From the UHGV virus genome UHGV-1373362: a DNA stretch of 64,000 nucleotides, one strand, 5' to 3'. The stretch comes from a virus. How positions within the stretch are numbered: position 1 is the first letter of the stretch; each line of letters starts with the position of its first letter. The notes under the pieces were generated by a model. The model had not been told where the DNA came from. It worked only from the letters and a program-made list of their open reading frames with translations, and did not search any database. Shown piece after piece: positions 1-64,000 of the stretch. The translations under genes were made by a program, and so were the position numbers.

Positions 1-1
1 C

Positions 2-586
2 ATTGGAAGTAATCAGTTTAGAGATCTGTGTAATAAGTATAGCCTAAGTGTGGGAACCTTGGATCAATACACAGGAGTTATTCCCGATAAAAATTTGCAG
101 GAGCTGTTAAATGCACAATCAAAGTTACAAACCTTTAAGTACTACCCATTTAATGGGTACAGCTGTCTCTACCAAGTATATTCTGTAGATGCAGGGTATG
201 GGATTGCTAACGATGCTGCTGAAGCAGTACGTAATTGGTTTAACACCCATTCTAACTTAATAGGTACATCTGAAGAAGATCCTAGTTGTACCAGGATTGA
301 ATCAGAAAAGATCTTAGAGCCAGATCTTCAAAACTTATTAGGAGAATACGAATTTAGTGATTTTGTGGGATTTAATGGTAAACTGGTTAGCTGTAAACAG
401 ATGCTTATGGCGTGTCCAATGAATCAGTTACAACATCAAACTGTAGAACTAATTAGAGAGGTTGTAGATCCTATAGTTTTCCAGCCCTGCCCTTATGATA
501 TAATAATATATACCATGTGGGGAGAGGAATCTGAGGATGAAATCATTCAAGAATATAAACGCCTTAATAATCTTATAAACTTATGA
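2..586 (+). CDS. hypothetical protein, 5'-partial
   Basis: Frame stays open to the window start. The listed start at 50 is TTG and no stop lies upstream. No recognisable motifs. Confidence 0.4.
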   Translation: MGSNQFRDLCNKYSLSVGTLDQYTGVIPDKNLQELLNAQSKLQTFKYYPFNGYSCLYQVYSVDAGYGIANDAAEAVRNWFNTHSNLIGTSEEDPSCTRIESEKILEPDLQNLLGEYEFSDFVGFNGKLVSCKQMLMACPMNQLQHQTVELIREVVDPIVFQPCPYDIIIYTMWGEESEDEIIQEYKRLNNLINL

Positions 587-894
587 CAATAATCGAAGTT
601 TTAAACAAGGCTGAGGCGATTTACATTAGCGAAGTTACCCGTGGTAAATATGTAGGTATGTGTTATTGCATAAAAGTAGCTGCATCACATGATGGAGGTC
701 GTTCATATCCATCCTATAGTAGCATACTTGATAATATCCCTGAATTTAATCCATTCTCTTTACATGGTACAAAAATACCTATAACTCCAGGACTTGATTT
801 CTGGTGGGATGTAGAATCAGTGGATAGTAGGGTAGATGCATTTGAAGCATTAAAGACCATATACACAGGTTCAAAAAAGGAATTTATTTATTAA
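583..894 (+). CDS. hypothetical protein
   Basis: ATG start overlaps the upstream stop (ATGA); fits the tight + strand gene packing. Confidence 0.45.
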   Translation: MTIIEVLNKAEAIYISEVTRGKYVGMCYCIKVAASHDGGRSYPSYSSILDNIPEFNPFSLHGTKIPITPGLDFWWDVESVDSRVDAFEALKTIYTGSKKEFIY

Positions 895-899
895 TCAAC

Positions 900-1241
900 A
901 TGGGAATATTTGGAAAGATTAAAGGAGCAATAACTCCTGAACAAAAGCCTATAAGTGCTTTTGATGCTTACAGTATGACTAGGTATGGCATAATTTCAGA
1001 CAAAGAAACTTTATGTAATACCTGTGTAGCGGAGATTAAGGCTTTAATGCAGTCTAAATCTATGCGTAATCTGTATAGCTTAACATTTGATTTGGATGAA
1101 AACTTACCCGAGCTTGGAGAGTATCTAGTAAATTACTACTCTGAACTTGGGTTTAATTGTTTTGTACTAGATGCTAGTATGGATAGTAGAATAGGATCTC
1201 CTATGCTTTATCTAAGCTGGCATAAGAAGGGAACACCATAA
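900..1241 (+). CDS. hypothetical protein
   Basis: 113-aa ORF with ATG start; no motifs recognised. Confidence 0.45.
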   Translation: MGIFGKIKGAITPEQKPISAFDAYSMTRYGIISDKETLCNTCVAEIKALMQSKSMRNLYSLTFDLDENLPELGEYLVNYYSELGFNCFVLDASMDSRIGSPMLYLSWHKKGTP

Positions 1242-1295
1242 GAGATTAAACAAATAAGAAGAGATTATTTTGTGGTAAACTTTAACGTGTTTTAC

Positions 1296-1484
1296 ATGTT
1301 TAAAAAGATTTCAATTGCCCTTGGATTAGTAATACTCACTATGGGTTGTGTTAGTCTTGTAGGGTGGTTATGTAGTGCTGCTAGCTGGGTATTAAATATA
1401 CTTGGTATATTTACTATTGTTGGCTATAGCAAACTAATAGATTATTTAATAAGAAAACATTTTAACAAAGAAAGTAATGAGTAG
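1296..1484 (+). CDS. small membrane protein
   Basis: The listed start at 1272 is GTG; the first in-frame ATG is at 1296. Single hydrophobic helix ISIALGLVILTMGCVSLVGWL. Confidence 0.35.
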   Translation: MFKKISIALGLVILTMGCVSLVGWLCSAASWVLNILGIFTIVGYSKLIDYLIRKHFNKESNE

Positions 1485-2280
1485 AGAGTCTAGTTATGGC
1501 ATGGGGGCGTTAGCCGTTATTGCGTTAGTGGTGGTAGTATTTCTAAGTTGTTTCAGCATTGACAGAATTGATTCTGGACAAACTGGAGTCATGGTCAATC
1601 TGGCAGGTAATGATAGAGGAGTAGATGATGCAAAGATTGAGACAGGTTGGGTAGTATATAACCGTTTTACCAAACAGTTATTTGAATATCCTGCATATGC
1701 TCAGATCGTGGATTACCCTCCTTTTGAAATCCAGGACATGAAGGGTACTATTTTTACAGCAGATCCAACCATTGAGTATTACATAGAACGTGATAAGGCT
1801 AAAGATGTATTTCTGAGGTATAGAAAAGACATTGAGGCTTTAGAAAATACTGCAATACTCGCAGAGGTTAAGAATGCCTACAAGGACATATCTGGAATGT
1901 ATGAAACAGACAGTCTCATTAATAATAGACCTCAATTTGAAAAGGAGGTTGAGGAATTACTAAGGACAAGACTCAGTGATAGGGGATTTACCTTTAGTAA
2001 TATCCAATCATCCGTTATGCCTAACTCTGCACTGCAAACTGCAATTGATGAAAAGAATACTGCTGTGCAAAAGGCCTTAAAGGTTGAAAATGAAAAGAAA
2101 GCTGCTATTGCTGAAGCTGAGAAAGCTGTAGCTGCTGCGAAGGGTAAAGCTGATGCTAATAGGTTATTGGAACAATCCATTACGCCTGAACTATTGCAAT
2201 TGAAAGCAATAGAGAAATGGGATGGTACGATGCCATTGTCAGTTGGTGGAGGTACTCTGCCCTTCTTGAATTTAAAATAA
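1477..2280 (+). CDS. SPFH/band-7 (prohibitin/HflK-like) membrane protein
   Basis: N-terminal TM segment, SPFH-like core, and a C-terminal Ala/Glu/Lys-rich helix (KKAAIAEAEKAVAAAKGKADANRLLEQS) typical of prohibitin/HflKC. Confidence 0.65.
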   Translation: MSRESSYGMGALAVIALVVVVFLSCFSIDRIDSGQTGVMVNLAGNDRGVDDAKIETGWVVYNRFTKQLFEYPAYAQIVDYPPFEIQDMKGTIFTADPTIEYYIERDKAKDVFLRYRKDIEALENTAILAEVKNAYKDISGMYETDSLINNRPQFEKEVEELLRTRLSDRGFTFSNIQSSVMPNSALQTAIDEKNTAVQKALKVENEKKAAIAEAEKAVAAAKGKADANRLLEQSITPELLQLKAIEKWDGTMPLSVGGGTLPFLNLK

Positions 2281-2306
2281 CTCAGTATTAAAAACTTATT
2301 AAAATT

Positions 2307-2921
2307 ATGGCAATTAACTTGCAAAAAGGTGGACGTATTGACCTTTCTAAGGAGTCCACAGCTAGTGTGTTTAGAATTGGTTTGGGCTGGGATGCAGCAC
2401 AACCTGGTAAAGAATTTGACTTGGATGCTATGGCTATTCTGCTTGGTGCTGATGGTAAAGCTGTAAGTGACGATGCAATGGCTCTGTTTGGGCAGTTGGA
2501 CGGTCCTGAAGCTATAGCTGCTACTGGTTGTATCCATCATTCAGGCGATAACCGTACTGGTGCAGGTGATGGTGATGATGAAACTATCACTATTGACACT
2601 GCTAAGGTTCCTGCCAATGTTCAGGAAATTGTAGTTCTTGTCAATATCCATGATGCCAAGAATCGTCAGCAGAACTTTGGTATGGTAAAGAATGCCAAGG
2701 TTAACCTGTATGAAGGTGCAGAAGGTAACAACGTTCTTGCCAAGTATGACCTGGAAGAAGATGCTTCTATGGATAGAGCATTGGTATTCTGCAGACTGTA
2801 TCGCAAGGATGGAGCATGGAAGTTCCAAGCTGTGAACGAAGGTAAGGGTAACTATCAGAATGTGTTACTGTGTGACATTCTGTCCAGTTATGGTATCAAC
2901 GCAGGTCCAAACAATCTGTAA
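2307..2921 (+). CDS. terD: TerD-family tellurium-resistance-like protein
   Basis: Diagnostic TerD motifs GDNRTGAGDGDDETI and a C-terminal WKF..A.N. segment; about 200 aa, as for TerD/TerE/TerZ. Confidence 0.8.
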   Translation: MAINLQKGGRIDLSKESTASVFRIGLGWDAAQPGKEFDLDAMAILLGADGKAVSDDAMALFGQLDGPEAIAATGCIHHSGDNRTGAGDGDDETITIDTAKVPANVQEIVVLVNIHDAKNRQQNFGMVKNAKVNLYEGAEGNNVLAKYDLEEDASMDRALVFCRLYRKDGAWKFQAVNEGKGNYQNVLLCDILSSYGINAGPNNL

Positions 2922-2924
2922 GCT

Positions 2925-3572
2925 ATGATAAATCTTAACAAAGACCTAGTAGCAGGAGGTCGTATCAACCTTAGTAAGGATGATAACGGCAATGCCCTTA
3001 CTCGTATCTTCTTTGGTGCTAACTGGGGAATGATCAACAAGGGTGGTGGATTTTTGGGATTTGGTAGTAGTAAGGAGAAGGTTGACTTGGATAGTTCAGC
3101 GGTATGTCTGGATGAAAATAAGAGACCCATTGAAACTATATCTTATTACCATTTACGTGCTAACAACAACTCTATCTTCCATTCTGGTGATGATAGAGGT
3201 GGTGATGAATTTGATGATGGATGTGACAATGAAACTATTACGGTAGATTTACCTAATGTAGATTCTCGTGTTCATCATATTGTCTTTATTCTCAATAATT
3301 ATACTCAACAGAAATTTGAAAAGCTCCCTTATATGGGCTTGAGAATTTATACTACTGCTAATGGTAAAATTTCCAGACGTATTAGTGATGAGGGAACTAT
3401 CTTGGCACAAGTTAAGCTAGATCCTAAATCTGATAAGTATATTGGGAAAAAGGGAATTATTCTTGGCGAGGTGTATCGTCATAACGGTGAGTGGAAGTTC
3501 AAAACAATTGATGTTACCGGAACTTGGGGTTCAATTGGAGAAATCACTAGAGAACTTCCTTCCATTATCTAA
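2925..3572 (+). CDS. TerD-family paralog
   Basis: Same domain pattern: GGRINLSKDD, HSGDDRGGDEFDDGCDNETITVDL, GEWKFKTIDV. A second TerD-like copy placed in tandem. Confidence 0.65.
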   Translation: MINLNKDLVAGGRINLSKDDNGNALTRIFFGANWGMINKGGGFLGFGSSKEKVDLDSSAVCLDENKRPIETISYYHLRANNNSIFHSGDDRGGDEFDDGCDNETITVDLPNVDSRVHHIVFILNNYTQQKFEKLPYMGLRIYTTANGKISRRISDEGTILAQVKLDPKSDKYIGKKGIILGEVYRHNGEWKFKTIDVTGTWGSIGEITRELPSII

Positions 3573-3595
3573 CAACTATTTAAAACTAAACTAAA

Positions 3596-3958
3596 ATGGA
3601 TTATCAAGAAGTATTAAAGCTCCGAGAGGAAATCTTTGCTGATGGTAAAGTAACCAAAGAGGAAGTTGAACTATTATGGAGCAAAAAGGATGAGCTTGAA
3701 GAGACATCTGCGGAATTTGGCAGTTTGTTTGCGGAGGCTGTAATGGCATGGCTGTTAGATGATGGTATTATTGATGAGGAAGAGGCTCAATATATCATCA
3801 ATAAAATTACCGAGGATGATACAATCGATGATGCCGAATTGGAACTACTTTACAGCCTGAACGATGTATATCAATCAGGTCTGTTACTTCCTAAATGTCT
3901 ATTAGAAGCATTCCCAGACTTCTTTACGGAAGACGAGGAAGAGGGGATAGAAGAGTAA
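3596..3958 (+). CDS. TerB-like acidic helical protein
   Basis: Two ADGxxxxEExxxL-type repeats (FADGKVTKEEVELLW and LDDGIIDEEEAQYIINKI) as in the TerB domain; sits directly after the TerD pair. Confidence 0.45.
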   Translation: MDYQEVLKLREEIFADGKVTKEEVELLWSKKDELEETSAEFGSLFAEAVMAWLLDDGIIDEEEAQYIINKITEDDTIDDAELELLYSLNDVYQSGLLLPKCLLEAFPDFFTEDEEEGIEE

Positions 3959-3993
3959 TTCTCTTCGTGTAATTTATAACGTATGTCGAGATT

Positions 3994-6489
3994 ATGAATA
4001 CAGTAGGATTAAGTGATAATGAAGTATTACAGAGTAGGAACCTTTATGGTTCTAACATACTAACTCCACCTAAAAGAGACCCCTGGTATATTCTTCTATT
4101 AGAGAAGTTCAAAGATCCTCTGATAGAGATCTTATGCGTTGCAGCTATAATTGCATTAATATTAGGTATAATCAAGCTAGAGTTTGAGGAACCTATAGGA
4201 ATTATTCTTGCTATATGTTTAGCTGTAGGAATGGGATTTTTGAATGAGTGGAGTGCTGCCAAGAAGTTTGATATTATGAATCAAGTATCAGACGACATTC
4301 TTGTAAAGGTTAGGCGTAGTGGTCATGTAACCCAAATACCACGGAAGGATTTAGTTGTAGGAGACATAGTAATTCTAGAGTCAGGGGAAGAGATTCCCGC
4401 TGATATAAAAATACTTGAATCTCACAATCTAAGGATTAACGAGTCTGCCCTAACAGGGGAATCCAAGGCCGTTATTAAAATGTCTATAACTGAAGGAGAG
4501 AACAATGGTACATATCCTTCAGATATGGTACTTAGGGGAACTACAATTGAAGAGGGAACAGCGACAGGTGTAGTTACAGCAGTTGGTGATAAAACTGAAA
4601 TTGGCAAAACTGCCAGACAAGCTGCTGAAATTACTGATGTTACAACCCCATTAAATAAGCAACTTAATGGTTTAGCTGAACTAATAAATAAGATTGCTTA
4701 CGGCGCCGCAACCTTTCTAATTATCTCTTTATTAGTAAAGTATTTCTTTATTGAGAAGGGGTATATAGGACAAGACTGGATGCAAATAGCGAATGATATG
4801 CTATCATGTTTAATGATTGCAGTAGCATTGATTGTAGTAGCTGTACCAGAGGGTTTACCAATGGCAGTTACATTAGCTCTAGCATATTCAATGAAAAGAA
4901 TGTCTAGGGCTAATAATCTAGTTCGTAAAATGCATGCATGTGAAACTCTTGGAGCAACTACATTAATATTGACTGATAAGACTGGGACACTTACTCAAAA
5001 TAAAATGAAAGTGGTAGACTCTAATATTACTGATGATAGTTATTTAAAATATAACATCTTAGGTAATAGTACTGCTTTTATTGAAGGGGACAAGACTATT
5101 GGAAATCCTACAGAGGGTGCCTTAATAAGGCATCTTAATGTAAGCCAAGCAGGGGTTGATATTCTTAGGGAGGAATGCAAACCTGTCTATAGAGAGGAGT
5201 TCTCCAGTAAGTCCAAATACATGCTTACAGTCATTATGCGGGGTGATAGGTATATAGGTCTAATTAAAGGAGCACCAGAAGTAGTTGAAGGATTCTGTAC
5301 TGAGGTACCACTCGATGTAGATGCTACAACTCAGCAGTATCGAGGCCGACGAGTAATTGGCTTTGCCTTTAAGGTTACTGACACTCTTGAAGATGCCGCT
5401 TCCCTTACAGGCTATAACTACAATGGTTATATGGCTATTGAAGATCCTATTAGACCTGATGTCCCTGAAGCAATTAGAGCTGCGAAGAAGGCAGGCATCA
5501 AAGTTAAAATCATCACTGGAGACAATCCAACTACAGCTATAGAGATAGCTAGGCAAGCAGGATTGAGTGATTCACCACAAGGAATGGCTGGTATTGATAT
5601 GAGGAATAAGTCGAATCCATATGATTCGGTTACAGGTATTTCTACTATTGATGTCTTTGCCAGAACGAAACCTGAAGACAAGCAAACACTGGTTACAGAG
5701 TTTCAAGCTCTAGGTGAAGTGGTGGCTATGACCGGTGATGGTACTAACGACGCCCCAGCACTTAATCATGCTGAAGTGGGTATAGCCATGAATAATGGCA
5801 CCGATGTGGCTAAAGAAGCTGCTGACATTATTCTACTCGACAATTCATTCCCCTCTATCATCTTGGGAGTAAAGTGGGGTAGAAGCTTGTATAAAAATAT
5901 ACAACACTTTATTCTATTCCAATTGACCATTAACGTAGTTGCTATATTAATTGCGTGCGTAGGTCCATTTATTGGAGTGAATTTACCCTTCACTGTAGTA
6001 CAGATGTTATGGGTAAACTTAATCATGGATACATTTGCTGCACTGGCGTTAGCTACTGAGCCAGCTAACGATGCAGTTATGGAAGAAGCACCTAGAGATC
6101 CTAAGGCATTCATTATCACTAAGAACATGTGGTGGGAAATTTTAGGTAAAGGTCTCATATTCTTCTTATTCTTAACCTGGTTGCTTATAGGCGAAAAGGT
6201 TTCACTAAGCTACTTCTTTACAATATTTGTATTGTTGCAGTGGTGGAACTTATTTAATGCTAGAGTATTTGGGCAAAAGAGAAGTATCTTTGATGGCTTA
6301 CTAAAGAATCCTGCATTTATAGGAATCTCTTTAGTTATTTTAGTAGGTCAATTCTTAATAGTGCAATTTGGTGGAGATATGTTCCGTACAGAACCTATTC
6401 CTCTAAATCATTGGGGTTTACTAATAGCAGGAACTTCAATAGTAGCTATATTTAGAGAATTGAAATATCAAATAAGCAAAATCTTTTGA
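3994..6489 (+). CDS. P-type cation-transporting ATPase (P2-type, Ca2+-ATPase-like)
   Basis: DKTGTLT phosphorylation motif, TGES-like actuator region, PEGLP in TM4, TGDN, and the GDGTNDAPAL hinge; about 8 or more TM helices. Confidence 0.9.
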   Translation: MNTVGLSDNEVLQSRNLYGSNILTPPKRDPWYILLLEKFKDPLIEILCVAAIIALILGIIKLEFEEPIGIILAICLAVGMGFLNEWSAAKKFDIMNQVSDDILVKVRRSGHVTQIPRKDLVVGDIVILESGEEIPADIKILESHNLRINESALTGESKAVIKMSITEGENNGTYPSDMVLRGTTIEEGTATGVVTAVGDKTEIGKTARQAAEITDVTTPLNKQLNGLAELINKIAYGAATFLIISLLVKYFFIEKGYIGQDWMQIANDMLSCLMIAVALIVVAVPEGLPMAVTLALAYSMKRMSRANNLVRKMHACETLGATTLILTDKTGTLTQNKMKVVDSNITDDSYLKYNILGNSTAFIEGDKTIGNPTEGALIRHLNVSQAGVDILREECKPVYREEFSSKSKYMLTVIMRGDRYIGLIKGAPEVVEGFCTEVPLDVDATTQQYRGRRVIGFAFKVTDTLEDAASLTGYNYNGYMAIEDPIRPDVPEAIRAAKKAGIKVKIITGDNPTTAIEIARQAGLSDSPQGMAGIDMRNKSNPYDSVTGISTIDVFARTKPEDKQTLVTEFQALGEVVAMTGDGTNDAPALNHAEVGIAMNNGTDVAKEAADIILLDNSFPSIILGVKWGRSLYKNIQHFILFQLTINVVAILIACVGPFIGVNLPFTVVQMLWVNLIMDTFAALALATEPANDAVMEEAPRDPKAFIITKNMWWEILGKGLIFFLFLTWLLIGEKVSLSYFFTIFVLLQWWNLFNARVFGQKRSIFDGLLKNPAFIGISLVILVGQFLIVQFGGDMFRTEPIPLNHWGLLIAGTSIVAIFRELKYQISKIF

Positions 6490-6890
6490 GTATGGAATAT
6501 TGGATATTATATCTTTGTGGTATAGCTGATCCTATTCATACGTTATTTAGAGTCTTTGGTATTATTGGAACTATAGTTGGTGTAATTAGTATACTTTTTA
6601 ACATGTGTGCTAGTAGTCCCAACTGTGATAAATGCTACAGAACATGTATAGCTAGCATAGTATCCCATAATATGAAGGTTAAAGGAATTAAAGTTTTGAG
6701 CATTAGTATAACAATACTGTTGGTTTCATGTTTAATCCCTAGATCCAAAGACTGTTATGCTTTATTTGGCATAGGGACGATTCTTAATTACGTTAACAAT
6801 AGTAACGAGGCTAAGAAGATTCCAGATAACGCATTGAAAGCAGTGAACCATTACTTGGAGTTATTAACTCCTAGTGACTCCATACAATAA
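6486..6890 (+). CDS. membrane protein, Cys-rich
   Basis: Two hydrophobic segments plus a CDKCYRTC stretch; ATGA overlap with the ATPase gene stop. Confidence 0.35.
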   Translation: MSMEYWILYLCGIADPIHTLFRVFGIIGTIVGVISILFNMCASSPNCDKCYRTCIASIVSHNMKVKGIKVLSISITILLVSCLIPRSKDCYALFGIGTILNYVNNSNEAKKIPDNALKAVNHYLELLTPSDSIQ

Positions 6891-6930
6891 AGAACTTGGG
6901 GTCAATGCTGGTTAAAATCAGTGTTGGCCC
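6887..6930 (+). terminator. putative rho-independent terminator
   Basis: Imperfect hairpin ggggtcaatgctgg..cagtgttggccc with G-U pairs, followed by a T8 run. Confidence 0.4.
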
Positions 6931-6975
6931 TATTTTTTTTAAGATGGATGGTATGTAACTGACTAGTAACTTTTA

Positions 6976-7464
6976 GTGAAAGGACTAAGTAAAGTTAAGG
7001 CATGGCTCGAAAGAATGAACTTTAACCAAATAGAGCAAGTGGGCGATACTAATTCAGAGTATTTCCAATTAGCTGGGTTTCCCATTACTATTAGGTTAGG
7101 AGATCATTTAGGTAGAGCTAATACAATTTCTGACAAATACATCAACCTATTACCTGGTGATAGTTCAGAGTCGTATGTTCTGGTTATAAATAAGACTACC
7201 AAAGTTGTTAAGTATAGAGAGTTACTCAAAGTAATAAGTGGCTTTATTTCTCTCTATTCAGTTCTTCCTGATTATATGAAGTTTAGATCTGATATGAAAA
7301 GGGAGTTTCAACAGAAGGAAGCTAGTTTAAATACAGAAATTAACAATTTGAGGACTAATATGAATGCATTTAAGTCTAAAATGAAAGACAAATTAAATGG
7401 ATTCAGTCAGGCTTTGAAGAAAGTTAATAACGATATTGTAGTAGAAATGAGTAATCTATTATGA
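6976..7464 (+). CDS. hypothetical protein with C-terminal coiled coil
   Basis: ORF only; the C-terminal half has heptad-like repeats. Confidence 0.4.
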   Translation: MKGLSKVKAWLERMNFNQIEQVGDTNSEYFQLAGFPITIRLGDHLGRANTISDKYINLLPGDSSESYVLVINKTTKVVKYRELLKVISGFISLYSVLPDYMKFRSDMKREFQQKEASLNTEINNLRTNMNAFKSKMKDKLNGFSQALKKVNNDIVVEMSNLL

Positions 7465-7856
7465 ATATAATTAATAATATAATTGATTCCTGGAAGCATA
7501 TACCTTATACTCTTAGACATTACAAAGCATTCCTTAAGACTGAGAAGAAGTATTTAAAGTCTTATAAATATAAGTTCCATGATTTAGACAAAGTACTAAT
7601 GTACATTCTAATTCCTTGGGTAGGAACTAAACGTATTAAAGAAGTGCATAGGTTTTTCAACTCACACCATATCCAAAATTACAAGAATCCTCTTAATTGT
7701 AACTACGAGGAGGCAGCTATTGACTGGGAATGTTGTAGATTTACTAAACCTAATGAACCTATGAGTGCAAGGGAATATCTAGAATATAAGAGGGGAACCC
7801 TAGATTATTTACATTACTACAGAATGGATGAGGCTTTGAAACGATTAGGATTATAG
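7461..7856 (+). CDS. hypothetical protein
   Basis: ATGA overlap with the upstream gene. Confidence 0.4.
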   Translation: MNIINNIIDSWKHIPYTLRHYKAFLKTEKKYLKSYKYKFHDLDKVLMYILIPWVGTKRIKEVHRFFNSHHIQNYKNPLNCNYEEAAIDWECCRFTKPNEPMSAREYLEYKRGTLDYLHYYRMDEALKRLGL

Positions 7857-7857
7857 G

Positions 7858-8133
7858 ATGGTTATTCAAGAAACTGATTTTAGGATGATTCCTAGTGGTG
7901 TCAACACTCATTTCTGGGATTTAGAGCTATTACAGACGATAAAACCTAGAGGTGGTAAAGAGAGACAAGAGTTTAAAGAGGCAGGATATGGGATGTTATT
8001 TGAAACTTGTATAGAGAGAATCGCCCATTACCGTACCGTAAACAATTGCCCTGATGTGGTATCATTAAAGGAATATTTTGAAGATTACATTAAGCACATA
8101 AAGGAGCTTAAAGAACTATGTAAAGGATGCTAG
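7858..8133 (+). CDS. hypothetical protein
   Basis: ORF only; ends with CKGC. Confidence 0.35.
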   Translation: MVIQETDFRMIPSGVNTHFWDLELLQTIKPRGGKERQEFKEAGYGMLFETCIERIAHYRTVNNCPDVVSLKEYFEDYIKHIKELKELCKGC

Positions 8134-8134
8134 C

Positions 8135-8301
8135 TATGGCTTTAGAAAATCAGGGTGTACCCAAACGTAAAAGAAAGGTGACTTCAACCAAAGTGATATA
8201 TTGTACGAGGTGTGGTAAGAATACTACTCATAGTCTTTATAATACTGAAGAAGTAATCTACAGATGTGTCATCTGTGGTAGTTTAATTGAAAAGAAATAA
8301 C
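8135..8301 (+). CDS. small zinc-ribbon protein (55 aa)
   Basis: Missing from the ORF track because it is under 60 aa. MALENQGVPKRKRKV...CTRCG...(23 aa)...CVICG: two CxxC pairs and a basic N-terminus. TGCTAGCTATG start context. Confidence 0.3.
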
Positions 8302-8302
8302 A

Positions 8303-8692
8303 TTGTTTATGCAAAAGAAAGTAGAATTAGACCCAGTTCATGTTCATAATGATGCAGAAATGGTATCATTAAAGTTGAGACAACCTCTAAAAGCTCGTAG
8401 GGATCCATCGGTATGGACTAAGACCGAGAAGGAGAGAAGACTGTGGAAACAACACCGCAGATTTCCTGTTCCAGACTCTAAATGGTCTGCCCCTACTAAG
8501 GTGTCAAGATTTGTAGGAAGACTGACTGTACATGTCCGTGGCTTAGATAAAACCACTTACAGTCATAAGTGCGTTGAAACTGATGTTCCTTACTTATTAA
8601 GTAAGTATCGCACTGATAAATCAATGATTATAAGAGCATTCTGGAATGGCAAAGAAATTGACCCAGAACGTTTACTCTTACAAGCAGTATAG
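8303..8692 (+). CDS. hypothetical basic protein
   Basis: ORF only. Confidence 0.35.
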   Translation: MFMQKKVELDPVHVHNDAEMVSLKLRQPLKARRDPSVWTKTEKERRLWKQHRRFPVPDSKWSAPTKVSRFVGRLTVHVRGLDKTTYSHKCVETDVPYLLSKYRTDKSMIIRAFWNGKEIDPERLLLQAV

Positions 8693-8957
8693 GCTTACCG
8701 AGTGTTCTAAATTTCTGTATGAAGTATCTTTATACAAGATATGGAAAGACAGATCTGAATCAATTGACAGCCAGTTTTATGCTTCTGAGGTACCACTAAA
8801 GGTCAAAGAAGCTACTTTCGTTAAAATGAAAGATTACACATTGGCTAGGTTTGTAACTTGGCTAGGTGCACCCGCAGATTATTTAAAAAATAATTTTAAA
8901 TTAATTACTGATGAGGGTAATAGACGCAAACGGAAACCCAGAACAAAAACAAACTAG
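8646..8957 (+). CDS. hypothetical protein
   Basis: ORF overlapping both neighbours; start uncertain. Confidence 0.3.
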   Translation: MAKKLTQNVYSYKQYRLTECSKFLYEVSLYKIWKDRSESIDSQFYASEVPLKVKEATFVKMKDYTLARFVTWLGAPADYLKNNFKLITDEGNRRKRKPRTKTN

Positions 8958-9051
8958 TCAAGGTACTAAGACAGTAGGTGCACCATCTACTATGACTTAT
9001 ACCGAGAGGACTATTGATACTACTAGACGTAAGTGCACTTTGTCTAGTGTA

Positions 9052-9570
9052 ATGATTGAAATGTTAGTCAAGCAAATGTCTGCTGAATTGGCTAACCACT
9101 CATTATACAGGACATTTGCTAATTACTTTGATGTAGAGGGGTTGCCTAAGTTAGCAACTTATTGGTTGGGAAGGGCTGCTGAGGAATATCTGCATCATGA
9201 GTGGATCTATAAATATTTAACTACTAATGATGCTTTGTTTCAATATCCACCAGTCCCCCCAATCAGTGTGGACATTACTGATAGGGTAATGCCTTTCGCT
9301 GCAACTGTGGATAGGGAGATTGAAACCACTATGGGCATTAACAAAATTGTGGATCAAGCACAAAAAGAAGGTGATTGGGCTACATTCCAGTGGTTGAATG
9401 GAGAGGATGAGGAAGAAGGTAGACTTGTTAAAGAGCAGGTAGAAGAAGAATCTATCTCTAGAACCATACTAGACATGGCTAGAGAAGAGGGATCTTGGCT
9501 TCGTAAGCAGTCTACTATATTGGCCTTCTATCGTAATCCAGAAAGCCTACAGCCTTCAAGAAAGGCATAG
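9052..9570 (+). CDS. ferritin-like diiron protein
   Basis: MIEMLVKQMSAELANHSLYRTFANYF..G...WLGRAAEEYLHHEWIYKYL parallels bacterial ferritin helix A/B (LNxQxNxELxSSxxY...AxEExxHxxxLxxYL) with an ExxH iron ligand. The track ORF starts at 8911; an internal ATG was chosen to give a ferritin-sized product. Confidence 0.4.
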   Translation: MIEMLVKQMSAELANHSLYRTFANYFDVEGLPKLATYWLGRAAEEYLHHEWIYKYLTTNDALFQYPPVPPISVDITDRVMPFAATVDREIETTMGINKIVDQAQKEGDWATFQWLNGEDEEEGRLVKEQVEEESISRTILDMAREEGSWLRKQSTILAFYRNPESLQPSRKA

Positions 9571-9623
9571 CTAGATTATACAACTATAGAGATCTTCTTG
9601 AAAAATTTTTAATTCTTATTAGA

Positions 9624-10142
9624 ATGATTAGAGCAGAATTTATTACAGGTTCATTTGTTGACTATATAGGCTTAGAAAGGCAATTCGTATTGGCTGCAGC
9701 TAGTATTCATGGAGAGTCCGACTTATATGTAGAAGAGAACTTAGAATGTATTGATACCGGTGACAAGGTATTATCTCTAGGTATTTCGGTTTGCAGAGCT
9801 GGTGACGAGTTTAACGTAGAACTTGGCAAGAAAATTGCATTGGGTAAGGCAATTAAACGCCGTAATCATGCAATGTATGCAACAGATGCAGGATTAATCA
9901 ATGATACGGTGGTGAAGGCCTTACTTCAACAAGAGGCGGAGTATTTTAAAGTTAATCCTGGCCGTTATATCACTGGATATGACAAAGATGCTGCAAGATA
10001 TAAGAAGGGAAAGGAACTATGTGAGTATATTCAAAGTCTCTCTGGGGACGCAAAAGGTGCTTTTAACTTCTTAACGGAAGCCCCGAATGATGACATTGAG
10101 AAACTTCTTGATGCCGCTAATTACATGAATGAGAAGGGGTGA
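9624..10142 (+). CDS. hypothetical protein
   Basis: ORF only. Confidence 0.4.
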   Translation: MIRAEFITGSFVDYIGLERQFVLAAASIHGESDLYVEENLECIDTGDKVLSLGISVCRAGDEFNVELGKKIALGKAIKRRNHAMYATDAGLINDTVVKALLQQEAEYFKVNPGRYITGYDKDAARYKKGKELCEYIQSLSGDAKGAFNFLTEAPNDDIEKLLDAANYMNEKG

Positions 10143-10444
10143 AAAAACTCCTCTGGGCAATACTAATTATAATGGCAGTGGCCATTATTATATGGCGCCC
10201 TAAACATGAAGAAAACATAACACCTAACTATCAGGAGTTAATTCACAGGATTGATTCCTTGGATAGTCAACTGAATTTATTAAAACTTGAAAGGGATTCT
10301 TTATATAACGTGATAGATTCCTCGGTTGCTAAGGTGGAAGTAATAGAGCATTGGTATGAAAAGGAGCTTATTGATGTTACTCATCAGTCTATTGCCGATG
10401 ATGTGGTGTTCTTCACAGAATACCTATCCGAAGCTAGTAAGTGA
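10139..10444 (+). CDS. type-II membrane protein with coiled coil (i-spanin-like topology)
   Basis: N-terminal TM (LLWAILIIMAVAIIIW) followed by a coiled-coil region. Confidence 0.35.
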   Translation: MKKLLWAILIIMAVAIIIWRPKHEENITPNYQELIHRIDSLDSQLNLLKLERDSLYNVIDSSVAKVEVIEHWYEKELIDVTHQSIADDVVFFTEYLSEASK

Positions 10445-10769
10445 TTCACTGATCGCTATAACTCCACAACAGCTCAAAGCCACAAACTTGATATTCTTAG
10501 AACATAAGAGGTATAAGTTAGAAATACCAGAGCTTAACAAGCAAATTACTTCTTATAGAGGTTTAGTCAACTCCTACATGGAGTCTGATTCTGTCAAATC
10601 AGAGCAGATACTTTGGCTTAATAGTTATATTACTGAAGTAAATAAGACTGTAGAGTTAAAGAGTAGGGAGATTGATAAACTTAGTTCTAGGAATAGACTC
10701 TATAAGGGATTAACAATATGTGGATTTACTGTTAGTGTGGTGTTAGTAATTGCATTGTTATGTAATTAA
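10356..10769 (+). CDS. membrane/secreted protein overlapping the previous gene out of frame
   Basis: Begins inside 10139-10444 in a different frame. N-terminal signal-like LLISLLPMMWCSS, coiled-coil middle, C-terminal TM. Confidence 0.35.
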   Translation: MKRSLLMLLISLLPMMWCSSQNTYPKLVSDSLIAITPQQLKATNLIFLEHKRYKLEIPELNKQITSYRGLVNSYMESDSVKSEQILWLNSYITEVNKTVELKSREIDKLSSRNRLYKGLTICGFTVSVVLVIALLCN

Positions 10770-10804
10770 ATTTTAATAATAGATAATTTTATAAAATCAA
10801 AAGT

Positions 10805-11005
10805 ATGAACTTTACAGACATCTTTAAAGGGAGTTACCTAGTGGCTCTTATAGGTGCAGTTATTGTCTGTGCAGTATTAACTCTATTTGGTGTACCCGCA
10901 ATTGCTGTATACGTAGTAATGTTTGCGTTAGGTTGCAACAACAAGAATTTTGCTGAATGGATAGAAGATAAGGTCTTAAGTAAACTAAGAGACCTATTTC
11001 AATAA
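10805..11005 (+). CDS. small two-TM membrane protein (holin-like)
   Basis: 66 aa with two hydrophobic helices and a charged C-terminal tail. Confidence 0.35.
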   Translation: MNFTDIFKGSYLVALIGAVIVCAVLTLFGVPAIAVYVVMFALGCNNKNFAEWIEDKVLSKLRDLFQ

Positions 11006-11034
11006 CATGTTATCTGAATTAGTTAAGTTGGCAA

Positions 11035-11232
11035 GTGACCTTTAGGGTGTTACTTACTAAAATGGCAAAACAAATCGACTCTACTTCTTTCGATCGAGAT
11101 AAGGATGGAGTTAAATTCCAACATCCAGAGAGAACATGTAAGGAATGTTTGAAATACCCATGCTTCCGAGGTCAAGAATCTCGTAGGTGTGATTATGCCA
11201 AATATGGATGTAAGAAGTATAAAGATGAATAA
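11035..11232 (+). CDS. small Cys-rich protein
   Basis: CKEC...C...C...C pattern; possible zinc binding. Confidence 0.3.
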   Translation: MTFRVLLTKMAKQIDSTSFDRDKDGVKFQHPERTCKECLKYPCFRGQESRRCDYAKYGCKKYKDE

Positions 11233-11252
11233 CGTTTAAGTAATACACTGAG

Positions 11253-11474
11253 ATGGCATTATACAATATTTATACAGGACACAAGGGTAAATTAAATTAC
11301 GAAATAACAGAAGAATTTAGTAATGCGCTAGAGGCAGATCTATATGCTCAGGAAATAGCTGAAACGGATGCTCGTGAATTTGGGTATCCTATTAGTGATT
11401 GTTATTGGTTAGCTGTAGAAACTGAATCAGATAATATCCCTTATGATCAACGTGTTGGATTAATGTACATATAA
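11253..11474 (+). CDS. hypothetical protein
   Basis: ORF only; stop overlaps the next start. Confidence 0.35.
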   Translation: MALYNIYTGHKGKLNYEITEEFSNALEADLYAQEIAETDAREFGYPISDCYWLAVETESDNIPYDQRVGLMYI

Positions 11475-11767
11475 TGGGAGTCATTCATGCCAAGTTACTT
11501 GCCTATAGGGAGGACGTAGGTGATTACATCATCTATGCTTTTGAAAACTTAACGGACGGGACTTATGAAATATGTACCCGATTGCCTAGATGGGAATCTC
11601 CGATTCTTAAAGTGGGTGATATCGGGTTTCTAAAGTATAAGGAGGTTGTAGCTGGTGAGGATACTTGGTATGACTGGACTACCGGTCGTCATGTGCCTTA
11701 CAAACAACCAGGAGTATACTTTATAGACTTCGTTTGTGAGAAACCAGTTGAAGATTTAACATTATAA
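11474..11767 (+). CDS. hypothetical protein
   Basis: ORF only. Confidence 0.35.
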   Translation: MGVIHAKLLAYREDVGDYIIYAFENLTDGTYEICTRLPRWESPILKVGDIGFLKYKEVVAGEDTWYDWTTGRHVPYKQPGVYFIDFVCEKPVEDLTL

Positions 11768-11830
11768 ACAGATGAAACAGAATAATAGAAGAGATTATTT
11801 TATATAAAAGAAGAAATATAAAATGACAAT

Positions 11831-12670
11831 ATGATTAAAGAAAAATTGGCTGCTGCTATCGCTAAAAAGAATAATGACATCACTACCTTCGTATGGAAGG
11901 GTCGCAAGGTTGAAGTAAATGGACAACTCGTACAAGAGGAGAAAAGACTTGTTGATTGTTCAGAGAATGAGCTAAGAGGCTTCTATAACCATTGTGAGTC
12001 TATGCTTCATAATGACAGTAAGGAATACCCTGGAAGGTATGTCTTAATGAACATCATTGAGGATCAGAGAAGGAGATGTAACACAGAACTATTCTTACGT
12101 TGGCTAGAACAAGATAGGGGCATTCCAAGATTTACGTTCCTTGCTTCCTTAAGAGCATTCTTAGATAACAATAAGGGCTTAGATACCAAGGAGGCAACAA
12201 TTTCAGAAGTACTAATAGGGGAGTGTCCAGTGGAGTTTGCCAAAGTTCCAGTGGATATGGTACTCGAAGGTTGCTTGGATAAACTAGGTAAGTTTAACAA
12301 ACAACATATTACCCTAACATTTATCCTAAAACAGGGCTTGTGGTTTACACAACAAGAGTCCAAGGATTTAACTGAGAAAACTCCTAATGGAGAATTTCGT
12401 GAGAAGGCAGAAGTTGCCAAAGAAAGACTAGGACTGAAACCAACTGTAAATTTGTATATGACTCCAAAAGGATTGTCATTTACTCAGTTACGTGCTATGG
12501 TAAATTTGAAGAGCAAGAAATACTCTGAACTTACCACTGCTCAATTAGAGACATTGAGGAATAGAATATTATATTCTTTGGAAGACGATGTTAAATTCCA
12601 TGCTAATCAATGGGAGACCCGCAAGAACCAGATCAAGATGGTTTGTGAGTCTAAGGGATATACTCTTTAA
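11831..12670 (+). CDS. hypothetical protein (279 aa)
   Basis: ORF only. Confidence 0.45.
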   Translation: MIKEKLAAAIAKKNNDITTFVWKGRKVEVNGQLVQEEKRLVDCSENELRGFYNHCESMLHNDSKEYPGRYVLMNIIEDQRRRCNTELFLRWLEQDRGIPRFTFLASLRAFLDNNKGLDTKEATISEVLIGECPVEFAKVPVDMVLEGCLDKLGKFNKQHITLTFILKQGLWFTQQESKDLTEKTPNGEFREKAEVAKERLGLKPTVNLYMTPKGLSFTQLRAMVNLKSKKYSELTTAQLETLRNRILYSLEDDVKFHANQWETRKNQIKMVCESKGYTL

Positions 12671-12766
12671 GGTTAGCTCATTCTACTCACCTGAGTACTA
12701 TGCATTACTGTTAAGTTATATAACTACTATTTAGTTTGAGTAAACTTAGGGATTTATTAGTAGTAT

Positions 12767-14035
12767 ATGGCAGACTTATTTGGTAATCTAAGTAGAACAG
12801 AACGTCAAGAACAAGGGGTTCAGAAATGGGTAGATAATAAGTTATGTGGGACACTTAACTGGGCAACAGGTGTTGGTAAAACTAGGGGAGGTATGATGGC
12901 TATATCAAGATTCCTAAAGAAGAATCCTAACAGGTCTGTCATTATTGTAGTTCCTAGCGAGCCGGTAAAAGAACAGTGGAATAAGGAACTGATTGAATGG
13001 AACCTATTCCAACAGTGTTCAGTAAAGACTATGAATGACACATCTATAAATGAATACACATGCAGTCTATTAGTTATAGATGAAATTCATAAAATAGGGG
13101 CACCTACATTGCTGAATATATTTAAAAACATCCGATATACAGTGATTCTCGGTTTAACTGCCACGTTTCACAGACTGGATGGTAAAGATGAAATTATCCG
13201 TAAGCATTGTCCTATCGTAGATATAATACCTATTGATGAGGCTATAACAAACGGATGGCTCTCTGATTATAGAGAGTATGAGGTTCTAATAGAACCCAAT
13301 GATATTGAAGTTTATAAAGAGATAAATAGGGAGTTTTACCAACATTTCTCATATTTTAATAATGATTTTCAGCTAGCTATGAACTGTGTCAAGGACTGGA
13401 AGCTTAGATCATCCTTAGCATCTGAGAAATGTAAAGCCAATCCAAACATGGAATTTAAGGATGTCAATAAGCAAATCCTTGTTCATGCTATGGGATTTAG
13501 TAGAACCCTACAAGCTCGAAAGAAATATATATATACCCATCCCAGGAAAATTGAACTAACTAATCTTATATTGGAACATAGAAAGGATAAAAAATGTATC
13601 ACCTTCAGTGCTTATGTTTCCATGGCTGAGAAAATCAAGTATGGTTCGGTATATTCAGGTAAAGATACTGTTAAGAAGGGTAGGATGACATTATCTGAAT
13701 TTATACAAGCTGACGGGGGGGTATTGAACACTGTTATGAAGTTAAACGAAGGTTTTAACTGTCCCGACATTAGTGTCTCAGTCATACTGGGGTTTAATAG
13801 TAGTAGTACTGCTAAAACACAACGGATTGGCAGAGTTATTAGGCACAAGGAGGGGAAAGTATCAGAAGTATTTACTTTAGTTCTTAAGGGAACCGTAGAG
13901 GAAGAATGGTATCGGAGAAGCTCCTCTGGGGGGAAGTATATTACTATTGGTGAGGATGATCTTCTAAACGTACTGGAGGGTAAAGAAGTTATTCCTAAGA
14001 AGAAAAAGCAAACTAAAATGATATTTAGATTCTAA
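12767..14035 (+). CDS. superfamily-2 DNA helicase (UvsW/DEAD-DEAH-like)
   Basis: Walker A GVGKT, motif II LLVIDEIHK, motif III LTAT, motif VI QRIGRVIR. Confidence 0.8.
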   Translation: MADLFGNLSRTERQEQGVQKWVDNKLCGTLNWATGVGKTRGGMMAISRFLKKNPNRSVIIVVPSEPVKEQWNKELIEWNLFQQCSVKTMNDTSINEYTCSLLVIDEIHKIGAPTLLNIFKNIRYTVILGLTATFHRLDGKDEIIRKHCPIVDIIPIDEAITNGWLSDYREYEVLIEPNDIEVYKEINREFYQHFSYFNNDFQLAMNCVKDWKLRSSLASEKCKANPNMEFKDVNKQILVHAMGFSRTLQARKKYIYTHPRKIELTNLILEHRKDKKCITFSAYVSMAEKIKYGSVYSGKDTVKKGRMTLSEFIQADGGVLNTVMKLNEGFNCPDISVSVILGFNSSSTAKTQRIGRVIRHKEGKVSEVFTLVLKGTVEEEWYRRSSSGGKYITIGEDDLLNVLEGKEVIPKKKKQTKMIFRF

Positions 14036-14229
14036 TGTTTGAGGTGACTTATTACGATATTTCATCCAGAAGTGCAACATCTTCTTCTATTACGAAGACG
14101 GCAGATGCCATAGAAGTATTGAAATATTTAGAGAAAGCACAGGATAAGCGTATTATTATAGCTTCTCTTACATTTGGGGGCAAGCGTTTAGATGTTAGCA
14201 CACTATGTTTATCCCTACAATTTAAGTAG
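14035..14229 (+). CDS. hypothetical small protein
   Basis: TAATG overlap with the helicase stop. Confidence 0.25.
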   Translation: MFEVTYYDISSRSATSSSITKTADAIEVLKYLEKAQDKRIIIASLTFGGKRLDVSTLCLSLQFK

Positions 14230-14234
14230 ATCCA

Positions 14235-14266
14235 TTTGGTAATTCGAGAGATTTCTACTATCTTTG
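14235..14266 (+). promoter_or_regulatory. Bacteroidota-type promoter (-33 TTTG / -7 TAtcTTTG)
   Basis: TTTG at 14235-38, 20-nt spacer, TATCTTTG at 14259-66, about 20 nt upstream of the ATG at 14288. Confidence 0.45.
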
Positions 14267-14287
14267 TACTCTTAACATCTTAGTAAG

Positions 14288-14479
14288 ATGACAACAGAAA
14301 GAATGTTAGAACTCATTATACTTAACAAATTCATGGACAGATATAACAATATGCCTCCACAAGCTAAAGCACTTATTTGTGAGAAAATTTGTATATCTAA
14401 GGTGGATGAGAGAATACTTATGTTAGGAGAAGAGTTCTTAGCCCCATATGTAATTGATAACACTTCGAGAGAAGGATAA
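14288..14479 (+). CDS. hypothetical small protein
   Basis: Follows a promoter-like box; the antisense ORF at this position was rejected. Confidence 0.3.
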   Translation: MTTERMLELIILNKFMDRYNNMPPQAKALICEKICISKVDERILMLGEEFLAPYVIDNTSREG

Positions 14480-14528
14480 AACGTTTACAGTTAGTAGATT
14501 GTTAGTTATTGGCTAATGATTTATTTAA

Positions 14529-15149
14529 TTGGAAAAATTAAGTTTAACGATTGGTAATCAATTAACAATGATGGAGAAATACAGGCTTACAGCAGAAGAA
14601 GTCTTGTTAATTGAATTATTATTTTTAGCAAGTATTGAAGAAGGGCATAAGGAATATCTAGTTAAATATTTTACAATGCCTATAACTAGAACCAATCTTA
14701 GGGATCTTTTAGTTAGTCTTCAAGAAAAGGGAATTATTACTAAACAGTATAAGATTCCGGATAAGGGTCAAAAGTTTGATCCTGAGAGTGTCATATTTAA
14801 TCAGAACTTCCTTAATAACTATAGGAAATTCAGTGGAGATCTAGGAGCAGAGTTCCTGATGACCTATCCTCATAATGGTATTATTAATGGTGTAGAGGTT
14901 CCACTCAATAACTGGGCTAAGAAGTTCAGTACAGAAGAGGAATTTTATTATGCCTATGGTAAGTCTATAGGTTGGAAGCTAGACAAACACAATGAGGTTC
15001 TTGAATTAGTTAAGTGGGCGAAGGATAATAATTGTAATCTACTTAATATGAATGTAGCTGATTTTGCTGTTAGTAAGATTTGGCAAAACATAGCAGAACT
15101 CAAGAATGGAGATGGGCTTATGAGGTTTGATACTATTACTTCTATTTGA
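14529..15149 (+). CDS. hypothetical protein
   Basis: Stop overlaps the start of the DnaB-like gene (TGATG); possible helicase partner. Confidence 0.45.
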   Translation: MEKLSLTIGNQLTMMEKYRLTAEEVLLIELLFLASIEEGHKEYLVKYFTMPITRTNLRDLLVSLQEKGIITKQYKIPDKGQKFDPESVIFNQNFLNNYRKFSGDLGAEFLMTYPHNGIINGVEVPLNNWAKKFSTEEEFYYAYGKSIGWKLDKHNEVLELVKWAKDNNCNLLNMNVADFAVSKIWQNIAELKNGDGLMRFDTITSI

Positions 15150-16246
15150 TGGGTAAATATACAAAGAGGCTTAAAAGCCTAATTGATAAAGGAAGAGCTG
15201 GGGAGAATCATGCATTGACAATGGGGCTTCCTAAACTGGAGAGATTTGTCGATGGTGTAGCACAGGAAACATATTATTTAATAGCTGGAGGTACTGGTTC
15301 TGGTAAAACTTCCTTTGCACTACACTCATTTATCTATAAACCTTTAATGGAGAACATTGACAATCCAAACTTTCATATTATATATTTTAGTTTAGAAATG
15401 ACTGCTGAGCAATTACTTGGTAAAATTCTTTCTATTTATATATATGAAACATTTGGTGTAGAGTTATCCTTTAAGGAGTTATTATCTAGGAGTAAGGACA
15501 TTACTTTGTCAGATGAGAACTATGAACTAGTGTGTAACTCGTTAGATATGCTTGATAAGATCGAATCTCATATGATAATATATGACAAACCACTAAATAA
15601 CCAGCGAATGTGTGAGTTCATAATTGAAACTCTTAAACAGTTTGGTGAATTTGATGGAGATACATATACATTACACAATCCAAATCATATTATTTTAGTA
15701 GCTTTAGACCATATTGGTTTAGCTAGACCTTCTATTGGTAACACTAAAAAGGATGAGATGGATGCCATGTCTTCTTCCTTAGTATCATTCAGGAATAAGT
15801 GCAAAGTCAGCCCTGTGGTAGTAATGCAGGTAAATAGAGGTGCTTCTAATGTCGAGAGGCGTAAGTTGAACTTCCAAGAATTACAGTTAGATGATTTGAA
15901 GGGTTCTGGCAATCCTTCTGAGGATGCTAACATCGTAATTGCCCTGTTTTATCCGTTTAGGGAGAAGATGTCTACATATAGAGGATATGACATTACTAAG
16001 TTAGGTGAAAATTTTAGAAGTGCAGTAGTTCTGAAAAATAGATGGGGTGCAGCTGATATTGCTGTAGGTTTAGGGTTTTATGGTAAAACTGGTTTATTTA
16101 AAGAATTACCTATTGCATCTAAAATTATTGACTATGATAAGTACAGTACACCAAATTGGTGCGTTTCAACATTAGATTTACAATGTACTGAAGAGATCGA
16201 ACCAGAAATAATAGATTCAAGTGAGAAAATGACTTTAGTTCTATAA
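15149..16246 (+). CDS. DnaB-family replicative helicase (C-terminal RecA-like domain)
   Basis: Walker A GGTGSGKTSFALH, Walker B-like ILVALDHIG, and LKGSGNPSEDANIVIALF matching DnaB/gp41 motif H4. The listed start at 15146 is TTG; ATG is at 15149. Confidence 0.75.
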   Translation: MGKYTKRLKSLIDKGRAGENHALTMGLPKLERFVDGVAQETYYLIAGGTGSGKTSFALHSFIYKPLMENIDNPNFHIIYFSLEMTAEQLLGKILSIYIYETFGVELSFKELLSRSKDITLSDENYELVCNSLDMLDKIESHMIIYDKPLNNQRMCEFIIETLKQFGEFDGDTYTLHNPNHIILVALDHIGLARPSIGNTKKDEMDAMSSSLVSFRNKCKVSPVVVMQVNRGASNVERRKLNFQELQLDDLKGSGNPSEDANIVIALFYPFREKMSTYRGYDITKLGENFRSAVVLKNRWGAADIAVGLGFYGKTGLFKELPIASKIIDYDKYSTPNWCVSTLDLQCTEEIEPEIIDSSEKMTLVL

Positions 16247-16249
16247 TTA

Positions 16250-16948
16250 ATGGCTGCAGAAACAATAGCGATCGTTGGTGAAAGTGGTACTGGGAAAAGT
16301 ACTAGTTTGAGAAATTTAAACCCAGATGAGACCTTTTTAATCTCTACTACGGGCAAACCTTTACCTTTTAAAGGGTACAAAAGGAAGTATAAGGAGATTA
16401 AGAAAGAGGGGTCCGAATGGGTGGGCAATTATTACGTTAGTTCCAAATATGATAAAATTATAAACATCTTGAAGATTGTAAACTTGAAGATGCCACATAT
16501 CAAACAAGTAATAATTGATGATTGGCAGTATATGTTGAGTTATGAATTTGTAGACAGGGCAACAGAAGTGGGATTTACTAAGTTTACTGAATTAGCCCAA
16601 CATGCTATGGAGGTTCTCAGGTACTCAGAGCAAATGAGGGAATCCTGCAAAATGATCTTCTTGACCCATTCCGAAAACGTTGGTGACGCAATCAACCCTA
16701 AATATACAATCAAAACTATTGGTAAGTTGTTGGCTGAGAAAGTAACCCTAGAGGGTCTATTTACTTATGTATTCTTTACCAAAGTATCAGAAGGGGAATC
16801 TGGTAGAATGGATTATAAATTCCTTACTAATACTGATGGAGAGTGTGTAGCTAAAACTCCAATGGGAATGTTTGAAGAGTTGTTAATTGACAATGATTTG
16901 AATGAGATTATACGGGTAATTGATGAGTATAACAACGATGAAGAATGA
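16250..16948 (+). CDS. P-loop ATPase (AAA_24/Sak4-like)
   Basis: IAIVGESGTGKSTSLRNL Walker A right at the N-terminus; about 230 aa, as for phage RecA-like/Sak4 ATPases. Confidence 0.5.
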   Translation: MAAETIAIVGESGTGKSTSLRNLNPDETFLISTTGKPLPFKGYKRKYKEIKKEGSEWVGNYYVSSKYDKIINILKIVNLKMPHIKQVIIDDWQYMLSYEFVDRATEVGFTKFTELAQHAMEVLRYSEQMRESCKMIFLTHSENVGDAINPKYTIKTIGKLLAEKVTLEGLFTYVFFTKVSEGESGRMDYKFLTNTDGECVAKTPMGMFEELLIDNDLNEIIRVIDEYNNDEE

Positions 16949-17514
16949 TTATTAAGATGATGATTACCTTTGACTATAATCCTGATACCAAGGAATGTGT
17001 TCTCCTAAAACAGGAACAGGTCAAGGAAAAATCTCCCAAGACTACAAGTAAGGCTGAGGCAGCGGAAGAATCTGCTGAACCTCAGATTACATTAGAGTCA
17101 AATAAATACGTGCTTAACAAAGCTGCTGCTGAACTTATGGGAGTCCAGTGGGAAGACCGATTAGATATTAAATACCAAAAAGTAGATAAATTAACATTCC
17201 CTATTATTGGAACTGATACAGCTTGGAAAACTAAGTCTGGTAACAAGCTTACCAAGAGTTTAACAGTATGTTGCAGGGGTAATGCTAATGAAATGTTGTC
17301 TAAATATGGCGATACATTTACCGTAACTCCCTGGAAGGGCCATAATAACTTATTTGTCCTCGTGGGTAACAAGGACAGGGCAGAGGAACCGGTAGTAGAG
17401 GATAGTAATATACAGATTAAAGAGGATGAAAATCCAGTAGAAGATTTACCATTAGATACTGAATTAGATGATGAAGAAGCGTACAAGATTGACGATTTAA
17501 CATTTGAACTCTAA
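16945..17514 (+). CDS. hypothetical acidic protein
   Basis: ATGA overlap; acidic C-terminal tail. Confidence 0.4.
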   Translation: MIIKMMITFDYNPDTKECVLLKQEQVKEKSPKTTSKAEAAEESAEPQITLESNKYVLNKAAAELMGVQWEDRLDIKYQKVDKLTFPIIGTDTAWKTKSGNKLTKSLTVCCRGNANEMLSKYGDTFTVTPWKGHNNLFVLVGNKDRAEEPVVEDSNIQIKEDENPVEDLPLDTELDDEEAYKIDDLTFEL

Positions 17515-17528
17515 AATCTTTATATATT

Positions 17529-18191
17529 ATGGCAGGAATGACATTTAACTTAGGTGGAACTAAAGGTACAGCAATTGTAAGACTAAAACCTTGGAATATT
17601 TATAACGTAGTGTTTAAGGGTATTGATTATACCTCTGGCACCAATAAGGAAGGAAATCCTTGGCAGGGTATGAAAATCAAATTCTCTAGTGAGGAAGGTG
17701 TTTTTGAACCTGTAATTTTCTGTCCAGGTGAGAAGGGTGATGAGAGATTGTCAGGGGAAACTAACGGTAAGAAGTGGGAATTACCTTCTAACCTTGAATC
17801 CTTGAAATTTACTATTGCTCACTTATTAGATAGCTTGTGTCCAGAAAATGTAGAGAAGTTTAACAAGGTATCTTGGACTTTACCTGATGAGTTTAACAAA
17901 TTGGTGGAGTTACTTAATAAGGCTCTATCTAAGGCTGTAAACAAGTCAACTAAGTTGAAATTAATTGGTAATAGTAAGGGATATGCTTCCTTACCCAACT
18001 TTGTTTCAATTAATAAAGAAGGTGAAGCGTACATCTCTAACAACTGGCTAGGTGATAACGTGGCTTTCTCAGATTATGAAATGAAACAAATGGAAAGACA
18101 AAAGAATGCTAAGCCAACCTCAGCTCCAGAAGAGCCAACTGATTCTGTAAGTGAATCAGCAGGTAATGAGGACTTGGATTTTGAAGTCTAA
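17529..18191 (+). CDS. putative single-stranded DNA-binding protein
   Basis: Sits between the ATPase and primase. The acidic C-terminal tail ending EDLDFEV resembles SSB/gp32 protein-interaction tails. Weak call. Confidence 0.35.
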   Translation: MAGMTFNLGGTKGTAIVRLKPWNIYNVVFKGIDYTSGTNKEGNPWQGMKIKFSSEEGVFEPVIFCPGEKGDERLSGETNGKKWELPSNLESLKFTIAHLLDSLCPENVEKFNKVSWTLPDEFNKLVELLNKALSKAVNKSTKLKLIGNSKGYASLPNFVSINKEGEAYISNNWLGDNVAFSDYEMKQMERQKNAKPTSAPEEPTDSVSESAGNEDLDFEV

Positions 18192-18210
18192 CATATAATT
18201 AGTAAGTTTG
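18180..18210 (+). promoter_or_regulatory. Bacteroidota-type promoter
   Basis: TTTG at 18180-83, 19-nt spacer, TAAGTTTG at 18203-10, about 28 nt upstream of the ATG at 18239. Confidence 0.4.
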
Positions 18211-18238
18211 TAGTTCTGAAATAAACATATAAATTAAT

Positions 18239-19258
18239 ATGGAATTAAACTTTGGACCTACAATTACTAAGCAATACCTGTTAGACAGAGCATCTCAAGA
18301 AACATATTTAGAATATTATTTAGGCATCCCCGTTAAAAAGGGTTTGTTTAAATCACCTCTAAGAGCAGATAATAGTCCAACTTGTGCCTTTTATAGGAAT
18401 AAATCAGGCGACATTATCTTTAAGGATTTTAGTGGAGCATTTTATGGCAATTTTATTAGTGTAGTCATGTACAAGTATGGCTTAACTTATTATAAAGCAT
18501 TAAGAATGATTGCTAATGATTTCGGCTACATTAAACATCCCACGCTTATTAAAAACCCAAAACCTGTTACTGTTAGTACAAGTGATTTCAAGGAATCTAA
18601 GGAGGCTAACATACAGGTTGAAATTCAGGATTTCACGGAAGATGAACTGAATTGGTGGTTGAAATTTGGTATTACGGAGAAGATTCTTAAAAAGTTTAAG
18701 GTCTTCTCCTGTAAGACCGTATTTTTAAATGGTAACTTCTTTAGGAGTTCCACTAAAAGTAGTCCTATATTCGGATATTATAGAGGTAAAACTGAAGATG
18801 GCACCGAATTATGGAGAATATATTTTCCAAAGCATAAGAAGAATGATATAAGGTTTCTCTCGAATTGGAAATCTATACTTCTACAAGGCAGCAAGCAGTT
18901 GCCTAAAGAGGATGATGTCTTAGTAATCACTAAAAGTATGAAAGATGTAATGACTTTGTATTCATTAGGAATCACTGCCATTGCTCCTAATTCGGAGAAC
19001 CTATTCTTAACTGAAAATCAATATTTGAAGCTAAGGGGTAGATTTAAGAGAATGGTTGTATTTTATGATAACGACTTACCTGGTATTAGAAATATGAACA
19101 AGATTAGGAAAAAATTTCCTGATGTTGAGTGTATGTGGATACCAAGAAAGTATAATGCTAAGGACATATCAGATTTTCATTTATTATACGGTAGGGAAGC
19201 AACCCTTGAATTAATCAATTATGCCAGAAGTAGAGGAAAAGCCAAAAAGGAAGCGTAA
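18239..19258 (+). CDS. DNA primase (DnaG-like TOPRIM)
   Basis: TOPRIM elements: a conserved acidic/ITKSMKDV region and VVFYDNDLPG (DxD). The N-terminal segment SPLRADNSPTCAFY resembles a degenerate primase zinc-binding region. Confidence 0.6.
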   Translation: MELNFGPTITKQYLLDRASQETYLEYYLGIPVKKGLFKSPLRADNSPTCAFYRNKSGDIIFKDFSGAFYGNFISVVMYKYGLTYYKALRMIANDFGYIKHPTLIKNPKPVTVSTSDFKESKEANIQVEIQDFTEDELNWWLKFGITEKILKKFKVFSCKTVFLNGNFFRSSTKSSPIFGYYRGKTEDGTELWRIYFPKHKKNDIRFLSNWKSILLQGSKQLPKEDDVLVITKSMKDVMTLYSLGITAIAPNSENLFLTENQYLKLRGRFKRMVVFYDNDLPGIRNMNKIRKKFPDVECMWIPRKYNAKDISDFHLLYGREATLELINYARSRGKAKKEA

Positions 19259-19607
19259 TGGAGCCTATGCTAGACGCAAGGGTAACAATTATGAACTAAA
19301 GATTATTAAGGAGTTAATAGAATTGGGCTATGAGGGCCTTAAATCAGCTAGATCAGAATCCAAAAATCTGGATAATGATAAAATTGATATAGCTGAGACT
19401 GTAGACCACCTACCATGCTATATACAGTGTAAATGCACTAAGAATACTCCTTCTATATCTGAAATAATTAAAACATGTCCACGCAAGGACAGGCCACTTG
19501 TAATTATTTGGAACAAACAAATCGATAAAGAAGTCAACATGGCTTCAGATGGGCAATATGTTATGATGTCCAAAGAATTTTTTTATGATTTAATAAGGAA
19601 GAATTAG
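19221..19607 (+). CDS. Holliday-junction resolvase (Hjc-like PD-(D/E)xK)
   Basis: KRKRNGAYARRKGNNYELKIIKELIELGY...DNDKIDIAE...YIQCK matches the Hjc pattern (basic N-terminus, E...D...E/Q-x-K). Confidence 0.5.
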   Translation: MPEVEEKPKRKRNGAYARRKGNNYELKIIKELIELGYEGLKSARSESKNLDNDKIDIAETVDHLPCYIQCKCTKNTPSISEIIKTCPRKDRPLVIIWNKQIDKEVNMASDGQYVMMSKEFFYDLIRKN

Positions 19608-19609
19608 AT

Positions 19610-20341
19610 ATGAATGTATTAGTTATACCAGTACAATCTGTTAGTGATGTAATTACTAATAGTTCCTCTGAGGTTTTTATCTTAGACACAGGAAAGACAT
19701 GTGAGGAAGTTAATAATGTCCTCAAAGGATTTACTTCAGGATTTAGATATCCAGAAGTCTTCTCGTTAAAAGATTACCGGGAATGGAGAAAGAAACTCCG
19801 CAGTGGTGAACTTGAAGAAAGCTGGGATTATCCTGGAACTATATTTGATATAGCCGATGGGTGGTTTAGGGATCCGGAAAATGAGGAAGATGTTTTAGAA
19901 TTGAGAATAGACTTCCTATTTGACCCATTTGAGACCCATGACTATGGTGATGGTTTTATAGCCCATAGCTACAGTAGTAGGTATAAGGAGCCTATTCAGG
20001 ATGCCTTTATTGATTTTCTAAATGACAACTGGGACAGAGTTGGTGAAGCTATAAATCGTGTCCTTGGTGAAGTAGATGAGGATGAAACAGATAACATTGA
20101 CTGGGGGACTCTACGTAAATATAACCACTGGTTTGAGGATGCTCTGCAGGATATTTCTAAGGAATTCTTAAAGAACTACAACGGACCTAAACCTACAGTG
20201 TGGGAGGTTAGTAAAAATGAGGATGTGAGAAGGCTAGATGGTAAGATATTGGTTGTAAGTAACGATGATAACAGTATCCCTTATGATACTTGGGATAAGA
20301 TTAATAGTTTATTTAATGGTTGGAATGTGCATTTAGGATGA
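19610..20341 (+). CDS. member A of a 4-gene paralog family with conserved N-terminal motif
   Basis: N-terminus MNVLVIPVQSVSDVITNSSSEVFILDTG; shared motif (I/L)xxQSxSD(V/I)(I/V)TNSS(S/M)E(V/T/I)(F/Y). Acidic, variable C-terminal body. Confidence 0.55.
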   Translation: MNVLVIPVQSVSDVITNSSSEVFILDTGKTCEEVNNVLKGFTSGFRYPEVFSLKDYREWRKKLRSGELEESWDYPGTIFDIADGWFRDPENEEDVLELRIDFLFDPFETHDYGDGFIAHSYSSRYKEPIQDAFIDFLNDNWDRVGEAINRVLGEVDEDETDNIDWGTLRKYNHWFEDALQDISKEFLKNYNGPKPTVWEVSKNEDVRRLDGKILVVSNDDNSIPYDTWDKINSLFNGWNVHLG

Positions 20342-20841
20342 TATTTAAACTGCAATCTTTAAACGATGTAGTAACTAACAGTAGTATGGAAGTCTATCAA
20401 GAGGCTACACAATACACTGTTGATGCTATAAAAGATATTATTAATGTAATTTTAAAGATTAGTGGTTCAGATAAGTCCTGTGACGACTTATTCACCGTTA
20501 GTATTAACTATGAGGATATGCTTGAGTCATATTTCGAAGACATCCTTGATAAGTCCGATATTGATGAGGAATATCTAGGTATGATTGAAGAAATCAGAAG
20601 TCGTAAAGATGACTCTGGACGGTTTATCAGTGATTCTGAAGCATATGCTGAATTAGTTAAGACTGGTTTAGTGGGTGATGTAGTACCTACCATTGAGGAA
20701 TATGTTAGGAACTTTGATAGTGATTGGAGATATCCAACTACTGAGGTGTCTATAATTCCTAAGGGTGAAGCAGAGCGTTCTGACATTGCCATACTAAACA
20801 AAATAAATGACTTATTCTGTGTCGAAGCGTGCTACAACTAA
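20338..20841 (+). CDS. paralog B of the conserved-N-terminus family
   Basis: MIFKLQSLNDVVTNSSMEVYQEAT; ATG at 20338 overlaps the upstream TGA (ATGA). Confidence 0.5.
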   Translation: MIFKLQSLNDVVTNSSMEVYQEATQYTVDAIKDIINVILKISGSDKSCDDLFTVSINYEDMLESYFEDILDKSDIDEEYLGMIEEIRSRKDDSGRFISDSEAYAELVKTGLVGDVVPTIEEYVRNFDSDWRYPTTEVSIIPKGEAERSDIAILNKINDLFCVEACYN

Positions 20842-21271
20842 GTACTACTTAATACCAATTCAGTCATTCTCCGACATTATAACTAATAGTTCTTCTGAAA
20901 CTTATATCGTTGATACTTCCTATACTGCCAAAGCACTAGAAGAGGTATTAGAGGGAATACACAAGAAATATGAGGGCGAAGAGTTCTATTCTGGAGAATG
21001 CTGTGGTATTGAAGTAAGCGATTATAAGGAATATTGTAGAGAAGCCTATATGTGGGAAGAATGTGATGAGAATGGAACTCCATTTACATCTAAGGAAGAC
21101 TATATAGCATGGGTGTTCGAAGTTCCTTTAAGTATTGCTAAAGAGTGTCTAGTTGTTAGGGTTGATTATGGCTATAGCTATGTAGATGAATTTTTAAATA
21201 AGAATTTCAAATGTATAGCATCTGACCATGAAAGAATTAAAGTCCCAGACGGGTGTATTATTAAGTATTAA
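20807..21271 (+). CDS. paralog C of the conserved-N-terminus family
   Basis: ...YYLIPIQSFSDIITNSSSETYIVDTSYT; overlaps B by 35 nt. Confidence 0.5.
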   Translation: MTYSVSKRATTKYYLIPIQSFSDIITNSSSETYIVDTSYTAKALEEVLEGIHKKYEGEEFYSGECCGIEVSDYKEYCREAYMWEECDENGTPFTSKEDYIAWVFEVPLSIAKECLVVRVDYGYSYVDEFLNKNFKCIASDHERIKVPDGCIIKY

Positions 21272-21545
21272 TATCCAGTCATTCTCTGATGTAATTACTA
21301 ATAGCTCTTCGGAGATATTCTGTACTATTACAGGAGACGATTTGGATGCTATTTACCAGCTTTTAAAACCACTATTCCCATCAGTGTATGGTTATTCCGA
21401 TATGGAACCTACACTACATATGGAAGGTAATGTTGTAACATTATGGCTTCCTTATGGCGAAGCACCAACAGAGTTCTATAAAGCAGGTCTAGAAGCAATA
21501 CTTGATAAGCACTTTAAAGATAATTATATAATAGAGTACGAATGA
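21228..21545 (+). CDS. paralog D of the conserved-N-terminus family
   Basis: ...LLSINIQSFSDVITNSSSEIFCTITG; overlaps C by 44 nt; stop overlaps the radical-SAM start. Confidence 0.5.
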   Translation: MKELKSQTGVLLSINIQSFSDVITNSSSEIFCTITGDDLDAIYQLLKPLFPSVYGYSDMEPTLHMEGNVVTLWLPYGEAPTEFYKAGLEAILDKHFKDNYIIEYE

Positions 21546-22465
21546 AAGATTGGACAAGCTGGGGAACTAAGGTAAGAGAGTTTCCTGCATACAATTATAA
21601 GGCTATATGGGGTAATCTAAAGACTATTCGAGTAGGTACTGGAGTAGCTAAGGAGTTACCTCCTGATATGGCTGAATTTTATGATGTTGGTATTAATACT
21701 GTATGTAATGCTGAATGTGATTTCTGTTATGTATCAGCAGGACATGGTGGTATTAACTATCCTGACATATGTGAAACATGGGAGAAATGGATGCACATAT
21801 ATGAATCTAAAATGGAAGATGGCGTATTATATACTAGTAAGCCATTTCAGATTGCTATTGGTTCAACTGGTGAACCTACTATGCATCCAGACTTCTGTAA
21901 GTTCCTCGAAACAGTATATAATACTGGAGTAGTACCTAATTACACCACTAATGGTCTTATATTAGCTAGAGACAATGTTAAGGGAGGAGAAATCCTTGCC
22001 TATACTAAGGAATATGTTGGTGGAGTTGCAGTTAGCTTGGGTAATCCAAGTATCAGACTCCAAGCACATAGAGCTATTAATAAGCTATTAACGTGGGGTA
22101 ATACTAATGTAAATGTTCATCATATTATATCTGATAAAGTATCTGTAGATGAATTCTATGATACTGTACTTAGGTATGGTAATAGCATTTACTATCATGT
22201 ATTGTTGCCTTTAATGCCTTCTGGAAGAAGTAGTAAGGGTATTGAGCCTGGTGTGTTTGAATATTTAGAGGATGTAATTCAAGAACATGATATAAAGAAT
22301 GCAGCGTTTGGTGCACACTTTGTAGAATACTTGAAAACCTCTAAGATCAAGACACATCTCTATCCACCTGAATCGTTAAGTAAGAATGTTATTCTTACTA
22401 AGGATAAGGTACAAATTACTCCAAGTTCCTTCAATCTTAATCCTATAATGACTATTAATTTATGA
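21542..22465 (+). CDS. radical-SAM enzyme
   Basis: CNAECDFCY gives the CxxxCxxC [4Fe-4S]/SAM cluster motif; GSTGEPTMHPDF is a GGEP-like SAM-binding motif. About 300 aa. Confidence 0.7.
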   Translation: MKDWTSWGTKVREFPAYNYKAIWGNLKTIRVGTGVAKELPPDMAEFYDVGINTVCNAECDFCYVSAGHGGINYPDICETWEKWMHIYESKMEDGVLYTSKPFQIAIGSTGEPTMHPDFCKFLETVYNTGVVPNYTTNGLILARDNVKGGEILAYTKEYVGGVAVSLGNPSIRLQAHRAINKLLTWGNTNVNVHHIISDKVSVDEFYDTVLRYGNSIYYHVLLPLMPSGRSSKGIEPGVFEYLEDVIQEHDIKNAAFGAHFVEYLKTSKIKTHLYPPESLSKNVILTKDKVQITPSSFNLNPIMTINL

Positions 22466-22896
22466 GTCTACCTATTGATTGGGAACTATTAGGGTATGTG
22501 AAAGGGTTATTTTCATTTAGTACAGATAGAATACAATCCATCTCTAGGGAGGATGGTAAGCTATTTATTGCTACTGACGATGATAGACGCTTTATACTGA
22601 AACTAGTCGAAATTGGTCCAGTTATGGAGAAGTTTAATAATAATATAGGTGAGCATCAAACACTCTTCTATATTAATCCAGAAACTAAAGAACTAGTGTT
22701 TAGGAGTAAGACTGCATATGAATCAGAGAAAGAAGCTATTCATGCTGCTATGGTTATTAATGTGCAGGATAAAACTATTCATAAAAGACAGGCTTATAAG
22801 TGTAGCGTGTGTCATAAGTGGCACGTAGGTAGAGGGAAAACCATACTCACAGATGAAGACAAAAGGAAACTTAAAATTAAGCATAACATTCAATGA
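22462..22896 (+). CDS. hypothetical protein
   Basis: ATGA overlap; C-terminal CSVCHKWH. Confidence 0.4.
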   Translation: MSLPIDWELLGYVKGLFSFSTDRIQSISREDGKLFIATDDDRRFILKLVEIGPVMEKFNNNIGEHQTLFYINPETKELVFRSKTAYESEKEAIHAAMVINVQDKTIHKRQAYKCSVCHKWHVGRGKTILTDEDKRKLKIKHNIQ

Positions 22897-23111
22897 CAAC
22901 TTATCTACTCCCTTGTTGCGGGAATAGTCATTGCTGGATTGAGAAAGTACGTGCTAGGAATTTCTCCGATGCTCAGCAGAAGTTTATTAATGCTTTCACA
23001 GAAGATTACGAGGATATTGATATTCCTTCTGATTGGGAGGATTTAATCAAGATTCTAAACACTCAAGCAGATATAATAATTGGTGATATATATGATATAG
23101 AGGAGTTCTAG
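22893..23111 (+). CDS. small acidic protein
   Basis: ORF only. Confidence 0.3.
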   Translation: MTTYLLPCCGNSHCWIEKVRARNFSDAQQKFINAFTEDYEDIDIPSDWEDLIKILNTQADIIIGDIYDIEEF

Positions 23112-23131
23112 TCATATACAATAAGTAAAAC

Positions 23132-23632
23132 ATGAGAATTGGACTAGATATAGACGATTGCTTGGCAGACTTTTGGGGGGCATATTGCAAATATTTTGAT
23201 GTAAAGAACAACCCTAAAATGCTTCAAGACCACATTATTACGCGTAATGTTCAACAAGTATTAAGCAAGGACAGGGACTTCTGGTTACAACTAGAAGTAA
23301 TTAATTTTCCAGACTTTATTCCAGAACTATATTGTACTAAAAGAGTCAATAATAAGGCATGGACTAGAGAATGGTTAAGAATAAATGGATTCCCTGACCG
23401 ACCTATATACCAAATGGTTTATCAGCATGGAAACAAAGCTGACATGATCAGAGGTAGAGTTGATGTATTCATCGACGATTCACTTAGCAATGTTTTAAAA
23501 TGTAATAAGTCTGGGGTTCCAGCCTTACTGTATCATACAGAGAGGACTAAGGACTTCCCAATGTATAAGGTATATTCTCTCGATAAAGATAGTATATTAG
23601 AGGCATACACGTTTATGCGTCAGTATGCATAA
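23132..23632 (+). CDS. 5'(3')-deoxyribonucleotidase (HAD, NT5C-like)
   Basis: MRIGLDIDDCLADF matches the NT5C motif I (DxDxV/LADF); a second aspartate motif VDVFIDDS lies near the C-terminus. Confidence 0.65.
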   Translation: MRIGLDIDDCLADFWGAYCKYFDVKNNPKMLQDHIITRNVQQVLSKDRDFWLQLEVINFPDFIPELYCTKRVNNKAWTREWLRINGFPDRPIYQMVYQHGNKADMIRGRVDVFIDDSLSNVLKCNKSGVPALLYHTERTKDFPMYKVYSLDKDSILEAYTFMRQYA

Positions 23633-24665
23633 GAATATAAGGCTTATCCCATTATTTGACACTGTTCAGTTTATCAGAATGAGTGATGAAGAGTACTTTA
23701 GTAGTAAGTGGAGTGGATATATTAGCAATTCTCTACTATCACTAATAAACCCCGAACAGGGAGGTTCTCCTAAGATGTATGAAGAGGGTTTAAGGGAGCA
23801 TTCTAAGTACTCAGATTCTCTTATATTTGGTAGTGCAGTTCACGAGTTGGTACTACAACCTGATGACTTTATATTAGTTGACAATGTTAACAGGCCTACT
23901 GCTAAAATGGGGGCTATGGCAGATGAGTTATATAAGGCGTTCCTTAATGATGGAGTATCTGACAAAGATATTATAGCTGCATCTGACAAAGTCGATTACT
24001 ATAAAGGTAAGATGGATGAGACTAAGATTGAGAACGTTAGAGATAAATGCATGAACTATTGGCAAGATAGACAAGATTGGGAATCCAGACATGCTACTTC
24101 CAATAAGGAACCAATTTATCTTGACCCTAAGTCTAGGGAGAAATTACAGCTCTGCTTATCTGCAATTGAAGCAAATAAGGAGTTACAAGGACTACTACAT
24201 CCAGAGGGAGTATTCAGTACTCCTATTGTTATTAACGAGGGTGCTCTATTTATGGATGTTAAAGCCGAGGATGGAAATAATGAAACTATCCTTAAATTAA
24301 AGGGTAAGTTGGATAACTTTACCATAGATACTGATACTAATGAAGTAGTTCTTAATGACTTAAAGACTACTGGTCATTGGTTATGTAATTTTAACGACTC
24401 ATTTGAGAAGTATCACTATGCAAGACAAATGGCTATGTATAGTTTCATGCTTCAGTCTTATGTAAAGACTAAGTTTGGAATTGATGATTTTAGCCAGTCC
24501 GTGAATATGTTATTGTCATGTACCGTTCCAGATTATAGATCTGGAATATTCAAAGTGACTAATAAGCAAATTCACAGAGGACTCTTAGAGTTTAAAGACT
24601 TGCTACAACGTGTTGCTTATTTTACTATGTATGGATCTAATGGAAGCATGGAATCCAACGTATGA
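23625..24665 (+). CDS. putative PD-(D/E)xK-family exonuclease
   Basis: The ...IDTDTNEVVLNDLKTTG pattern (D...(D/E)-x-K) resembles RecB/YqaJ-type nucleases. Weak call. Confidence 0.4.
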   Translation: MHKNIRLIPLFDTVQFIRMSDEEYFSSKWSGYISNSLLSLINPEQGGSPKMYEEGLREHSKYSDSLIFGSAVHELVLQPDDFILVDNVNRPTAKMGAMADELYKAFLNDGVSDKDIIAASDKVDYYKGKMDETKIENVRDKCMNYWQDRQDWESRHATSNKEPIYLDPKSREKLQLCLSAIEANKELQGLLHPEGVFSTPIVINEGALFMDVKAEDGNNETILKLKGKLDNFTIDTDTNEVVLNDLKTTGHWLCNFNDSFEKYHYARQMAMYSFMLQSYVKTKFGIDDFSQSVNMLLSCTVPDYRSGIFKVTNKQIHRGLLEFKDLLQRVAYFTMYGSNGSMESNV

Positions 24666-24990
24666 CGAGTTAGAGGATTATTATAGTAAGTATTTTAGCC
24701 TAGGACATTTATCATGTGATATTGGGAGCAAGTTTGCTCTTGTATCTCTGATATGTTTCCTTACTAAACAAGCTAGAGTTAAAAACCCGGATGCAACCTG
24801 TTACCAAGTAATAATGAAAATTATTGACGGAGAGGAATCTTCACATGATATGACTTTTATAAGAGGTTTATCTATAGTCTGTACAGACATAATGAAGAAT
24901 TGCAACGAATACCTAACATTTGACATGAAATCCTCTAAAGAGATGGTTAAGAAGATCAAAGATATTTTACATACCTGGTTACCATTTTGA
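24631..24990 (+). CDS. hypothetical protein
   Basis: The track start at 24610 is GTG; the first ATG is at 24631. Confidence 0.4.
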   Translation: MDLMEAWNPTYDELEDYYSKYFSLGHLSCDIGSKFALVSLICFLTKQARVKNPDATCYQVIMKIIDGEESSHDMTFIRGLSIVCTDIMKNCNEYLTFDMKSSKEMVKKIKDILHTWLPF

Positions 24991-24991
24991 T

Positions 24992-25204
24992 ATGACAAGA
25001 CAAGAAGCTAATAAGGAAATTTTGGAAATATTAGGTAGGATGGCTGAAATGTATCCTGATCTAAGATTTCAGCAGGTGCTCTACATATCAGAAGTTAGTA
25101 ATTATGGAGGTGAGGATAAATTTTATGAAGAAAGTGAATCAACCTTGGACTTGCTTAAATATGCACTAAGGCACAGACCCGATCTAATAGGTTCGGATAG
25201 ATAA
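24992..25204 (+). CDS. hypothetical small protein
   Basis: ORF only. Confidence 0.35.
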   Translation: MTRQEANKEILEILGRMAEMYPDLRFQQVLYISEVSNYGGEDKFYEESESTLDLLKYALRHRPDLIGSDR

Positions 25205-25235
25205 TAAATTTTTAACATTTATTTACTATAGCCTC

Positions 25236-25268
25236 ACTTGTCTACCTCACCAGAATATAGTATCTTTG
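25236..25268 (+). promoter_or_regulatory. Bacteroidota-type promoter, copy 1
   Basis: cacTTG, 20-nt spacer, TATCTTTG at 25261-68. Confidence 0.45.
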
Positions 25269-25335
25269 TATCACTTTCCTGCAAGGGAAACACGTAGATT
25301 AAAATCATAATTTTAGATTATTTAATACTAGAACT

Positions 25336-25368
25336 ACTTGGCGAAATAAAACTAATGTAGTATCTTTG
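25336..25368 (+). promoter_or_regulatory. Bacteroidota-type promoter, copy 2
   Basis: tacTTG, 20-nt spacer, TATCTTTG at 25361-68, exactly 100 nt downstream of copy 1. Shared core tagtatctttgtatca. Confidence 0.45.
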
Positions 25369-25405
25369 TATCATCAAACTAAAGAGATATAATACGTATG
25401 AAATA

Positions 25406-25960
25406 ATGTTTAAATTTGATTTTATTATGCAAGCAATGAATTTTAAGAGAGTAGAAGTAAAAGGTTTTACTAAACAAGAAGCTATCGATCAAGCACCTTT
25501 CCAAGTTATCCGTGATGCAACTCAGGCATGGAAAACAGCAGGTAAACCTGTAACAGAAAAGTCACTAAAAGAGTTCTGTGCAGATTATTTGTCTAAACAT
25601 ACTAAGTTTGCAGCTGGTATTGGATGTTCAATCACTATTGAGGCTGGTTCTGCCGATACAAGACAGAGACCATACACCATTATCGACATTAAGAACGAGA
25701 AGGGTAAACGTAAGTATAAAACTGGCTATCAAGGATTAAATCCTGCAACCGGAGAAGTCTTGTTTACTAATTTTGAGACTAAGACTAAAGCTAAAGAGGT
25801 AGCTAAGGAACTTTACACTAAGAAAGATTATAAGGGCGACGTATTCTGCAAGTACATCAAAGATGTAGTTGAGGGTGAGGTTGGCGCATTTGAAGTTAAG
25901 TACACTCCATCTAAGAGTGCTAATCAAGGAACTTATATCTGCTTTGGAGTTGAGGCTTAA
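25406..25960 (+). CDS. hypothetical protein, probably highly expressed
   Basis: Monocistronic unit: two promoter-like boxes upstream and a strong terminator downstream. Confidence 0.5.
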   Translation: MFKFDFIMQAMNFKRVEVKGFTKQEAIDQAPFQVIRDATQAWKTAGKPVTEKSLKEFCADYLSKHTKFAAGIGCSITIEAGSADTRQRPYTIIDIKNEKGKRKYKTGYQGLNPATGEVLFTNFETKTKAKEVAKELYTKKDYKGDVFCKYIKDVVEGEVGAFEVKYTPSKSANQGTYICFGVEA

Positions 25961-25993
25961 TTGGTAAAATAGCTTCTACAACTTTAAATATCA

Positions 25994-26036
25994 AAGGGAT
26001 TATCTTATGTGAATAAGGTAGTCCCTTATTTTTTTG
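25994..26036 (+). terminator. rho-independent terminator
   Basis: aaggga-(22 nt)-tccctt hairpin followed by a T8 run. Confidence 0.55.
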
Positions 26037-26107
26037 TATAAGATTAACTAAACTATAGAGATGTATTTTGTAAAGGCGTAACTGCTTATAAATTTAAAAC
26101 ATCACTC

Positions 26108-27664
26108 ATGAGAGAGCAAACAGTTATTAGACTCATTCATCACTTAAAATCAATTATAGATCGAGGTATATCTAAGAATGCATATGCAAACAATAGTGGA
26201 TTACCAACTAGTTATTTCTGGCAAAAGAAGAAACAATTAGAAATTGAAGGGGTTCCTTCTAACCCTTCTTTGTGTGAAGAAGCATTAGATCTTTATAATA
26301 CTATTGAATATAGAGGAAGAGCAGGGTCTTCTAAGAAAGAAGTACGAGCACCGGAAGATTCAACAGAGAGAACTGAGATTAAGATTGAGAGGAATGACGA
26401 CAATAAAATTACTGGGTATTCCTTTAAGGTTTATATTAGAGATAAACAACCCTTAATAGGTAATTTATCTAGGGATGAAATGCAATTGATCCATAGAATG
26501 TATTCTAACTATGGTAGTTCAATTACCCAAAAGGAAATATCTAGATTCTTCCCAGAATACTCTTTAGAGGACTTTAAACGTATTCTAAGGGCATTCTCAA
26601 TTACTAAAGCGTCTTCTCCATTTGCGCCTCATATTATTGAGGAAAATAGTAAGGAAGAACTATTGGAAATGCAATTTAGGGAGAAGGAAAATGATTTCCT
26701 AAGAAGTTATGAGGCTGAGAAAGTTAAGCAAACAGAAGCCCAACTAAGGAAATACATGAAAGAAAATCAAGACCTTAAAGATCAGCTCAGAAATTTTTCT
26801 GTGCTAGTAGAAGGCATTGATGTGTCAGGTCTATCCAAATTCATTCCAGCTACGAATGTAAAGGAAGATAGAGACCTGATTATTTGGTTATCAGATATGC
26901 ATGTAGGAGCGTCTGTGTCTGGATACTCCATTTATGCTAATGAGTATGATAAGGATGAGATAGAAAACAGACTTCAAACACTGGCTCAACAGATTACAAG
27001 AGAGGCTCTCACATTTGGTAGCTTCAGTAATGTGATTGTATGTAATTTGGGAGATTCCCTAGACGGTTATGATGGACAAACTACTAGGGGAGGACATCAA
27101 TTAGCTCAAAACATGAACAATAAAGATCAATTAAAATGCTTTATTGAAGTAATGACTAAGTTTATGACTACATTGGCGGAGGAAGTGCCATGTGGCAGTT
27201 TAAGTTATTACTGTGTTGGTGAGTCTAACCATGATGGAGATTTTGGATACTCTGCTAATATTGCATTACAGTATATATTACAGAGCATGAATATAGAGGC
27301 CACTATATTTGATAAGTTTATTGGTGAATTTGTACTAGGAGGTACCACATACATTCTATGTCATGGTAAAGATAATAAGGACATGTTTAAGAACCTACCT
27401 CTTACGTTAGATGTTAAAACTGAAAACTTTATCAATGAATACTTAGATAATAGGGGTATAAAAGGCAATGTAGTTTTCGCTAAGGGTGATTTGCACCAAT
27501 CAGCTACTACCTACGGTAGAAGATTCACGTATAAATCTGTAGGTTCATTGTTTGGAAGCTCTGAATGGATTCACAAGAATTTTGGAAATACTCCAGCTGC
27601 TTGTGACTATTCCATTGTAGATGTGAGTGGTAATATGTTGGATGGCAGAATAGTACTGCAATGA
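26108..27664 (+). CDS. calcineurin-like metallophosphoesterase with N-terminal extra domain
   Basis: C-terminal half carries LSDMHVG (D-x-H), NLGDSLDG (GDxxD), GESNHD (GNH[DE]), CHGKDN, GDLHQS. N-terminal ~250 aa has no recognised motif. Confidence 0.55.
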   Translation: MREQTVIRLIHHLKSIIDRGISKNAYANNSGLPTSYFWQKKKQLEIEGVPSNPSLCEEALDLYNTIEYRGRAGSSKKEVRAPEDSTERTEIKIERNDDNKITGYSFKVYIRDKQPLIGNLSRDEMQLIHRMYSNYGSSITQKEISRFFPEYSLEDFKRILRAFSITKASSPFAPHIIEENSKEELLEMQFREKENDFLRSYEAEKVKQTEAQLRKYMKENQDLKDQLRNFSVLVEGIDVSGLSKFIPATNVKEDRDLIIWLSDMHVGASVSGYSIYANEYDKDEIENRLQTLAQQITREALTFGSFSNVIVCNLGDSLDGYDGQTTRGGHQLAQNMNNKDQLKCFIEVMTKFMTTLAEEVPCGSLSYYCVGESNHDGDFGYSANIALQYILQSMNIEATIFDKFIGEFVLGGTTYILCHGKDNKDMFKNLPLTLDVKTENFINEYLDNRGIKGNVVFAKGDLHQSATTYGRRFTYKSVGSLFGSSEWIHKNFGNTPAACDYSIVDVSGNMLDGRIVLQ

Positions 27665-28506
27665 TTAATGAAATTAACAATGTAATTGGTTCTTATGAGA
27701 GCCTAAAGCAACAATATGAAGAAACCCTCAAACAGCTTGATAAGATTATGGCTGATAAAGAAGGGGTAAAATCAGAGATTATAGATACGTATAATAAAAT
27801 ACGTGAATACTGCCTTGCAGAAGAATTTATTTCAAAAGATCCAGTAGTAATTCCTACATACAGGGTTAAGAATCACAAACTTCAAGCTATCACCGATGTG
27901 ACTACCGAGTTTGTAAATAAGATTTATAACAAGGAGACAAACAAATTAAACATTTCAGACAGTAATGCTATCAAACTAAAAGCAAAGGCAACTCAATGTC
28001 CTAATATATCTATTAGAAATAATAGTTATTACTGGAAAAATGTTAGATTAGTTCCATGCGAAGACGGGTGGCAATCATTAAAGTGCAGTAAGGAATTTTT
28101 GGAATGGTTCCGACACTGTAAGATCAGATTCATAAACTTTGGCGATAGAGGGTTTATGTCTGGGGGTTCACTATCAGAAATCATTATAACTTTACTTAAA
28201 AGTATTCTTAGGAATAAGACCACTGAGGAATTAGAGGAAGCTATTAAGAAAAGTAAGAAGGCCAGGAATGGTACAGATTTAGGAGGTTTGAACAAAACCT
28301 TGGCTGCCATGAAAGAGCAGGGTATTACTACAGTCAAGGAAGCGCCGGTTATATTATCAAAGAATAGTAATGGAGCTAACGTTAGACTACTATGTGCTAT
28401 TCTTAAGTACTATAACCACAAAGACCTCTTGAAAAACATTAAGTTTTATAGGGAAGATACTCCAATAAAAAGTGAAGAGGAGGGTTATGAAAATGAGGAT
28501 ATTTGA
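27661..28506 (+). CDS. hypothetical protein with N-terminal coiled coil
   Basis: ATGA overlap with the upstream phosphoesterase gene. Confidence 0.4.
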   Translation: MINEINNVIGSYESLKQQYEETLKQLDKIMADKEGVKSEIIDTYNKIREYCLAEEFISKDPVVIPTYRVKNHKLQAITDVTTEFVNKIYNKETNKLNISDSNAIKLKAKATQCPNISIRNNSYYWKNVRLVPCEDGWQSLKCSKEFLEWFRHCKIRFINFGDRGFMSGGSLSEIIITLLKSILRNKTTEELEEAIKKSKKARNGTDLGGLNKTLAAMKEQGITTVKEAPVILSKNSNGANVRLLCAILKYYNHKDLLKNIKFYREDTPIKSEEEGYENEDI

Positions 28507-28867
28507 TGAGTTATTAAAGCAAACGTTAGACCTTCATGATTTAGAGGGGTTAAGAGATTTAGCTAGGATATTCGAGGATCTGTTCGAAAAGATCGATATG
28601 GATCCAAGTGAATATGACTGGGAGATGTTCGGTCTGGAAGAATTACAAGACCCAGAGGCTGTAAGAATATTCTGTTTAGGTAACTTAATGTATGCAGCTC
28701 AGGATGCAGGTATTATTCCAAGTTTTGTTGATCTAGATGATTTTGACTTTTCTTGTGATGCCATATTTAGGAATATAGAAGAATATTCTGATGTAGAAGC
28801 AGAAGATATTGTTAAAGGAATTGAGAGATTTAATGAACTTACTGGAGCAAATATAATGATTGAATAA
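28472..28867 (+). CDS. hypothetical acidic protein
   Basis: ORF only; start uncertain (alternative ATG at 28493). Confidence 0.35.
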   Translation: MKRRVMKMRIFDELLKQTLDLHDLEGLRDLARIFEDLFEKIDMDPSEYDWEMFGLEELQDPEAVRIFCLGNLMYAAQDAGIIPSFVDLDDFDFSCDAIFRNIEEYSDVEAEDIVKGIERFNELTGANIMIE

Positions 28868-29646
28868 TGCACGTAACATTAGACCAACTATTAAGTGGTA
28901 AAGCTACCCAAATTAAGGACAGGAATTACTTTCCTACGAGAGCATATGTGGAACCATTCTTAGAAACTATGTCCAAGTTTACTAGTGATTTCAGGGTGCA
29001 AGTGAAAGTACCTGATCAAATTACTAGAACCGTGGATGGGAATGTAAATACAGATGATATTACTTATAATAGAGTATTAATTGAGGCAGTTATGCCTGAT
29101 GAATATGCATGGGATAACCATGATGAAGTTATCGGATTTTTATACGGACTAGATGTTCGCAAGCCGATAGTGAAAATGTATAGAGGTGGACTTAATAGAG
29201 CATGTACTAACCTATGCGTGTTTGATCCATCTTTTATTAATATTCAAGAGCTTGAACCAGAGAGGGGGATAAGCTATAAGCCAGTTAAACATCTTATGGA
29301 ACAGACTTCCGACTTAAAGATGTGGCTAGAGACTCTACACAACACAGAGTGGGAGAGGACAGTACCACTAATTGAATCTAATCTAGGTAAATGGATGAGA
29401 AATGCAATATCTCAACATTGTAACCTTGGTTATGGTAATATTAAGCTAGGTACTAAGGAAGTCATTGACGCTTATAAATCTTTGTTTGTGGACTCTAAAT
29501 CAGAGTATTATGTTAAGGAGGATGAAGATGTTAATATGTTCAAGGTTTATAATGCATTTACAGATCTCATCAGCAATGATGGAGGTAAAGATATTATAAA
29601 TAAAGCAGAGAAAACACTGTTATTAAGAACAATTTTAGACTTTTAA
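28867..29646 (+). CDS. hypothetical protein
   Basis: TAATG overlap. Confidence 0.4.
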   Translation: MHVTLDQLLSGKATQIKDRNYFPTRAYVEPFLETMSKFTSDFRVQVKVPDQITRTVDGNVNTDDITYNRVLIEAVMPDEYAWDNHDEVIGFLYGLDVRKPIVKMYRGGLNRACTNLCVFDPSFINIQELEPERGISYKPVKHLMEQTSDLKMWLETLHNTEWERTVPLIESNLGKWMRNAISQHCNLGYGNIKLGTKEVIDAYKSLFVDSKSEYYVKEDEDVNMFKVYNAFTDLISNDGGKDIINKAEKTLLLRTILDF

Positions 29647-29648
29647 TT

Positions 29649-29996
29649 ATGGAAATGAAAGAGTTGTACCTTAAAGTATTGGAGAAGTTTAATTGTAAGG
29701 AAATGCTCAAAGCACATGAATGTGTTGCATATGTAACAAATTGGGGTAATGAGGATTTCTACAGTCTAAACTATACTATCTTCTGTCATGAGGCTAAATA
29801 CCCTTCTGATAGAAAGTGTAGGCAGATACGCTTCAAATGTTCTGATAAAGAATCAGGATTTATACTAAATGGTCCAAATAATACGGTAGACTATCTTGTT
29901 ACTAAGGATGAAGCTGTCGAGATTATATACCTCTTTCTTTCCATTAGGAGGAAATTGCAAGATATAACACGTGATGAACTGCTAGAACTTCTTTAA
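29649..29996 (+). CDS. hypothetical protein
   Basis: ORF only. Confidence 0.4.
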   Translation: MEMKELYLKVLEKFNCKEMLKAHECVAYVTNWGNEDFYSLNYTIFCHEAKYPSDRKCRQIRFKCSDKESGFILNGPNNTVDYLVTKDEAVEIIYLFLSIRRKLQDITRDELLELL

Positions 29997-30006
29997 TCTA
30001 TAATTA

Positions 30007-32085
30007 ATGCTAGTAGTAAAAAGGAATAAGACAGTACAACCCTTTGATTGGGGTAAAGTGGATTTAGCTATTACTAAGGCATTCCATGCAGTTAATGAAC
30101 CTATTGACATGGAAATACTTAGTGACATTAAAGATGAGTTATACTTCAACAATATTATATCAGTAGAAGAAATACAAGATCAAATAGAGAAAGCTCTAAT
30201 GGCTTGTGATTATTATAATGTTGCTAAAGCATTCATCTTATACAGACATAAGCAAACAGAGCTTAGAAAGTTAACCAGTAAGAAACAATTTATTAAAGAC
30301 TACGCTAACGCAAGTAACGCTGCAACTGGTAGTAAGTATGATTCAAATGCTAATGTTACTGAGAAGAACATTGTAACTTTAAATGGTGAATTGTTCAAAG
30401 GTGACATTATTAAGGTAAATCGCACTATTCTTACTGATAAGATTAGAGAAATGTATGGTGAGGATTTAGCTAAGGAATATATCCGTCAGCTAGAATCTCA
30501 TGAACTATATAAACATGATGAGACTAGTATTATGCCATATTGTGTGGCTATTACTATGTATCCATTCTTGTTGGAAGGTTTGCAGCCTATTGGAGGTTTA
30601 TCTGCAAAACCCAAAAACTTGGATTCATTCTGTGGTATGTTTGTAAATCTAGTATTTGCAATCAGTTCACAGTTTGCTGGTGCAGTAGCCACTGGTGAGT
30701 TCCTAATGTATTTCGATTATTTTGCTCGTAAAGAGTGGGGTGAAGATTATTGGAAACGTCCAGAGGAAATGGTTGATAAGCATAGAAATATTGACAAGAC
30801 ACTGGAGCAGAAATTCCAACAGATTGTATATTCAATTAATCAGCCTGCTGCTGCTCGTAACTTCCAATCAGTATTCTGGAATATAAGTTACTTTGATAAG
30901 TATTACTTTGAGGGATTATTTGGGGAATTTGTATTCCCTGATGGTAGTAAACCTCAATGGGATTCATTAAACTGGTTACAGAAGAAATTCATGAGCTGGT
31001 TTAATGAAGAGCGTACTAAATGTATCTTGACATTCCCTGTCGAAACTGTGGCATTACTTACTGATGGCGAGGATATTCGTGATAAGGAATGGGCTGACTT
31101 CACTGCTGAAATGTATAGTAAAGGGCATTCTTTCTTTACTTATACTTCTGATAGTGCAGATTCGTTATCTTCTTGTTGCAGACTAAGGAATGAGGTTACT
31201 GATAATCAATTTTCCTATTCATTAGGTGCAGGTGGTATTGCTACTGGTAGTAAGTCAGTAATGACTTTAAATATCAATAGGTTAGTACAGGATGCAGTTA
31301 ATAAGGGATATGATATGATTGATTATTTAAGATCTCAGGTTCAGAAGGTTCATAAATATCAAACTGCATATAATGAACTGCTAAAGGACTATCTAAATAA
31401 TGGATTATTGACCGTTTACACAGCTGGGTTCATAAACCTACAAAAACAGTATCTTACTGTTGGAGTTAATGGTGTTATTGAAGCTGCTGAGTTCTTAGGA
31501 ATTAAAGTCAATGATAATCCTACTTATAGAGAGTTCATGCAGTCAATTCTTAAAACTATTAGTGATGAGAATCGTAAAGCTAAAACCAAAGAGTTAATGT
31601 TTAATACTGAATTTGTACCTGCTGAAAACTTAGGAGTTAAACATGCTAATTGGGATAGAAAGGACGGTTACGTTGTACCAAGGGATTGCTATAATAGTTA
31701 CTTCTATGCAGTTGAAGATATGTCTCTTAGTGTGCTTGATAAATTTAAATTACATGGAAAGGCATATGTAGAGAATCTAGATGGAGGTAGTGCCCTTCAT
31801 ATGAATCTGGATGAACATCTTACTAAAGATCAATATAGAAACCTGCTACGAATTGCAGCTACTAATGGTACCAATTATTTTACATTTAACATCCCAAATA
31901 CCATCTGTAATGACTGTGGGCACATTGATAAAAGGTACTTGCATGAGTGTCCTAAATGCGGAAGCAAGAATATAGATTATGCAACTAGAGTTATTGGATA
32001 TTTAAAGAGAATTAGTAACTTTAGTGAGGCCAGACAAGCTGAGGCTAAGAGAAGGTTTTACACCCCTAATACTAATGAGGTATGA
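30007..32085 (+). CDS. nrdD: anaerobic ribonucleoside-triphosphate reductase
   Basis: N-terminal ATP-cone (VVKRNKTVQPFDWGKV); C-terminal Zn ribbon CNDCGH...CPKCGS; glycyl-radical motif RVIGYLKR; 692 aa. Confidence 0.9.
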   Translation: MLVVKRNKTVQPFDWGKVDLAITKAFHAVNEPIDMEILSDIKDELYFNNIISVEEIQDQIEKALMACDYYNVAKAFILYRHKQTELRKLTSKKQFIKDYANASNAATGSKYDSNANVTEKNIVTLNGELFKGDIIKVNRTILTDKIREMYGEDLAKEYIRQLESHELYKHDETSIMPYCVAITMYPFLLEGLQPIGGLSAKPKNLDSFCGMFVNLVFAISSQFAGAVATGEFLMYFDYFARKEWGEDYWKRPEEMVDKHRNIDKTLEQKFQQIVYSINQPAAARNFQSVFWNISYFDKYYFEGLFGEFVFPDGSKPQWDSLNWLQKKFMSWFNEERTKCILTFPVETVALLTDGEDIRDKEWADFTAEMYSKGHSFFTYTSDSADSLSSCCRLRNEVTDNQFSYSLGAGGIATGSKSVMTLNINRLVQDAVNKGYDMIDYLRSQVQKVHKYQTAYNELLKDYLNNGLLTVYTAGFINLQKQYLTVGVNGVIEAAEFLGIKVNDNPTYREFMQSILKTISDENRKAKTKELMFNTEFVPAENLGVKHANWDRKDGYVVPRDCYNSYFYAVEDMSLSVLDKFKLHGKAYVENLDGGSALHMNLDEHLTKDQYRNLLRIAATNGTNYFTFNIPNTICNDCGHIDKRYLHECPKCGSKNIDYATRVIGYLKRISNFSEARQAEAKRRFYTPNTNEV

Positions 32086-32294
32086 TGATTTTTAAACTTT
32101 TATTCGTGGCTCTCATGTTAGTAGAGCTGACTATAGGATTTGCAGTAAAGTGGAATTATAAAGGAATTAGAGATAGACTTATTGAATGGTTTACAGTAAA
32201 TGATGTTAGAGATTTTATTGCTACGGGATTTGCTGATAAGTGGATTACTCAGATATTCCTGTTGTTGATATTATTTCTATTATGTATTATCTAG
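32082..32294 (+). CDS. small membrane protein
   Basis: Two hydrophobic helices; lies between nrdD and nrdG. Confidence 0.3.
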   Translation: MMIFKLLFVALMLVELTIGFAVKWNYKGIRDRLIEWFTVNDVRDFIATGFADKWITQIFLLLILFLLCII

Positions 32295-32295
32295 T

Positions 32296-32784
32296 ATGCT
32301 TAAATATGTAAACTACGACATAGTTTTTCAGGAGATTCCTAACGAAACTACTCTAGCTATAAACATATCTAATTGTCCATGTCATTGTAAGGGTTGTCAT
32401 AGCCCTTACTTGGCAAAGGATATTGGAACTGAACTAACATCTTATTCTCTTTTGGAATTACTTAAGAAAAATAAAGGAATAACTTGTGTAGCTATGATGG
32501 GGGGTGACTCAGAGCCACAAGAGGTAGAATATTTCTCTGAATTGGTAAGGAATATAGCTGGATTGAGATATGCTTGGTATTCTGGGAGACAGGAGCTTCC
32601 AAAGGATATAGACATATCTAAGTTTGACTATATTAAGCTAGGCCCCTACGTCGAAGAGTTAGGGGGTTTAAAGAGTCCTACTACCAACCAACGGTTCTAT
32701 GAAGTCCAAATGAGTAGAGAAATTGACGAAAATGATAACCCAATCTATGGGTTAGTAGATGTTACAGATGTATTTTGGAAATGA
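32296..32784 (+). CDS. nrdG: anaerobic RNR activating enzyme (radical SAM)
   Basis: CPCHCKGCHSP (CxxxCxxC) near the N-terminus; about 160 aa; directly downstream of nrdD. Confidence 0.85.
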   Translation: MLKYVNYDIVFQEIPNETTLAINISNCPCHCKGCHSPYLAKDIGTELTSYSLLELLKKNKGITCVAMMGGDSEPQEVEYFSELVRNIAGLRYAWYSGRQELPKDIDISKFDYIKLGPYVEELGGLKSPTTNQRFYEVQMSREIDENDNPIYGLVDVTDVFWK

Positions 32785-34202
32785 CTTTTTACAGTAAATT
32801 TAAGGATGTATTATCCAAAAAATCAGGAGCTTCAAAAGTAAACAAGGTAAAGCTAGCTGATGAACAGTTAGAGGCCTTACAAAGAATGGAGCATTTTCTT
32901 GATGATAAAGAGCCAGTACTGGTTCTACAAGGGTTTGCTGGAACTGGTAAAACTAGTATCCTTAATGAGTACATTCAGTACTTGGATTCTATAGACTATA
33001 ACTTTGTATTGTGTGCACCAACTCATAAGGCAAAGCTAGTTATGGAAGAGGTAACTGAATATCCAGCTATCACTGTTCACAAATTGCTATCATTAGCTCC
33101 TAATATTGAGATATTTAATCTCGATTACAAGGACTTAAAGTTTTATTCCAGTGGTATGAGTGAGATACCGGATGAAGGTATTGTCATTATTGATGAGGCA
33201 TCTATGATTAATGATGAGATTTACAAACTCTTACTAGACATGTGCAGAAGGTTTGGAACAAAATTATTATTCATAGGTGATAAAGCTCAAATTCAGCCTG
33301 TATGTAGTAAAACTACAAGTCTAGTATTTGACTGTTCCAATATTATAACTCTAACCAAAATCCATAGACAAGCTGATACTAATGGGTTACTCCCATTGCT
33401 ATCTAAATTGAGAGAGAAACCTATGAGAAGGTTTCAACCTATAGAGGCCCCAGAAGGGTCTCTATTTGTTTATACACAAGCCAAAGACTTCATGATGAAG
33501 AGTACTGATTTCTTTAGGGAGGCTCTAAAACATCAGAATGTTAATGAGGTGAAGATGATTGCCTATACTAATGCAAGAGTACAAGGGTTCAATCAATGTA
33601 TGCGTAAACTCTTATGGGGCAAGGAAGTTGAGAATGAATACAATCAGTTTGAGTTTTTAACTGGATATGAGAATTTTGAATTCAACAATGCTCAGTTTTA
33701 TAACTCACTTGATTATGTTATCACTAGTCCTCCTAAAGGGATAGACAAACATATACCTCACTTTATGAAGTTACCTGGCTATGAGTTAGAACTATTTGAT
33801 ACTGTTTATAAGAAATTACTTAATGTATTTATATTACGTAAAGACATTGAACAGGACTATATAAACAGTTTAGCCTCACAAATTGAAGACGTTAGAATCT
33901 CAGCTATTGAGGCTAAAAGGAACGGTAACAGAACTAGGTCTATATATCTATGGAAGCAGTATTTCGAAACGGTAAAGAGTTTTGGAACTCCCAAAGATAT
34001 AATGTGGGATAATCGAGTTATTAAGAAAAAAACCTTCGATTACGGCTATGCTTCTACTATACATAAGATTCAGGGTAGTTCTCTGAAAACTGTATTTGTA
34101 GATATGGCTAATGTCATGGTTTGTAAGAACATAGATGAGATAAGACAGATGCAGTATGTATCTCTATCGAGAACTAAAACAGATGCACATATACTAGTTT
34201 AA
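32781..34202 (+). CDS. SF1B DNA helicase (Dda/RecD-like)
   Basis: Walker A LVLQGFAGTGKTS, motif II VIIDEASM, and C-terminal ASTIHKIQGSS (UvrD_C_2-type). The track start at 32775 is TTG; ATG at 32781 overlaps the nrdG stop (ATGA). Confidence 0.8.
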   Translation: MTFYSKFKDVLSKKSGASKVNKVKLADEQLEALQRMEHFLDDKEPVLVLQGFAGTGKTSILNEYIQYLDSIDYNFVLCAPTHKAKLVMEEVTEYPAITVHKLLSLAPNIEIFNLDYKDLKFYSSGMSEIPDEGIVIIDEASMINDEIYKLLLDMCRRFGTKLLFIGDKAQIQPVCSKTTSLVFDCSNIITLTKIHRQADTNGLLPLLSKLREKPMRRFQPIEAPEGSLFVYTQAKDFMMKSTDFFREALKHQNVNEVKMIAYTNARVQGFNQCMRKLLWGKEVENEYNQFEFLTGYENFEFNNAQFYNSLDYVITSPPKGIDKHIPHFMKLPGYELELFDTVYKKLLNVFILRKDIEQDYINSLASQIEDVRISAIEAKRNGNRTRSIYLWKQYFETVKSFGTPKDIMWDNRVIKKKTFDYGYASTIHKIQGSSLKTVFVDMANVMVCKNIDEIRQMQYVSLSRTKTDAHILV

Positions 34203-34213
34203 AAACTTAGTAA

Positions 34214-34492
34214 ATGACAATCAAGGTAGTAATTAATGATTCTTGTATAAATCTTAAGGATGAACTCTTGCCACTATTAGAAGGTAAGTTTTCTGATATG
34301 GACGTTGAGGTTTACAATGAAGATTTTTATAAAGATAGGAAGAAAGCTATTATGGTAAAGGCATCATGTGGAACAAAATTAGTTCCATTTGTAGCTATTT
34401 ATGATAAAGAGCTTAGAAAAGCGTTTTACTCTGAAGTTGGAGAATGTACTGTTAATAATATTTTAAAGTATCTAAAATGTCTAAAGTTTTAA
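34214..34492 (+). CDS. hypothetical small protein
   Basis: ORF only. Confidence 0.35.
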   Translation: MTIKVVINDSCINLKDELLPLLEGKFSDMDVEVYNEDFYKDRKKAIMVKASCGTKLVPFVAIYDKELRKAFYSEVGECTVNNILKYLKCLKF

Positions 34493-35190
34493 TAGTTCCA
34501 GATGTACACGGTAGAACATTTTGGAAATATGCTAAAAATCATGTAGATGAGTTTGACAAAGTAGTTTTCTTGGGGGATTACTTAGACCCATATCCGCATG
34601 AGCACATATCCTTTGACGATGCAGTTCAGAATTTTAAACAAATTCTAGATTTTAAGAATAAGAATAAGGATAAAGTAGTCCTACTTCTTGGAAATCATGA
34701 TATGCATTACTACAATACAGGATTTATGGACTGCTCTAGAATGAATTATGCTAGAAGGGAGGAAATGTATCACTTGTATACAGGATGGGATTTCTTTAAT
34801 CTGGCCTATATCTATGATAACTATTTATTCTCACATGCAGGAGTATATACAGAATGGCTAGAAGAAAATGATCTGACTCTTGATGATCTTATAGACGACA
34901 ATGCAATTGAAAGATGTATGCCTGCATTATCAGATGTAAGTTATTGGAGAGGTGGATGCTGTGACGCTGGTAGTTGTATATGGTCTGATATTAGAGAATC
35001 CTCTAATAGACATCCTGACACAACCTACTATCAAATAGTTGGGCATACTCAACTAGCAGATGAACCATATCGTACCCCTAAGATTGCATGTTTGGATGTT
35101 CGTAAATGTTTTTTATTAGATACAGAAACTAAAGAGATTACTAGTATTGGTTATAACTCCAACAGTGATGAAAATACAAGTAATAAATAA
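34477..35190 (+). CDS. Ser/Thr-phosphatase-like metallophosphoesterase
   Basis: IVPDVHGR (DxH), VVFLGDYLD (GDxxD), LLGNHD (GNHD/E). Confidence 0.65.
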
Positions 35191-35749
35191 ATCTCAATGG
35201 GAACTTCCCAAGTATGAAACCTTATTCGCAGCTGGCATGGACGTCAGAGGGGATTTCAGTAGAATTAAGTTAGTAGACAATAAGCCAGAAAAATTCTTCT
35301 TTGATGCTGATGTTGTAGCTATTGGTTTGAGAGAGGATCCCAACAGTAAAGGTGTAGTAGATAAGGAGGGTAATTATACTGGGGAGAAACTACCTTCCAT
35401 CCCGACAGCTAAAACTATTGAAATTAAGCCTGGAGGTAGGTGTTTAATTCCTACTGGTCTATTTGTAGCTATCCCACAAGGATATGAGCTGCAATGTAGA
35501 ATGAGGAGTGGGTTAGCATTAAAGATGGGGCTTACTCTTACTAATGGAATTGGCACTATCGATGCCGATTATAGGGGTGAGATTGGAATCATCTTAACTA
35601 ATACTTCTAATACTCCTGTTCGTATTAATGATGGTGAAAGACTAATGCAATTAGTTCTTGCTAAGCATGAAGTAGTTGAATGGGAAGAGGTAGAGATACT
35701 TCCTGAAACAGATAGGGGTGAAGAAGGATTCGGACATACTGGTAAATAA
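35168..35749 (+). CDS. dut: dUTP diphosphatase
   Basis: AAGMDV (motif I), RSGLA (motif III), [10 protein letters not shown] (motif IV), plus a C-terminal extension. The track ORF starts at 35147; the ATG at 35168 gives the typical MKIQVINKS dUTPase N-terminus. Confidence 0.85.
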
Positions 35750-35757
35750 GTAAAAAA

Positions 35758-36177
35758 ATGGATATAGTTAATACATCTGGGATAAGCACTGCTATTGCTT
35801 CTATAAAGCAATTCAATGAGATGGCAGTTACTACAGCCAAGGAACAATTATCTGTTTTGTTAGGCAAGTATTTTAAGAGGGGTAGTATTGTATACTTTGT
35901 GAGAGGCATAAATATGCACACCTTGAAATTACTTATTGAATATTCAGAGAACTATGAATTTAGAGGTAGATTAGGTTATAGAGAGACTTTTAAGGAAGTA
36001 TCCATACCTGAGTTTATTTCTATGGATGGCATGAAGGAATCTTCTCCTACTGAATACTTAGTTGCGAAGAGGTTATTTATACAAAGGATAGATACGTATT
36101 ACAATATGGACTGCTTGGAATTTGATATAAAGAACTTTTTCAGTAGCCATAACATTTCTGATTATATATTAATATGA
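35758..36177 (+). CDS. hypothetical protein
   Basis: ORF only. Confidence 0.4.
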   Translation: MDIVNTSGISTAIASIKQFNEMAVTTAKEQLSVLLGKYFKRGSIVYFVRGINMHTLKLLIEYSENYEFRGRLGYRETFKEVSIPEFISMDGMKESSPTEYLVAKRLFIQRIDTYYNMDCLEFDIKNFFSSHNISDYILI

Positions 36178-36371
36178 GAAGGGTGATTATTGGTTATATG
36201 CACACTGAAGCAGTCGATGCTGAGTTTGAGGAAATCCCATGTGAAAGTCTTTACGTGGCATACAGTGCTTCTGGACCTTTATATGTTTCCAAGTCGGAGC
36301 AGCAGATTAAGGACTACGTGTGTAAAAGTAGAGCTAAGGGTGTTAAGTATAAAAAGGTTACTATTATATGA
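36174..36371 (+). CDS. hypothetical small protein
   Basis: Preferred over the overlapping 36190-36435 frame on composition. Confidence 0.3.
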   Translation: MRRVIIGYMHTEAVDAEFEEIPCESLYVAYSASGPLYVSKSEQQIKDYVCKSRAKGVKYKKVTII

Positions 36372-36586
36372 CCACCAGGCAGGAAATATTACTTCGTTTA
36401 GCTTGTGCTGCACTACAGGGAGGAATGTCCATTGACGAGGTGTGTGACAGTATACAAGATATTAAAGGAGATAATGATTCTTCTCTATGGGATATTGCTG
36501 ACATACTTCCATGTGTAGAATTTGATGCAGATATTCCTTCTGAGGAAGATATTGAATTAGTTACTGGCAAAAAGGATTTTTATTAG
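36368..36586 (+). CDS. hypothetical small acidic protein
   Basis: ATGA overlap. Confidence 0.3.
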   Translation: MTTRQEILLRLACAALQGGMSIDEVCDSIQDIKGDNDSSLWDIADILPCVEFDADIPSEEDIELVTGKKDFY

Positions 36587-37791
36587 TGGATATTTTAGTC
36601 AGCAAAGACAATAAGGGCAAAATTAGAGTTGTCAAGATTGACTATGAGTGGGACGATCCTAGGCATGGTTATGTTATAAGGAGAAGTACTTCTCAATATG
36701 GGGGTAAAATCACCATCCAACCTGAGATATGGGTCTTTAATGGTAAAGTAAAGAGGACTGTTACCGAACAGGTTAAACTAGAATATAACTCTCATTTAAA
36801 GAAATATCAAGATAAGGGATATAAAATATTACCATCCTCTATTCAGTTGGAGGACAGTAAAGCAGTATCCGACTTCGTTCAAGAACATATGGGCGAGGGT
36901 GTTTCAGACACTAACGGGTTTAAGAAACATATGCTGGCTAAACAGCATGATAAGGTAGCAACTTCGGTATTTGATAAAATTGAATACTGGTATGCTAGTC
37001 GTAAAATAGATGGAGTGAGATGTTCATTCTATTGGAAGGATGGAGAAGTTAGAAGTGCTAGTAGGGGTGGTGGAGCATATGACCAGTCAACTACGCATAT
37101 AAGACTTCATCCATCTGTGATTTCTTTATTCCAAAAATTTCCAGATCTAGTTTTAGATGGGGAACTTTATAAACATGGAAGATCTTTACAACAAATTAGT
37201 GGTGCTGCAAGGCTTGAGAAAAACGCAGTAGCATGTGATTGGTTGGAATATTATATTTATGATGTCATGGATAGTTCTAAATCATTCGAAGAGAGGTTAG
37301 AAATACTACATGACGTAGAAGCAGAACTTGGTATAGTTGGGTTTGATCCTAACAGAGAATACAAGGATGACATGCTTAAAGTTCAGTTAGTTCCACACGA
37401 GGAAGTAAAGGGCTGGGCTAATATACAAAAGTTACATAATAAGTATGTAGAGGAGGGGTTTGAGGGTGTTGTGATTAGAGACCCATCTAAGCCCTATAAC
37501 TTTGGCGGTAGAACTAATGCTATGATCAAAGTTAAAATGTATCAAGATGCGGAATTTAAAATCGTTGGTTATGAAGATGGGCTGCGTCCAGAAGACATGG
37601 TATTCGTATGTGAGACTGAATTAGGTATTAAGTTTGAAGCTAAACCTATGGGTCCACGTGAATTAAAGTGGGAGTACCTTGATAGAATGGATGAAATCAT
37701 TGGTAAGATGGCTACTGTAAAGTACTTCTATCTTAGCGATGAAGGATGTCCTCTGCAGCCAGTTCTGAAGTGTATTAGGGATTATGAGTAA
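36586..37791 (+). CDS. ATP-dependent DNA ligase
   Basis: Motif I SRKIDGVR (KxDGxR), III LVLDGELY, IV EGFEGVVIRD, V MIKVKMY. N-terminal ~130-aa extension. GTG start overlapping the upstream TAG. Confidence 0.8.
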   Translation: MDILVSKDNKGKIRVVKIDYEWDDPRHGYVIRRSTSQYGGKITIQPEIWVFNGKVKRTVTEQVKLEYNSHLKKYQDKGYKILPSSIQLEDSKAVSDFVQEHMGEGVSDTNGFKKHMLAKQHDKVATSVFDKIEYWYASRKIDGVRCSFYWKDGEVRSASRGGGAYDQSTTHIRLHPSVISLFQKFPDLVLDGELYKHGRSLQQISGAARLEKNAVACDWLEYYIYDVMDSSKSFEERLEILHDVEAELGIVGFDPNREYKDDMLKVQLVPHEEVKGWANIQKLHNKYVEEGFEGVVIRDPSKPYNFGGRTNAMIKVKMYQDAEFKIVGYEDGLRPEDMVFVCETELGIKFEAKPMGPRELKWEYLDRMDEIIGKMATVKYFYLSDEGCPLQPVLKCIRDYE

Positions 37792-38029
37792 TTATAAAAT
37801 ACCATATCGTTATGATGTTCATTGGGGTTACATTGACGAGAATATTGAGCTTAATCCAGAGGATTATCTCAGTTATGATGAAGTGTATGAACTCAATGAT
37901 GCAATCTACGATGATATATGGGATAGCTTTAGTGTTGGAGACTTAGAGATAGACCAGGCGGAGATGGACTTTAGTCTGCCTAAAGAATTTATTGATGAGT
38001 GGAAGAGACTTAAAGGCTATGAAGTATGA
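37784..38029 (+). CDS. small acidic protein
   Basis: ORF only. Confidence 0.3.
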   Translation: MSNYKIPYRYDVHWGYIDENIELNPEDYLSYDEVYELNDAIYDDIWDSFSVGDLEIDQAEMDFSLPKEFIDEWKRLKGYEV

Positions 38030-38324
38030 TATTCCTAGTAAGGTTAGAATAGCTAATCACTGGTATAAAGTAATACTATGCGATTTTATAGATAATGGAG
38101 ATACTTTTGGTTCTCATTGCAATTTAAAGCTTGAAATCAAAGTAGCAGAATGTATGAAGACTGATGAAGGAGAAGTGATTAATCTTACAGAAGAACAGAT
38201 TAAGAACTCATTCTGGCATGAGGTATTCCATGCATTTAACTATTACTATAATAATAAGCAAGATGAATCATTAGCACAAACATTCGCCAACTTTATGCGT
38301 GAATTTGAACTTACACGAGAATGA
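37992..38324 (+). CDS. hypothetical protein with HExxH motif
   Basis: WHEVFHAF contains HExxH; possibly a small Zn-metallopeptidase-like fold. Confidence 0.3.
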   Translation: MMSGRDLKAMKYDIPSKVRIANHWYKVILCDFIDNGDTFGSHCNLKLEIKVAECMKTDEGEVINLTEEQIKNSFWHEVFHAFNYYYNNKQDESLAQTFANFMREFELTRE

Positions 38325-38590
38325 ATTATATTGTAATTTCTAAAAGAGGAGGGGTCTTAACACCTCTCTTCTTTACCTATAGGGATGAATCTGATGTAGT
38401 TTATAACGACGATGCATTAATTCGCAACGAAGATGATGTTATTAGAGTGATGATGAGATATTTTAAACCTGATAATGGATTAATGATAATAAGGGAAACC
38501 TTATTAGACATTGATGCATTAACCGATGACTTATCTATAATCACTGAACAGTTAAAGAAATATCTTGATGAAGAAAGAATCATTTCTTAA
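38321..38590 (+). CDS. hypothetical protein
   Basis: ATGA overlap. Confidence 0.3.
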   Translation: MNYIVISKRGGVLTPLFFTYRDESDVVYNDDALIRNEDDVIRVMMRYFKPDNGLMIIRETLLDIDALTDDLSIITEQLKKYLDEERIIS

Positions 38591-38882
38591 ATTGTTAGAC
38601 CTTATATCAACGATAAATAAGGATGCAGAGAGATTAGGGAAACTTGGTATTGATATTTATGAATGTACTCTTATGGTTGGTACTTCTGAAATGTTCGATA
38701 CTATTATGGAACATGTGTATGGATCAGAAGGTTTAGACTGGATATTATGGTGGGTTTATGAAAAATCTGCTAATAACAATTTAAAGGCTTATGAAACTGA
38801 CGCTAACGGTAATAGTATTGAAATAGTTAAGACTGTTGACGAACTATACGAGTATCTTGAAAAATATCATCGTGTAAGTTGA
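38565..38882 (+). CDS. hypothetical protein
   Basis: ORF only. Confidence 0.35.
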   Translation: MMKKESFLKLLDLISTINKDAERLGKLGIDIYECTLMVGTSEMFDTIMEHVYGSEGLDWILWWVYEKSANNNLKAYETDANGNSIEIVKTVDELYEYLEKYHRVS

Positions 38883-38930
38883 GCCTGATACTATATCAGG
38901 AATTAATATTCTAAAAATACGCTTTATATC

Positions 38931-39143
38931 ATGGAACAAGAACAATTTGGCTTCGAAGTAGCCTTAGTATTACTAAAGGAGGGTAAACGCATTACTAATG
39001 GAAGTGGTAACGTTTACTTTATGGAAAGTGGTAACGTTTACTGTATTCCTAGGAATTTCTATCCCAAAGGCAAGAGGGTGGAAGTCCGTATTTACTGGGA
39101 TGCCATACTTAGAAATGACTGGAGACTCTTTGAAGCCAATTAG
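38931..39143 (+). CDS. DUF2829-family small protein (Tad2-like, candidate anti-Thoeris sponge)
   Basis: The N-terminal FGFEVALVLLKEGKRITNGSG and C-terminal YWDAILRNDWRLFE match what I recall of the DUF2829 signature (F.EAL..LK.GK...R.GW and W.P...DLLAEDWE). 70 aa. Confidence 0.45.
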   Translation: MEQEQFGFEVALVLLKEGKRITNGSGNVYFMESGNVYCIPRNFYPKGKRVEVRIYWDAILRNDWRLFEAN

Positions 39144-39195
39144 ATTTACTGTACTACAAAGATTGCAATTATTATGGTAATAAATTTTACCGAGA

Positions 39196-40584
39196 ATGCA
39201 ATTAACTCAATCACCAAAGTTTAATAAGAATTATGCAGCAAAGATTATATGGGTCAAGGACTTTGTTAAGCATCCAAACCCTAAGTGCGAAAGATTAAAA
39301 TGTTGTATTGTTGATGGCTATTCAGTAGCAGTTAGTGTGGATACTGAACCTGGAACCTACATTTACTTCCCAGTTGAATGTGCTATCAGTGATACATTCT
39401 TATCAGCTAATAATCTGTTTAGAGATAAGGATCGTAATAAAAACAAGGAGGAGTCTGGATTCTTCGAGGATAACGGTAGAGTTAAAATTATTAAGCTACA
39501 AGGGTATCCCTCGGAAGGATTCATAGCTCCAATTACTTACTTATATAACTGGTTATCTGTTATAGGTAACTCTAATGAGATAATCAGGGCAGAAGTTGGA
39601 ACTGAGTTTGACTCAGTTGGCAATGAGCTTCTGTGTAAGAAGTATATTCCTAAGTTTTCTAAAACTCCTGCTCAAACAGGTGGCAAGGTGACTAAAAAAT
39701 TAAAGAAAGGCATTAAAAAGGTAATAGAGAAGCAGTTTAGATTTCATTATGACACCACTTTGATAAAGAAGTGTCCTAATGTTATTAAACCTGAGTCTCT
39801 ATTATCTATAACTGCCAAAGTGCATGGAACTTCTGGTATATCAGCGTATGTACTATGTACAAGACCCAAGAAGTGGTACGAGAAAGTGTTTGAATTTTTA
39901 ACTCATAGGGAAATAGATAATACTAGATATGACTATCTATGGTCTTCTCGCTCGGTAGTTAAGAATCCATACTATAATGAAACTACTAATGGAGGATTCT
40001 ATGGGGTAGATGTATGGAAGTATGCTGATGCAATAGTACGTCCATACTTAACTAAGGGCATGACTGCTTATTATGAAATTATTGGATTCCTACCCAATGG
40101 TGGTGCAATTCAGAAGTTGGGCGGTAAAGCCTATGATTATGGATTCGTGCCGCCCTGTATTCAGACTGATTATACCCCGTATGAATATGGTAAGAATTTT
40201 GGAGTGCAAATCTACCGTCTAACTTATACTAATTTGGATGGAGTAGTATATGAATTTAGTGCAAGACAAGTACAGCAATGGTGTGAAAGAAATGGGTTAA
40301 CCCCTGTACAACAATATTACTATGGCTATGCCAAGGATTTATATCCAGATTTATCTTTAGATAATCACTGGAACGAAAACTTCATGCAGAGATTAGCTAG
40401 TGATAAAAACTTTTATATGGAGTGTAACTCACCTACATGTATGAATGATGTTCCACATGAAGGGGTTGTTATTAAAATAGAAAATAGTCTATCAGAAGCC
40501 TATAAGCTAAAGTGCATTAAATTCTTGGAAAGGGAATCTAAATCGCTGGATAAAGGTGAGGTTGACATTGAAACTGAATCTTAA
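39196..40584 (+). CDS. RNA ligase (Rnl2-like nucleotidyltransferase)
   Basis: Motif I KVHGTSG (as in T4 Rnl2 KIHGTN), motif IV HEGVVIKIE, motif V KLKCIKF. Confidence 0.6.
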   Translation: MQLTQSPKFNKNYAAKIIWVKDFVKHPNPKCERLKCCIVDGYSVAVSVDTEPGTYIYFPVECAISDTFLSANNLFRDKDRNKNKEESGFFEDNGRVKIIKLQGYPSEGFIAPITYLYNWLSVIGNSNEIIRAEVGTEFDSVGNELLCKKYIPKFSKTPAQTGGKVTKKLKKGIKKVIEKQFRFHYDTTLIKKCPNVIKPESLLSITAKVHGTSGISAYVLCTRPKKWYEKVFEFLTHREIDNTRYDYLWSSRSVVKNPYYNETTNGGFYGVDVWKYADAIVRPYLTKGMTAYYEIIGFLPNGGAIQKLGGKAYDYGFVPPCIQTDYTPYEYGKNFGVQIYRLTYTNLDGVVYEFSARQVQQWCERNGLTPVQQYYYGYAKDLYPDLSLDNHWNENFMQRLASDKNFYMECNSPTCMNDVPHEGVVIKIENSLSEAYKLKCIKFLERESKSLDKGEVDIETES

Positions 40585-40805
40585 TGGACAACGATATTGA
40601 CTTAAATGAATATTATGTTTTTTACCATATCTTGGGTTGGTTTGATTGCTGTTGGAGAACTCCACGTATGAAGATTCCTAAAGATATGGGAAGAGCATAT
40701 TTAAAAGGCAGTGATTATGCTAAGCAAGTTATTACTGACCTTATAGCGGATTTTAAGGAAGTATCTCCAGATTCTGTAGAAATACTTAGAATAGTCAAGA
40801 AATGA
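40584..40805 (+). CDS. small protein
   Basis: TAATG overlap. Confidence 0.3.
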   Translation: MDNDIDLNEYYVFYHILGWFDCCWRTPRMKIPKDMGRAYLKGSDYAKQVITDLIADFKEVSPDSVEILRIVKK

Positions 40806-41017
40806 AATTTAAACTTGAATATGTAATGGAAGTGGATGACTTGGAATTGCTTGAGATAGTTAATGACTATCTAAGACGTTCTGATGAACCCACTTTCAAT
40901 ACATTAGACGACATTCCAGAGGCTTTAATGATTGAGGCCTTAGATGAAGCTAATTATATAGAAGATGAAATTAACGACTATATGATGGTTGAAGACATTA
41001 AAATTTCTAAATTATGA
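40802..41017 (+). CDS. small acidic protein
   Basis: ATGA overlap. Confidence 0.3.
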   Translation: MKFKLEYVMEVDDLELLEIVNDYLRRSDEPTFNTLDDIPEALMIEALDEANYIEDEINDYMMVEDIKISKL

Positions 41018-41331
41018 AAAGGTTTTTAATTCATGTTTCTACATATTGGTGTGGAATGGATGATACATTCAGAGCAGTTGCTGAATCAGAGATGGACTTA
41101 TGGGATTTAGCTGAACAATTAGCTTATGGCAACTTTCAGAGCTATGGCTGTGAGAATGATATAGCTGAGGAAGAAGGTTATGACCCTGATGAAATGACTG
41201 ACGAGGATTGGGATAAATTATGGGAGACAGTAGATGAAACTGCCTACTATGACTTTACTATAGAAGAATGTGAAAATGATGATGAATGGAATGAGTACAG
41301 TGGAGAAATCCTGGGACAAGACGATGTTTAA
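41014..41331 (+). CDS. small acidic protein
   Basis: ATGA overlap; very acidic. Confidence 0.3.
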   Translation: MKRFLIHVSTYWCGMDDTFRAVAESEMDLWDLAEQLAYGNFQSYGCENDIAEEEGYDPDEMTDEDWDKLWETVDETAYYDFTIEECENDDEWNEYSGEILGQDDV

Positions 41332-42079
41332 ATTCTACGAAGTTGGAGGTAAGATAAGAGACAAACTCTTAGGTCTTACTAATAAGGATGTAGACTATGT
41401 AGCTGTGCCTACTGAGGCGTGCTATAGTAGTATTCATCCTCGTGAGTCTCAACCCTCTCCTGCTAGACTAGTATTTCAAGCATTAAAGAGCTATTTAGAA
41501 GAACAGAAGTTTGAAATCTTCTTAGTAACTCCAGATTGTTATACAATCCGAGCTAGATTTCCAGAGGGCTATAAGTATCAAGGAGTAGCTGATTTTGTAA
41601 TGGCTAGAAAGGAAGTAGGATATATTCCAGGTACTAGAATTCCAATAGTTGAGCCAGGAAATCTTTATGATGATTTATCACGTAGAGACTTTACTGTCAA
41701 TGCTTTGGCTAAAGATCCTGATACTGGAGAAATCATTGATTATTTTGGAGGAATAGAAGATTTGAAGTACAGATGTCTTAGAACTCCATTAGATACTGAA
41801 GTAACTCTCAATGATGACCCTTTAAGGATTCTTAGGGCTATTAGGTTTAAAATTACTAAGAGCTTCTCATTCCATTCAGATTTGGATGCTGGTGTTATGT
41901 GTTACCCCTACGAGGAAAGAATGAGTGTAGTATCAGAAGAAAGGATTAGAGAAGAGCTTGTTAAGTGTTTTAAATATTCTACTTACGAGACTCTGCATGT
42001 ATTGGAAACATATGATTCACTTAGAGATTATATCTTTAAAAATACTAATTTATGGCTTAAGCCAACTAGTGAAAAATAG
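41324..42079 (+). CDS. tRNA nucleotidyltransferase (class-II CCA/CC-adding head+neck, minimal form)
   Basis: VGGKIRDKLLG (GGxxRD), KDVDYVAV (DxD), RRDFTVNALA, DPLRILRAIRF. Only ~250 aa, so the body/tail domains are missing. The track start at 41270 was replaced by the ATG at 41324. Confidence 0.8.
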   Translation: MFKFYEVGGKIRDKLLGLTNKDVDYVAVPTEACYSSIHPRESQPSPARLVFQALKSYLEEQKFEIFLVTPDCYTIRARFPEGYKYQGVADFVMARKEVGYIPGTRIPIVEPGNLYDDLSRRDFTVNALAKDPDTGEIIDYFGGIEDLKYRCLRTPLDTEVTLNDDPLRILRAIRFKITKSFSFHSDLDAGVMCYPYEERMSVVSEERIREELVKCFKYSTYETLHVLETYDSLRDYIFKNTNLWLKPTSEK

Positions 42080-42999
42080 TGGAAACTAAGAAACTAATTA
42101 TCTGTAGAGGTATACAAGGCTCAGGTAAGTCTACTTGGGCTAAACAATGGTGTCACGAAGACCCAGAGAATAGAATTAGATTCAATAACGATGACATTCG
42201 TAATATGTTAGGTGACTATTGGGTTCCCAACAGAGAGAAGGTTGTTACTGCAACATATAACACTGTACTAGCTTATAGTATGGAGAAGGGTTATAATATT
42301 GTAGTAGATAACATGAACCTAAATCCAAAGACCTGTGCGGAGTTGGAGAAGATGGTTAAAGATTTTAACGAGAATTATACTTATGATTGGAAGTATGAGG
42401 TTGAGTATAAAGACTTCTTTATTCCAGTTGATGAGTGTATTCGTCGTGATGCAATGAGACCCAATCCCATTGGTGAGAAGGTTATCAAAGCAACTTGGAG
42501 AAGATATAGAGACTTTATCATCCAAGAGGACATTAATAATATGCTAAAGAGAGCACCTAAACACGTAGACGGAGGACGTCCTGTCATACTAGTTGATATG
42601 GATGCTACTTTATGCCTAAATACGTCAGGTAGACCTTACTTTGGAGAGGGTGCAGCTGAGGGTATGTTAAATGATATAGCCATAGAAGGAACCTGCGCTC
42701 TTGTTAGGCGTATGTATGAGAAGTGCAAAGTCTTTATCATTACTGGTAGAGAGGGTACTTCAGAGATTATAGAAGCTACTAAGGAATGGTTAGCTAGACA
42801 TGATATTGCTGTGGATGGATTATTCTTCAGACCAATTAAGGACTACAGTCCTGGAGCTGATTGTAAGAAGAAAATCTATAAGGATAATATTGAAGGTAAG
42901 TATAATGTTCAATTCGTTCTTGAAGACAATTACAAATGTGTCAAGATGTGGAGAGAGCAAGGCTTACTATGTCTTCAGCCTAATGAAGGGAAATTCTGA
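42079..42999 (+). CDS. polynucleotide 5'-kinase/3'-phosphatase (T4 Pnk-like)
   Basis: N-terminal P-loop kinase CRGIQGSGKST; C-terminal HAD phosphatase motif ILVDMDATLC (DxDxT). GTG start overlapping the upstream TAG. Confidence 0.75.
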   Translation: METKKLIICRGIQGSGKSTWAKQWCHEDPENRIRFNNDDIRNMLGDYWVPNREKVVTATYNTVLAYSMEKGYNIVVDNMNLNPKTCAELEKMVKDFNENYTYDWKYEVEYKDFFIPVDECIRRDAMRPNPIGEKVIKATWRRYRDFIIQEDINNMLKRAPKHVDGGRPVILVDMDATLCLNTSGRPYFGEGAAEGMLNDIAIEGTCALVRRMYEKCKVFIITGREGTSEIIEATKEWLARHDIAVDGLFFRPIKDYSPGADCKKKIYKDNIEGKYNVQFVLEDNYKCVKMWREQGLLCLQPNEGKF

Positions 43000-43166
43000 T
43001 GGCAATATTAGTAGGACAATTAATCGAAATCCTCAAGCAATTTGACCAAGATAGAGAAGTTATGATTCACACTCTAAGTGGTCAAAATGCTGAAGTTAAA
43101 GGATATTTCCCTAAAGATGATGAATACTTTTATCTAACTGACTTGGATGTAGTTCCAAGAGACTAA
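42999..43166 (+). CDS. small protein (55 aa)
   Basis: Not in the ORF track because it is under 60 aa. TGATG overlap with the pnk stop. MAILVGQLIEILKQFDQDREVMIHTLSGQNAEVKGYFPKDDEYFYLTDLDVVPRD. Confidence 0.25.
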   Translation: MAILVGQLIEILKQFDQDREVMIHTLSGQNAEVKGYFPKDDEYFYLTDLDVVPRD

Positions 43167-43169
43167 CTT

Positions 43170-43508
43170 ATGGATGATGTTAAAAAGAGGTTTCTAACCA
43201 ATACTGACGAAACTGGAAGATTCATTGTTAAATCCTTAACTACTGGTAAAACATATTATGTCGAACCAATAGGTAATGGGCATCCAGCAGATTGGGGAGA
43301 TATTAATCCTGCAACTAAGAAGATTGAAGGGGACTATGGTCAGAAATATACTGGCTGTGTATCTGAGAAAGATTCCTTAATCACAGAGGAGAATGGATTC
43401 CATTTAATTGAGACTTTAGGTCCTGGAATAAGTCCTATCAGTGTGATATATCAGAGAGATTTATCGTATGAACAATTAAATCGTATGGTACATGAAATTC
43501 ACGGGTGA
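43170..43508 (+). CDS. hypothetical protein
   Basis: ORF only. Confidence 0.4.
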   Translation: MDDVKKRFLTNTDETGRFIVKSLTTGKTYYVEPIGNGHPADWGDINPATKKIEGDYGQKYTGCVSEKDSLITEENGFHLIETLGPGISPISVIYQRDLSYEQLNRMVHEIHG

Positions 43509-44142
43509 TATTATTATAACAGACCCATGTTATATAATCAAGGAAAAGGAAGTATATGCAAAGGAGTTAGGGATAACTTTACCTGAATATCCCAAGTTTA
43601 CCGGGGATTCAGAGGCATATGGTAGGGCAATAAATGAATACTACTCCACCGTAGGCAAGTATGATGATTGGGTGAAATGCCATTGCGGGGATTCCATGCA
43701 GCTATTGGGATTTACTAATTTTATCTCTGAAACTACTAGATATGGTGATTGGAGTTGTACTACTTGGTCTACCCCTCGCAGAGATATAGAAAATCAAATA
43801 GAAGAGATAAATAAGCTTTGCGAAGAACAATTTAAACTCATAAGGGAGTATGGGGAAGATTCAGTTCAGAGCAAAATATATAGTGATAAATTATCTGATG
43901 CTACGGTAGATTTAAAGGATATTGGAAGCTTCTGTGCAGATGCCGGCATGGTTGCTGTATTTTTACTAGACGAAGTGTTGAAATATAATTCAGATTTCAA
44001 TTATCATATTAGTAAACCCTGGACAACCACACTTATTAAAGATTTTGATGGTGAGGTAGAATACCATATAGATAGTGATGACAATGTACACATCATTGGC
44101 AGAGGTAATATTAATTTCTTTACATCACAAACTGGATTTTGA
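43492..44142 (+). CDS. hypothetical protein
   Basis: ORF only. Confidence 0.4.
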   Translation: MKFTGDIIITDPCYIIKEKEVYAKELGITLPEYPKFTGDSEAYGRAINEYYSTVGKYDDWVKCHCGDSMQLLGFTNFISETTRYGDWSCTTWSTPRRDIENQIEEINKLCEEQFKLIREYGEDSVQSKIYSDKLSDATVDLKDIGSFCADAGMVAVFLLDEVLKYNSDFNYHISKPWTTTLIKDFDGEVEYHIDSDDNVHIIGRGNINFFTSQTGF

Positions 44143-44814
44143 ATGACAACTGTTGATAATTTTGACCTTATTGAGTCTATAATGGATTTTAAAAATTCAA
44201 ATGAATTTTATTTCCTACAAATCATCCAACGCAAAAAAGATGGCTGTGATACTCAAATAGGCAACAACGGATATAGGACTATTAAAGTCTACTATATCTT
44301 TAGCAAGGATCAATTCTTGAAAAAGAAAGATAAAATAAAAGAATTATGTATTAGTAACAATGCTAGGGCATACATCCATCTTAATAGGAGGAATGCAGAA
44401 GAAGTAGCCCTCCAATCCATTCAAAAATATGCACAACTTGTGGCTGAAGGTAATGCATATCAAGGTTACAGAGTATGGGATAGTGCTTGTGGTGGAACTA
44501 GAGCTAGAGGATATAAACCATTGTGGGTAGTCGATGTAGACTCTAAAGATCCTGAATATTTAAGATCCGTTATGCAAACTATTAATGAGTGCAGAGGGGC
44601 TGAGGATAATAAAATAAAATATGTTATTCCAACTCTTCACGGGTATCATATAATAACTATAGGGTTTGACTCTCAACAATTTTATAATGGATTAAAGTCC
44701 AAGGGTGTAGATATGGTGGATATTCAAAAGGACAATCCTACTTTGCTATATTTCATATCCAAAGAAGATGTCCCTAGTGTGGCTGAAAATGAACAACCTT
44801 CCTTTAGGGGCTGA
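44143..44814 (+). CDS. hypothetical protein
   Basis: TGAATG junction. Confidence 0.4.
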   Translation: MTTVDNFDLIESIMDFKNSNEFYFLQIIQRKKDGCDTQIGNNGYRTIKVYYIFSKDQFLKKKDKIKELCISNNARAYIHLNRRNAEEVALQSIQKYAQLVAEGNAYQGYRVWDSACGGTRARGYKPLWVVDVDSKDPEYLRSVMQTINECRGAEDNKIKYVIPTLHGYHIITIGFDSQQFYNGLKSKGVDMVDIQKDNPTLLYFISKEDVPSVAENEQPSFRG

Positions 44815-45013
44815 GTATGAACCATTGGCTCCGTATAATGCTAAGGAGGAGAAGGTTCCATTCAGTATAACAATATCAGGTACTGCTTGGTATGACTATT
44901 ATGGCCAGCTAGATTATGATGAAATGTATAAAGCTCTCATAGATAGATTTAGGGCCGCATTAGAAACATGTGGAGATATTGATGTATCTACAATAAACAT
45001 GTCTTTATATTAA
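44768..45013 (+). CDS. hypothetical small protein
   Basis: Overlaps the upstream gene; alternative ATG at 44789. Confidence 0.3.
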   Translation: MSLVWLKMNNLPLGAEYEPLAPYNAKEEKVPFSITISGTAWYDYYGQLDYDEMYKALIDRFRAALETCGDIDVSTINMSLY

Positions 45014-46928
45014 TGATATACTTAGTTACCAATCAGAAAATTCTTTGGGAATCTACCAGATATCAAATAGTTTCAGTAGATCAAGCTCTATCCCTATTGG
45101 GTGTACTTAGTGAAGTAGAACTTGATACCGAAACTATGGGTCTAGATCCATATACTAAGGAGTTATTAACTGTCCAGTTAGGTTGTACAGAGTTTCAAGT
45201 AGTTATTGATTGTACGTCTGTTGATATCCAACTGTTTAAACCATATCTTGAAGACCCCCAAAGAACGTTCTTAGGCTGGAATATCAAGTTTGACTTGAAG
45301 TTCCTATATCATCAAAGAATTGTTCCATTAAAGGTTTATGATGGCTATCTGGCCGAGAAGCTATTATGGTTAGGCTATCCAGCAGGTATGCATGAGATGA
45401 GCTTGAAGGCTGCCAGCATCAATTATCTAGGAGTAGATATGGATAAGTCTGTACGAGGTAAGATTATACAGACTGGACTAACAGAAGATGTTATTGTGTA
45501 TGCCGCAGGAGATGTCTCTTATCTGGGTAAGATTAGAGATAAACAACTTGTTGAATTAGAGAAGAAAGGCTTATTAAAAGCTATTGATTTTGAGAACGAG
45601 TTTGTTAAATGTTTAGCATATATAGAATATTGTGGGGCTAAGTTAGACATTGATAAGTGGAAAATCAAAATGACTACTGACCTTAATAACCTTGAGAGAT
45701 ATGAAGCAGAACTAAATGATTGGGTAGAGCGTTATTGCACAGAATACGGTGATAAGGGCTATACTATCAATCAAGTTATCCATATTGATAAATGGTATAA
45801 GTCTGAGGATGTACTCAAAGAAGAGAGAGCTAAGTTACCTCTAAATGCTGTTAGAGCACCAGAGTTTGATTCTACTGGAGCAAGTCATGACAGTGAGGCT
45901 TATGTTATTAAACAAACTGGTAACTATTGCTCTGTTAATATGCAAGGTGATTTGTTCAGCGGTTTTGATACTAAACCAAGATGTCACGTAAACTGGACTA
46001 GTTCTCAACAAGTAATCCCATTATTTGAGGAATTGGGATTGAATTTAAGAGTGTTGGATAAGAAGACCAAGCATTATAAGAAGTCTGTGGATATTAAAGT
46101 GGTAGAACCACAAGCATCTAAGAGTCCTCTAATTCCAATATATATAAAGTATAAGAAAGCTGCTATCATTGTTAATACCTTTGGTCAAAAGTTCTTAAAC
46201 TTGATAAATCCTGTAACTGGTAGAATCCATGCTAATTTCAACCAGTTAGGAACTGATACTGGTAGGTTAAGTTCAACAGAACCTAATCTTCAGAATCTAC
46301 CACACGATGCTCAAACTAGAGCGTGCTTTGTTTCCGATAAAGGTAACAGGTGGATTTCAGCTGACTATAGTGGTCAAGAGTCATATCTAATGGCATCTAT
46401 GGCTAACGATGAAGCTATGTTGGAAGAGCTAACTAATGGTAGTGGTGACTTACATAGTCTAACCGCCAAGATGGTGTTCCAACAAATTCCAAGGGATATG
46501 CCCCTAAAGGATATTAAGAAGAACTTTAAAGACCTAAGGCAGGAAGCTAAAGGTTATGAGTTCTGTTTCAATTATGGTGGTCAAGATAGTACCTTAATAA
46601 GGAATTATGGTCTCGATGCTAAAAGGGCTAAAGAAATCTATGAGAATTATATGTCTGGTTTTGCTGGATTGAAGAGGTATCAAGATTTCAGAAGAGTAGA
46701 TGTAATGCGTAAGGGTTATATCCTACTAAGTCCTATTACTGGTCATAAGGCATATATTTATGACTATGATGAACTTAAAAGACAAATGGATCTTCAATCC
46801 GAGGAGGGGTTTTGGGAGTATTACAGAGAAATGAAAAGAGATGCCCCAGAATGTGATACAGTACAGGGTGTTAGACGTTTAGCAAGACGTAAAGCGGAGT
46901 CTGAGAAGCAATCTATTAATTATCCGAT
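45013..46928 (+). CDS. family-A DNA polymerase, exon 1 (3'-5' exonuclease + polymerase motifs A and B)
   Basis: Exo I LDTETMGLDPYT, motif A DYSGQESYLMA, motif B RQEAKGYEFCFNYGG. The reading frame stops 2 codons after INYPM, before the expected QGxAAD and motif C. Confidence 0.85.
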
Positions 46929-47197
46929 GAAATGAGAGTTTGTGTCGGAGTAAAACTCCTTAAATTCGGTGGAGCCTGAAGCACAAGTCGTGAGACTAAC
47001 TGTATTGGTAATACCGAGCCAACCTAAGCAGTAATGCTTAGAAGTGTGTAGAGACTAGAATATGGATTCCTATGGGAAATAAGTAGGAAGGTAAAATTCC
47101 ACGAAAAGGGAGAATATATTATGATATTAAGATATAGTCCGAGCTACCCGAAAGGGATAGAACTAGAGGATAAAGAGCCTCTAGGATAACATAACTG
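46929..47197 (+). ncRNA. group-I-like self-splicing intron (269 nt, ORF-less) in the DNA polymerase gene
   Basis: 5' exon ends in U (…ccgaU). The intron ends in G immediately before acaagctgct. Candidate IGS gucgg (46944-48) pairs with ccgau including the U·G wobble. P2-like ggaguaaaacucc. P7-like agacua/uaguc. Locally GC-rich. Splicing restores INYPIQAAGALCFKLASIKL, matching Pol I NAPMQGTAADIIKRAM. Confidence 0.6.
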
Positions 47198-47450
47198 ACA
47201 AGCTGCTGGTGCATTGTGTTTTAAGCTAGCATCTATAAAGCTATTCAACTGGTTATTGAAGAACGGCTTGTTATTTAAGGTTAAGTATTGTATTCCAGTA
47301 CATGATGAAATTAACCTTGAAGCTCCAGATGAAATTTCAGAAGAAGTTGCAGATATATTAGTTAAATGCATGGTAAGTGCAGGTAAACCATTCTGTACAA
47401 GAGCACATTTAGGTGCTGATGTGGAGATTGGAGACCATTGGATTCATTAA
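47198..47450 (+). CDS. family-A DNA polymerase, exon 2 (motif C, C-terminus)
   Basis: After splicing the frame reads IQAAGALCFKLASIKLFNWLLKNGLLFKVKYCIPVHDEINLEAP (motif C VHDE). The track shows it as a TTG-started ORF at 47214. Confidence 0.8.
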
Positions 47451-47451
47451 T

Positions 47452-47673
47452 ATGGGTAAGTATATAGACTTAAGTTCAGTAATTGATGTAGAACCTGAAG
47501 TATGTGAGGTACTTCCTCTTATTGAAGATGATGACCTTCAATATGAATTTTGGCAGAGATTAGATGAAGGATTCTTTAAAGACTTTCTTTGTAATCACTG
47601 TAATGAGAATGACCTCAGTATAATGAAGGAAATTCTCGACGAGATAATAGAAGATTCTAAGGATGCAGACTGA
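47452..47673 (+). CDS. small acidic protein
   Basis: ATG at 47452 just after the polymerase stop. Confidence 0.35.
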   Translation: MGKYIDLSSVIDVEPEVCEVLPLIEDDDLQYEFWQRLDEGFFKDFLCNHCNENDLSIMKEILDEIIEDSKDAD

Positions 47674-48190
47674 GATTGAGAGAAAGTTCCTAACCACTAG
47701 CAGCTTGTTTAAGGAGCAGGCTGTTAGGGTTATGAATATACAGCAAGGATACATAGGGACTACAAGTAAAGGAGAAGCTAGAGTATCTATAAGAGACGAG
47801 AAAGCATGGATTATAGTCAAATCTAATGAAAGACTGTCAAGGTTGGAGTATGAAATTCCTATTCCTAAGAAGGATGCAGAAGAATTACTTAAAAGAACCT
47901 GTGGTAGGATTATTCATAAAACTCGTTATATCATTCCAGCAACATCTGGTATGTTGAAATGGGAAGTAGACGAGTTTCATGGAGAGGATGAAGGCTTAAT
48001 AATTGCTGAGATAGAGTTACCATCAGAGGATATGCCATTTGAAAAACCTCAATGGCTTGGTAAAGAAGTAACACAAGATACTACTTATTATAACTCTACA
48101 CTCTCTAAAACATCTTGGAAAGCTATTCAGAAGTCATATGCTGAAGCTAAAGCTTGGGATGATTGGAGGGATTCATTAGTAAAAGGATGA
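47663..48190 (+). CDS. CYTH-domain protein (triphosphate tunnel metalloenzyme)
   Basis: N-terminal EIERKFL signature of CYTH/CyaB-thiamine triphosphatase domains, with acidic residues along the beta-strands. About 175 aa. Confidence 0.55.
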   Translation: MQTEIERKFLTTSSLFKEQAVRVMNIQQGYIGTTSKGEARVSIRDEKAWIIVKSNERLSRLEYEIPIPKKDAEELLKRTCGRIIHKTRYIIPATSGMLKWEVDEFHGEDEGLIIAEIELPSEDMPFEKPQWLGKEVTQDTTYYNSTLSKTSWKAIQKSYAEAKAWDDWRDSLVKG

Positions 48191-48462
48191 AGTATAGGAA
48201 GAAACCAGTTATCATTGAAGCTATACAGTTTGAAGATAATTCAGACCGTATTATAGAAATTCATGAGTTTATGGGAGGTGATACTATAAGAGTAAACTAC
48301 GAAGATAAGGATAATCCTTATTTGAAGATTGAGACTCTTGAAGGTATAATGAAAGCCTCTGTTGGAGATTATATCATTAAAGGAGTGAATGGGGAGTTCT
48401 ATCCTTGCAAGCCAGATATATTTGAGAAAACTTATGAAAGAGTGATTGATGAGGCTGATTAA
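48187..48462 (+). CDS. hypothetical protein
   Basis: ATGA overlap; the track start is TTG. Confidence 0.35.
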   Translation: MKYRKKPVIIEAIQFEDNSDRIIEIHEFMGGDTIRVNYEDKDNPYLKIETLEGIMKASVGDYIIKGVNGEFYPCKPDIFEKTYERVIDEAD

Positions 48463-49417
48463 ACCGTCATTTGAAATAATTGAACAAAAGCCTGGAGTAG
48501 AAGGTGTTTATAAACAAATAGAGTTAGCAGGGAGGACTTGCTATAAGAGTTTGGATAAGATAACAGAAGATTCTGCTAAAGGATTCGTTGATAGAATGAT
48601 TAAATCAGGTCACGGTGCTATGTTAGAGCATGGTACTATATATCTTACTATGCAATATGGGGGACCCTCTAGAAAAGAGTCTGATGCTATAGAAAAATAT
48701 ACAAAAAATAAATATAGTAAATATAATCAAGACATAGATAGTAAATATTATATTACAACTAACTTAAGAGTTCTAGTAGAAAATAACTGGCTTGATGATT
48801 TACAATACTTATATGAACCTACAGAGTTTCATAAGAAGAGAATTACTGTTAGATTTGTAACAGACCAGGGTATCCTAAGAGAATTTACTAGGCACAGAAC
48901 TGCTAGTTTTGCCGTTGAGAGCACCCGTTATTGCAATTATTCTAAAGATAAATTCAATAATGAGCTTACTTTTATTCAACCCTGTTGGTTGGATGATATG
49001 AGGCTGAAACTATGTGGTCCTTATCATACTGTAATAAGAGATAGGTCACCAGAGAGTATATTTATTGCTAACTTAAATAATGCAGAGAAAGATTATTTGG
49101 ATCTAATTAACCTTGGTTGGAAACCACAACAAGCAAGAAATGTACTACCATTAGCTACTAAGTGTGAAATGATAATGACAGCCTTTGTAGATGATTGGTG
49201 GGGAGGGTATCTAGTCTTTGATAAGAGTACTGGATTATTAGACCAAATAATCCACGGAATGTTCTGGAAAGAGCTAGATAATATAGATAGAGAGAAATAT
49301 AGAATTGTTGAGAAAGGATTCTTTCCTTTAAGATGTTCTAGTGCAGCTCATCCCCAAGCGCAAGAGTTAGCTATTCCATTAAGAGAGGAGTTTCTTAAGA
49401 GAGGTTATATAAAATGA
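48449..49417 (+). CDS. thyX: flavin-dependent thymidylate synthase
   Basis: ThyX signature RHRTASFAVESTRY (RHRx7-8S). Confidence 0.8.
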   Translation: MRLIKPSFEIIEQKPGVEGVYKQIELAGRTCYKSLDKITEDSAKGFVDRMIKSGHGAMLEHGTIYLTMQYGGPSRKESDAIEKYTKNKYSKYNQDIDSKYYITTNLRVLVENNWLDDLQYLYEPTEFHKKRITVRFVTDQGILREFTRHRTASFAVESTRYCNYSKDKFNNELTFIQPCWLDDMRLKLCGPYHTVIRDRSPESIFIANLNNAEKDYLDLINLGWKPQQARNVLPLATKCEMIMTAFVDDWWGGYLVFDKSTGLLDQIIHGMFWKELDNIDREKYRIVEKGFFPLRCSSAAHPQAQELAIPLREEFLKRGYIK

Positions 49418-49565
49418 TAGTAAAGATACTAATAGAATATGAAGACCCTATGGATAATTCACTCCCACCTCAAACTTATATTAGAGAATGGAGAAGTGTA
49501 GAAGTTATTCCTATGGAATGGTACAAAATACTTTCTAATCCTCATGGATATAGGTACTATAGGAT

Positions 49566-50252
49566 ATGACCGCAAATGAATACTTTGGTGACTGGATTGA
49601 TGTTATTGACAAAGAGGAACTACGTAAAGTAGTAACTTGGGTTAATAAGGTCAATTCAGCTGACCTATGTCCTTCTCCTAAGAACATCTTTAGAGCATTT
49701 AGGGCTTGCTCATTCAAGGACTGTAAGGTAGTCTTTCTTGGGCAAGACCCTTATCCTCAAAGAGGAGTAGCTACTGGAATACTATTTGGTAATTCAGAAG
49801 ATACTCAAGAGGATTATCTATCTCCTTCACTTAAAGTAGTTAAAGAAGCTGCTATTAATTATGAAATTCCCCACAACCTTATAGAGTTTGACAATACGTT
49901 AGAGTCTTGGGCTAAGCAAGGGATATTAATGATTAATACAGCTCTAACTTGTGAAGTAGGTAGAGTTGGGGCACACTTTGACATATGGAAACCATTTGTA
50001 TCTAAGTTGATTCACAACATGAGCTATAAAGATGGGGGTATGATTTATGTTTTATTTGGCAGCCAGGCTGGATTATTTAAGAATGATATAGTGAATAGCT
50101 TAAAGACAATCGAAGTATATCATCCAGCATATTATGCTAGGACTGGTAAGAAGATGCCTAGTAGTGTATTTACTGACATCAATCAGGTATTGAAGCAACA
50201 GTATAACTATCAAATAGAATTTTATAAGGAGACGGAATATGGAACGTGCTAA
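49566..50252 (+). CDS. ung: uracil-DNA glycosylase (family 1-like)
   Basis: VVFLGQDPYP water-activating motif (GQDPY) and a C-terminal VYHPAY...-like segment; about 228 aa. Confidence 0.65.
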   Translation: MTANEYFGDWIDVIDKEELRKVVTWVNKVNSADLCPSPKNIFRAFRACSFKDCKVVFLGQDPYPQRGVATGILFGNSEDTQEDYLSPSLKVVKEAAINYEIPHNLIEFDNTLESWAKQGILMINTALTCEVGRVGAHFDIWKPFVSKLIHNMSYKDGGMIYVLFGSQAGLFKNDIVNSLKTIEVYHPAYYARTGKKMPSSVFTDINQVLKQQYNYQIEFYKETEYGTC

Positions 50253-50445
50253 TAGAAAATCAGTAAATGATAATTTACGCAAGTATGACCATTTAGCCAA
50301 GAAGGATGACTTTATTGAAGTTACTGAATGGACTAATGGTGAAGGTTGGGATATTACTATAAATGATAGGGTAATCCCACTAACTCGTGGTGAATTAGAT
50401 GCTATTGATTATCTAACTAAAGGTTTAGATTATGATAACGATTAA
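50239..50445 (+). CDS. small protein
   Basis: ORF only. Confidence 0.3.
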   Translation: MERANRKSVNDNLRKYDHLAKKDDFIEVTEWTNGEGWDITINDRVIPLTRGELDAIDYLTKGLDYDND

Positions 50446-50457
50446 TAATTGTAAAAG

Positions 50458-51102
50458 ATGAAAGAACAGAAGTTTGAATTTAGTGCTAAGAACACTTTCT
50501 TTACCTCAGACCTTCATTTTGGCCATACTAACATAATCAGATTATGCAATAGGCCATTTAAAGATGTTGAGGAGATGAATAAAGTGCTAATTAATAATTG
50601 GAATAGAATAGTCCCTGAAAATGGGACTATTTTTATTTTAGGAGATTTTGCATTTGGAGGTAGTGAATTATGGAACACTGCTTTAAACCAGTTAAATGGC
50701 AATAAGTACTTAATAATTGGAAACCATGACGTTAAAAACCTAAGACAAGGCTATATGGATAAATTTGTGGATGTACTACCGCAAATGCAAATTCAGATAG
50801 AGAAGAGAAGTGTCTATTTGAATCATTATCCATTCCTGTGCTATGGTGGTTCATATCGTAACGATGCCGATGCTGTGTGGCAGTTATTTGGCCATGTTCA
50901 TTCTGGTCCGACTAGTTCTGGATTGGATTGTGATAGATTGGTTCATCTATTCCCTTATCAGTATGATGTAGGTGTAGATAACAACAACTATACTCCAATC
51001 TCTTGGGCAGAGGTAAAGGAGAAGATTCAGCACCAAATAGATGAAGGAGTGGAGAAATCAGTCAAGGAACATACAATTCCTGACGAAATATACAAACTAT
51101 AA
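50458..51102 (+). CDS. calcineurin-like metallophosphoesterase
   Basis: FTSDLHFGH (DxH), ILGDFAF (GDxx), IGNHD. Confidence 0.65.
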   Translation: MKEQKFEFSAKNTFFTSDLHFGHTNIIRLCNRPFKDVEEMNKVLINNWNRIVPENGTIFILGDFAFGGSELWNTALNQLNGNKYLIIGNHDVKNLRQGYMDKFVDVLPQMQIQIEKRSVYLNHYPFLCYGGSYRNDADAVWQLFGHVHSGPTSSGLDCDRLVHLFPYQYDVGVDNNNYTPISWAEVKEKIQHQIDEGVEKSVKEHTIPDEIYKL

Positions 51103-51320
51103 TGACTAAATTGACTTTAGAAATCGACGGAACTATCTGTTCTATGGAGATACCTTATAATGATGTAAGTGCTACTGAACTAATTAAGGGATTTGGCTCT
51201 CTAATGATTGGTCAGACATTTCTTGCTTGCACTGTTAAAGAGGCTCTAGAAGAGGTAGCCGAAGATTATGAAGACGAACTAAGAGTAGGTTATGAATCCC
51301 AACACACTGAGGAAGATTAA
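51102..51320 (+). CDS. small protein
   Basis: TAATG overlap. Confidence 0.3.
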   Translation: MTKLTLEIDGTICSMEIPYNDVSATELIKGFGSLMIGQTFLACTVKEALEEVAEDYEDELRVGYESQHTEED

Positions 51321-51615
51321 AAGGTTAGAAGCTGGTGAATCATTTATCACTAGTGAGCCTGGAAACTCTATGCTTCCGTTATATAAGAGTAATGAGAAGC
51401 ATAGGGTTACTCCAATGAAATGGGAAGATTGCAAAGTGGGCGATGTAGTATTCTGTAAGGTTAGAGGTTCATGTGTAACTCACAAAGTCTATGCAGTAGA
51501 TAGTGAGAAAGGTTGTCTAATAGGTAATAATAAAGGACACATGAATGGATGGACTAAGAATGTATATGGCAAAGCCCACAAAATTGACCAATCGTTAAAA
51601 ACTAAGAAGCCTTGA
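51292..51615 (+). CDS. S24/S26-like peptidase-fold protein
   Basis: GNSMLPLY (compare GDSMxP of LexA/UmuD/signal peptidase) followed by VGDVVF. Confidence 0.4.
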   Translation: MNPNTLRKIKRLEAGESFITSEPGNSMLPLYKSNEKHRVTPMKWEDCKVGDVVFCKVRGSCVTHKVYAVDSEKGCLIGNNKGHMNGWTKNVYGKAHKIDQSLKTKKP

Positions 51616-52304
51616 GAATTTGTGTAACGTCTGATTTACATGGCATTCTTCCTAAAATAGAAGAGCCATGTAATGTAGTATTGATATGTGGAGATATTAT
51701 GCCATTATGTATGCAGAGAAACATTCCTCAGAGTGAGAAATGGTTAAAGACTACATTTGCTGAATGGGTTAATGATCTTCCGTGTGAGTCTGTTATTATG
51801 GTAGGAGGCAATCATGATTTTGCTTTAGCTAATATGTACAGGCAGCCTCTAAAAATTAGCTCAATCTTAACACAGCCAACTAATGGTAAGCTGAAGCTAT
51901 TAGATAATGAGGAAACACACATTACTGATGAAAATGGAAAAGATTACACAATATGGGGAACCCCATATTGCAAAATCTTTGGTAATTGGGCTTATATGTA
52001 TGAGCCTGAAACTCTGATTAAAGCATATGAATCTATGCCAGAGAAGTGTGATATTGTTATATCTCATGATGCTCCTAAGTTGTGTGGTCTTGGTGTTATT
52101 CATCAAAGATTTGACCAAGAGGATGCTGGCAATCCCTGGTTGGCTGATGAGATACTTCGCAAACATCCTAAATATACATTCTGTGGACATATCCATAGTG
52201 GGGAGCATAATCTACAGATCCTTGATGATATGAAAATGGCTAATGTGTCTTTAGTAGATGAAAGCTACGTAAAATATTTTAATCCTTTATATTTGGATGT
52301 CTAA
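51612..52304 (+). CDS. calcineurin-like metallophosphoesterase
   Basis: VTSDLHG, LICGDI, GGNHD; TTG start overlapping the upstream TGA. Confidence 0.6.
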   Translation: MRICVTSDLHGILPKIEEPCNVVLICGDIMPLCMQRNIPQSEKWLKTTFAEWVNDLPCESVIMVGGNHDFALANMYRQPLKISSILTQPTNGKLKLLDNEETHITDENGKDYTIWGTPYCKIFGNWAYMYEPETLIKAYESMPEKCDIVISHDAPKLCGLGVIHQRFDQEDAGNPWLADEILRKHPKYTFCGHIHSGEHNLQILDDMKMANVSLVDESYVKYFNPLYLDV

Positions 52305-52503
52305 AATTACAATTAAGCTGTCAGTTACTCCAATGCTATTGGTTCTTCTGCTACTAATACTAAAACTAATAGGATTGGGGATTAGTTGGCTATGGGTATT
52401 TTGTCCAATATGGATTCCATTGGTATTTATTGCAATTTCTGGAATAACGGTTATATTTATACTAATTATAGCATTATGGATGGGAAAATCGTTTTGGTTA
52501 TAG
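52297..52503 (+). CDS. small membrane protein
   Basis: Three hydrophobic helices in 68 aa. Confidence 0.3.
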   Translation: MSKITIKLSVTPMLLVLLLLILKLIGLGISWLWVFCPIWIPLVFIAISGITVIFILIIALWMGKSFWL

Positions 52504-53057
52504 TGGATTTTCAGTATGACTTCTGTCTATCTGGGAGTCCACTTTATGTAAAAGGGTCTGATAAGGCTCTTTTAAATGTTGCTGACTTAATCTCAAGTGA
52601 TAGAGTTAGTAGAGTGATATTTACTGCTGATTGGCATCCGTCTAAACACATTTCTTTTAAAAAGAATGGTGGTCAATGGGATGAACATTGTGTGCAGTTC
52701 TCTAAAGGTGCGGCTATACATGACTTATTATTGTATGGTTGTATTAGTGCTGGAATACCTTATAAGGTAATTACCAAGGGTACATCTCACATTTCTGAGG
52801 AATATGGAGTAAAGGTTGCTCCGGCTAGTGCTAAAGCTCAGTACCATACTATCTATAGTTTATCAGTAGGAGTTGATGTTCAGCCAGATGAGCAAATAGT
52901 AATCTGTGGCTTAGCAGGAGATTACTGTGTGTTGGAAACTTTGAAAAACCTGGCTCCCATTAACCCTATGATATTTCTCAATGGTGTAGCCTCTCTTGAC
53001 GGAGGAATTAAACTTAATGAATATATAGAAAATAGTGGGACTAAGGTATGGTTATAG
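52476..53057 (+). CDS. isochorismatase-family hydrolase (nicotinamidase PncA-like)
   Basis: KIVLVIVDFQYDF (catalytic Asp region) and a C-terminal ICGLAGDYCV (nucleophile Cys). The track start at 52386 was replaced by the ATG at 52476. Confidence 0.55.
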   Translation: MDGKIVLVIVDFQYDFCLSGSPLYVKGSDKALLNVADLISSDRVSRVIFTADWHPSKHISFKKNGGQWDEHCVQFSKGAAIHDLLLYGCISAGIPYKVITKGTSHISEEYGVKVAPASAKAQYHTIYSLSVGVDVQPDEQIVICGLAGDYCVLETLKNLAPINPMIFLNGVASLDGGIKLNEYIENSGTKVWL

Positions 53058-53281
53058 GAATTATTGCATTACTAATTTACCTATTAACAACAATAATAGG
53101 TATTCTTATGGGCAAGTATCTGTCTAACATGGTTGACAAGAATGACAAGCAGGAGGTACACTCATTTATTCACGTTTGCCTTATTCCTATAATTAATATA
53201 CTTGTTGTTATTGTAGGTTTATTTGAACTAGTAAATGGGATATTACATAAAATAGCAAATTATATAGAAAAATGGTGGTAA
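53048..53281 (+). CDS. small membrane protein
   Basis: Two TM helices. Confidence 0.3.
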   Translation: MVIGIIALLIYLLTTIIGILMGKYLSNMVDKNDKQEVHSFIHVCLIPIINILVVIVGLFELVNGILHKIANYIEKWW

Positions 53282-54471
53282 AATCAATTCTTGATACGGA
53301 CTTGTATAAGTTTACAACTTCGTATGCTTACATGAAGTTATTTCCCAATGCGGAGGGGACATTTTCATTTATTGATAGGGATAATACTGAATATGATGAG
53401 GAATTCATACTTATGTTGAACATGGAATTGCTAAATCTATATTCTCTGTCTCTATCCATAGAGGAGAAGGATTATATGATTGCGAACTGTAGATTTATAC
53501 CTGCTGTATATTGGGAATGGCTTAGTTCTTTCAAGTTTGACCCTTCACGTGTTGTTATAAGCCTTGATGAAAACAAGCATCTTAATATAGATGTTACGGA
53601 CAGTCTCTATAAGGTTACTTTATATGAAGTACCAATATTAGCTATAGTATCAGAAGTACGCAATGCCTGGCTAAGCAACACTCCTGATTCCGACTGGAAG
53701 CAGAGATTGTACGATAAAGTACAAATGTCCAATCAACATGCTCTACCGTTTTCAGAATTTGGAACTAGGAGGAGATTTTCTTATGAAGTACAGGAATCTG
53801 TATGTATCTATCTAAAGAGATACGCTACATTTTGCACTGGTACTTCCAATTGTTATCTAGCTATGAAATGTAGTATGAAAATGATGGGAACTCACCCACA
53901 TGAATGGTTTATGTTTCATGGTGCACAGTATGGCTACAAACAGGCTAATTATATGGCATTAGAGAACTGGGTTAACGTTTATGACGGGGATTTAGGTATT
54001 GCTTTAACTGATACCTATACATCGGAGGTATTCTTAAAAAACCTATCACGTAAACAGGCCAAGCTGTTTGATGGTGTGAGGCATGATAGTGGAGATCCCT
54101 ATAAGTTTATAAATAGAGTAATAACTAGGTATAAAGAACTAGGGGTTGATCCTGCTACTAAGACTATAATCTTCAGTAATGCCCTTACATTCCCCGATGC
54201 TTTGGAGATTATGCAATATTGTGGTGGTAGAATTAGGTGTGCGTTTGGTATAGGTACTAATCTTACCAATGATACCGGTAACAAGCCTTCTAATATTGTA
54301 ATGAAATTGGTTAGGTGCCGAATGACTAAAGCACAACCTTGGTTTAACTGCGTTAAGCTATCTGATGATTTAGGTAAGCATACTGGGCAGAAAAAAGAAG
54401 TAGAACACTGTATAAATGAATTGAGACTATGCAATGGGAGTATGACAAAATTACAGTTAAGTATGAAATGA
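53272..54471 (+). CDS. pncB: nicotinate phosphoribosyltransferase
   Basis: N-terminal SILDTDLYKFT... is characteristic of PncB/NAPRTase; about 400 aa. Confidence 0.7.
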   Translation: MVVKSILDTDLYKFTTSYAYMKLFPNAEGTFSFIDRDNTEYDEEFILMLNMELLNLYSLSLSIEEKDYMIANCRFIPAVYWEWLSSFKFDPSRVVISLDENKHLNIDVTDSLYKVTLYEVPILAIVSEVRNAWLSNTPDSDWKQRLYDKVQMSNQHALPFSEFGTRRRFSYEVQESVCIYLKRYATFCTGTSNCYLAMKCSMKMMGTHPHEWFMFHGAQYGYKQANYMALENWVNVYDGDLGIALTDTYTSEVFLKNLSRKQAKLFDGVRHDSGDPYKFINRVITRYKELGVDPATKTIIFSNALTFPDALEIMQYCGGRIRCAFGIGTNLTNDTGNKPSNIVMKLVRCRMTKAQPWFNCVKLSDDLGKHTGQKKEVEHCINELRLCNGSMTKLQLSMK

Positions 54472-54574
54472 ACATCTCTGAGTTAAACAAGATGGGAAAC
54501 TCAGGATGGGAGTTAGTGGCTGTTACATATCATGCAAGTGGTTGCTATACTTATTATTTTAAAAGGTTGATAAA

Positions 54575-55522
54575 ATGAATGAGTTAAATTATGAGAGGGT
54601 GTTTAATGTTTTAGTTAATGAAACATCTAGTTACATTGTTAAGAATCATCTTAAAGCTATGATTCTTGGGATCAGCGGTGGTATAGATTCAACAGTAGTT
54701 GCTGCTATTTGCCATGAAGTAAGTAAACAGACTGGTATTCCTTTAATTGGAAGAAGTCTTCCTATTAAGAATAGAAACGATGAGTTTGAAGTATCTAAGC
54801 TAGTGGGAGAAGCATTCTGTAATGACTTTGCAGTATGTCCGATGACAAGGTTATATCATGCAGCTCTCAAAGAAGTGTACCAAGTAGAAAACATGGAAAG
54901 GCATGAGTCTACCTATACTATTGAAGAACTAGAGCAAGCTAATGGACAGACTAAGATAGCTAATGGTAACATTCAGGCTAGGTTAAGAATGATGTTCCTG
55001 TATAATCTTGCTTCAATCCATAAAGGTTTAGTAATGTCTACGGACAATCAGACTGAATATCAGCTTGGATTCTGGACTATTCATGGTGATGTAGGTGATT
55101 TCGACCCAATTCAGGACTTATGGAAGACAGAGGTTTACGGATTAGCTAATTACCTACTGGGCATGTATTATAATTTGTACTGCGAGGCTACTCTTGATAA
55201 GTGTAAAGAAGCTAGAGAATGGGAACAGTGGTGGAAAGGCAAGTACGAGGCCATGAAGGCATCTATAGCTCTTACTCCTACAGATGGTCTTGGCATCAGT
55301 AATAGTGACCTGGATCAAATTGGGGCTAAAAGTTATAACGATGTTGACAGAGTGTTGCAAACTTTAGTCTGTCCTGCTTCTCCTGAGAATGACAGAGTGC
55401 AAGATGCTTTAGCTGTTGAAATAGGTCCAGAGACTATAGATAAGATTATCAAAAGACATAGAAACTCTGGGTTTAAGCGTGAAAAGTCTCCTATCTATAT
55501 ATCTAGGGAGCTTTACAAATAA
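54575..55522 (+). CDS. nadE: NH3-dependent NAD+ synthetase
   Basis: PP-loop LGISGGIDSTVVAAI (SGGxDS). Confidence 0.8.
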   Translation: MNELNYERVFNVLVNETSSYIVKNHLKAMILGISGGIDSTVVAAICHEVSKQTGIPLIGRSLPIKNRNDEFEVSKLVGEAFCNDFAVCPMTRLYHAALKEVYQVENMERHESTYTIEELEQANGQTKIANGNIQARLRMMFLYNLASIHKGLVMSTDNQTEYQLGFWTIHGDVGDFDPIQDLWKTEVYGLANYLLGMYYNLYCEATLDKCKEAREWEQWWKGKYEAMKASIALTPTDGLGISNSDLDQIGAKSYNDVDRVLQTLVCPASPENDRVQDALAVEIGPETIDKIIKRHRNSGFKREKSPIYISRELYK

Positions 55523-55536
55523 CTTATTATTCTAGT

Positions 55537-55794
55537 ATGAAACTATATTATTTATTTTTATTGATAATGGCTCTTTTAATGAGCTGTTCTGGGCCTAGTG
55601 TTGACAGTGTGTCTAGTAATACTCTCACTGCAGGGTATACTACTTACAAGGGGCAGGTTAGAGAGCTTATCATAGATGGACATACCTATATCAAGGTAAA
55701 TAGAGGTGTAGCCCATTCAGGTTCATGTGGGAAGTGCAAACAAGAGCTTTACAGTATCATCCGTAAAGCTATAAAAGATGAGTTAGGGAAATGA
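55537..55794 (+). CDS. small lipoprotein
   Basis: Signal peptide with lipobox-like LLMSC. Confidence 0.35.
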   Translation: MKLYYLFLLIMALLMSCSGPSVDSVSSNTLTAGYTTYKGQVRELIIDGHTYIKVNRGVAHSGSCGKCKQELYSIIRKAIKDELGK

Positions 55795-56384
55795 CAGGTT
55801 TATTCTTTGGATCATTTGATCCAATTCATATCGGGCATGTCAACATCATCACATCAGCATTAAATTCTGGAATAGTTGATGATGTTGCAGTTATTCCAGC
55901 ATTTAAGAGTGTATGGAAAGATACCGAAACCAGCTTCTTAGTTAGATGTGCTATGTGTACGCAGGCTATTAAATCGATTCCTCATACATACGTTAGTACC
56001 ATCGAGCAGAGTTTAGCTGAAGGTAAGCCACTCCCTACTTATAAGACCCTTGAATGGTATGAAGGAAATTATGACTTCTACATTATAACTACTCCAGAAA
56101 CATATCTAGAAATTCCTAGATGGCAGAAGGGCGATGAGATATTGGAGAAGTATAAGTTCTTAATAGTAACTTCCAGTCATTTTGATTTTATGTTGGGAAG
56201 TGAAAAGCTTGAAGAGTTAGAGGAAAGTATAATTAGTAGTGGTAAGAATAAATTAATATATTCTCCAAGTATTAATGTATGTTCAACCTCTATAAGACAA
56301 CGTGTAAAGAATGGTAACATTGTAATTCCATTCGTGCAGGATGATGTTTTAAATATAATTAAGCGAGGAAATTTATATAAATGA
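55791..56384 (+). CDS. nadD: nicotinate/nicotinamide mononucleotide adenylyltransferase
   Basis: FGSFDPIHIGH matches the (H/T)xGH nucleotidyltransferase motif in NadD form (GGTFDPIHxGH). Confidence 0.75.
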   Translation: MTGLFFGSFDPIHIGHVNIITSALNSGIVDDVAVIPAFKSVWKDTETSFLVRCAMCTQAIKSIPHTYVSTIEQSLAEGKPLPTYKTLEWYEGNYDFYIITTPETYLEIPRWQKGDEILEKYKFLIVTSSHFDFMLGSEKLEELEESIISSGKNKLIYSPSINVCSTSIRQRVKNGNIVIPFVQDDVLNIIKRGNLYK

Positions 56385-56863
56385 AAGTATATATTTCATG
56401 TCCTTATTCATTTAAGGAAGGGGTAAAAGAAACAGTAAAACACCTTAAAAAGCTAGGACTTACTGATATATCTAATAACACTAGAGGAGAAGATTATGAT
56501 GCTTCTAAACTCCAGGAATCTGACTTTGTTATATTCGTGCTAGAGGATTTTAAGTGGAGTCAGCCTTTAAATACTATGAGTAAGGGAATCTTATCTGAAT
56601 TTGTGTGGTGTCTAAACCACAGAAAGCCTTATTATATCTGCTATAGGTCAGCTGCCGGATTAGGGATATATGGTGCACAAATAGATGAGACAGCTGTATT
56701 TAGAGGAGGTGAAAGCATATTATTAAGTGGAGTTGCAAGTACCAAGGATTCCCTGCCTCTTGTAGCACAAACATGTTCAAACATTTACTATATGGGAGGA
56801 AACCTATATATAAAGTCAGGTGAAGATAAATCGAGTATTGAAACAGAGTCAAATTTTTATTGA
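56381..56863 (+). CDS. nucleoside 2-deoxyribosyltransferase-like protein
   Basis: MKVYISCPYSF resembles the NDT/Rcl N-terminus. Weak call. Confidence 0.3.
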   Translation: MKVYISCPYSFKEGVKETVKHLKKLGLTDISNNTRGEDYDASKLQESDFVIFVLEDFKWSQPLNTMSKGILSEFVWCLNHRKPYYICYRSAAGLGIYGAQIDETAVFRGGESILLSGVASTKDSLPLVAQTCSNIYYMGGNLYIKSGEDKSSIETESNFY

Positions 56864-56864
56864 T

Positions 56865-57407
56865 ATGAAGAATTTTCCATTGTTGGATGAAAACGGCAAG
56901 GAATGGTGGATAAGCCGTTCTATTGCAGTAACTGGATGTATATTTACATTTCTGAATGGTAAGTGGTGTGTACTAGCCAATAAGAGGGGTGAAGGTACAC
57001 CTGATTTTCAGGGAATGTGGAATATGCCATGTGGTTACTTAGACTTTAATGAAACTACAGCAGAAGCTGTAATCAGAGAAGTCTATGAAGAGACTGGAGT
57101 TAGACTGAATCCTAACTTCCTACACTTCTGGAAATTCAATGACTCTCCTGCCCAAAATAGACAGAATGTATCCTTTAGATACTATGCTCTAATTGATGCA
57201 CAGCCAGGTAGTATCAGTGTTGGTACTGGTAACGATAGAGGCGGGGAAGAGGATGAAGTGGAAGCTATCGGGTGGATTCCATTGGACTCTATTGATAAAT
57301 ATCAATGGGCGTTTGACCATGATAAAATTATCAGAGAGTTTGCTGAATGGATGCACTTAGAGGATGGAGATTTGGATATGGAGGATATTGACTTAGACCC
57401 AGTATGA
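56865..57407 (+). CDS. Nudix hydrolase
   Basis: Nudix box GYLDFNETTAEAVIREVYEETGV (GX5EX7REUXEEXGU). The ATG at 56865 follows the upstream stop. Confidence 0.7.
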   Translation: MKNFPLLDENGKEWWISRSIAVTGCIFTFLNGKWCVLANKRGEGTPDFQGMWNMPCGYLDFNETTAEAVIREVYEETGVRLNPNFLHFWKFNDSPAQNRQNVSFRYYALIDAQPGSISVGTGNDRGGEEDEVEAIGWIPLDSIDKYQWAFDHDKIIREFAEWMHLEDGDLDMEDIDLDPV

Positions 57408-57781
57408 CATACTTTATAAGTGGACATAGGGACTTAACATGGGAGGAGTTTGCCAAATGGTATGCTCCTGCCATTAGTAGAACACTTAGTACAGATAATG
57501 CAGCCCAGTTCGTTGTAGGTGATTGTGAAGGCGCCGATAAAATGGCTCAGGATTATCTACTAGCCTGTGGTGTTTCATTTAGAAATATCACTGTATATCA
57601 TATGTTTAAAGCTCCTAGATATGCAGCTCTTAGAAGTGTGCCCACTCAAGGAGGCTTTACATCTGATATAGAAAGGGACAAAGCTATGACTGAGCACTCT
57701 GACTATGATATTGCCTTTATTCGTAAAGGTAAAGAATCCTCTGGTACTGCTCAAAATATCCTAAGAAGATGGACGAAGTAA
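57404..57781 (+). CDS. SLOG/YpsA-like Rossmann-fold protein
   Basis: VVGDCEGADKMAQDYLL resembles the GxxGxD..A motif of SLOG (DprA/LOG/YpsA) nucleotide-binding domains. Weak call. Confidence 0.3.
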   Translation: MTYFISGHRDLTWEEFAKWYAPAISRTLSTDNAAQFVVGDCEGADKMAQDYLLACGVSFRNITVYHMFKAPRYAALRSVPTQGGFTSDIERDKAMTEHSDYDIAFIRKGKESSGTAQNILRRWTK

Positions 57782-57933
57782 AGAAGCCTACTGAGAGGGA
57801 AAGATTTGAGAGTCTTAGGCTGCACTTCACTAGTCTATTCCTACAGCATCCTAAAATGCTTGAAGTCATGTCCTATAAGGATATAGTATTGAAAGCTAAG
57901 GAATTTACTAAAGAATATCTAAAGCATGAATAA
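57769..57933 (+). CDS. small protein (54 aa)
   Basis: Not in the track because it is under 60 aa. MDEVKKPTERERFESLRLHF...; fills the 57781-57926 gap. Confidence 0.25.
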   Translation: MDEVKKPTERERFESLRLHFTSLFLQHPKMLEVMSYKDIVLKAKEFTKEYLKHE

Positions 57934-58417
57934 GTTTATATTTTTAGATATAGATGGGGTTATGAATAGTAATCTCTTCTACTCTGAAAGAACTCAGGAC
58001 AAAAGATATAATGATTGGATTAAAGAGCACCCTGAGCGTATAGCTTGGAGTGCTTGTAATATTGACCCAAGAGCAGTAGAAAGGCTAAATAGACTTACTG
58101 ATGCTACTGGAGCTAAGATTGTTGTATCTTCTACCTGGAGAAGTGATAGTAATTTGCAGGAAGTATTTAACCTTGTTGGAATTAAAGAACCTATACATGA
58201 CATAACTCCTTATATGAGGAGTAGGCATAGAGGTTCCGAAATCCAAGAATGGTTAGATAAGCAAACTGAACCTTATCGGTATGTAATCTTTGACGATGAT
58301 ACTGATATGTTGGACTCTCAATTACTTTATTTCATTCAATCTGATTGGCTGAAATGGGGTTTAAGTGATGAAGATGTCGAACAAGCAATACATATTCTAA
58401 ATGATACAGCCACTTAG
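57926..58417 (+). CDS. HAD-superfamily phosphatase-like protein
   Basis: IFLDIDGVMN motif I (DxDGV) and a later VIFDDDTDM; resembles HAD domains found with RNA-repair proteins. Confidence 0.45.
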   Translation: MNKFIFLDIDGVMNSNLFYSERTQDKRYNDWIKEHPERIAWSACNIDPRAVERLNRLTDATGAKIVVSSTWRSDSNLQEVFNLVGIKEPIHDITPYMRSRHRGSEIQEWLDKQTEPYRYVIFDDDTDMLDSQLLYFIQSDWLKWGLSDEDVEQAIHILNDTAT

Positions 58418-58548
58418 ACATATCTATAATGACCCAACCCTAGACAGAGAGTTGCTTCTTCGTAAGTTAGCCTCTCTAAGGATTAAGGGTGTAATTAGTA
58501 TTGAAGAATACGAGTATTTAAAACATTTAATAAGAAAGGAGAACGAAA

Positions 58549-59025
58549 ATGCTCAGAGAGCAAATGGATGCACTTATTAAGCAATCAATGCTTGATAAGA
58601 ATATAAAGAGAACTGATGTATTAAGGGCTATTAAGAATGAGTTCTTAGTGTTTCAAACAGCTAAAAATGCTAAGCCTTTAGATGATGCAGCTGAGTTTAC
58701 TATTCTTCGTAAGATGGTTAAGCAAAGACTTGATAGTAGAGACCAATATATTGCAGCAGGAAGGAAAGACCTAGCCGATAATGAATCTAAAGAGATTCTA
58801 GTGCTGGAATCTTTCCTTCCGCGAGAAGCCACGATTGAGGACATCAATAAGGCAATCTATGAAATCTGTACTGAGAGGGGATGGTACATACCGCAGAGTG
58901 AAGACACAATCTGCCCGGAAATCCCGAAAAAGTCTATGGGAGAAACTATTAAGATGGTCAAGGGAAAGCTTGATAATGTAGATGGCAAATTACTTGCCGA
59001 TACTATTAAATCATTTCTGGTATGA
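58549..59025 (+). CDS. GatB/YqeY-domain protein
   Basis: MLREQMDALIKQSMLDKNIKRTDVLRAIKNEF parallels the YqeY N-terminus; about 158 aa. Confidence 0.5.
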   Translation: MLREQMDALIKQSMLDKNIKRTDVLRAIKNEFLVFQTAKNAKPLDDAAEFTILRKMVKQRLDSRDQYIAAGRKDLADNESKEILVLESFLPREATIEDINKAIYEICTERGWYIPQSEDTICPEIPKKSMGETIKMVKGKLDNVDGKLLADTIKSFLV

Positions 59026-59276
59026 CATTGAAGGAAATAGTAACTCTTCCAAGTACAGCTAAATTCAGTCATGCAATAGCTGGGGTATTATACTATAGAA
59101 TTGTGACTGATGATATTATTATACAGTTCCCTATTGATATGAATGATAGGGATGATGTGGGTACCACTACATTTGTAGACTCCTATAAGCCTATTACTCT
59201 AATGAGATATATCAGAAAGGCCATTGACAATCAAAGTATAATAATTATTAATAGACATAAGGGTACTTGGTGGTGA
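59022..59276 (+). CDS. hypothetical protein
   Basis: ATGA overlap. Confidence 0.35.
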   Translation: MTLKEIVTLPSTAKFSHAIAGVLYYRIVTDDIIIQFPIDMNDRDDVGTTTFVDSYKPITLMRYIRKAIDNQSIIIINRHKGTWW

Positions 59277-59339
59277 CATTATACCTTATCTGACTAATAT
59301 ATCTAATTCTAGTTTAATTCTTGAAAATTTGTAAATTAA

Positions 59340-59371
59340 TTTGGCAACGTAGCTTATAATGCTTATATTTG
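59340..59371 (+). promoter_or_regulatory. Bacteroidota-type promoter
   Basis: TTTG at 59340-43, 20-nt spacer, TATATTTG at 59364-71, about 40 nt upstream of the ATG at 59411. Confidence 0.45.
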
Positions 59372-59410
59372 CAGAAATTAAGTGGTTAAACATGTTAAAC
59401 GAATTAATTT

Positions 59411-59725
59411 ATGAAAATCGAGAGTAAAGTAAAAAGGTTTCAGCAAGGTGGGGCTGCTCCTGCACCTCAAGAGGCTCCTGAAGGTGGAGCACCAGCTGGT
59501 GGAGCACCAGCTGAAGGGGGGGCACCTCAAGAGGGGGGACAAAATCCTATGGATCAGATTCTACAAGTAGCAGAGCAAGCTGTTCAAACACAAAATTGTG
59601 AGGCAGCTCTAGCGGTATGTCAAGCATTGGTACAAGTTGCAGGTGGTGGTGCTGCTCCAGCAGAAGCCCCTCAAGAGGAACCAACCTTTGCAAGAAACGG
59701 GGCTAAACTGATAAGAGTAAGATAA
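59411..59725 (+). CDS. Ala/Gly/Pro-rich low-complexity small protein
   Basis: Locally GC-rich. Repeats GGAPAGGAPAEGGAPQEGG. Contains KRFQQGG, similar to KFQYGG/QFLQAG in the downstream giant ORF. Own promoter and terminator. Confidence 0.45.
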   Translation: MKIESKVKRFQQGGAAPAPQEAPEGGAPAGGAPAEGGAPQEGGQNPMDQILQVAEQAVQTQNCEAALAVCQALVQVAGGGAAPAEAPQEEPTFARNGAKLIRVR

Positions 59726-59744
59726 TTAGTCACAGAGGCAGAAA

Positions 59745-59777
59745 GGAGCGTATAGATTGTTATATGCTCCTTTTTTA
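59745..59777 (+). terminator. rho-independent terminator
   Basis: ggagcguaua / uauaugcucc 10-bp stem (one G·U pair) with loop gauugu, followed by T6. Confidence 0.55.
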
Positions 59778-59790
59778 TTATACATAGTAT

Positions 59791-62700
59791 ATGTCACAAG
59801 TAATTAGGAAGTTTAAAAACTCTGGTAAGATAGAAGAAACTACACCAGAGCTATTCGAAAGGGCTGGTGTTGGTAAATATGACAAGGCTGAGTTAATTTC
59901 GGGACTACTAAGGAATATGGATACTTATGTGCAACATAATAATCTAAACGAGAGCCAAGCAGAACAGTTTAGAGATTATGCTAACCAGTTTATAGATGGA
60001 ATCAAGAATGGCACTATTACTATGAAAGGTGATGGAACATTTACTGACTCTACAGGTAAGTTATCTAGCACTGGTAAGTTCGATAAAAATTTCCTTGGTA
60101 AATATAAAGACACTGCCAACAATGCTCTTAATCTAGTTGGGGATTACGCCAAAAGCTACATTGATCAAATGTCCCAATATGTAGAAAAAGCTGCACCTAC
60201 TAAAGAAAGATTTGATGCCAATAAATATTTAACATCTGAGATTTCCAAAAGATGGTATGGGGGTCAAAAGGTGGATATGGATAATTGGTTTAATAAAAGG
60301 CAGGAACAAGATAGAAATTCTCTTATGTCAGAAATATTCAATACTGCTAATTTAAATGAATTATATGATACATATGATTGGACTGACACAGGAGTTACTT
60401 CTGCAGAAGACCTATCTAATAGATTTAAGAGATTCGGAACAGCAGTATCCAATAATATATTAGACAATGAAGATTATAATTCATTTGCCAATCTAGGTGG
60501 ATCATCACTTGACAAGTGGTTTAAACAGCAAGAACAGGTTGACGGTGATCAGGAGCCTACAGAGGAGGATAGAATCAAGGAATGGTCGGAGGAAGCTAAA
60601 CAACAAGGTGCTTCTACTCCAGAAGCCATACAAGCCTATGTAGAACAGAAGCAGAGACAACAAGCTGATCTGAATAAGTCATTCATAGATAAGAATGAAA
60701 AAGAAAAATACAAAATTGCTAGGGATAATTATTTTAATGAGTTTCAAGCCAATAATCCATTTACAGGAGGACTTAGTGGAACATTAAAGCACAATTATTT
60801 ATGGAATCAAGATGCAGAGGATAGTTTAATATTAGGTATGGAAAAGAACTACGAGGGAGGTTTAGACGCTTATCTGGCCAAAGAACTAAGTAGAGAATCT
60901 TTATCTAATGATCCTAGTAGTAGGAATGTCGGTAGTTTACTTGATTTAGTTATTAAAAGAAATCCATCTAGGTATATAAATGTTGAAGGAGACTTCGCTG
61001 CAATTCCAGAAACATTTGATTTTGATAAATATACAGCATTATTATATAATCCTAAATCCCAGCAGTACAAGGAAGTATCCATGTTAGCTAATGATGTTTT
61101 GAGAAGGTTAGCTGAGGAGAATTATGATAAAAACTTCAAAAAAGCAGAGGGTGGAGTTATTAAGTTTCAGTATGGGGGTAGTACTAACCCGATGGTTACT
61201 GAGGTATTATCAAGAAGGAAAGCTGATAAGGAAAATAAGGCTAGAGAAGTAGAGCAAAAAGCTGCTAGTTCTGGTAAAACTAAGGAACAAGTAGCTAATG
61301 ACAGTCGAATAGTTAGTGAAGATTGGACTGGAGAGGACTTCACTAGACTAGCCTCTATTGCAGCTGATATAGGTTCTATGGCCGCTGCCTATGCTCCCGG
61401 AGTTGGTACTTTAGCATCTGCTGGACTGGGATTTACGAGTTCACTCATGAATTATGGTGCCGACCTTTCAGCTAACGGATTTAATAGCAGGGACTTACTA
61501 AATCTTGGTGCAAATATAGGATTAGATACAGTTGGTCTGATTCCGGGATTTGGTTCAGCTGCCAAAGGTAGTAAAATCCTTAAGACGGCTATGAAGTATA
61601 TACCAAGAGCTTTAGCTGCATATCAAGCGTACAATTATACTGGACCTGCCGTAGAATCTATGAGAAAAGCATTAGACCCAGATGCTAAACTTACAGTAAA
61701 TGATTGGAGGAACATAGCAGAAGGGTTTAAGCTACTAACACAAGGTGGTATTGGTGCTACTAGAACAGTAAAATCACATAACCTTAGAAAACAGTTAGCC
61801 ACAGGTAATAAAACCCTAACCACATTAGGTGGTAAAGAAGTATCACTGACTCCTGAACAACTAGCTGAAATTAAAAAGGCCGGACATCGTTTAGAGGACC
61901 AAGAAGCAGCGCTTAGACTGGTAAAAGGTGATGATAGTTTAAGGATGGTGGAGAATCTAAATAGAAAATGGTATGATCCACGTAGGTTAACCCCTAAATC
62001 TAGTCTACGTAGTGAATATGACTTTAATAAAACCAAACCTATACAAACATCACAAGGTACTATTGAAGTTCCTATAGTGCACAGTAAGGGTGATAAATAT
62101 CTGGCTGCAGTGATGCAACAAAAGACTATGAATATACCCGGACTAGATGCTGCTGCTAGAAGGTATAATGATTGGAAATATCGTGATGTTATAAGAGCTA
62201 ACAGACAGGATATACCTAAACCAAATACTTCTAAGCCTTCTAGGGAAAAAGTCAATATAACTCCCCCAACAGGAAGTTCTCAGTTAGCATTACCTCAAAA
62301 GGGTACTCCATCTCAGATACCAGAGAGAGTATCCCCAGTAGTTGATAAGACTAATCCTGAACTTCTATCAAGGCCTATCAGTCATGAGGAGAGAGGGCAA
62401 CAGGTGGTAACAGCCCTAGCTAATCTAAACAAAATGTTGTCTGGTGCTATATACCAAACTAGAAATGTAGCACCCACTAGGAGAAGAATATTGAAAGAAG
62501 AACAGTACAATAGAGATTGGGATGAGGCTGTTAGAAATACACCTGCTGCCGGATATGTAGAGCCTCAATCTATTAGTAAGCGTTACACACCACCAACCCC
62601 CACAGAGTTATATATGGAAAATGCACCTGGATCAAATTTATCAATAAAGGATCCTAATGCAAGATACTTATGGGAAATGGTAGACAATGCTACTAAGAAA

Positions 62701-64000
62701 GTCACAGGACATGTGAAAAATCAAAACCTACCTCATAAAAAATCTAATAAGAAAAAGAAAACTTCGAGGGATGATAGGGTTACTAAAAAGGCAGAAGGTG
62801 GACTAATTCAATTCTTACAAGCAGGTAAGCCCGTTGGAAGAATTAAAGCTAAGGACATGTCTAACTGGAATAGATCTTCTGCATTAGCTGGTTATGACTT
62901 TGGTGCAGATGTTGACAGATGGAAGCAAGGATATACTGGTGAGGATGAATGGCAAAATGCATATATACAAGCATTTAATGGGGGAGAAGACATATATGAT
63001 CAATTAACTACTAAAACAGGAGACTATTTTGGTGGTAATTATAACTACTCTGTACAAGATCCTTTAGCTAGACATAGGCAATTTACCTTTAGAAACACTA
63101 ATCAAAACTTTGATGATTTAATCAGAAATAGTATTATAGGACATGGAGTTACTGAGGGTGCTACTAACTTTGATAACTATGCCGGAGATAGAACAGGTAA
63201 CAGAACCCTAAGTAGAATATCAGCTGATGATGCTGTTAGGTTTAATAATCAATTAAAATCTAGAGGTTTAGAGCTGTATGACAAAGGTAATGGAACTTAC
63301 AGACTAAGAAGAATATATGACCCTGTAGCTAATCCAGTAGTTGTTGAATCTACTGCGAGTACAAACCCAATAGAAACTAAATCTTCCTCTGGGTCAAATG
63401 TAATTGGAAGTGGATTCCCACTATCTTCTAAGTACTCTGTAAGGCCAGAAGATGTACTAGCTACTGGAAGAATGGTTGGAGGTCTGGTTACTAATAATAG
63501 AGCAGCTAAGCTATATAAGGAAGGGCTGAAACCTACCTTGCTAGATACCTTTGAAAATACAGTACCTTTGCAGGGTAATTATATGGCTAAAACTAGCGCT
63601 GAAAGGCAAGCAGCTAACTTGGAATCGTTAGCCGCAAGGCCTAGAACTTCCGATGCCTCATTGCAGTTAGCTGCAGAATTAGAGGCTAGTGACAGAGCTG
63701 GACAAGCTAGATTCCAAGGGGATCTTCAAGATGCTGAAATGTTCTATAAAACTAGACTGTTAGGACAGCAAGAGTCTGATGCTGCTAAAGCGAGAAGAGT
63801 TGAAGTTGCTAATAGAAACAAAGGCTCTATGCGTGCTATAGAGGCTGCTAAAAAGCAGGTAGATGCTGCTAAGGCATCAGCTAACTATCAACAAGTAATA
63901 GCACCTTGGCTAGCTGGAATAGAAAATCAGTATAGGCAGACTAGAGCTATGGGTAAGCAATTTGCTATGGAGCAAGCCCAAAATAATATGGCTTCTAACT
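59791..64000 (+). CDS. giant virion-type protein (possible tape-measure/internal virion protein), 3'-partial
   Basis: Uninterrupted + strand frame from the ATG at 59791 to the window end (more than 1400 codons). Absent from the track because it has no stop in the window. Repeated KKAEGG(V/L)I(K/Q)F motifs. Only short antisense ORFs oppose it. Confidence 0.5.
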   Translation, partial: MSQVIRKFKNSGKIEETTPELFERAGVGKYDKAELISGLLRNMDTYVQHNNLNESQAEQFRDYANQFIDGIKNGTITMKGDGTFTDSTGKLSSTGKFDKNFLGKYKDTANNALNLVGDYAKSYIDQMSQYVEKAAPTKERFDANKYLTSEISKRWYGGQKVDMDNWFNKRQEQDRNSLMSEIFNTANLNELYDTYDWTDTGVTSAEDLSNRFKRFGTAVSNNILDNEDYNSFANLGGSSLDKWFKQQEQVDGDQEPTEEDRIKEWSEEAKQQGASTPEAIQAYVEQKQRQQADLNKSFIDKNEKEKYKIARDNYFNEFQANNPFTGGLSGTLKHNYLWNQDAEDSLILGMEKNYEGGLDAYLAKELSRESLSNDPSSRNVGSLLDLVIKRNPSRYINVEGDFAAIPETFDFDKYTALLYNPKSQQYKEVSMLANDVLRRLAEENYDKNFKKAEGGVIKFQYGGSTNPMVTEVLSRRKADKENKAREVEQKAASSGKTKEQVANDSRIVSEDWTGEDFTRLASIAADIGSMAAAYAPGVGTLASAGLGFTSSLMNYGADLSANGFNSRDLLNLGANIGLDTVGLIPGFGSAAKGSKILKTAMKYIPRALAAYQAYNYTGPAVESMRKALDPDAKLTVNDWRNIAEGFKLLTQGGIGATRTVKSHNLRKQLATGNKTLTTLGGKEVSLTPEQLAEIKKAGHRLEDQEAALRLVKGDDSLRMVENLNRKWYDPRRLTPKSSLRSEYDFNKTKPIQTSQGTIEVPIVHSKGDKYLAAVMQQKTMNIPGLDAAARRYNDWKYRDVIRANRQDIPKPNTSKPSREKVNITPPTGSSQLALPQKGTPSQIPERVSPVVDKTNPELLSRPISHEERGQQVVTALANLNKMLSGAIYQTRNVAPTRRRILKEEQYNRDWDEAVRNTPAAGYVEPQSISKRYTPPTPTELYMENAPGSNLSIKDPNARYLWEMVDNATKKVTGHVKNQNLPHKKSNKKKKTSRDDRVTKKAEGGLIQFLQAGKPVGRIKAKDMSNWNRSSALAGYDFGADVDRWKQGYTGEDEWQNAYIQAFNGGEDIYDQLTTKTGDYFGGNYNYSVQDPLARHRQFTFRNTNQNFDDLIRNSIIGHGVTEGATNFDNYAGDRTGNRTLSRISADDAVRFNNQLKSRGLELYDKGNGTYRLRRIYDPVANPVVVESTASTNPIETKSSSGSNVIGSGFPLSSKYSVRPEDVLATGRMVGGLVTNNRAAKLYKEGLKPTLLDTFENTVPLQGNYMAKTSAERQAANLESLAARPRTSDASLQLAAELEASDRAGQARFQGDLQDAEMFYKTRLLGQQESDAAKARRVEVANRNKGSMRAIEAAKKQVDAAKASANYQQVIAPWLAGIENQYRQTRAMGKQFAMEQAQNNMASN

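What the first reader, a model, noticed from the sequence alone, without database searches (positions are those of the whole stretch)
1477..6489. Ter-like stress module (SPFH + TerD x2 + TerB-like) fused to a P-type Ca2+-ATPase in a phage
Five consecutive genes encode a band-7/SPFH membrane scaffold, two TerD-family proteins (GDNRTGAGDGDDE and HSGDDRGGDEFDDG, which are Ca2+-binding motifs in TerD structures), a TerB-like protein with two ADGx4EE repeats, and an 831-aa P2-type cation pump carrying DKTGTLT, PEGLP and GDGTNDAPAL. Bacterial ter operons have been linked to Ca2+-dependent stress and phage-resistance signalling. A phage carrying TerD/TerB together with its own Ca2+-type pump suggests manipulation of host Ca2+ homeostasis or countering of a Ter-type defence. 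This combination is not a standard phage module.
Basis: partly seen in the sequence, partly recalled or inferred. Interest (0 to 1): 0.7.

Follow-up and report, generated by a model that had tools for sequence, protein, structure and literature searches.

The report
Phage calcium pump operon with TerD
A family of large gut phages related to crAssphage carries a conserved operon joining two calcium-binding TerD proteins and a small acidic TerB-like protein to a calcium-export pump, and this pairing, also seen in some gut bacteria, gives a testable clue to what the long-puzzling Ter proteins do.

Summary
Window 1477-6489 has five adjacent, separate ORFs: SPFH/Band-7, canonical TerD, divergent TerD, a 120-aa acidic helical protein and an 831-aa P-type ATPase. 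The ATPase passes NCBIfam's PMCA-type Ca2+-ATPase cutoff.

The window is a phage replication block. Its PolA and primase are closest to crAss-like phages, and size and GC fit the Zeta group.

- TerD-TerD-ATPase is kept in 48 of 50 related viral contigs (ATPase 47-76% identical).
- The TerB-like gene is present in about 30.
- SPFH is an occasional insertion.
- "TerB-like" rests on indirect evidence: 49 of 70 family relatives hit Pfam TerB, but the window protein does not.

Phage Ca2+-ATPases were published in 2026 (Jug phages), without TerD linkage.

New here: gut Clostridia Ter clusters (TelA-TerD x2-4) also run straight into a P2 ATPase. That pump belongs to a different lineage (about 30% identical) but has the same PMCA-type M6 motif. 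The pairing therefore arose at least twice.

Best reading: a Ca2+ buffering or sensing and export cassette active during infection. The function is inferred, and nothing supports an anti-Ter-defence role. It is a new variant of a known kind, of moderate interest.

The parts
1272..1484 (+). Small membrane ORF (70 aa, 2-3 hydrophobic spans). It overlaps the SPFH start by 8 nt and is part of the optional SPFH insertion.
   Evidence: ORF. Hydropathy. No Pfam hit. Weak PHROG 'membrane protein' hit. Found with SPFH in L040 at 46% identity.
1477..2280 (+). SPFH/Band-7 protein (267 aa) with one N-terminal membrane span. It is an accessory, variable member of the block.
   Evidence: Pfam Band_7 2.5e-14. 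phrog_200 5.5e-52. TM-like segment at residues 10-28. Adjacent to TerD1 only in L006, L040, L129, L097 and L098.
2307..2921 (+). TerD1: a canonical TerD-family cytosolic beta-sandwich with an intact Ca2+-binding loop, GDNRTGAGDGDDE.
   Evidence: Pfam TerD 2.3e-57. 3IBZ 4.5e-45 and Klebsiella TerD 2KXT 4.7e-44, with the loop aligned. Loop conserved across the clade. This gene alone is 96-100% nt-identical to L013.
2925..3572 (+). TerD2: a divergent TerD paralogue with a longer acidic loop, GDDRGGDEFDDGCDNE. It starts 3 nt after the TerD1 stop.
   Evidence: Pfam TerD 5e-25. 2KXT 3.6e-12. The AF2 model has low confidence (pLDDT 57), but Foldseek retrieves only TerD structures at E <= 7e-4. Orthologues in 48 loci at about 47-53% identity.
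3596..3958 (+). TerB-like small acidic protein (120 aa; 37 D+E against 8 K+R). It forms three helical hairpins, each loop carrying a DGx[IV]xxEE-type motif that resembles half of an EF-hand loop.
3994..6489 (+). PMCA-type (P2B-like) Ca2+-translocating P-type ATPase, 831 aa, without a calmodulin-binding extension.
   Evidence: TIGR01517 632.5 bits against a cutoff of 507. Best PDB relatives ACA8, PMCA2, PMCA1, then LMCA1. DKTGT and VPEGLP kept in 50/50, and M6 QMLWVNLIMDTFAALALATE in 49 of the 50 sequences checked (49 phage loci plus the window). M5 FQLT[IV]NVVA has Ala at the SERCA E771 position. About 10-11 hydrophobic spans.
6486..6890 (+). Small 2-TM membrane ORF (134 aa). Its start overlaps the pump's stop codon by 4 nt. 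It may be a partner of the pump, but its function is unknown.
   Evidence: ORF. Hydropathy. phrog_3878 7.9e-13. Present after the ATPase in 26 related loci.
6897..6932 (+). Terminator-like hairpin (16-bp stem followed by a T-run) that probably closes the transcription unit.
   Evidence: It is a consensus match only and has not been tested.

Best explanation
The block is an auxiliary operon of a large crAss-like phage (Zeta-type, probably infecting Bacteroidales). It handles cytoplasmic Ca2+ in the infected cell.

**Conserved core.**
- Two cytosolic Ca2+-binding TerD paralogues.
- A very acidic TerB-like helical protein, in most lineages.
- A single-site PMCA-type P2 ATPase that pumps Ca2+ out of the cytoplasm at the cost of ATP.
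- A small membrane protein, translationally coupled to the pump.

**Proposed mechanism.** The TerD pair and the TerB-like protein bind Ca2+ when it rises, for example after genome injection or envelope damage, or simply because the gut lumen is rich in Ca2+. They buffer or sense it next to the membrane. The pump extrudes it, keeping conditions favourable for the long replication phase. In this picture the pump occupies the place that the membrane protein TerC holds in classical Ter clusters.

**Optional part.** SPFH plus its small membrane partner is an add-on in a few lineages and may organise the membrane patch.

**What is shown and what is inferred.**
- Shown: gene identities, motif conservation, tight conserved linkage in the phage clade, and an independent linkage in bacteria.
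- Inferred: Ca2+ as the transported ion, any physical or regulatory contact between TerD/TerB and the pump, the timing of expression, and the benefit to the phage.
For: **Identities.**

**Ca2+-site residues.** M4 PEGLP is invariant in all 50 pump sequences and M6 N...D in 49 of 50, across pumps 58-76% identical.

**Acidic loops.** They are conserved in both TerD lineages and in the TerB-like repeats.

**Linkage in phages.**
- TerD1-TerD2-ATPase in 48 of 50 ATPase-seeded viral loci.
- Every TerD1-seeded locus with downstream sequence has the pump.
- TerB-like representatives from separate 50%-identity clusters still lie between TerD2 and the pump.
- Intergenic gaps are 3-35 nt, there is a 4-nt overlap with the downstream ORF, and a strong terminator follows it.

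**Independent bacterial parallel.**
- Lachnospiraceae/Clostridia Ter clusters (YceG-TelA-TerD x2-4) are followed directly by an 878-880-aa P2 ATPase, in two chromosomal contexts, with no TerC in the +/-9 kb shown.
- Contigs L087 and L086 show the same linkage.
- These pumps form a separate clade, 27-34% identical to the phage pump. They share the PMCA-type M6 motif W[VI]NLIMDT, whereas unlinked Clostridia pumps have NLVTDS.

**Literature.**
- TerD binds Ca2+ (Pan 2011), and a TerD protein affects Ca2+ homeostasis in Streptomyces (Daigle 2015). Both are cited in PMC8123226.
- Related phage Ca2+-ATPases are highly transcribed in the gut (PMC12880540).
Against: - No transport, binding or expression data exist for this clade.
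- P2 pump specificity cannot be read with certainty from sequence.
- The whole 64-kb window is tightly packed on one strand, so short gaps alone say little about co-regulation.
- L035 and the Jug-type phages (L050, L051) keep the pump without adjacent TerD genes. The pump therefore does not need TerD encoded next to it.
- About 20 loci lack the TerB-like gene.
- TerD1 moves between genomes on its own, so the parts are exchangeable.
- Most cultured phages with TerD have no P-type ATPase.
- The viral loci were found with exact peptide words from the query, so the counts describe one clade only.
Confidence: 0.55

Rival explanations
1. Superinfection exclusion or inter-phage competition. Classical ter operons on IncHI2 plasmids confer resistance to phages and pore-forming colicins. 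On this reading the phage uses TerD/TerB plus the pump, with SPFH in some lineages, to make the infected cell refractory to competing phages or bacteriocins, for instance by neutralising the ion fluxes they cause.
For: - The Ter phage-inhibition and colicin-resistance phenotypes are cited in PMC8123226.
- TerD2 is the fastest-evolving part, at about 47-53% identity where TerD1 is 80-100%. TerD1 is also swapped between genomes as a single-gene cassette. This pattern would fit an arms race.
- SPFH and small membrane genes come and go.
Against: - No significant hit to any PADLOC defence model.
- The classical phage-resistance phenotype needs terZABCDE including TerC, and TerC is absent here: the pump is the only multi-pass membrane protein in the window.
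- This reading is compatible with the Ca2+-handling mechanism rather than a replacement for it.
Confidence: 0.15
2. General divalent-metal or oxidative-stress homeostasis rather than Ca2+. The pump would export Mn2+ or another divalent cation, as PMR1-type pumps and TerC-family exporters do. TerD, TerB and the nearby ferritin would then form a metal-stress island.
For: - The second-best NCBIfam model is the PMR1-type (469 bits).
- A ferritin-like gene lies 2.4 kb downstream (8911-9570) and is conserved in related phages.
- TerC family proteins are annotated as metal-homeostasis proteins (L136 annotation).
Against: - Only the PMCA-type model passes its cutoff. The PMR1-type is far below its own (469 against 798).
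- M4, M5 and M6 match PMCA and ACA8 almost residue for residue.
- The TerD loop is the one shown to bind Ca2+ in Klebsiella TerD (Pan 2011, cited).
Confidence: 0.15
3. No functional coupling. TerD, the TerB-like gene, the pump and SPFH would be independent host-derived accessory genes that accumulated in one insertion hotspot at the start of the replication block.
For: - SPFH with its small membrane partner is clearly an insertion.
- TerD1 is exchanged on its own.
- The pump exists without adjacent TerD in L035 and in the Jug-type phages.
- The pump gene is invaded by mobile inserts in some genomes.
Against: - Order and adjacency are kept while the proteins diverge to 47-63% identity.
- The same pairing was assembled independently in bacteria with a different pump lineage. 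A phage hotspot cannot explain that.
Confidence: 0.12

Closest known systems
Calcium-translocating P-type ATPase of Jug phages and other huge gut phages (Chen et al., Sci Adv 2026, PMC12880540)
   Same: - A phage-encoded PMCA-type pump from gut phages of Bacteroidales.
- The window's pump clusters with a Jug-size contig's pump (L051, about 49-51% identical).
- That paper also lists four smaller phages of 159-197 kb, probably relatives of this clade.
- The proposed role, manipulating host Ca2+, is the same.
   Different: - In Jug phages the pump is paired with an orphan upstream gene of 77-91 aa, and the terD genes lie elsewhere.
- In L050 and L051 no TerD lies within the 8-10 kb of flank held, and the upstream ORF is unrelated to the TerB-like protein.
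- Here TerD-TerD-TerB-like-pump form one block, in a crAss-like rather than a Jug genome.
Classical bacterial ter cluster (terZABCDE; B. subtilis yceCDEFGH) and the proposed TerD-paralogue/TerC/TerB membrane complex (Anantharaman, Iyer and Aravind 2012; recalled from memory, paper not held)
   Same: Several TerD paralogues plus a TerB-type protein encoded next to a membrane transporter. Canonical example fetched here: L136, with TerZ-TerA-TerB-TerC-TerD-TerE.
   Different: - No TerC, TelA, TerA/Z/E/F set, YceG or PRTase/ATP-grasp/lyase biosynthetic genes in the phage.
- A P2 ATPase stands where TerC would be.
- The TerB-like protein is far from canonical TerB.
Ter cluster with a P2-type ATPase in gut Lachnospiraceae/Clostridia (seen here in L087 and L089-L095; I found no description of it)
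   Same: Tandem TerD genes directly upstream of a P2 ATPase with PMCA-type M4, M5 and M6 motifs.
   Different: - The bacterial version carries the full Ter apparatus (YceG, TelA, an AIM24-TerD pair on the opposite strand, and PRTase/StiP/lyase genes in one of the two settings) and 2-4 TerDs.
- Its pump belongs to a separate lineage, 27-34% identical, and scores just under the TIGR01517 cutoff (465-467 against 507).
- It has no TerB-like small protein next to the pump.
Chlorella virus Ca2+-transporting ATPase (Bonza et al. 2010, cited in PMC12880540)
   Same: A virus-encoded functional Ca2+ P-type pump expressed during infection (reference list).
   Different: It belongs to a eukaryotic giant virus and has no TerD or TerB partners.

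Membership tests
P2B (PMCA-type) Ca2+-translocating P-type ATPase | Score above the curated cutoff of the equivalog model TIGR01517, and below cutoff for the other P-type subfamilies | tested here: met
   632.5 bits against a cutoff of 507. The PMR1, SERCA, H+, Na/K, Mg, heavy-metal and Kdp models are all below their cutoffs.
P2B (PMCA-type) Ca2+-translocating P-type ATPase | Catalytic motifs: DKTGT phosphorylation site, TGES, KGAPE, TGDN, GDGxNDxP | tested here: met
   All read directly in the translation. DKTGT is present in 50 of 50 clade members.
P2B (PMCA-type) Ca2+-translocating P-type ATPase | Site-II Ca2+ ligands (Glu of PEGLP in M4; Asn and Asp in M6), and loss of the site-I Glu in M5 (single-site pump) | tested here: met
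   The M4 and M6 alignments to ACA8 and PMCA2 are nearly identical. M5 FQLTINVVA has Ala at the SERCA E771 position. All three motifs are conserved in the clade.
P2B (PMCA-type) Ca2+-translocating P-type ATPase | Calmodulin-binding autoinhibitory extension (eukaryotic PMCA/ACA) | tested here: not met
   831 aa against 1054-1274 aa for ACA8 and PMCA. The match spans the core only. This extension is typical of eukaryotic members and is not required of bacterial PMCA-like pumps.
P2B (PMCA-type) Ca2+-translocating P-type ATPase | ATP-driven Ca2+ transport | not testable with these tools
   Needs proteoliposome or complementation assays.
TerD family (PF02342) | Pfam TerD above the gathering score, with homology to solved TerD structures | tested here: met
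   TerD1: 193.9 bits, and 2KXT/3IBZ at about 1e-44. TerD2: 88.5 bits, and 2KXT at 3.6e-12. The TerD2 model retrieves only TerD folds, but it is low-confidence and was built from a TerD alignment.
TerD family (PF02342) | Conserved acidic Ca2+-binding segment GDN(R/L)TG(E/A)GDGDDE and the upstream DLD motif | tested here: met
   TerD1 has GDNRTGAGDGDDE and FDLDAM, aligned to Klebsiella TerD. TerD2 has a longer acidic variant, GDDRGGDEFDDGCDNE, and VDLDSS. Both are conserved across the clade. The motif definition is recalled from Pan et al. 2011.
TerB family (PF05099) / TerB clan | Direct match of the window protein to Pfam TerB or to a canonical TerB sequence | tested here: not met
TerB family (PF05099) / TerB clan | Family-level (indirect) homology, and the repeated ADG-x-[IV]-x-x-x-E helical-hairpin motif | tested here: met
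   Profile relatives P0249 and P0254 pass the TerB cutoff. 49 of 70 single-domain relatives hit TerB at E <= 0.01 and 33 hit DUF533. The motif aligns with TerB's AFADGVVTPQE.
SPFH / Band-7 | Pfam Band_7 above cutoff, with an N-terminal membrane anchor | tested here: met
   54.2 bits against a cutoff of 23.6. One hydrophobic span at residues 10-28.
Classical ter operon (terZABCDEF) | Presence of TerC and the TerZ/A/E/F set, or of TelA and the biosynthetic module | tested here: not met
   None among the neighbours scanned. The pump is the only multi-pass membrane protein in the window. Compare the canonical L136 and L089. Not every ORF of the 64-kb window was scanned against Pfam.
Known anti-phage defence systems (PADLOC) | Significant match of any module protein to a defence-system model | tested here: not met
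   Only two marginal hits, at E = 0.004-0.007.
crAss-like phages, Zeta group | Replication proteins closest to crAss-like phages; genome about 155-190 kb, GC 28-37%, PolA, rich dNTP and replication block | tested here: met
   PolA is 50-54% identical to crAss001, IAS virus and cr111_1. The primase's annotated relatives are all crAss-like or Bacteroidota phages. Related contigs are 175-192 kb and the window GC is 0.34-0.39. TerL and capsid phylogeny were not tested.

The most novel reading that the evidence does not exclude
TerD paralogues and TerB-type proteins are Ca2+-sensing regulatory partners of a membrane cation exporter. In this phage clade and in gut Clostridia that exporter is a PMCA-type pump, which lacks the calmodulin-binding tail of its eukaryotic relatives and would use TerD/TerB in its place. 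The phage cassette of four or five genes would then be the minimal working core of the enigmatic Ter system. This would recast "tellurite resistance" as a by-product of Ca2+ or divalent-cation homeostasis at the membrane.
Probability: 0.2. Interest if true: 0.8.

Novelty: new variant of a known kind. Interest (0 to 1): 0.55.

Why it matters
Ter genes are widespread in pathogens, plasmids and phages. Their mechanism has stayed unclear for decades, apart from the fact that TerD binds Ca2+.

A compact cassette that repeatedly places TerD paralogues and a TerB-like protein directly upstream of a Ca2+ pump gives a concrete and small experimental system. The pairing occurs in a whole clade of abundant gut phages and, independently, in gut Clostridia. 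One can ask directly whether TerD or TerB modulates the pump, and whether the cassette lowers cytoplasmic Ca2+.

It also extends the recent report of phage Ca2+ pumps from Jug phages to crAss-like phages, which are among the most abundant human gut viruses. It suggests that control of host Ca2+ is a recurrent phage strategy.

Tried and rejected
1. **Upstream ORF similarity.** I thought the Jug-type ORF upstream of the pump (L051 7623-7973) resembled window ORF 900-1241 or the TerB-like protein. BLASTP found nothing and hhalign gave a probability of 0.2%. Rejected.
3. **AlphaFold database.** The afdb50 library was not available.
4. **Sigma-70 promoter scan.** 24 sites found against 26.6 expected. 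No signal, and Bacteroidota promoters are not covered by this scan anyway.
5. **Bacterial genome scan with the pump.** It returned only relatives at 31-35% identity, without TerD neighbours. It shows the linkage is not general, but it missed the closest host homologues.
6. **Context of distant TerB-like family members.** The contigs were only 1-2 kb. Uninformative.
7. **Papers not available.** The Anantharaman/Aravind 2012 Ter paper (PMC4104200) is not held, and the supplement of PMC12880540 is not held. I therefore could not check whether either already notes a TerD-ATPase neighbourhood.
8. **Group assignment.** I first assigned the phage to the Epsilon crAss group. I corrected this to Zeta after reading Yutin 2021.
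9. **TerD2 model.** The AlphaFold model was low-confidence and is used only as corroboration.
10. **Nearest cultured phage.** Megablast of window 1-8000 against INPHARED phages found no match.

Full report
**1. What is in the sequence**

The region holds five consecutive + strand ORFs at exactly the coordinates given.

| ORF | Size | Identification | Evidence |
|---|---|---|---|
| 1477-2280 | 267 aa | SPFH/Band-7 with one N-terminal hydrophobic span | Band_7 2.5e-14; span |
| 2307-2921 | 204 aa | Canonical TerD | TerD 2.3e-57 |
| 2925-3572 | 215 aa | Divergent TerD | TerD 5e-25 |
| 3596-3958 | 120 aa | Acidic protein, no Pfam hit | |
| 3994-6489 | 831 aa | P-type ATPase | Cation_ATPase_N, E1-E2, HAD and Cation_ATPase_C domains |

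One correction: the second repeat in the 120-aa ORF is DDG, not ADG.

The genes are adjacent, with gaps of 3-35 nt. They are not fused.

Three further features belong to the block:
- A 70-aa membrane ORF (1272-1484) overlaps the SPFH start.
- A 134-aa two-span membrane ORF (6486-6890) overlaps the pump's stop codon by 4 nt.
- A strong terminator-like hairpin follows at 6897-6932.

**2. The pump**

NCBIfam's PMCA-type equivalog TIGR01517 scores 632.5 bits against a cutoff of 507. Every other P-type subfamily falls below its own cutoff, including the PMR1, SERCA, Mg2+, heavy-metal and Kdp models. The closest solved structures are Arabidopsis ACA8 and human PMCA2 and PMCA1, followed by Listeria LMCA1.

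The ion-site helices are almost identical to those of PMCA:
- M4: VVAVPEGLP.
- M6: QMLWVNLIMDTFAALALATE.
- M5: FQLTINVVA, with Ala where SERCA has the site-I Glu. This predicts a pump with a single Ca2+ site.

There is no calmodulin-binding extension.

**3. The TerDs**

TerD1 matches Streptomyces TerD (3IBZ, 4.5e-45) and Klebsiella TerD (2KXT, 4.7e-44). Its acidic segment GDNRTGAGDGDDE aligns to GDNRTGEGDGDDE. Ca2+ binding by Klebsiella TerD (Pan 2011) and a role for a TerD protein in Ca2+ homeostasis (Daigle 2015) are cited in PMC8123226.

TerD2 is divergent (2KXT, 3.6e-12) and has a longer acidic loop. An AlphaFold model built on a shallow TerD alignment has low confidence (pLDDT 57). It nevertheless retrieves only TerD structures at E <= 7e-4. 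I treat this as corroboration only.

**4. The 120-aa protein**

It is extremely acidic, with 37 D+E against 8 K+R. It models confidently (pLDDT 89) as three helical hairpins.

Direct tests for TerB membership fail:
- No Pfam hit.
- No BLASTP match to a canonical TerB fetched from a terZABCDE plasmid.
- hhalign probability of only 13-36%.

Indirect evidence is good:
- An exhaustive profile search finds 741 relatives.
- The best of them pass the Pfam TerB cutoff.
- 49 of 70 single-domain relatives hit TerB and 33 hit DUF533, which I recall as being in the same Pfam clan as TerB.

The conserved loops (DGx[IV]xxEE) resemble positions 5-12 of an EF-hand loop. They give weak EF-hand hits. So "TerB-like" is acceptable at the superfamily level, and cation binding is a plausible but untested property.

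**5. Which phage**

The window is a one-strand replication and nucleotide-metabolism block (helicases, primase, NrdD, ligases, PolA). PolA is 50-54% identical to that of crAss-like phages. The primase's annotated relatives are all crAss-like or other Bacteroidota phages.

Related IMG/VR contigs are mostly 140-192 kb, and the window GC is about 0.35. This fits the Zeta crAss-like group: the largest genomes, a complex replication apparatus, 155-189 kb, GC 28-37%, and predicted Bacteroides, Phocaeicola or Prevotella hosts. TerL and capsid were not examined, so this assignment is an inference.

**6. Conservation**

- Among 50 viral loci found with the pump (47-76% identical), TerD1-TerD2-pump is kept in 48, the TerB-like gene in about 30, and the downstream 134-aa ORF in about 26. 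SPFH is adjacent in only two.
- Starting from TerD1 instead, every locus with sequence downstream has the pump. One new contig (L129) has the full SPFH version.
- TerB-like representatives from separate 50%-identity clusters still lie between TerD2 and the pump.
- Key motifs are conserved throughout.
- L035 and the Jug-type contigs L050 and L051 have the pump without adjacent TerD.

The core is therefore TerD-TerD-(TerB-like)-pump. SPFH plus its small membrane partner is an optional insertion.

**7. What is already known**

Chen et al. [quoted passage not shown] They presented this as new for phages and showed high transcription. In that work the pump is paired with an orphan upstream gene of 77-91 aa, and the terD genes are described separately.

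TerD genes are common in cultured large phages, and PHROGs holds families for every part of the module.

I found no mention of TerD, calcium or cation ATPases in the Zeta, Epsilon or Yutin crAss papers. I also found no paper linking TerD to a Ca2+ pump. The 2012 Ter comparative-genomics paper and the Jug paper's supplement could not be read.

**8. The bacterial parallel**

Two small "bacteriophage" GenBank contigs turned out to link tandem TerDs to a P2 ATPase. One of them, L087, is plainly bacterial.

Look-ups of Lachnospiraceae/Clostridia TerDs then showed YceG-TelA-TerD x2-4 running directly into an 878-880-aa P2 ATPase, in two different chromosomal contexts. One context also carries PRTase, StiP and lyase genes. 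No TerC appears in the +/-9 kb shown.

In a quick NJ tree these pumps form their own clade, 27-34% identical to the phage pump. The phage pumps instead group with the Jug-type pump and with L088. Even so, both TerD-linked lineages carry the PMCA-type M6 motif W[VI]NLIMDT. Clostridia pumps not linked to TerD have NLVTDS.

The pairing was therefore assembled at least twice. This is the strongest argument that it is functional. Caveats: the tree is simple, the sampling is limited, and the bacterial pumps score just under the TIGR01517 cutoff.

**9. Interpretation**

Best explanation (confidence 0.55): a phage auxiliary operon that buffers or senses cytoplasmic Ca2+ and exports it during infection, with the pump in the position that TerC occupies in classical Ter clusters.

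Rival explanations:
- Superinfection exclusion (0.15).
- Handling of another divalent metal or of oxidative stress, suggested by the ferritin gene at 8911-9570 (0.15).
- Unrelated accessory genes sharing an insertion hotspot (0.12).

Nothing supports a role against Ter-type defence.

**10. Verdict**

This is a new variant of a known kind. The pump and the TerDs are known in phages. The conserved operon in crAss-like phages and its independent bacterial counterpart appear not to have been described, and they make the function of Ter proteins experimentally approachable.

Noticed in passing
window 2289-2920 versus L013 (IMGVR_UViG_3300045988_063131): The TerD1 gene alone is 96-100% identical in DNA to that of a phage whose flanking sequence is only about 35-70% identical. 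This points to recent exchange of a cassette the size of one gene. TerD1 is also 99-100% identical in protein in L011, L014, L028, L036, L037 and L044, where the pump is 72% identical.
   Followed up: partly
window 8911-9570: A ferritin-like gene (Pfam Ferritin 1.2e-12) lies about 2.4 kb downstream of the pump. It occupies the same relative position in related phages (L097, L098, L102, L103). This makes a second metal-handling gene in the same neighbourhood.
   Followed up: partly
window 6486-6890 and 6897-6932: A 134-aa two-span membrane ORF overlaps the pump's stop codon by 4 nt and is followed by a strong terminator-like hairpin. It is conserved after the pump in about 26 related loci. It could be a small subunit of the pump.
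   Followed up: partly
L050 11800-12900; L041 and L042 10001-13563: In some huge-phage relatives the pump gene is interrupted by an insert of about 1 kb. In L050 the insert carries a 243-aa ORF that looks like a homing endonuclease, which suggests an intron or intein.
   Followed up: no
L051 (CASEGV010000001.1, 370,971 bp): A contig deposited as an "uncultured Mycoplasmatota bacterium" MAG has the size of a Jug phage. It shares gene order with the viral contig L050, so it is probably a huge phage that was binned as a bacterium.
   Followed up: no
L008 and L119 (IMGVR_UViG_3300045988_052724, 189,817 bp): The module is split across the two ends of this contig, with TerD1 at the end and TerD2-pump at the start. 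This fits a circular or terminally redundant genome.
   Followed up: no
L086 (MT840059.1), L087 (MT836648.1), L088 (MT838269.1): GenBank records labelled "UNVERIFIED: Bacteriophage sp." from human stool look bacterial rather than viral. L087 carries MetG, MoaB/C, TatD and a full Ter cluster. Many P-type ATPase hits in the phage collection come from similar unannotated short contigs.
   Followed up: partly
L089-L095, about 1.5-4 kb downstream of the bacterial pump: In the Clostridia Ter clusters, an AIM24-family gene and a further TerD-domain gene sit on the opposite strand just after the pump, in both chromosomal contexts.
   Followed up: no
proteins P0265, P0281, P0312 (from the profile search): Some distant relatives of the TerB-like protein are long proteins in which several copies of the repeat are fused to a UPF0114 membrane domain. 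Others are fused to CW_7 repeats, or to a ParA/MipZ-type ATPase.
   Followed up: no

Follow-up and report, generated by a model that had tools for sequence, protein, structure and literature searches.

A short N-terminal tag common to diverse small phage proteins accompanies a radical-SAM enzyme gene

Four small proteins with a common N-terminal tag and a radical-SAM (rSAM) enzyme are encoded side by side in the 64,000-nt stretch of the virus genome UHGV-1373362 analysed here (the window), and together form a single conserved phage module that is large, undescribed and known from metagenomes only. Proteins with this tag make up one of the larger groups of uncharacterised proteins in human-gut phages, and the tag is tied to an rSAM enzyme of unassigned function, whose distant relatives in 184 cultured T4-like phage genomes are equally unexplained. 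Our preferred, still tentative reading is that the tag docks the small proteins to the rSAM enzyme and probably is also the site of modification. If the enzyme does modify the tag, the module would represent a class of post-translational protein maturation that is new for viruses, supply a short portable rSAM recognition sequence useful for enzyme engineering, and open a way to learn how these phage proteins, presumably made early, affect anaerobic gut bacteria.

Results

The four tagged ORFs lie in tandem on the + strand, directly 5′ of a 307-aa gene whose product carries the CxxxCxxC motif of rSAM enzymes. Protein 1 (19610..20341, 243 aa) bears the tag IPVQSVSDVITNSSSEVF at 19625-19678, and its body ends in ..DNSIPYDTWDKINSLFNGWNVHLG; protein 2 (20338..20841, 167 aa) bears FKLQSLNDVVTNSSMEVY at 20344-20397; protein 3 (20807..21271, 154 aa from the first ATG) bears IPIQSFSDIITNSSSETY at 20852-20905; and protein 4 (21228..21545, 105 aa), a member of the best-conserved class (..FYKAGLEAILDKHFKDNYIIEYE), bears INIQSFSDVITNSSSEIF at 21267-21320. 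The rSAM gene follows on the same strand at 21542..22465, with C55-x3-C59-x2-C62 (CNAECDFC) encoded at 21704-21727 and the SAM-binding motif GSTGEP at 21860-21877. ATGA overlaps join the stop codon of protein 1 to the start of protein 2 (20338-20341) and the stop codon of protein 4 to the start of the rSAM gene (21542-21545); a third occurs at 22462-22465, and the ORFs of proteins 2 and 3 overlap by 35 nt. Judged from this layout, the four tagged genes and the rSAM gene are predicted to form one translationally coupled operon. The ORFs, their lengths, the rSAM gene and the ATGA coupling of the last tagged gene to it had all been given in a preliminary description of this DNA, and each was recovered from the ORF list and sequence.

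The tag spans ~18 residues with the consensus h-x-h-Q-S-x-S-D-(V/I/L)-(I/V)-T-N-S-S-(S/T/M)-E-x-(F/Y). With a regular expression run over all six frames, the tag is detected exactly four times in the window, and a hidden Markov model built from 236 tags scores these four at E values from 2e-14 to 6e-13 (9e-14, 6e-13 and 4e-13 for proteins 1, 2 and 3), with the next best segment at 0.49; four copies are far above chance. At the DNA level the tag regions are only 52-62% identical to one another, where they encode the same residue the codons differ in about half of the cases (Ser AGT/TCC/TCT, GAT/GAC, GAG/GAA), and Ser codons change family between copies. It is therefore the protein motif that repeats and not the DNA, and the synonymous divergence within the motif indicates that selection acts on the peptide. 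What had been described as the same ~50-nt stretch in each gene thus stands as a protein motif, the likeness of the DNA having been overstated. The tag is N-terminal in every case, as described before, but not always at residues 2-5, since ORF3 and ORF4 encode 12-15 additional residues ahead of it.

Among 236 distinct tagged proteins from 112 loci, the D, T, N, S and S of the tag are invariant, Q is kept in 232, the neighbouring S in 225 and E in 222. When 1.84 billion proteins were searched with a profile of the tag alone, as the preliminary description had proposed, 1,213 clusters at 50% identity were matched; the best 150 of these are proteins of at most 259 aa in which the tag starts within the first 32 residues. 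At 90% identity the whole group falls into more than 4,000 clusters, at 50% into ~1,200, and the only source name seen is "hypothetical protein". Searches of the window proteins against Pfam, PHROG, NCBIfam and PADLOC returned no family for the tagged proteins, GenBank phages held no homolog of them, and a literature search with the motif string retrieved no paper, which bears out the earlier impression of a motif outside any described family. The literature on phage rSAM and RiPP systems and on the KP15/RB43 enzyme likewise yielded nothing relevant. A bacterial or prophage origin finds no support, 185,579 species genomes having returned only two MAG fragments (1.8 and 2.8 kb); the bins of these two are a weak pointer to Clostridia as hosts.

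Outside the tag, the proteins diverge strongly. With the tag removed, the four classes in the window show pairwise profile-profile probabilities below 5%, so that the bodies are indeed unrelated, as previously proposed, at the level of sequence (a fold was modelled for paralog 4 only); an early impression of C-terminal similarity across all four is contradicted by the same comparison. Each class has relatives in other phages, and more than 30 body classes occur across the loci, 31 representatives of which matched nothing in Pfam. Orthologs of protein 1 are 72-97% identical, and its divergent relatives keep a C-terminal ..DNSIPY..HLG motif. The body of protein 2 is homologous to classes 6, 11, 12 and 15 of other phages and to none of the other three bodies in the window, and protein 3 is missing from some three-copy relatives (loci L005, L011, L012, L024 and L025). 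Natural chimeras also occur, in which database proteins carry the tag of one class on the body of another. Tagged products are 90-243 aa long, with representatives up to 259 aa, and at least one, paralog 4, is predicted to be folded. Its AlphaFold2 model, built from a shallow alignment of 48 sequences, contains a confident ferredoxin-like domain preceded by a low-confidence tag. The tag is thus predicted to be unstructured on its own, which would suit a motif that folds upon binding a partner; its low confidence may equally reflect the shallow alignment or an absent ligand.

These features bear on two readings in which the tag would act within its own protein. In the first, it would be an integral Ser/Thr/Asn/Asp-rich loop for phosphate, nucleotide or metal in one diverged superfamily of small α/β proteins that bind what the rSAM enzyme makes (a modified nucleotide or cofactor, for example), carry it or transfer it. 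The composition of the tag (D, T, N, S, S, S and E between two β-like segments) presumably resembles that of anion- or Mg-binding loops, the module sits in a nucleotide-metabolism and replication operon, the second motif of the ORF1-like class (..DNSIPY..HLG) could complete a site, and the N-terminal half of the rSAM enzyme scores best against viperin, a nucleotide-modifying enzyme. The model of paralog 4, however, leaves the loop unpacked against the domain, the body classes lack detectable homology, chimeras exchange tags between bodies, the distance from the start codon to the tag is variable, and no family or fold matches a known binding protein. We therefore hold an integral binding loop to be improbable.

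In the second, the N-S-S of the tag would be autocatalytic, either by Asn cyclisation or an N-to-O acyl shift, as in inteins, or by Ser-Ser serinolysis to a pyruvoyl group, as in PanD and histidine decarboxylase. The string xSD(I/V)(I/V)TN|SS has what we take to be a resemblance to intein block G (..NDIIVHN|S in Ssp DnaB), a short N-terminal segment followed by Ser presumably recalls pyruvoyl proenzymes, and a protein of Vibrio phage D479 reads NGFVSN|SSS. Yet neither a partner intein N-terminal fragment nor a Hint domain came to light, the tag lacks the penultimate His, the modelled fold is ferredoxin-like rather than that of a pyruvoyl enzyme, and the rSAM enzyme would be left without a role. 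Self-processing is extremely unlikely.

The linkage of tag and enzyme was searched from both sides, with loci recruited through the rSAM protein and through the tag. About 115 related metagenomic phage loci carry two to seven tagged genes, and wherever the locus is sufficiently long these adjoin an rSAM gene. All 31 rSAM-recruited loci with upstream DNA carry three to six tags, and the rSAM gene is adjacent in 77 of 80 tag-recruited loci, the other three having little or no DNA 3′ of the tag array. In L106 and L112, where the rSAM proteins are 42-43% identical, the linkage is kept with the order reversed and the enzyme gene first, and in L121-L123 it is kept amid a different gene neighbourhood. 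In related loci, then, the linkage of the tagged genes to the rSAM gene is obligate. A recent segmental duplication or DNA repeat, which the preliminary description had named as the observation that would undo its proposal, is ruled out by the 52-62% identity of the tag DNA and by the retention of the tag down to 42% rSAM identity, with conservation across the ~115 loci.

The phage, from the human gut, is uncultured; the module, confined to lytic-phage-like contigs, lies among genes for primase, resolvase, nucleotidase, NrdD/NrdG and ligase, a setting of replication and nucleotide metabolism. Family matches identify the primase, a RusA-like/PD-(D/E)XK resolvase and a PD-(D/E)XK nuclease; the other neighbours, among them the ORF at 23132-23632, which appears HAD-like by eye, gave no significant family match. 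Among the nearby genes scanned, which cover part of the window, neither a leader protease nor an exporter turned up, and no protease or structural gene was encountered beside the module.

This setting bears on the first of the two models in the preliminary description, a T4-like capsid-targeting leader. The tag would direct the proteins to the prohead and be cut after ..S-x-E by the prohead protease, and the proteins would be injected with the DNA. The internal-protein loci of T4 (IPI-III, Alt) contain diverse tandem genes with a common short N-terminal leader, and proteases of the phiKZ type follow an S/A/G-x-E rule that the S-(S/T/M)-E end of the tag would fit. The module indeed resembles IPI, IPII, IPIII, Alt and the substrates of phiKZ-type proteases in its tandem, fast-diverging small proteins with a short N-terminal segment ending in Glu, and in the model of paralog 4 a cut after E29 would remove only S28-E29 of strand β1 and leave the rest of the domain intact. 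It differs from the T4 proteins in being tied to an rSAM enzyme, in having its core in D..TNSS rather than in Glu, in ending in S-(S/T/M)-E (222 of 236) and not (L/I)-x-E, and in its place among replication rather than head genes. Capsid targeting leaves the obligate rSAM linkage through rearrangements unexplained; 14 of the 236 proteins have another residue in place of the putative P1 Glu, and D..TNSS is never replaced; and the genes belong to a replication and nucleotide-metabolism operon and are translationally coupled to the enzyme gene, with no protease or structural gene among the scanned neighbours. The model is weakened on each of these counts, and we regard it as very doubtful.

The enzyme itself has the hallmarks of the radical SAM superfamily, namely CxxxCxxC, which binds the [4Fe-4S] cluster, and a partial TIM-barrel core with a GGE-like SAM-binding motif. 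Across 44 homologs the cluster cysteines C55, C59 and C62 are invariant, and only two further cysteines are conserved, C77 (invariant) and C119 (nearly invariant). SPASM and twitch cysteines are missing from the enzyme, no conserved Cys lies in its C-terminal third, and a profile search placed no SPASM family above threshold. A canonical RiPP recognition element (RRE) was not recognised in the secondary structure of the model, where the N-terminal extension consists of three β-strands without the RRE helices. The solved structures nearest to the model are those of SkfB and SuiB, both peptide maturases; 248-253 of their residues align, compared with ~190-230 for other rSAM enzymes, and the predicted fold is accordingly maturase-like. 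A role as activase of NrdD is ruled out, because NrdD (30007-32085) is followed by its own NrdG-like activase gene (32296-32784, 162 aa). More generally, the tag lacks the conserved Gly (RVxG) that would be expected of substrates of glycyl-radical activases such as PFL-AE and NrdG, and it lacks the (C/S)-x-(P/A)-x-R of anaerobic sulfatase-maturating enzymes (anSME), which possess the SPASM domain that the enzyme of the module does not. In some relatives the rSAM gene is split by an insert; a group I intron was considered for it, and Rfam gave no match.

Discussion

The second model of the preliminary description, in which the tag is the recognition sequence of an rSAM maturase, is the better supported of the two, by the linkage kept through rearrangements, the likeness of the enzyme to SkfB and SuiB, and a tag predicted to be unstructured. 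Each small protein consists of a portable, near-invariant N-terminal peptide, minimally Q-S-x-S-D-h-h-T-N-S-S-x-E-h-F, and a variable body, and on this maturase model the single adjacent rSAM enzyme would recognise all of them through the tag. The tag would most likely also undergo radical modification, within or beside the invariant D..TNSS. As a guess at the chemistry, epimerisation or simple hydrogen abstraction and oxidation would be more plausible than a cross-link, because the enzyme appears to lack an auxiliary cluster and has an invariant extra cysteine, Cys77. The matured proteins would likely be host-directed effectors, since they diversify and are presumably expressed early.

Such an arrangement would transfer the logic of RiPP maturation, one enzyme serving many leader-sharing substrates, to whole small proteins. 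Like the rSAM RiPP maturases and their precursors (SkfB/SkfA, SuiB/SuiA, CteB/CteA) and the prochlorosins (one ProcM, many ProcA), the module combines one enzyme gene with several genes that have a common N-terminus and differ downstream, and it shares with the rSAM maturases an SkfB/SuiB-like enzyme model and a shared sequence predicted to be unstructured alone. The model of a recognition sequence nevertheless does not extend to a canonical RiPP system. The variable parts are proteins of 80-240 aa, at least one of them predicted to be folded, rather than short cores, and they follow a conserved stretch of just ~18 residues; the enzyme is devoid of SPASM and twitch cysteines, and its secondary structure revealed no canonical RRE; and neither protease nor exporter was seen among the scanned genes. 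The module further differs in occurring in a replication operon of lytic-phage-like contigs, and modification is a proposal here. Leader-guided rSAM enzymes do not usually act on folded proteins of 80-240 aa, which counts against our preferred reading. A bolder version of it, which we consider possible and more speculative, is that an rSAM enzyme free of auxiliary clusters matures a rapidly diversifying arsenal of small folded gut-phage proteins through a universal tag of 15-18 residues, in a system that would be widespread, and that without the radical-derived change it installs, such as a D-residue or oxidised Ser, Thr or Asn, these proteins would fail to act on the host.

The distant relatives of the enzyme bear on whether the tag need be modified at all. 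The T4-like phage KP15 encodes one of them, KP15_135, and has no tagged genes within 6 kb of it or in its first 50 kb (the other 124 kb of the genome lie outside the scan), which suggests that the enzyme family can work without the tag and also counts against our preferred reading. Alternatively, then, the tag would only dock, the proteins serving as adaptors or subunits whose bodies either regulate the enzyme or bring it targets such as host proteins, nucleic acids or small molecules, and the chemistry would take place on the target. Such proteins would resemble F-box proteins, which combine a common docking motif with variable substrate-binding domains. The linkage, modularity and invariance described above apply to docking without modification as well, fast diversification of the bodies and a copy number of two to seven are as expected of target-recognition modules, and the occurrence of the enzyme family in T4-like phages without tagged partners leaves room for a substrate proper to the enzyme. 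However, polar residues as invariant as D, T, N, S and S would more usually mark a site that reacts or is tightly recognised than a strand that docks, bodies that match no known domain suggest no target, and the enzymes closest in structure act on the very peptide that bears the recognition sequence. We consider the adaptor reading unlikely, and retain as preferred the reading in which the enzyme docks on the tag and probably modifies it.

Vibrio phage D479, which also encodes a relative of the enzyme, has one weak look-alike of the tag, MKIRNGFVSNSSSSSF.. (hhalign probability 21%). An extension of the tag family through this protein was rejected, the match being weak and the protein having no relatives in a set of 5.8 billion proteins or in GenBank phages. 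The rSAM proteins themselves, from D479 and from T4-like phages (KP15_135, RB43, Miro and Lw1), are distant but true homologs of the window enzyme: the hhalign probability is 97%, with 27% identity over 206 residues that include the N-terminal β region, and such homologs are present in 184 GenBank records of T4-like phages. These homologs are ~400 aa long with a Cys-rich C-terminal extension, and the cluster motif of the D479 protein is CX7CX2C.

Four tagged genes precede a radical-SAM gene

Five ORFs, all on the + strand, are arranged head to tail at 19610–22465. Tagged proteins 1 (19610–20341, 243 aa), 2 (20338–20841, 167 aa), 3 (20807–21271, 154 aa) and 4 (21228–21545, 105 aa) carry near their N-termini the tag h-x-h-Q-S-x-(S/N)-D-(V/I)-(V/I)-T-N-S-S-(S/M)-E-x-(F/Y), and are followed by a radical-SAM (rSAM) enzyme (21542–22465, 307 aa) with a CNAECDFC motif and a weak Pfam Radical_SAM match. 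ATGA overlaps join protein 1 to protein 2, protein 4 to the enzyme, and the enzyme to the next ORF. A six-frame regular expression finds exactly four tag copies in the window, and an HMM built from 236 tags gives them E-values of 2e-14 to 6e-13, against 0.49 for the next best window segment. The ORFs, the four tags and the CNAECDFC motif therefore bear out the preliminary description of four tandem genes with a common N-terminal motif, the last coupled by ATGA to a radical-SAM gene. Its "same ~50-nt stretch" holds at the peptide level but not as a DNA repeat. In a codon alignment the four tag regions (66 nt each) share 52–62% identity, only 40–64% of identical tag residues use the same codon, and serine is encoded by AGT, AGC, TCC, TCT, TCA and TCG. 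From codon usage, the repeat is a peptide element rather than a DNA element.

The tag is carried by diverse bodies

With the tag removed, the window's four body classes show no detectable relationship to one another (hhalign probability <5%), in line with the earlier claim that the bodies are unrelated in sequence. Tagged proteins from the collected loci form 34 sequence classes, some of which are related to each other without the tag, and none of 31 class representatives matches Pfam. Database proteins include chimeras of one class's tag region with another class's body; in P0006, P0028, P0038 and P0061 two classes are joined in or near the tag. Such proteins are either recombinants or (metagenome) assembly collapses. 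On this evidence the tag is a portable module, borne by bodies that are otherwise unrelated or extremely diverged. It may also be a site where recombination reshuffles or removes cassettes, in keeping with the three-copy relatives. Many predicted proteins, P0003, P0005 and P0001 also among them, combine two paralog classes as a chimera or fusion with the junction in or near the tag.

Paralog 4, the one modelled (AlphaFold2, 48 homologs), forms a beta(28–36)-alpha-beta-beta-alpha-beta(100–104) domain with block-mean pLDDT mostly >90 (range 73–94). Residues 1–30 fall in 10-residue blocks averaging 52–58, and pLDDT drops below 50 at residues 21–26, in mid-tag. This result and the modularity of the tag speak against an integral ligand-binding loop, a reading that we consider improbable.

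The ORF1-like class (e.g. 19610–20341) has a second strongly conserved motif at its very C-terminal end, ..L(D/N)GKI(L/V)V(L/V)Sxx(D)N(S/T)(I/M)PY..F..I....(N/D)....HLG*, even in very divergent members (P0277, P0289, P0293, P0301, P0318, P0320, P0331, P0346, P0373, P0394). Other classes end in ..RYHLG, ..D..Y(C/G) or ..NYxIxYE.

Tag and enzyme genes are linked across gut phages

Searching IMG/VR with the rSAM protein yielded 32 loci on phage contigs mostly of 75–190 kb. At every one having upstream DNA, 3–6 tagged ORFs precede the enzyme gene, and they still do so at only ~50% enzyme identity (L028–L031). From the tag side (pattern ITNSSSE[VLI]), the rSAM gene adjoins the tag genes in 77 of 80 loci; the remaining three extend little or not at all downstream of the array. 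In two loci (L106 and L112; enzyme 42–43% identical) the order is reversed, the enzyme gene being followed by two tagged genes. In the window, the module is flanked on one side by primase/resolvase genes and on the other by several small ORFs with a PD-(D/E)XK nuclease gene beyond them; in L121 and L122 its neighbours are a DNA ligase gene on one side and, on the other, a 468-aa ORF plus Sequestin and sigma-70-like genes.

The D, T, N, S and S of the tag are unchanged in all 236 distinct tagged proteins, while Q (232/236), the adjacent S (225/236) and E (222/236) are less strict. A capsid-targeting leader cut after Glu, as put forward in the preliminary description, would make that Glu the best-conserved residue and leaves the rSAM linkage without explanation; T4 internal-protein loci resemble the module in layout only, and we regard this reading as highly improbable.

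A profile of the tag by itself (36 columns, from the four window copies) picked out of 1.84 billion proteins 1,213 representatives at 50% identity; for the 150 best matches, the tag starts within the first 32 residues and the protein is 36–259 aa long. A profile of 14 paralogs matched >4,163 clusters at 90% identity, and the 120 listed include no Pfam domain or informative name. None of 50,697 GenBank phage records contains the module, and 185,579 species-representative genomes all but lack it, two MAG fragments (1.8 and 2.8 kb) being the only matches; the samples yielding it are human gut metagenomes. Judged by these searches, the module is old and very widespread.

Distant enzyme homologs (hhalign probability 97%) occur in Vibrio phage D479 and in 184 cultured T4-like phages in GenBank (KP15_135, RB43, Miro, Lw1 and others). 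They measure ~400 aa, their C-terminus is Cys-rich, and their annotations say no more than hypothetical or radical SAM. Klebsiella phage KP15 has no tagged gene within 6 kb of KP15_135 (L116, 90116–91318), nor in the first 50 kb of its genome. D479 (L113; 4857–6062 and 3098–3496) has one weak look-alike of the tagged family two genes upstream, a 132-aa ORF starting MKIRNGFVSNSSSSSFVIT and ending IKYEYERF.

A maturase-like enzyme may act on the tag

In sequence-profile searches the enzyme resembles rSAM families (viperin, tungsten-cofactor maturase, mycofactocin maturase) only over their generic N-terminal half, and every score is far under the family cutoff. The enzyme's homologs form 956 clusters, all ~307 aa and all metagenomic. 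Besides the cysteines of the cluster motif, conservation extends to just two more, C77 (invariant) and C119 (at least 90%), so no SPASM or twitch cluster is possible. The AlphaFold2 model (pLDDT 86.7) shows a three-stranded N-terminal beta extension, a partial barrel and C-terminal beta-hairpins. Its closest solved structures are the peptide maturases SkfB (18.3; 248) and SuiB (18.1; 253), ahead of BlsE (15.9; 217), GDGT-MAS (15.5; 228), viperin (15.5; 209), anSME (15.1; 219), ChlB (15.0; 225), PqqE (14.3; 210) and MoaA (14.2; 223), where the first figure ranks the structural matches and the second counts aligned residues.

Any explanation of the data has to connect a single enzyme with an N-terminal peptide that is invariant, portable and intrinsically unstructured, and the simplest would be that the enzyme binds the tag. 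Because the fold is maturase-like, our leading reading, to which we give somewhat less than even chances, is that one rSAM enzyme would bind the tag of every small protein and also modify it, a RiPP logic in which entire proteins take the place of the "cores". Epimerisation or simple oxidation would be more plausible than cross-linking, given the invariant Cys77 and the lack of an auxiliary cluster. In a variant of this reading the tag would serve only to attach exchangeable adaptor or regulatory subunits to the enzyme; this fits the present data almost as well as modification does, and we consider it possible though unlikely. Self-processing of an intein-like or pyruvoyl kind, suggested by a motif resemblance, is hardly credible.

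In its working, the module would most resemble a multi-precursor, leader-guided rSAM maturase system. Compared with RiPP clusters, however, its products are not short, its enzyme has no SPASM domain and, judged by modelled secondary structure, no recognisable canonical RRE, and the nearby genes scanned include no protease or exporter; for these several departures we do not class it among RiPP clusters. It would be a form of leader- or tag-guided rSAM action in an undescribed protein family.

An NrdG-like activase (Fer4_12, 162 aa; 32296–32784) follows the anaerobic ribonucleotide reductase NrdD (30007–32085), which rules out the module's enzyme as the NrdD activase. With this activase the phage has two distinct rSAM enzymes, and it evidently replicates in an anaerobe.

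In several relatives (L027 4453–6603, the same as L067; L056; L088–L090; L097; L107) the rSAM gene is split at the same codon, 107/108, within the SAM-binding GS/TGEP motif, by 1.2–1.9 kb; the L027 insert holds a GIY-YIG homing-endonuclease ORF (4864–5823). So exact a junction suggests that the insert is a mobile intron, but Rfam found no group I intron in it. The primase frame of L028 is also split (ORFs 2245–2643 and 2953–3294, ~300 nt between), perhaps through a further insertion or a frameshift.

Genomic setting

In a related lineage (L118–L120, rSAM 71% identical) an ADP-ribosylglycohydrolase gene (PF03747; 11220–12026) lies two genes past the rSAM gene, where the window has an unrelated 144-aa ORF (22462–22896). 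Replication and nucleotide-metabolism genes make up the entire window as a single long + strand block, with a nicotinamide phosphoribosyltransferase-like gene (53272–54471), an RNA ligase (39196–40584) and an ATP-dependent DNA ligase (36586–37791). It contains no tRNA genes, and phage structural genes lie outside it. A strong terminator-like hairpin (25994–26027; 15 pairs, then a T run) after ORF 25406–25960 is probably the 3′ end of a long transcription unit containing the tagged genes.

What the first reader, a model, noticed from the sequence alone, without database searches (positions are those of the whole stretch)
46929..47197. ORF-less 269-nt group-I-like intron splitting the DNA polymerase gene at the QGxAAD region
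The family-A polymerase frame stops two codons after INYPM, and the missing QAAGA...VHDE (motif C) part lies 269 nt downstream in a segment the ORF track only finds with a TTG start. The hallmarks of a minimal group I intron are present. The 5' exon ends in U and the intron ends in G. The 5' splice site can pair with an internal guide gucgg including the U·G wobble. There is a ggaguaaaacucc hairpin and agacua...uaguc elements, and GC content is locally elevated. Joining at 46928/47198 gives INYPIQAAGALCFKLASIKL, colinear with E. coli Pol I INAPMQGTAADIIKRAM.
Basis: partly seen in the sequence, partly recalled or inferred. Interest (0 to 1): 0.7.

Follow-up and report, generated by a model that had tools for sequence, protein, structure and literature searches.

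The report
ORF-less group I intron in PolA
The 269 bases that interrupt this gut (crAss-like) phage's DNA polymerase gene are a genuine self-splicing group I intron that has no homing-endonuclease gene; this is a well-known kind of phage element, so the finding is correct but ordinary.

Summary
Window 46929-47197 is a 269-nt group I intron. It splits a family-A DNA polymerase gene (exon 1 45013-46928, exon 2 47198-47450) of a crAss-like (Steigviridae-like) phage.

- **Rfam:** RF00028 matches locally at 43.6 bits, E 6.9e-10. This is below the gathering score of 50.
- **Fold:** I tested P1, P3-P9.1 and P10 on 11 related introns. 95% of cells pair, and 38 of 76 pairs change on both sides. Slid controls give 35-41% and 4-12.
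- **Junction:** Joining 46928/47198 gives a 722-aa protein. It is gapless and 95% identical to uninterrupted 722-aa alleles in the same 90% cluster, all reading INYPIQAAGA.
- **Relatives:** About 28 other crAss-like contigs carry the intron at this exact site, 27 with an HNH-type endonuclease ORF in the P8 loop. Only the window and one IMG/VR contig lack it, which most likely reflects ORF loss.
The GGAG...CUCC "hairpin" is not P2; CUCC is the 5' strand of P3. The GC rise is unremarkable.
- **Site:** The insertion lies in the codon for E. coli M848. This differs from the three sites (674, 676, 881) listed in the one 2012 paper I consulted.

Verdict: a new member of a known kind. Splicing itself is inferred, not shown.

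The parts
45013..46928 (+). Exon 1 of the family-A DNA polymerase gene (3'-5' exonuclease domain plus most of the polymerase domain). It ends after the second base (AU) of an Ile codon.
   Evidence: ORF list. Pfam DNA_pol_A_exo1 and DNA_pol_A match the spliced product. It is colinear with uninterrupted alleles.
46929..47197 (+). Group I intron, 269 nt, with no endonuclease ORF. Its first base is G and its last base is the omega-G.
   Evidence: RF00028 at 43.6 bits, E 6.9e-10. Covariation test on 11 relatives. The boundaries are fixed to the base by intronless alleles. 269 is not a multiple of 3, and all three frames carry stops.
46933..46935 (+). In-frame UGA two codons into the intron. It ends translation of unspliced RNA, giving the 640-aa product that gene callers report.
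46924..46948 (+). P1. The 5' exon CCGAU (46924-28) pairs with the internal guide GUCGG (46944-48), with U46928.G46944 at the splice site. The loop carries GUUUGU (46938-43), which is the intron strand of P10.
   Evidence: Helix 1: 98% of cells paired, 3 of 5 pairs with changes on both sides. The changes come from the two relatives inserted 7 nt downstream.
47198..47203 (+). P10 partner. The first six bases of exon 2 (ACAAGC) pair with GUUUGU at 46938-43.
   Evidence: Helix 2. Column pair 19/309 is U.G, C-G, G-C or U-A in different phages, so the guide tracks the exon.
46956..46961 (+). P3 5' strand CUCCUU. It pairs with AGGGAG at 47107-47112.
   Evidence: Helix 3: 100% paired, 4 of 6 pairs with changes on both sides. 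The rival hairpin is not supported.
46966..47017 (+). P4 (46966-71 with 47012-17). P5 (46974-76 with 47007-09). A P5a/P5b extension (46981-83 with 47001-03; 46986-89 with 46994-97) is capped by a GUGA loop.
   Evidence: P4 is invariant. P5 has 2 pairs that change on both sides. The P5a/b extension is present only in the window's subclade, which is 4 of the 11 sequences.
47018..47047 (+). P6 (47018-19 with 47046-47) and P6a hairpin CUAAGCA-GUAA-UGCUUAG (47024-30 with 47035-41).
   Evidence: Helix 8: all 7 pairs change on both sides.
47051..47057 (+). P7 5' strand G[A]GACUA with a bulged A. It pairs with UAGUCC at 47135-47140, which is the expected guanosine-binding helix.
   Evidence: helix 9: 100% paired, one G-C to A-U exchange. 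The G-binding role is inferred from what is established for group I introns.
47058..47099 (+). Peripheral domain between P7 and P3', which I name P7.1/P7.1a. The outer helix is GAAU/AUUC (47058-61 with 47096-99). The inner hairpin is UCCUA/UAGGA (47068-72 with 47084-88).
   Evidence: Helices 10 and 11 (3 of 4 and 2 of 5 pairs change on both sides). The helix names are my assignment.
47107..47112 (+). P3 3' strand AGGGAG.
   Evidence: helix 3.
47113..47128 (+). P8, a minimal hairpin AAUAU-AUUAUG-AUAUU. In sibling introns the P8 loop holds a 670-730-nt insert with the endonuclease ORF.
   Evidence: helix 12. In the closest ORF-bearing sibling (L009) P8 is AAUAUAUU/AAUAUAUU. The window keeps all 8 nt of the 5' strand but only 5 nt of the 3' strand.
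47129..47140 (+). J8/7 (AAGAUA) plus the P7 3' strand (UAGUCC). This is the most conserved core motif.
   Evidence: It matches the RF00028 consensus AAGAUAUAGUC. It is invariant in the alignment. It is the only exact copy in the window.
47144..47160 (+). P9. CUACCC (47144-49) pairs with GGG[A]UAG (47154-60). The loop is GAAA (47150-53) and A47157 is bulged.
   Evidence: helix 13. Window versus L010 shows two compensatory pairs: 47146/47158 A-U to G-C and 47147/47156 C-G to U-A.
47163..47184 (+). P9.1 hairpin CUAGAGG-AUAAAGAG-CCUCUAG.
   Evidence: Helix 14: 100% paired, 5 of 7 pairs change on both sides.
47121..47189 (+). A 22-codon mini-ORF (MILRYSPSYPKGIELEDKEPLG*). It is in the same frame and position as the last 21 codons of the siblings' endonuclease ORF, which overlap P8'-P7'-P9-P9.1. 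It is probably a remnant and not a gene.
   Evidence: tblastn of the L009 endonuclease finds only residues 225-245 in the window (47124-47186, 86% identity). ORF of L009.
47197..47197 (+). Omega-G, the last base of the intron.
   Evidence: The UG|ACA junction is invariant in all 11 aligned introns.
47198..47450 (+). Exon 2 of the polymerase gene. It holds the Q849-equivalent, motif C (PVHDE) and the C-terminus, and has no start codon of its own before the conserved QAAGA.

Best explanation
Bases 46929-47197 are a self-splicing group I intron inside the polA gene of a crAss-like phage.

**Inferred mechanism, from what is established for group I introns**
1. In the pre-mRNA, the 5' exon end CCGAU pairs with the guide GUCGG to form P1, with a U.G wobble at the splice site.
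2. The P3-P9 core folds.
3. An exogenous guanosine bound in P7 attacks after U46928.
4. The omega-G (47197) replaces it in the pocket, while exon 2 (ACAAGC) is held by GUUUGU as P10.
5. The freed 3' OH of exon 1 attacks after G47197.
6. The result is an mRNA for a 722-aa polymerase reading ...INYPIQAAGA....

Unspliced RNA yields only a 640-aa product that ends at UGA 46933-35.

**History, also inferred**
The intron belongs to a lineage that occupies this exact site in many crAss-like phages. In that lineage it normally carries an HNH/EndoVII-type homing endonuclease gene in the P8 loop. Here that gene has most likely been deleted. What remains is a compact ribozyme that is still under selection to splice, because the polymerase depends on it.

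**What is shown and what is not**
- Shown: the sequence, the fold supported by covariation, the exact junction, and the existence of empty-site and ORF-bearing alleles.
- Inferred: catalysis itself and the direction of the ORF change.
For: - **Family match.** RF00028 aligns end to end (model 1-253) at 43.6 bits, E 6.9e-10. The RNA folds with z = -4.15.
- **Covariation.** I tested a named group I fold (P1, P10, P3, P4, P5, P5a/b, P6, P6a, P7, P7.1, P7.1a, P8, P9, P9.1) on 11 distinct related introns.
  - 95.0% of cells pair.
  - 38 of 76 pairs change on both sides.
  - 0 of 500 shuffles reach any of the five measures.
  - Sliding the 3' partners by 1-3 columns drops pairing to 35-41% and two-sided changes to 4-12.
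- **Guide tracks the exon.** P10 covaries with exon sequence: G.U, G-C, C-G and A-U at one position.
- **Junction.**
  - Four intronless Steigviridae polymerases all read QSINYPIQ.
  - The spliced product gives one uninterrupted Pfam DNA_pol_A match over residues 326-720.
  - The 90% cluster of the exon-1 protein (2010 members) contains many 722-aa uninterrupted alleles.
  - One of them, P0003, is 95% identical to the predicted spliced protein with no gap and the same length.
  - Its DNA is colinear with window exon 1 plus exon 2 to the base.
- **Not an artefact.** The identical 269 nt occur in independent ENA and Logan assemblies.
- **Relatives.** About 28 other crAss-like contigs have an intron at the identical site (tatccgat|G...G|acaa). 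Of these, 27 are 912-999 nt long with an endonuclease ORF, and one other is ORF-less.
- **Continued selection on structure.** Between the two ORF-less copies, 4 of 8 differences are two compensatory pairs in P9.
Against: - No RNA or biochemical data are available, so splicing is inferred.
- The Rfam score is below the curated gathering score (43.6 against 50). Whole-window scans report nothing.
- Some helices in the window's copy are imperfect. P9 needs a bulged A or a C.A mismatch, and P5 is only 3 bp with a G.U.
- The structure I tested was derived partly from these same sequences, which inflates the contrast with the slid controls for 'cells paired'. It does not inflate the count of two-sided changes.
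- The direction of the ORF event (loss versus never gained) rests on parsimony and on an asymmetric P8 remnant only.
Confidence: 0.93

Rival explanations
1. The polymerase is naturally split. The 640-aa N-terminal product and a separately translated C-terminal piece (from TTG 47214) assemble without RNA splicing, and the 269 nt are just an intergenic spacer.
For: Gene callers in public assemblies call only the 640-aa ORF. An ORF with a TTG start exists at 47214.
Against: - The spacer has a covariation-supported group I fold whose guide sequences pair with both exon ends.
- The conserved QAAGA, including the Q849 equivalent, lies upstream of the TTG and would be lost.
- Close relatives encode the same protein as one 722-aa chain with no extra residues.
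Confidence: 0.03
2. The intron is a decaying relic that no longer splices, so polA is a pseudogene in this phage. Replication would rely on another polymerase or on co-infecting helpers.
For: The homing endonuclease gene is gone, which is the stage before intron loss in the homing cycle. The Rfam score is below threshold. Only 64 kb of the genome could be inspected, so a second polymerase cannot be excluded.
Against: - All core helices and the J8/7 and P7 motifs are intact.
- Differences between the two ORF-less copies include two compensatory pairs.
- Both exons remain open and 95% identical to uninterrupted alleles.
- The same allele occurs on 8 contigs from several samples.
Confidence: 0.03
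3. The interruption is an assembly or sequencing artefact, such as a chimeric join with another phage's intron.
For: The window is metagenomic sequence, and the intron's 3' third resembles introns in unrelated phage genes.
Against: - The identical intron sits in the same context in independent ENA and Logan assemblies and in an IMG/VR contig.
- Its guide sequences match these exons specifically.
Confidence: 0.005
4. The gap is crossed at the level of translation (bypassing or frameshifting) or of protein (an intein).
For: None beyond the fact that the coding sequence is interrupted.
Against: 269 is not a multiple of 3, and every frame of the insert has several stops of all three kinds. No tRNA or suppressor gene is present in the window. 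No intein-like ORF exists.
Confidence: 0.005

Closest known systems
The interrupted DNA polymerase I of crAss-like phage cr116_1 (MT774389 / NC_055882, Steigviridae) and about 27 IMG/VR crAss-like contigs
   Same: - Same gene and the identical insertion point (TATCCGAT|G...G|ACAA).
- Same guide GUCGG and the same core helices.
- The first 50 nt are 88% identical.
   Different: - Those introns are 912-999 nt long. They carry a 229-245-aa HNH/EndoVII-type endonuclease ORF in the P8 loop that runs on through P7', P9 and P9.1. The window's copy has a 6-nt P8 loop instead.
- The GenBank records annotate two 'DNA polymerase I' CDS plus an 'endonuclease', not an intron.
[quoted passage not shown]
   Same: - Group I introns in a highly conserved stretch of a family-A polymerase gene.
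- No P2, and extra helices between P7 and P3'.
- Associated with HNH endonucleases (PMC3428280).
   Different: - The insertion site is different. It lies inside the codon equivalent to E. coli M848, just before Q849.
- There is no detectable nucleotide similarity at blastn level.
- In the T7-like and cyanophage cases the ORF sits in P6a, whereas in this lineage it sits in P8 (PMC3428280).
- This copy has no ORF.
[quoted passage not shown] 2021, PMC7886860)
   Same: Same virus order and the same kind of element, interrupting core replication and structural genes.
   Different: - Those were found by searching for endonuclease domains. [quoted passage not shown]
- This one is in PolA of a Steigviridae-like (Beta-group) phage. 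Having no ORF, it is invisible to that search method.
ORF-less or endonuclease-defective phage group I introns (for example T4 nrdB with the defunct I-TevIII), and 'collaborative homing' of ORF-less introns
   Same: A ribozyme retained without a working endonuclease of its own. Mobility is possible only in trans (PMC2790892 and PMC3984707; from the literature, not tested here).
   Different: No free-standing homologue of the sibling endonuclease was found in the 64-kb window. Trans-mobilisation here is speculation.

Membership tests
Group I intron (Rfam RF00028) | Score at or above the curated gathering threshold of RF00028 | tested here: not met
   43.6 bits against a gathering score of 50. 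The local E-value is 6.9e-10 and the alignment is full length, model 1-253. Whole-window scans return nothing. A second, independent group I intron in relative L117 also scores only 33.1 bits, so this model under-scores the lineage.
Group I intron | P1 formed by the 5' exon end and an internal guide sequence, with a U.G pair at the 5' splice site | tested here: met
   CCGAU with GUCGG. U.G is present in 10 of 11 sequences, and the helix is kept by changes on both sides in introns at a neighbouring site (helix 1).
Group I intron | Terminal guanosine (omega-G) at the 3' end, and P10 between the guide and the 3' exon | tested here: met
   G47197. UG|ACA is invariant. P10 is 88% paired, with G.U, G-C, C-G and A-U exchanges that track exon differences (helix 2).
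Group I intron | Conserved core: the P4-P6 domain and the P3-P7-P8-P9 domain with the P3/P7 pseudoknot | tested here: met
   P3, P4/P5, P6, P7 and P8 are 100% paired, P6a 93.5% and P9 91%. Two-sided changes occur in P3 (4 of 6), P6a (7 of 7), P8 (2 of 5), P9 (6 of 7) and P9.1 (5 of 7). When P3 and P7 were wrongly paired as nested helices, pairing fell to 23-32%.
Group I intron | Guanosine-dependent self-splicing (two transesterifications, G added to the intron 5' end) | not testable with these tools
   Needs in vitro transcription and splicing, or RNA from infected cells.
Group I intron | Precise excision restores the host reading frame | tested here: met
   The joined exons give a 722-aa PolA that is gapless against uninterrupted 722-aa alleles at 95% identity.
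Subgroup IA2 (the usual phage type) | No P2; two hairpins P7.1 and P7.2, joined by G-U-A, between P7 and P3' | tested here: inconclusive
- No P2.
- A covarying domain does lie between P7 and P3'. It looks like an outer helix enclosing one hairpin, followed by GGUAAA, and not two side-by-side hairpins.
- I did not compare it with a curated IA2 model.
Mobile (homing) group I intron | An intron-encoded homing endonuclease | tested here: not met
   No ORF of 30 aa or more on the coding strand inside the intron. Only the last 21 codons of the siblings' endonuclease remain, where they overlap the ribozyme core.
Intein, or translational recoding | An in-frame, stop-free insert translated with the host protein | tested here: not met
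   269 nt equals 3n+2, and there are stops in all frames.

The most novel reading that the evidence does not exclude
Within one species-level population of a human-gut crAss-like phage, three polA alleles co-circulate:
- an empty site carrying synonymous changes that hug the insertion point (AATTACCCTAT|TCAAGC),
- the intron with its endonuclease gene,
- the endonuclease-less intron.

The endonuclease-less ribozyme may be moving between genetic backgrounds by recombination or by homing in trans. Its first 214 nt are identical in two phages whose adjacent 300 nt of exon differ by 15%. If so, this is a natural, samplable snapshot of the homing cycle (gain, endonuclease loss, resistant empty site) in the most abundant phage order of the human gut. 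It could affect competition between co-infecting strains.
Probability: 0.3. Interest if true: 0.45.

Novelty: new member of a known kind. Interest (0 to 1): 0.3.

Why it matters
**Annotation.**
- Automatic gene calls in public assemblies report a truncated 640-aa polymerase and miss the exon that holds the Q849 equivalent and motif C.
- Rfam at default settings does not flag the intron.
- The earlier survey of crAss-like phages found introns through their endonuclease domains (PMC7886860), and that approach cannot see ORF-less copies.
- Recognising the intron restores a complete, ordinary PolA to this phage. It also provides an alignment from which a lineage-specific model could be built to find siblings.

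**Biology.**
- The finding adds a PolA insertion site: the M848 codon, with a sister lineage 7 nt downstream at G850|T851. The 2012 comparison I read lists 674, 676 and 881.
- Empty, endonuclease-bearing and endonuclease-less alleles occur among close relatives, which could be used to study intron turnover in gut phages.

None of this changes what is understood about group I introns.

Tried and rejected
- **Rfam scans of the whole window.** Both the gathering scan and the E <= 0.1 scan found nothing. Only a 551-nt local scan recovered RF00028. The negative whole-window result is a filter effect, not evidence of absence.
- **Megablast of the gene against GenBank phages.** No match. Relatives had to be found by protein search and by short DNA motifs.
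- **First structure string.** I wrote P3 and P7 with the same bracket type, so they were mis-paired as nested helices (23% and 32% paired). I redid the test with P7 as a pseudoknot.
- **Automatic detection of P8.** It picked wrong stems twice because AGACUA and AAUAU recur. I fixed three sequences by hand.
Rejected.
- **Pfam on the sibling endonucleases.** Only sub-threshold zinc-ribbon hits. PHROGs identified them.
- **Other copies in the window.** A search with the two core motifs found none beyond chance.
- **Free-standing endonuclease homologue in the window.** None found.
- **JGI metagenome scan for the exact ORF-less P8 junction.** Zero hits.
- **Look-up of the spliced protein's encoding contigs.** The exact spliced sequence is not in the protein collection, but 95%-identical uninterrupted alleles are.
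- **The I-BasI paper (PMC162337).** Not held in the library.
- **Covariance model.** I did not build one. The 312-column alignment looked likely to exceed the calibration time limit, so I did not attempt it, and the pair counts already answered the question.

Full report
**What is in the sequence.**
- The + strand ORF that starts at 45013 encodes a family-A DNA polymerase. It reads ...AESEKQSINYPMK and stops at TGA 46933-35.
- The remaining polymerase sequence (QAAGALCFKLASIKLF...CIPVHDEINLEAP...HWIH*) is in another frame from 47199 to 47450. The ORF lister reports it only from a TTG at 47214.
- Removing 46929-47197 (269 nt, which is 3n+2, with stops in all three frames) gives a 2169-nt ORF of 722 codons reading INYPIQAAGALCF.
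- Base 46928 is U and base 47197 is G.
- The intron's GC is 39.4% against 35.9% for the window. Exon segments reach 42.5%, so composition is not a useful signal here.

**The host.**
- The spliced protein finds crAss-like phages of the family Steigviridae. These include MT835470 at 57%, cr111_1 at 55%, and IAS virus and crAss001 at about 50%. All align as single uninterrupted pieces over 100% of the query.
- IMG/VR contig IMGVR_UViG_3300045988_023872 (L010) is about 94% identical at the DNA level.
- The exact exon-1 product occurs on 8 public contigs. Independent ENA (ERZ27260751) and Logan (ERR1301631) assemblies carry the identical 269 nt. The interruption is therefore not an assembly artefact.

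**Is it a group I intron?**
- Whole-window Rfam scans are empty. A local scan of 551 nt gives RF00028 over its whole length (model 1-253) at 43.6 bits, E 6.9e-10. That is below the gathering score of 50.
- That alignment places P3, P4, P5, P6, the AGACUA strand of P7, the J8/7-P7' motif AAGAUAUAGUC, and P9 with a GAAA loop.
- The RNA folds better than all 200 shuffles, z = -4.15.
- To go beyond one model score I collected relatives.
  - An 18-mer from the guide region found five crAss-like contigs.
The ribozyme therefore belongs to a very common phage intron family.
- tblastn with the exon ends showed that about 28 other crAss-like polA loci are interrupted at exactly the same place (tatccgat|G...G|acaa). 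Their inserts are 912-999 nt, with one other insert of 268 nt. Two more loci (L015, L223) carry a related intron 7 nt downstream.

**Structure test.**
- I cut the ORF-bearing P8 loops out of the long introns and aligned 11 distinct sequences, each with 8 nt of exon on either side (A2).
- I then wrote a full group I fold from the window's sequence.
- With P7 written as a pseudoknot and P10 as a separate bracket type:
  - 95.0% of 779 cells form standard pairs.
  - 38 of 76 pairs show changes on both sides.
  - No shuffle out of 500 reaches any of the five measures.
  - Sliding the 3' partners by 1-3 columns gives 35-41% paired and 4-12 two-sided changes.
- Two-sided changes by helix: P1 3 of 5, P10 3 of 6, P3 4 of 6, P5 2 of 3, P6a 7 of 7, P7 1 of 6, P7.1 3 of 4, P7.1a 2 of 5, P8 2 of 5, P9 6 of 7, P9.1 5 of 7.
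- P4 never varies, so it says nothing either way.
- P10 is informative. The fifth pair is U.G, C-G, G-C or U-A according to the exon sequence of each phage, so the guide follows its exon.
- When I mistakenly wrote P3 and P7 as nested helices, those two fell to 23% and 32% paired. This acts as an accidental negative control.
CUCC belongs to P3 and there is no P2.

**The junction.**
- Four intronless Steigviridae genes read QSINYPIQ with an invariant NYPIQ.
- The 90%-identity cluster containing the window's 640-aa product has 2010 members. Of the 15 listed, twelve are 722 aa, one is 720 aa and two are 640 aa.
- One 722-aa member (P0003, on 14 contigs) is 95% identical to the predicted spliced protein with no gaps and the same length. 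The C-terminal 83 residues after INYPI are identical to the window's exon 2 translation.
- At the DNA level its gene is colinear with window exon 1 plus exon 2, so the boundaries are fixed to the base.
- The spliced product gives one continuous Pfam DNA_pol_A match, residues 326-720.
- Against E. coli Pol I the insertion lies inside the codon aligned with M848 in I844-NAPMQGTAAD, after its second base and immediately before Q849.

**History of this copy.**
- In siblings the P8 loop holds a 229-245-aa ORF that matches PHROG endonuclease, endonuclease VII and HNH families at E about 1e-33. Its last roughly 21 codons run through P8', J8/7, P7', P9 and P9.1.
- The window contains only that tail (47124-47186, 86% identical), as a 22-codon mini-ORF. 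No other homologue is present.
- The closest ORF-bearing sibling (L009/L012, 995 nt) is 94% identical over the first 196 nt. Its P8 is AAUAUAUU/AAUAUAUU. The window keeps the full 8-nt 5' strand but only 5 nt of the 3' strand, around a 6-nt loop.
- ORF-bearing copies are present in several diverged sublineages, and ORF-less copies in only two genomes. Together with the P8 asymmetry, this favours deletion of the endonuclease gene over an ancestral ORF-less state. This is inference.
- The two ORF-less copies differ at 8 positions, all beyond nt 214. Four of them are two compensatory pairs in P9: 47146/47158 and 47147/47156. The ribozyme has therefore stayed under structural selection.
- L010 is a mosaic. 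Its intron nt 1-214 equal the window's. Its intron 3' end and exons equal L009's (100% and about 98.5%). The window's last 300 nt of exon 1 are only 84.7% identical to either.

**Mechanism.** I infer the standard two-step guanosine-initiated pathway, as set out in the best explanation. Unspliced message terminates at UGA 46933-35.

**Rivals.**
- A split polymerase, a dead intron in a pseudogene, an assembly artefact, and recoding or an intein are each disfavoured. The evidence is the fold, the guide-exon pairing, the intact and conserved exons, the independent assemblies, and the 3n+2 length with stops in every frame.
- Together they hold about 7% of my belief.

**Comparison with what is known.**
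- Group I introns in phage PolA genes have been described since SPO1. A 2012 comparison lists three sites: 674 (SPO1, SP82, Bastille, Pf-WMP3), 676 (phiL7) and 881 (PhiI, W31) (PMC3428280). The M848 site is not among them. I did not survey later literature exhaustively.
[quoted passage not shown] I found no paper in the held library describing an ORF-less intron in Steigviridae PolA.
- GenBank records such as cr116_1 already show the interrupted gene, annotated as two polymerase CDS plus an endonuclease.
- The element is therefore a new member of a known kind, at a site not in the 2012 list.

**Verdict.**
- Interest is low to moderate, at 0.3.
- Its value lies in annotation and in a tidy population-level picture of intron turnover.

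Noticed in passing
L238-L240 positions ~2900-2930 (intronless alleles), compared with window 46918-46928 + 47198-47203: Uninterrupted alleles from the same 90% protein cluster read AATTACCCTAT|TCAAGC, where the window's exons read AATTATCCGAT|ACAAGC. That is three synonymous differences within 7 nt of the insertion point, at bases that form P1/P10 and probably the endonuclease target. They could be homing-resistant empty sites or co-converted flanks.
   Followed up: partly
L010 1669-1936 and flanks, compared with window 46629-47450: The other ORF-less copy is a mosaic. Its intron nt 1-214 are identical to the window's. Its intron 3' end and both exon flanks match the ORF-bearing L009 (100% and about 98.5%). 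The window's last 300 nt of exon 1 are only 84.7% identical to either, which suggests recombination within or around the intron.
   Followed up: partly
L015 (intron in reverse orientation of the locus, ~2380-3180) and L223: A related intron with the same core motifs and the same kind of endonuclease ORF in P8 sits 7 nt downstream in PolA (NAPVQG|TAA, equivalent to E. coli G850|T851). Its own guide sequence is adapted to that site.
   Followed up: partly
L117 5141-6062: This crAss-like polA has a second intron of about 920 nt, in addition to the one at the M848 site. It lies in motif C between the D and E codons of VHDE (cac gat|aaacg...aataatg|gaa). RF00028 gives 33.1 bits, E 4e-6. The site is close to the published 881 site of the T7-like phages.
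   Followed up: partly
window 46929-47197, compared with the whole window: Rfam cmscan of the full 64-kb window returns nothing at either the gathering threshold or E <= 0.1. The same intron scores E 6.9e-10 when only 551 nt are submitted. The speed filters, not the model, lose it.
   Followed up: yes
L236/L237 4924-5439 (= window 46936-47451): Public gene calls for these assemblies leave exon 2 uncalled and report a 640-aa 'DNA polymerase I-like protein'. The truncated form has propagated into protein databases.
   Followed up: no
L002 (bajarodcaudo virus 1, PQ006092) 1855-5942; L003 (Clostridium phage phiCP13O) 2000-3067: The window intron's 3' module (P7'-P9-P9.1) is 80-93% identical to sequences in unrelated phages and genes.
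- One is a major capsid gene cut into at least four pieces, with 'intron associated endonuclease' ORFs between them.
- Another lies just upstream of the second half of a tail tape-measure gene in C. perfringens phages.
The same ribozyme family has colonised many genes.
   Followed up: no
contig lengths: Contigs carrying this polymerase are either about 93 kb or about 178-188 kb. The larger size is close to twice the smaller, so the large ones may be assembled dimers or concatemers of a ~93-kb genome and not a larger phage.
   Followed up: no
window 47663-48190, 48446-49417, 49566-50252: Downstream of polA are a CYTH-domain protein, a flavin-dependent thymidylate synthase (Thy1/ThyX; RHRxxS motif visible) and a UDG-family protein. 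Upstream are a PNKP-like kinase/phosphatase and a poly(A) polymerase/CCA-adding family protein (Pfam tags). This looks like an ordinary replication and nucleotide-metabolism module.
   Followed up: no
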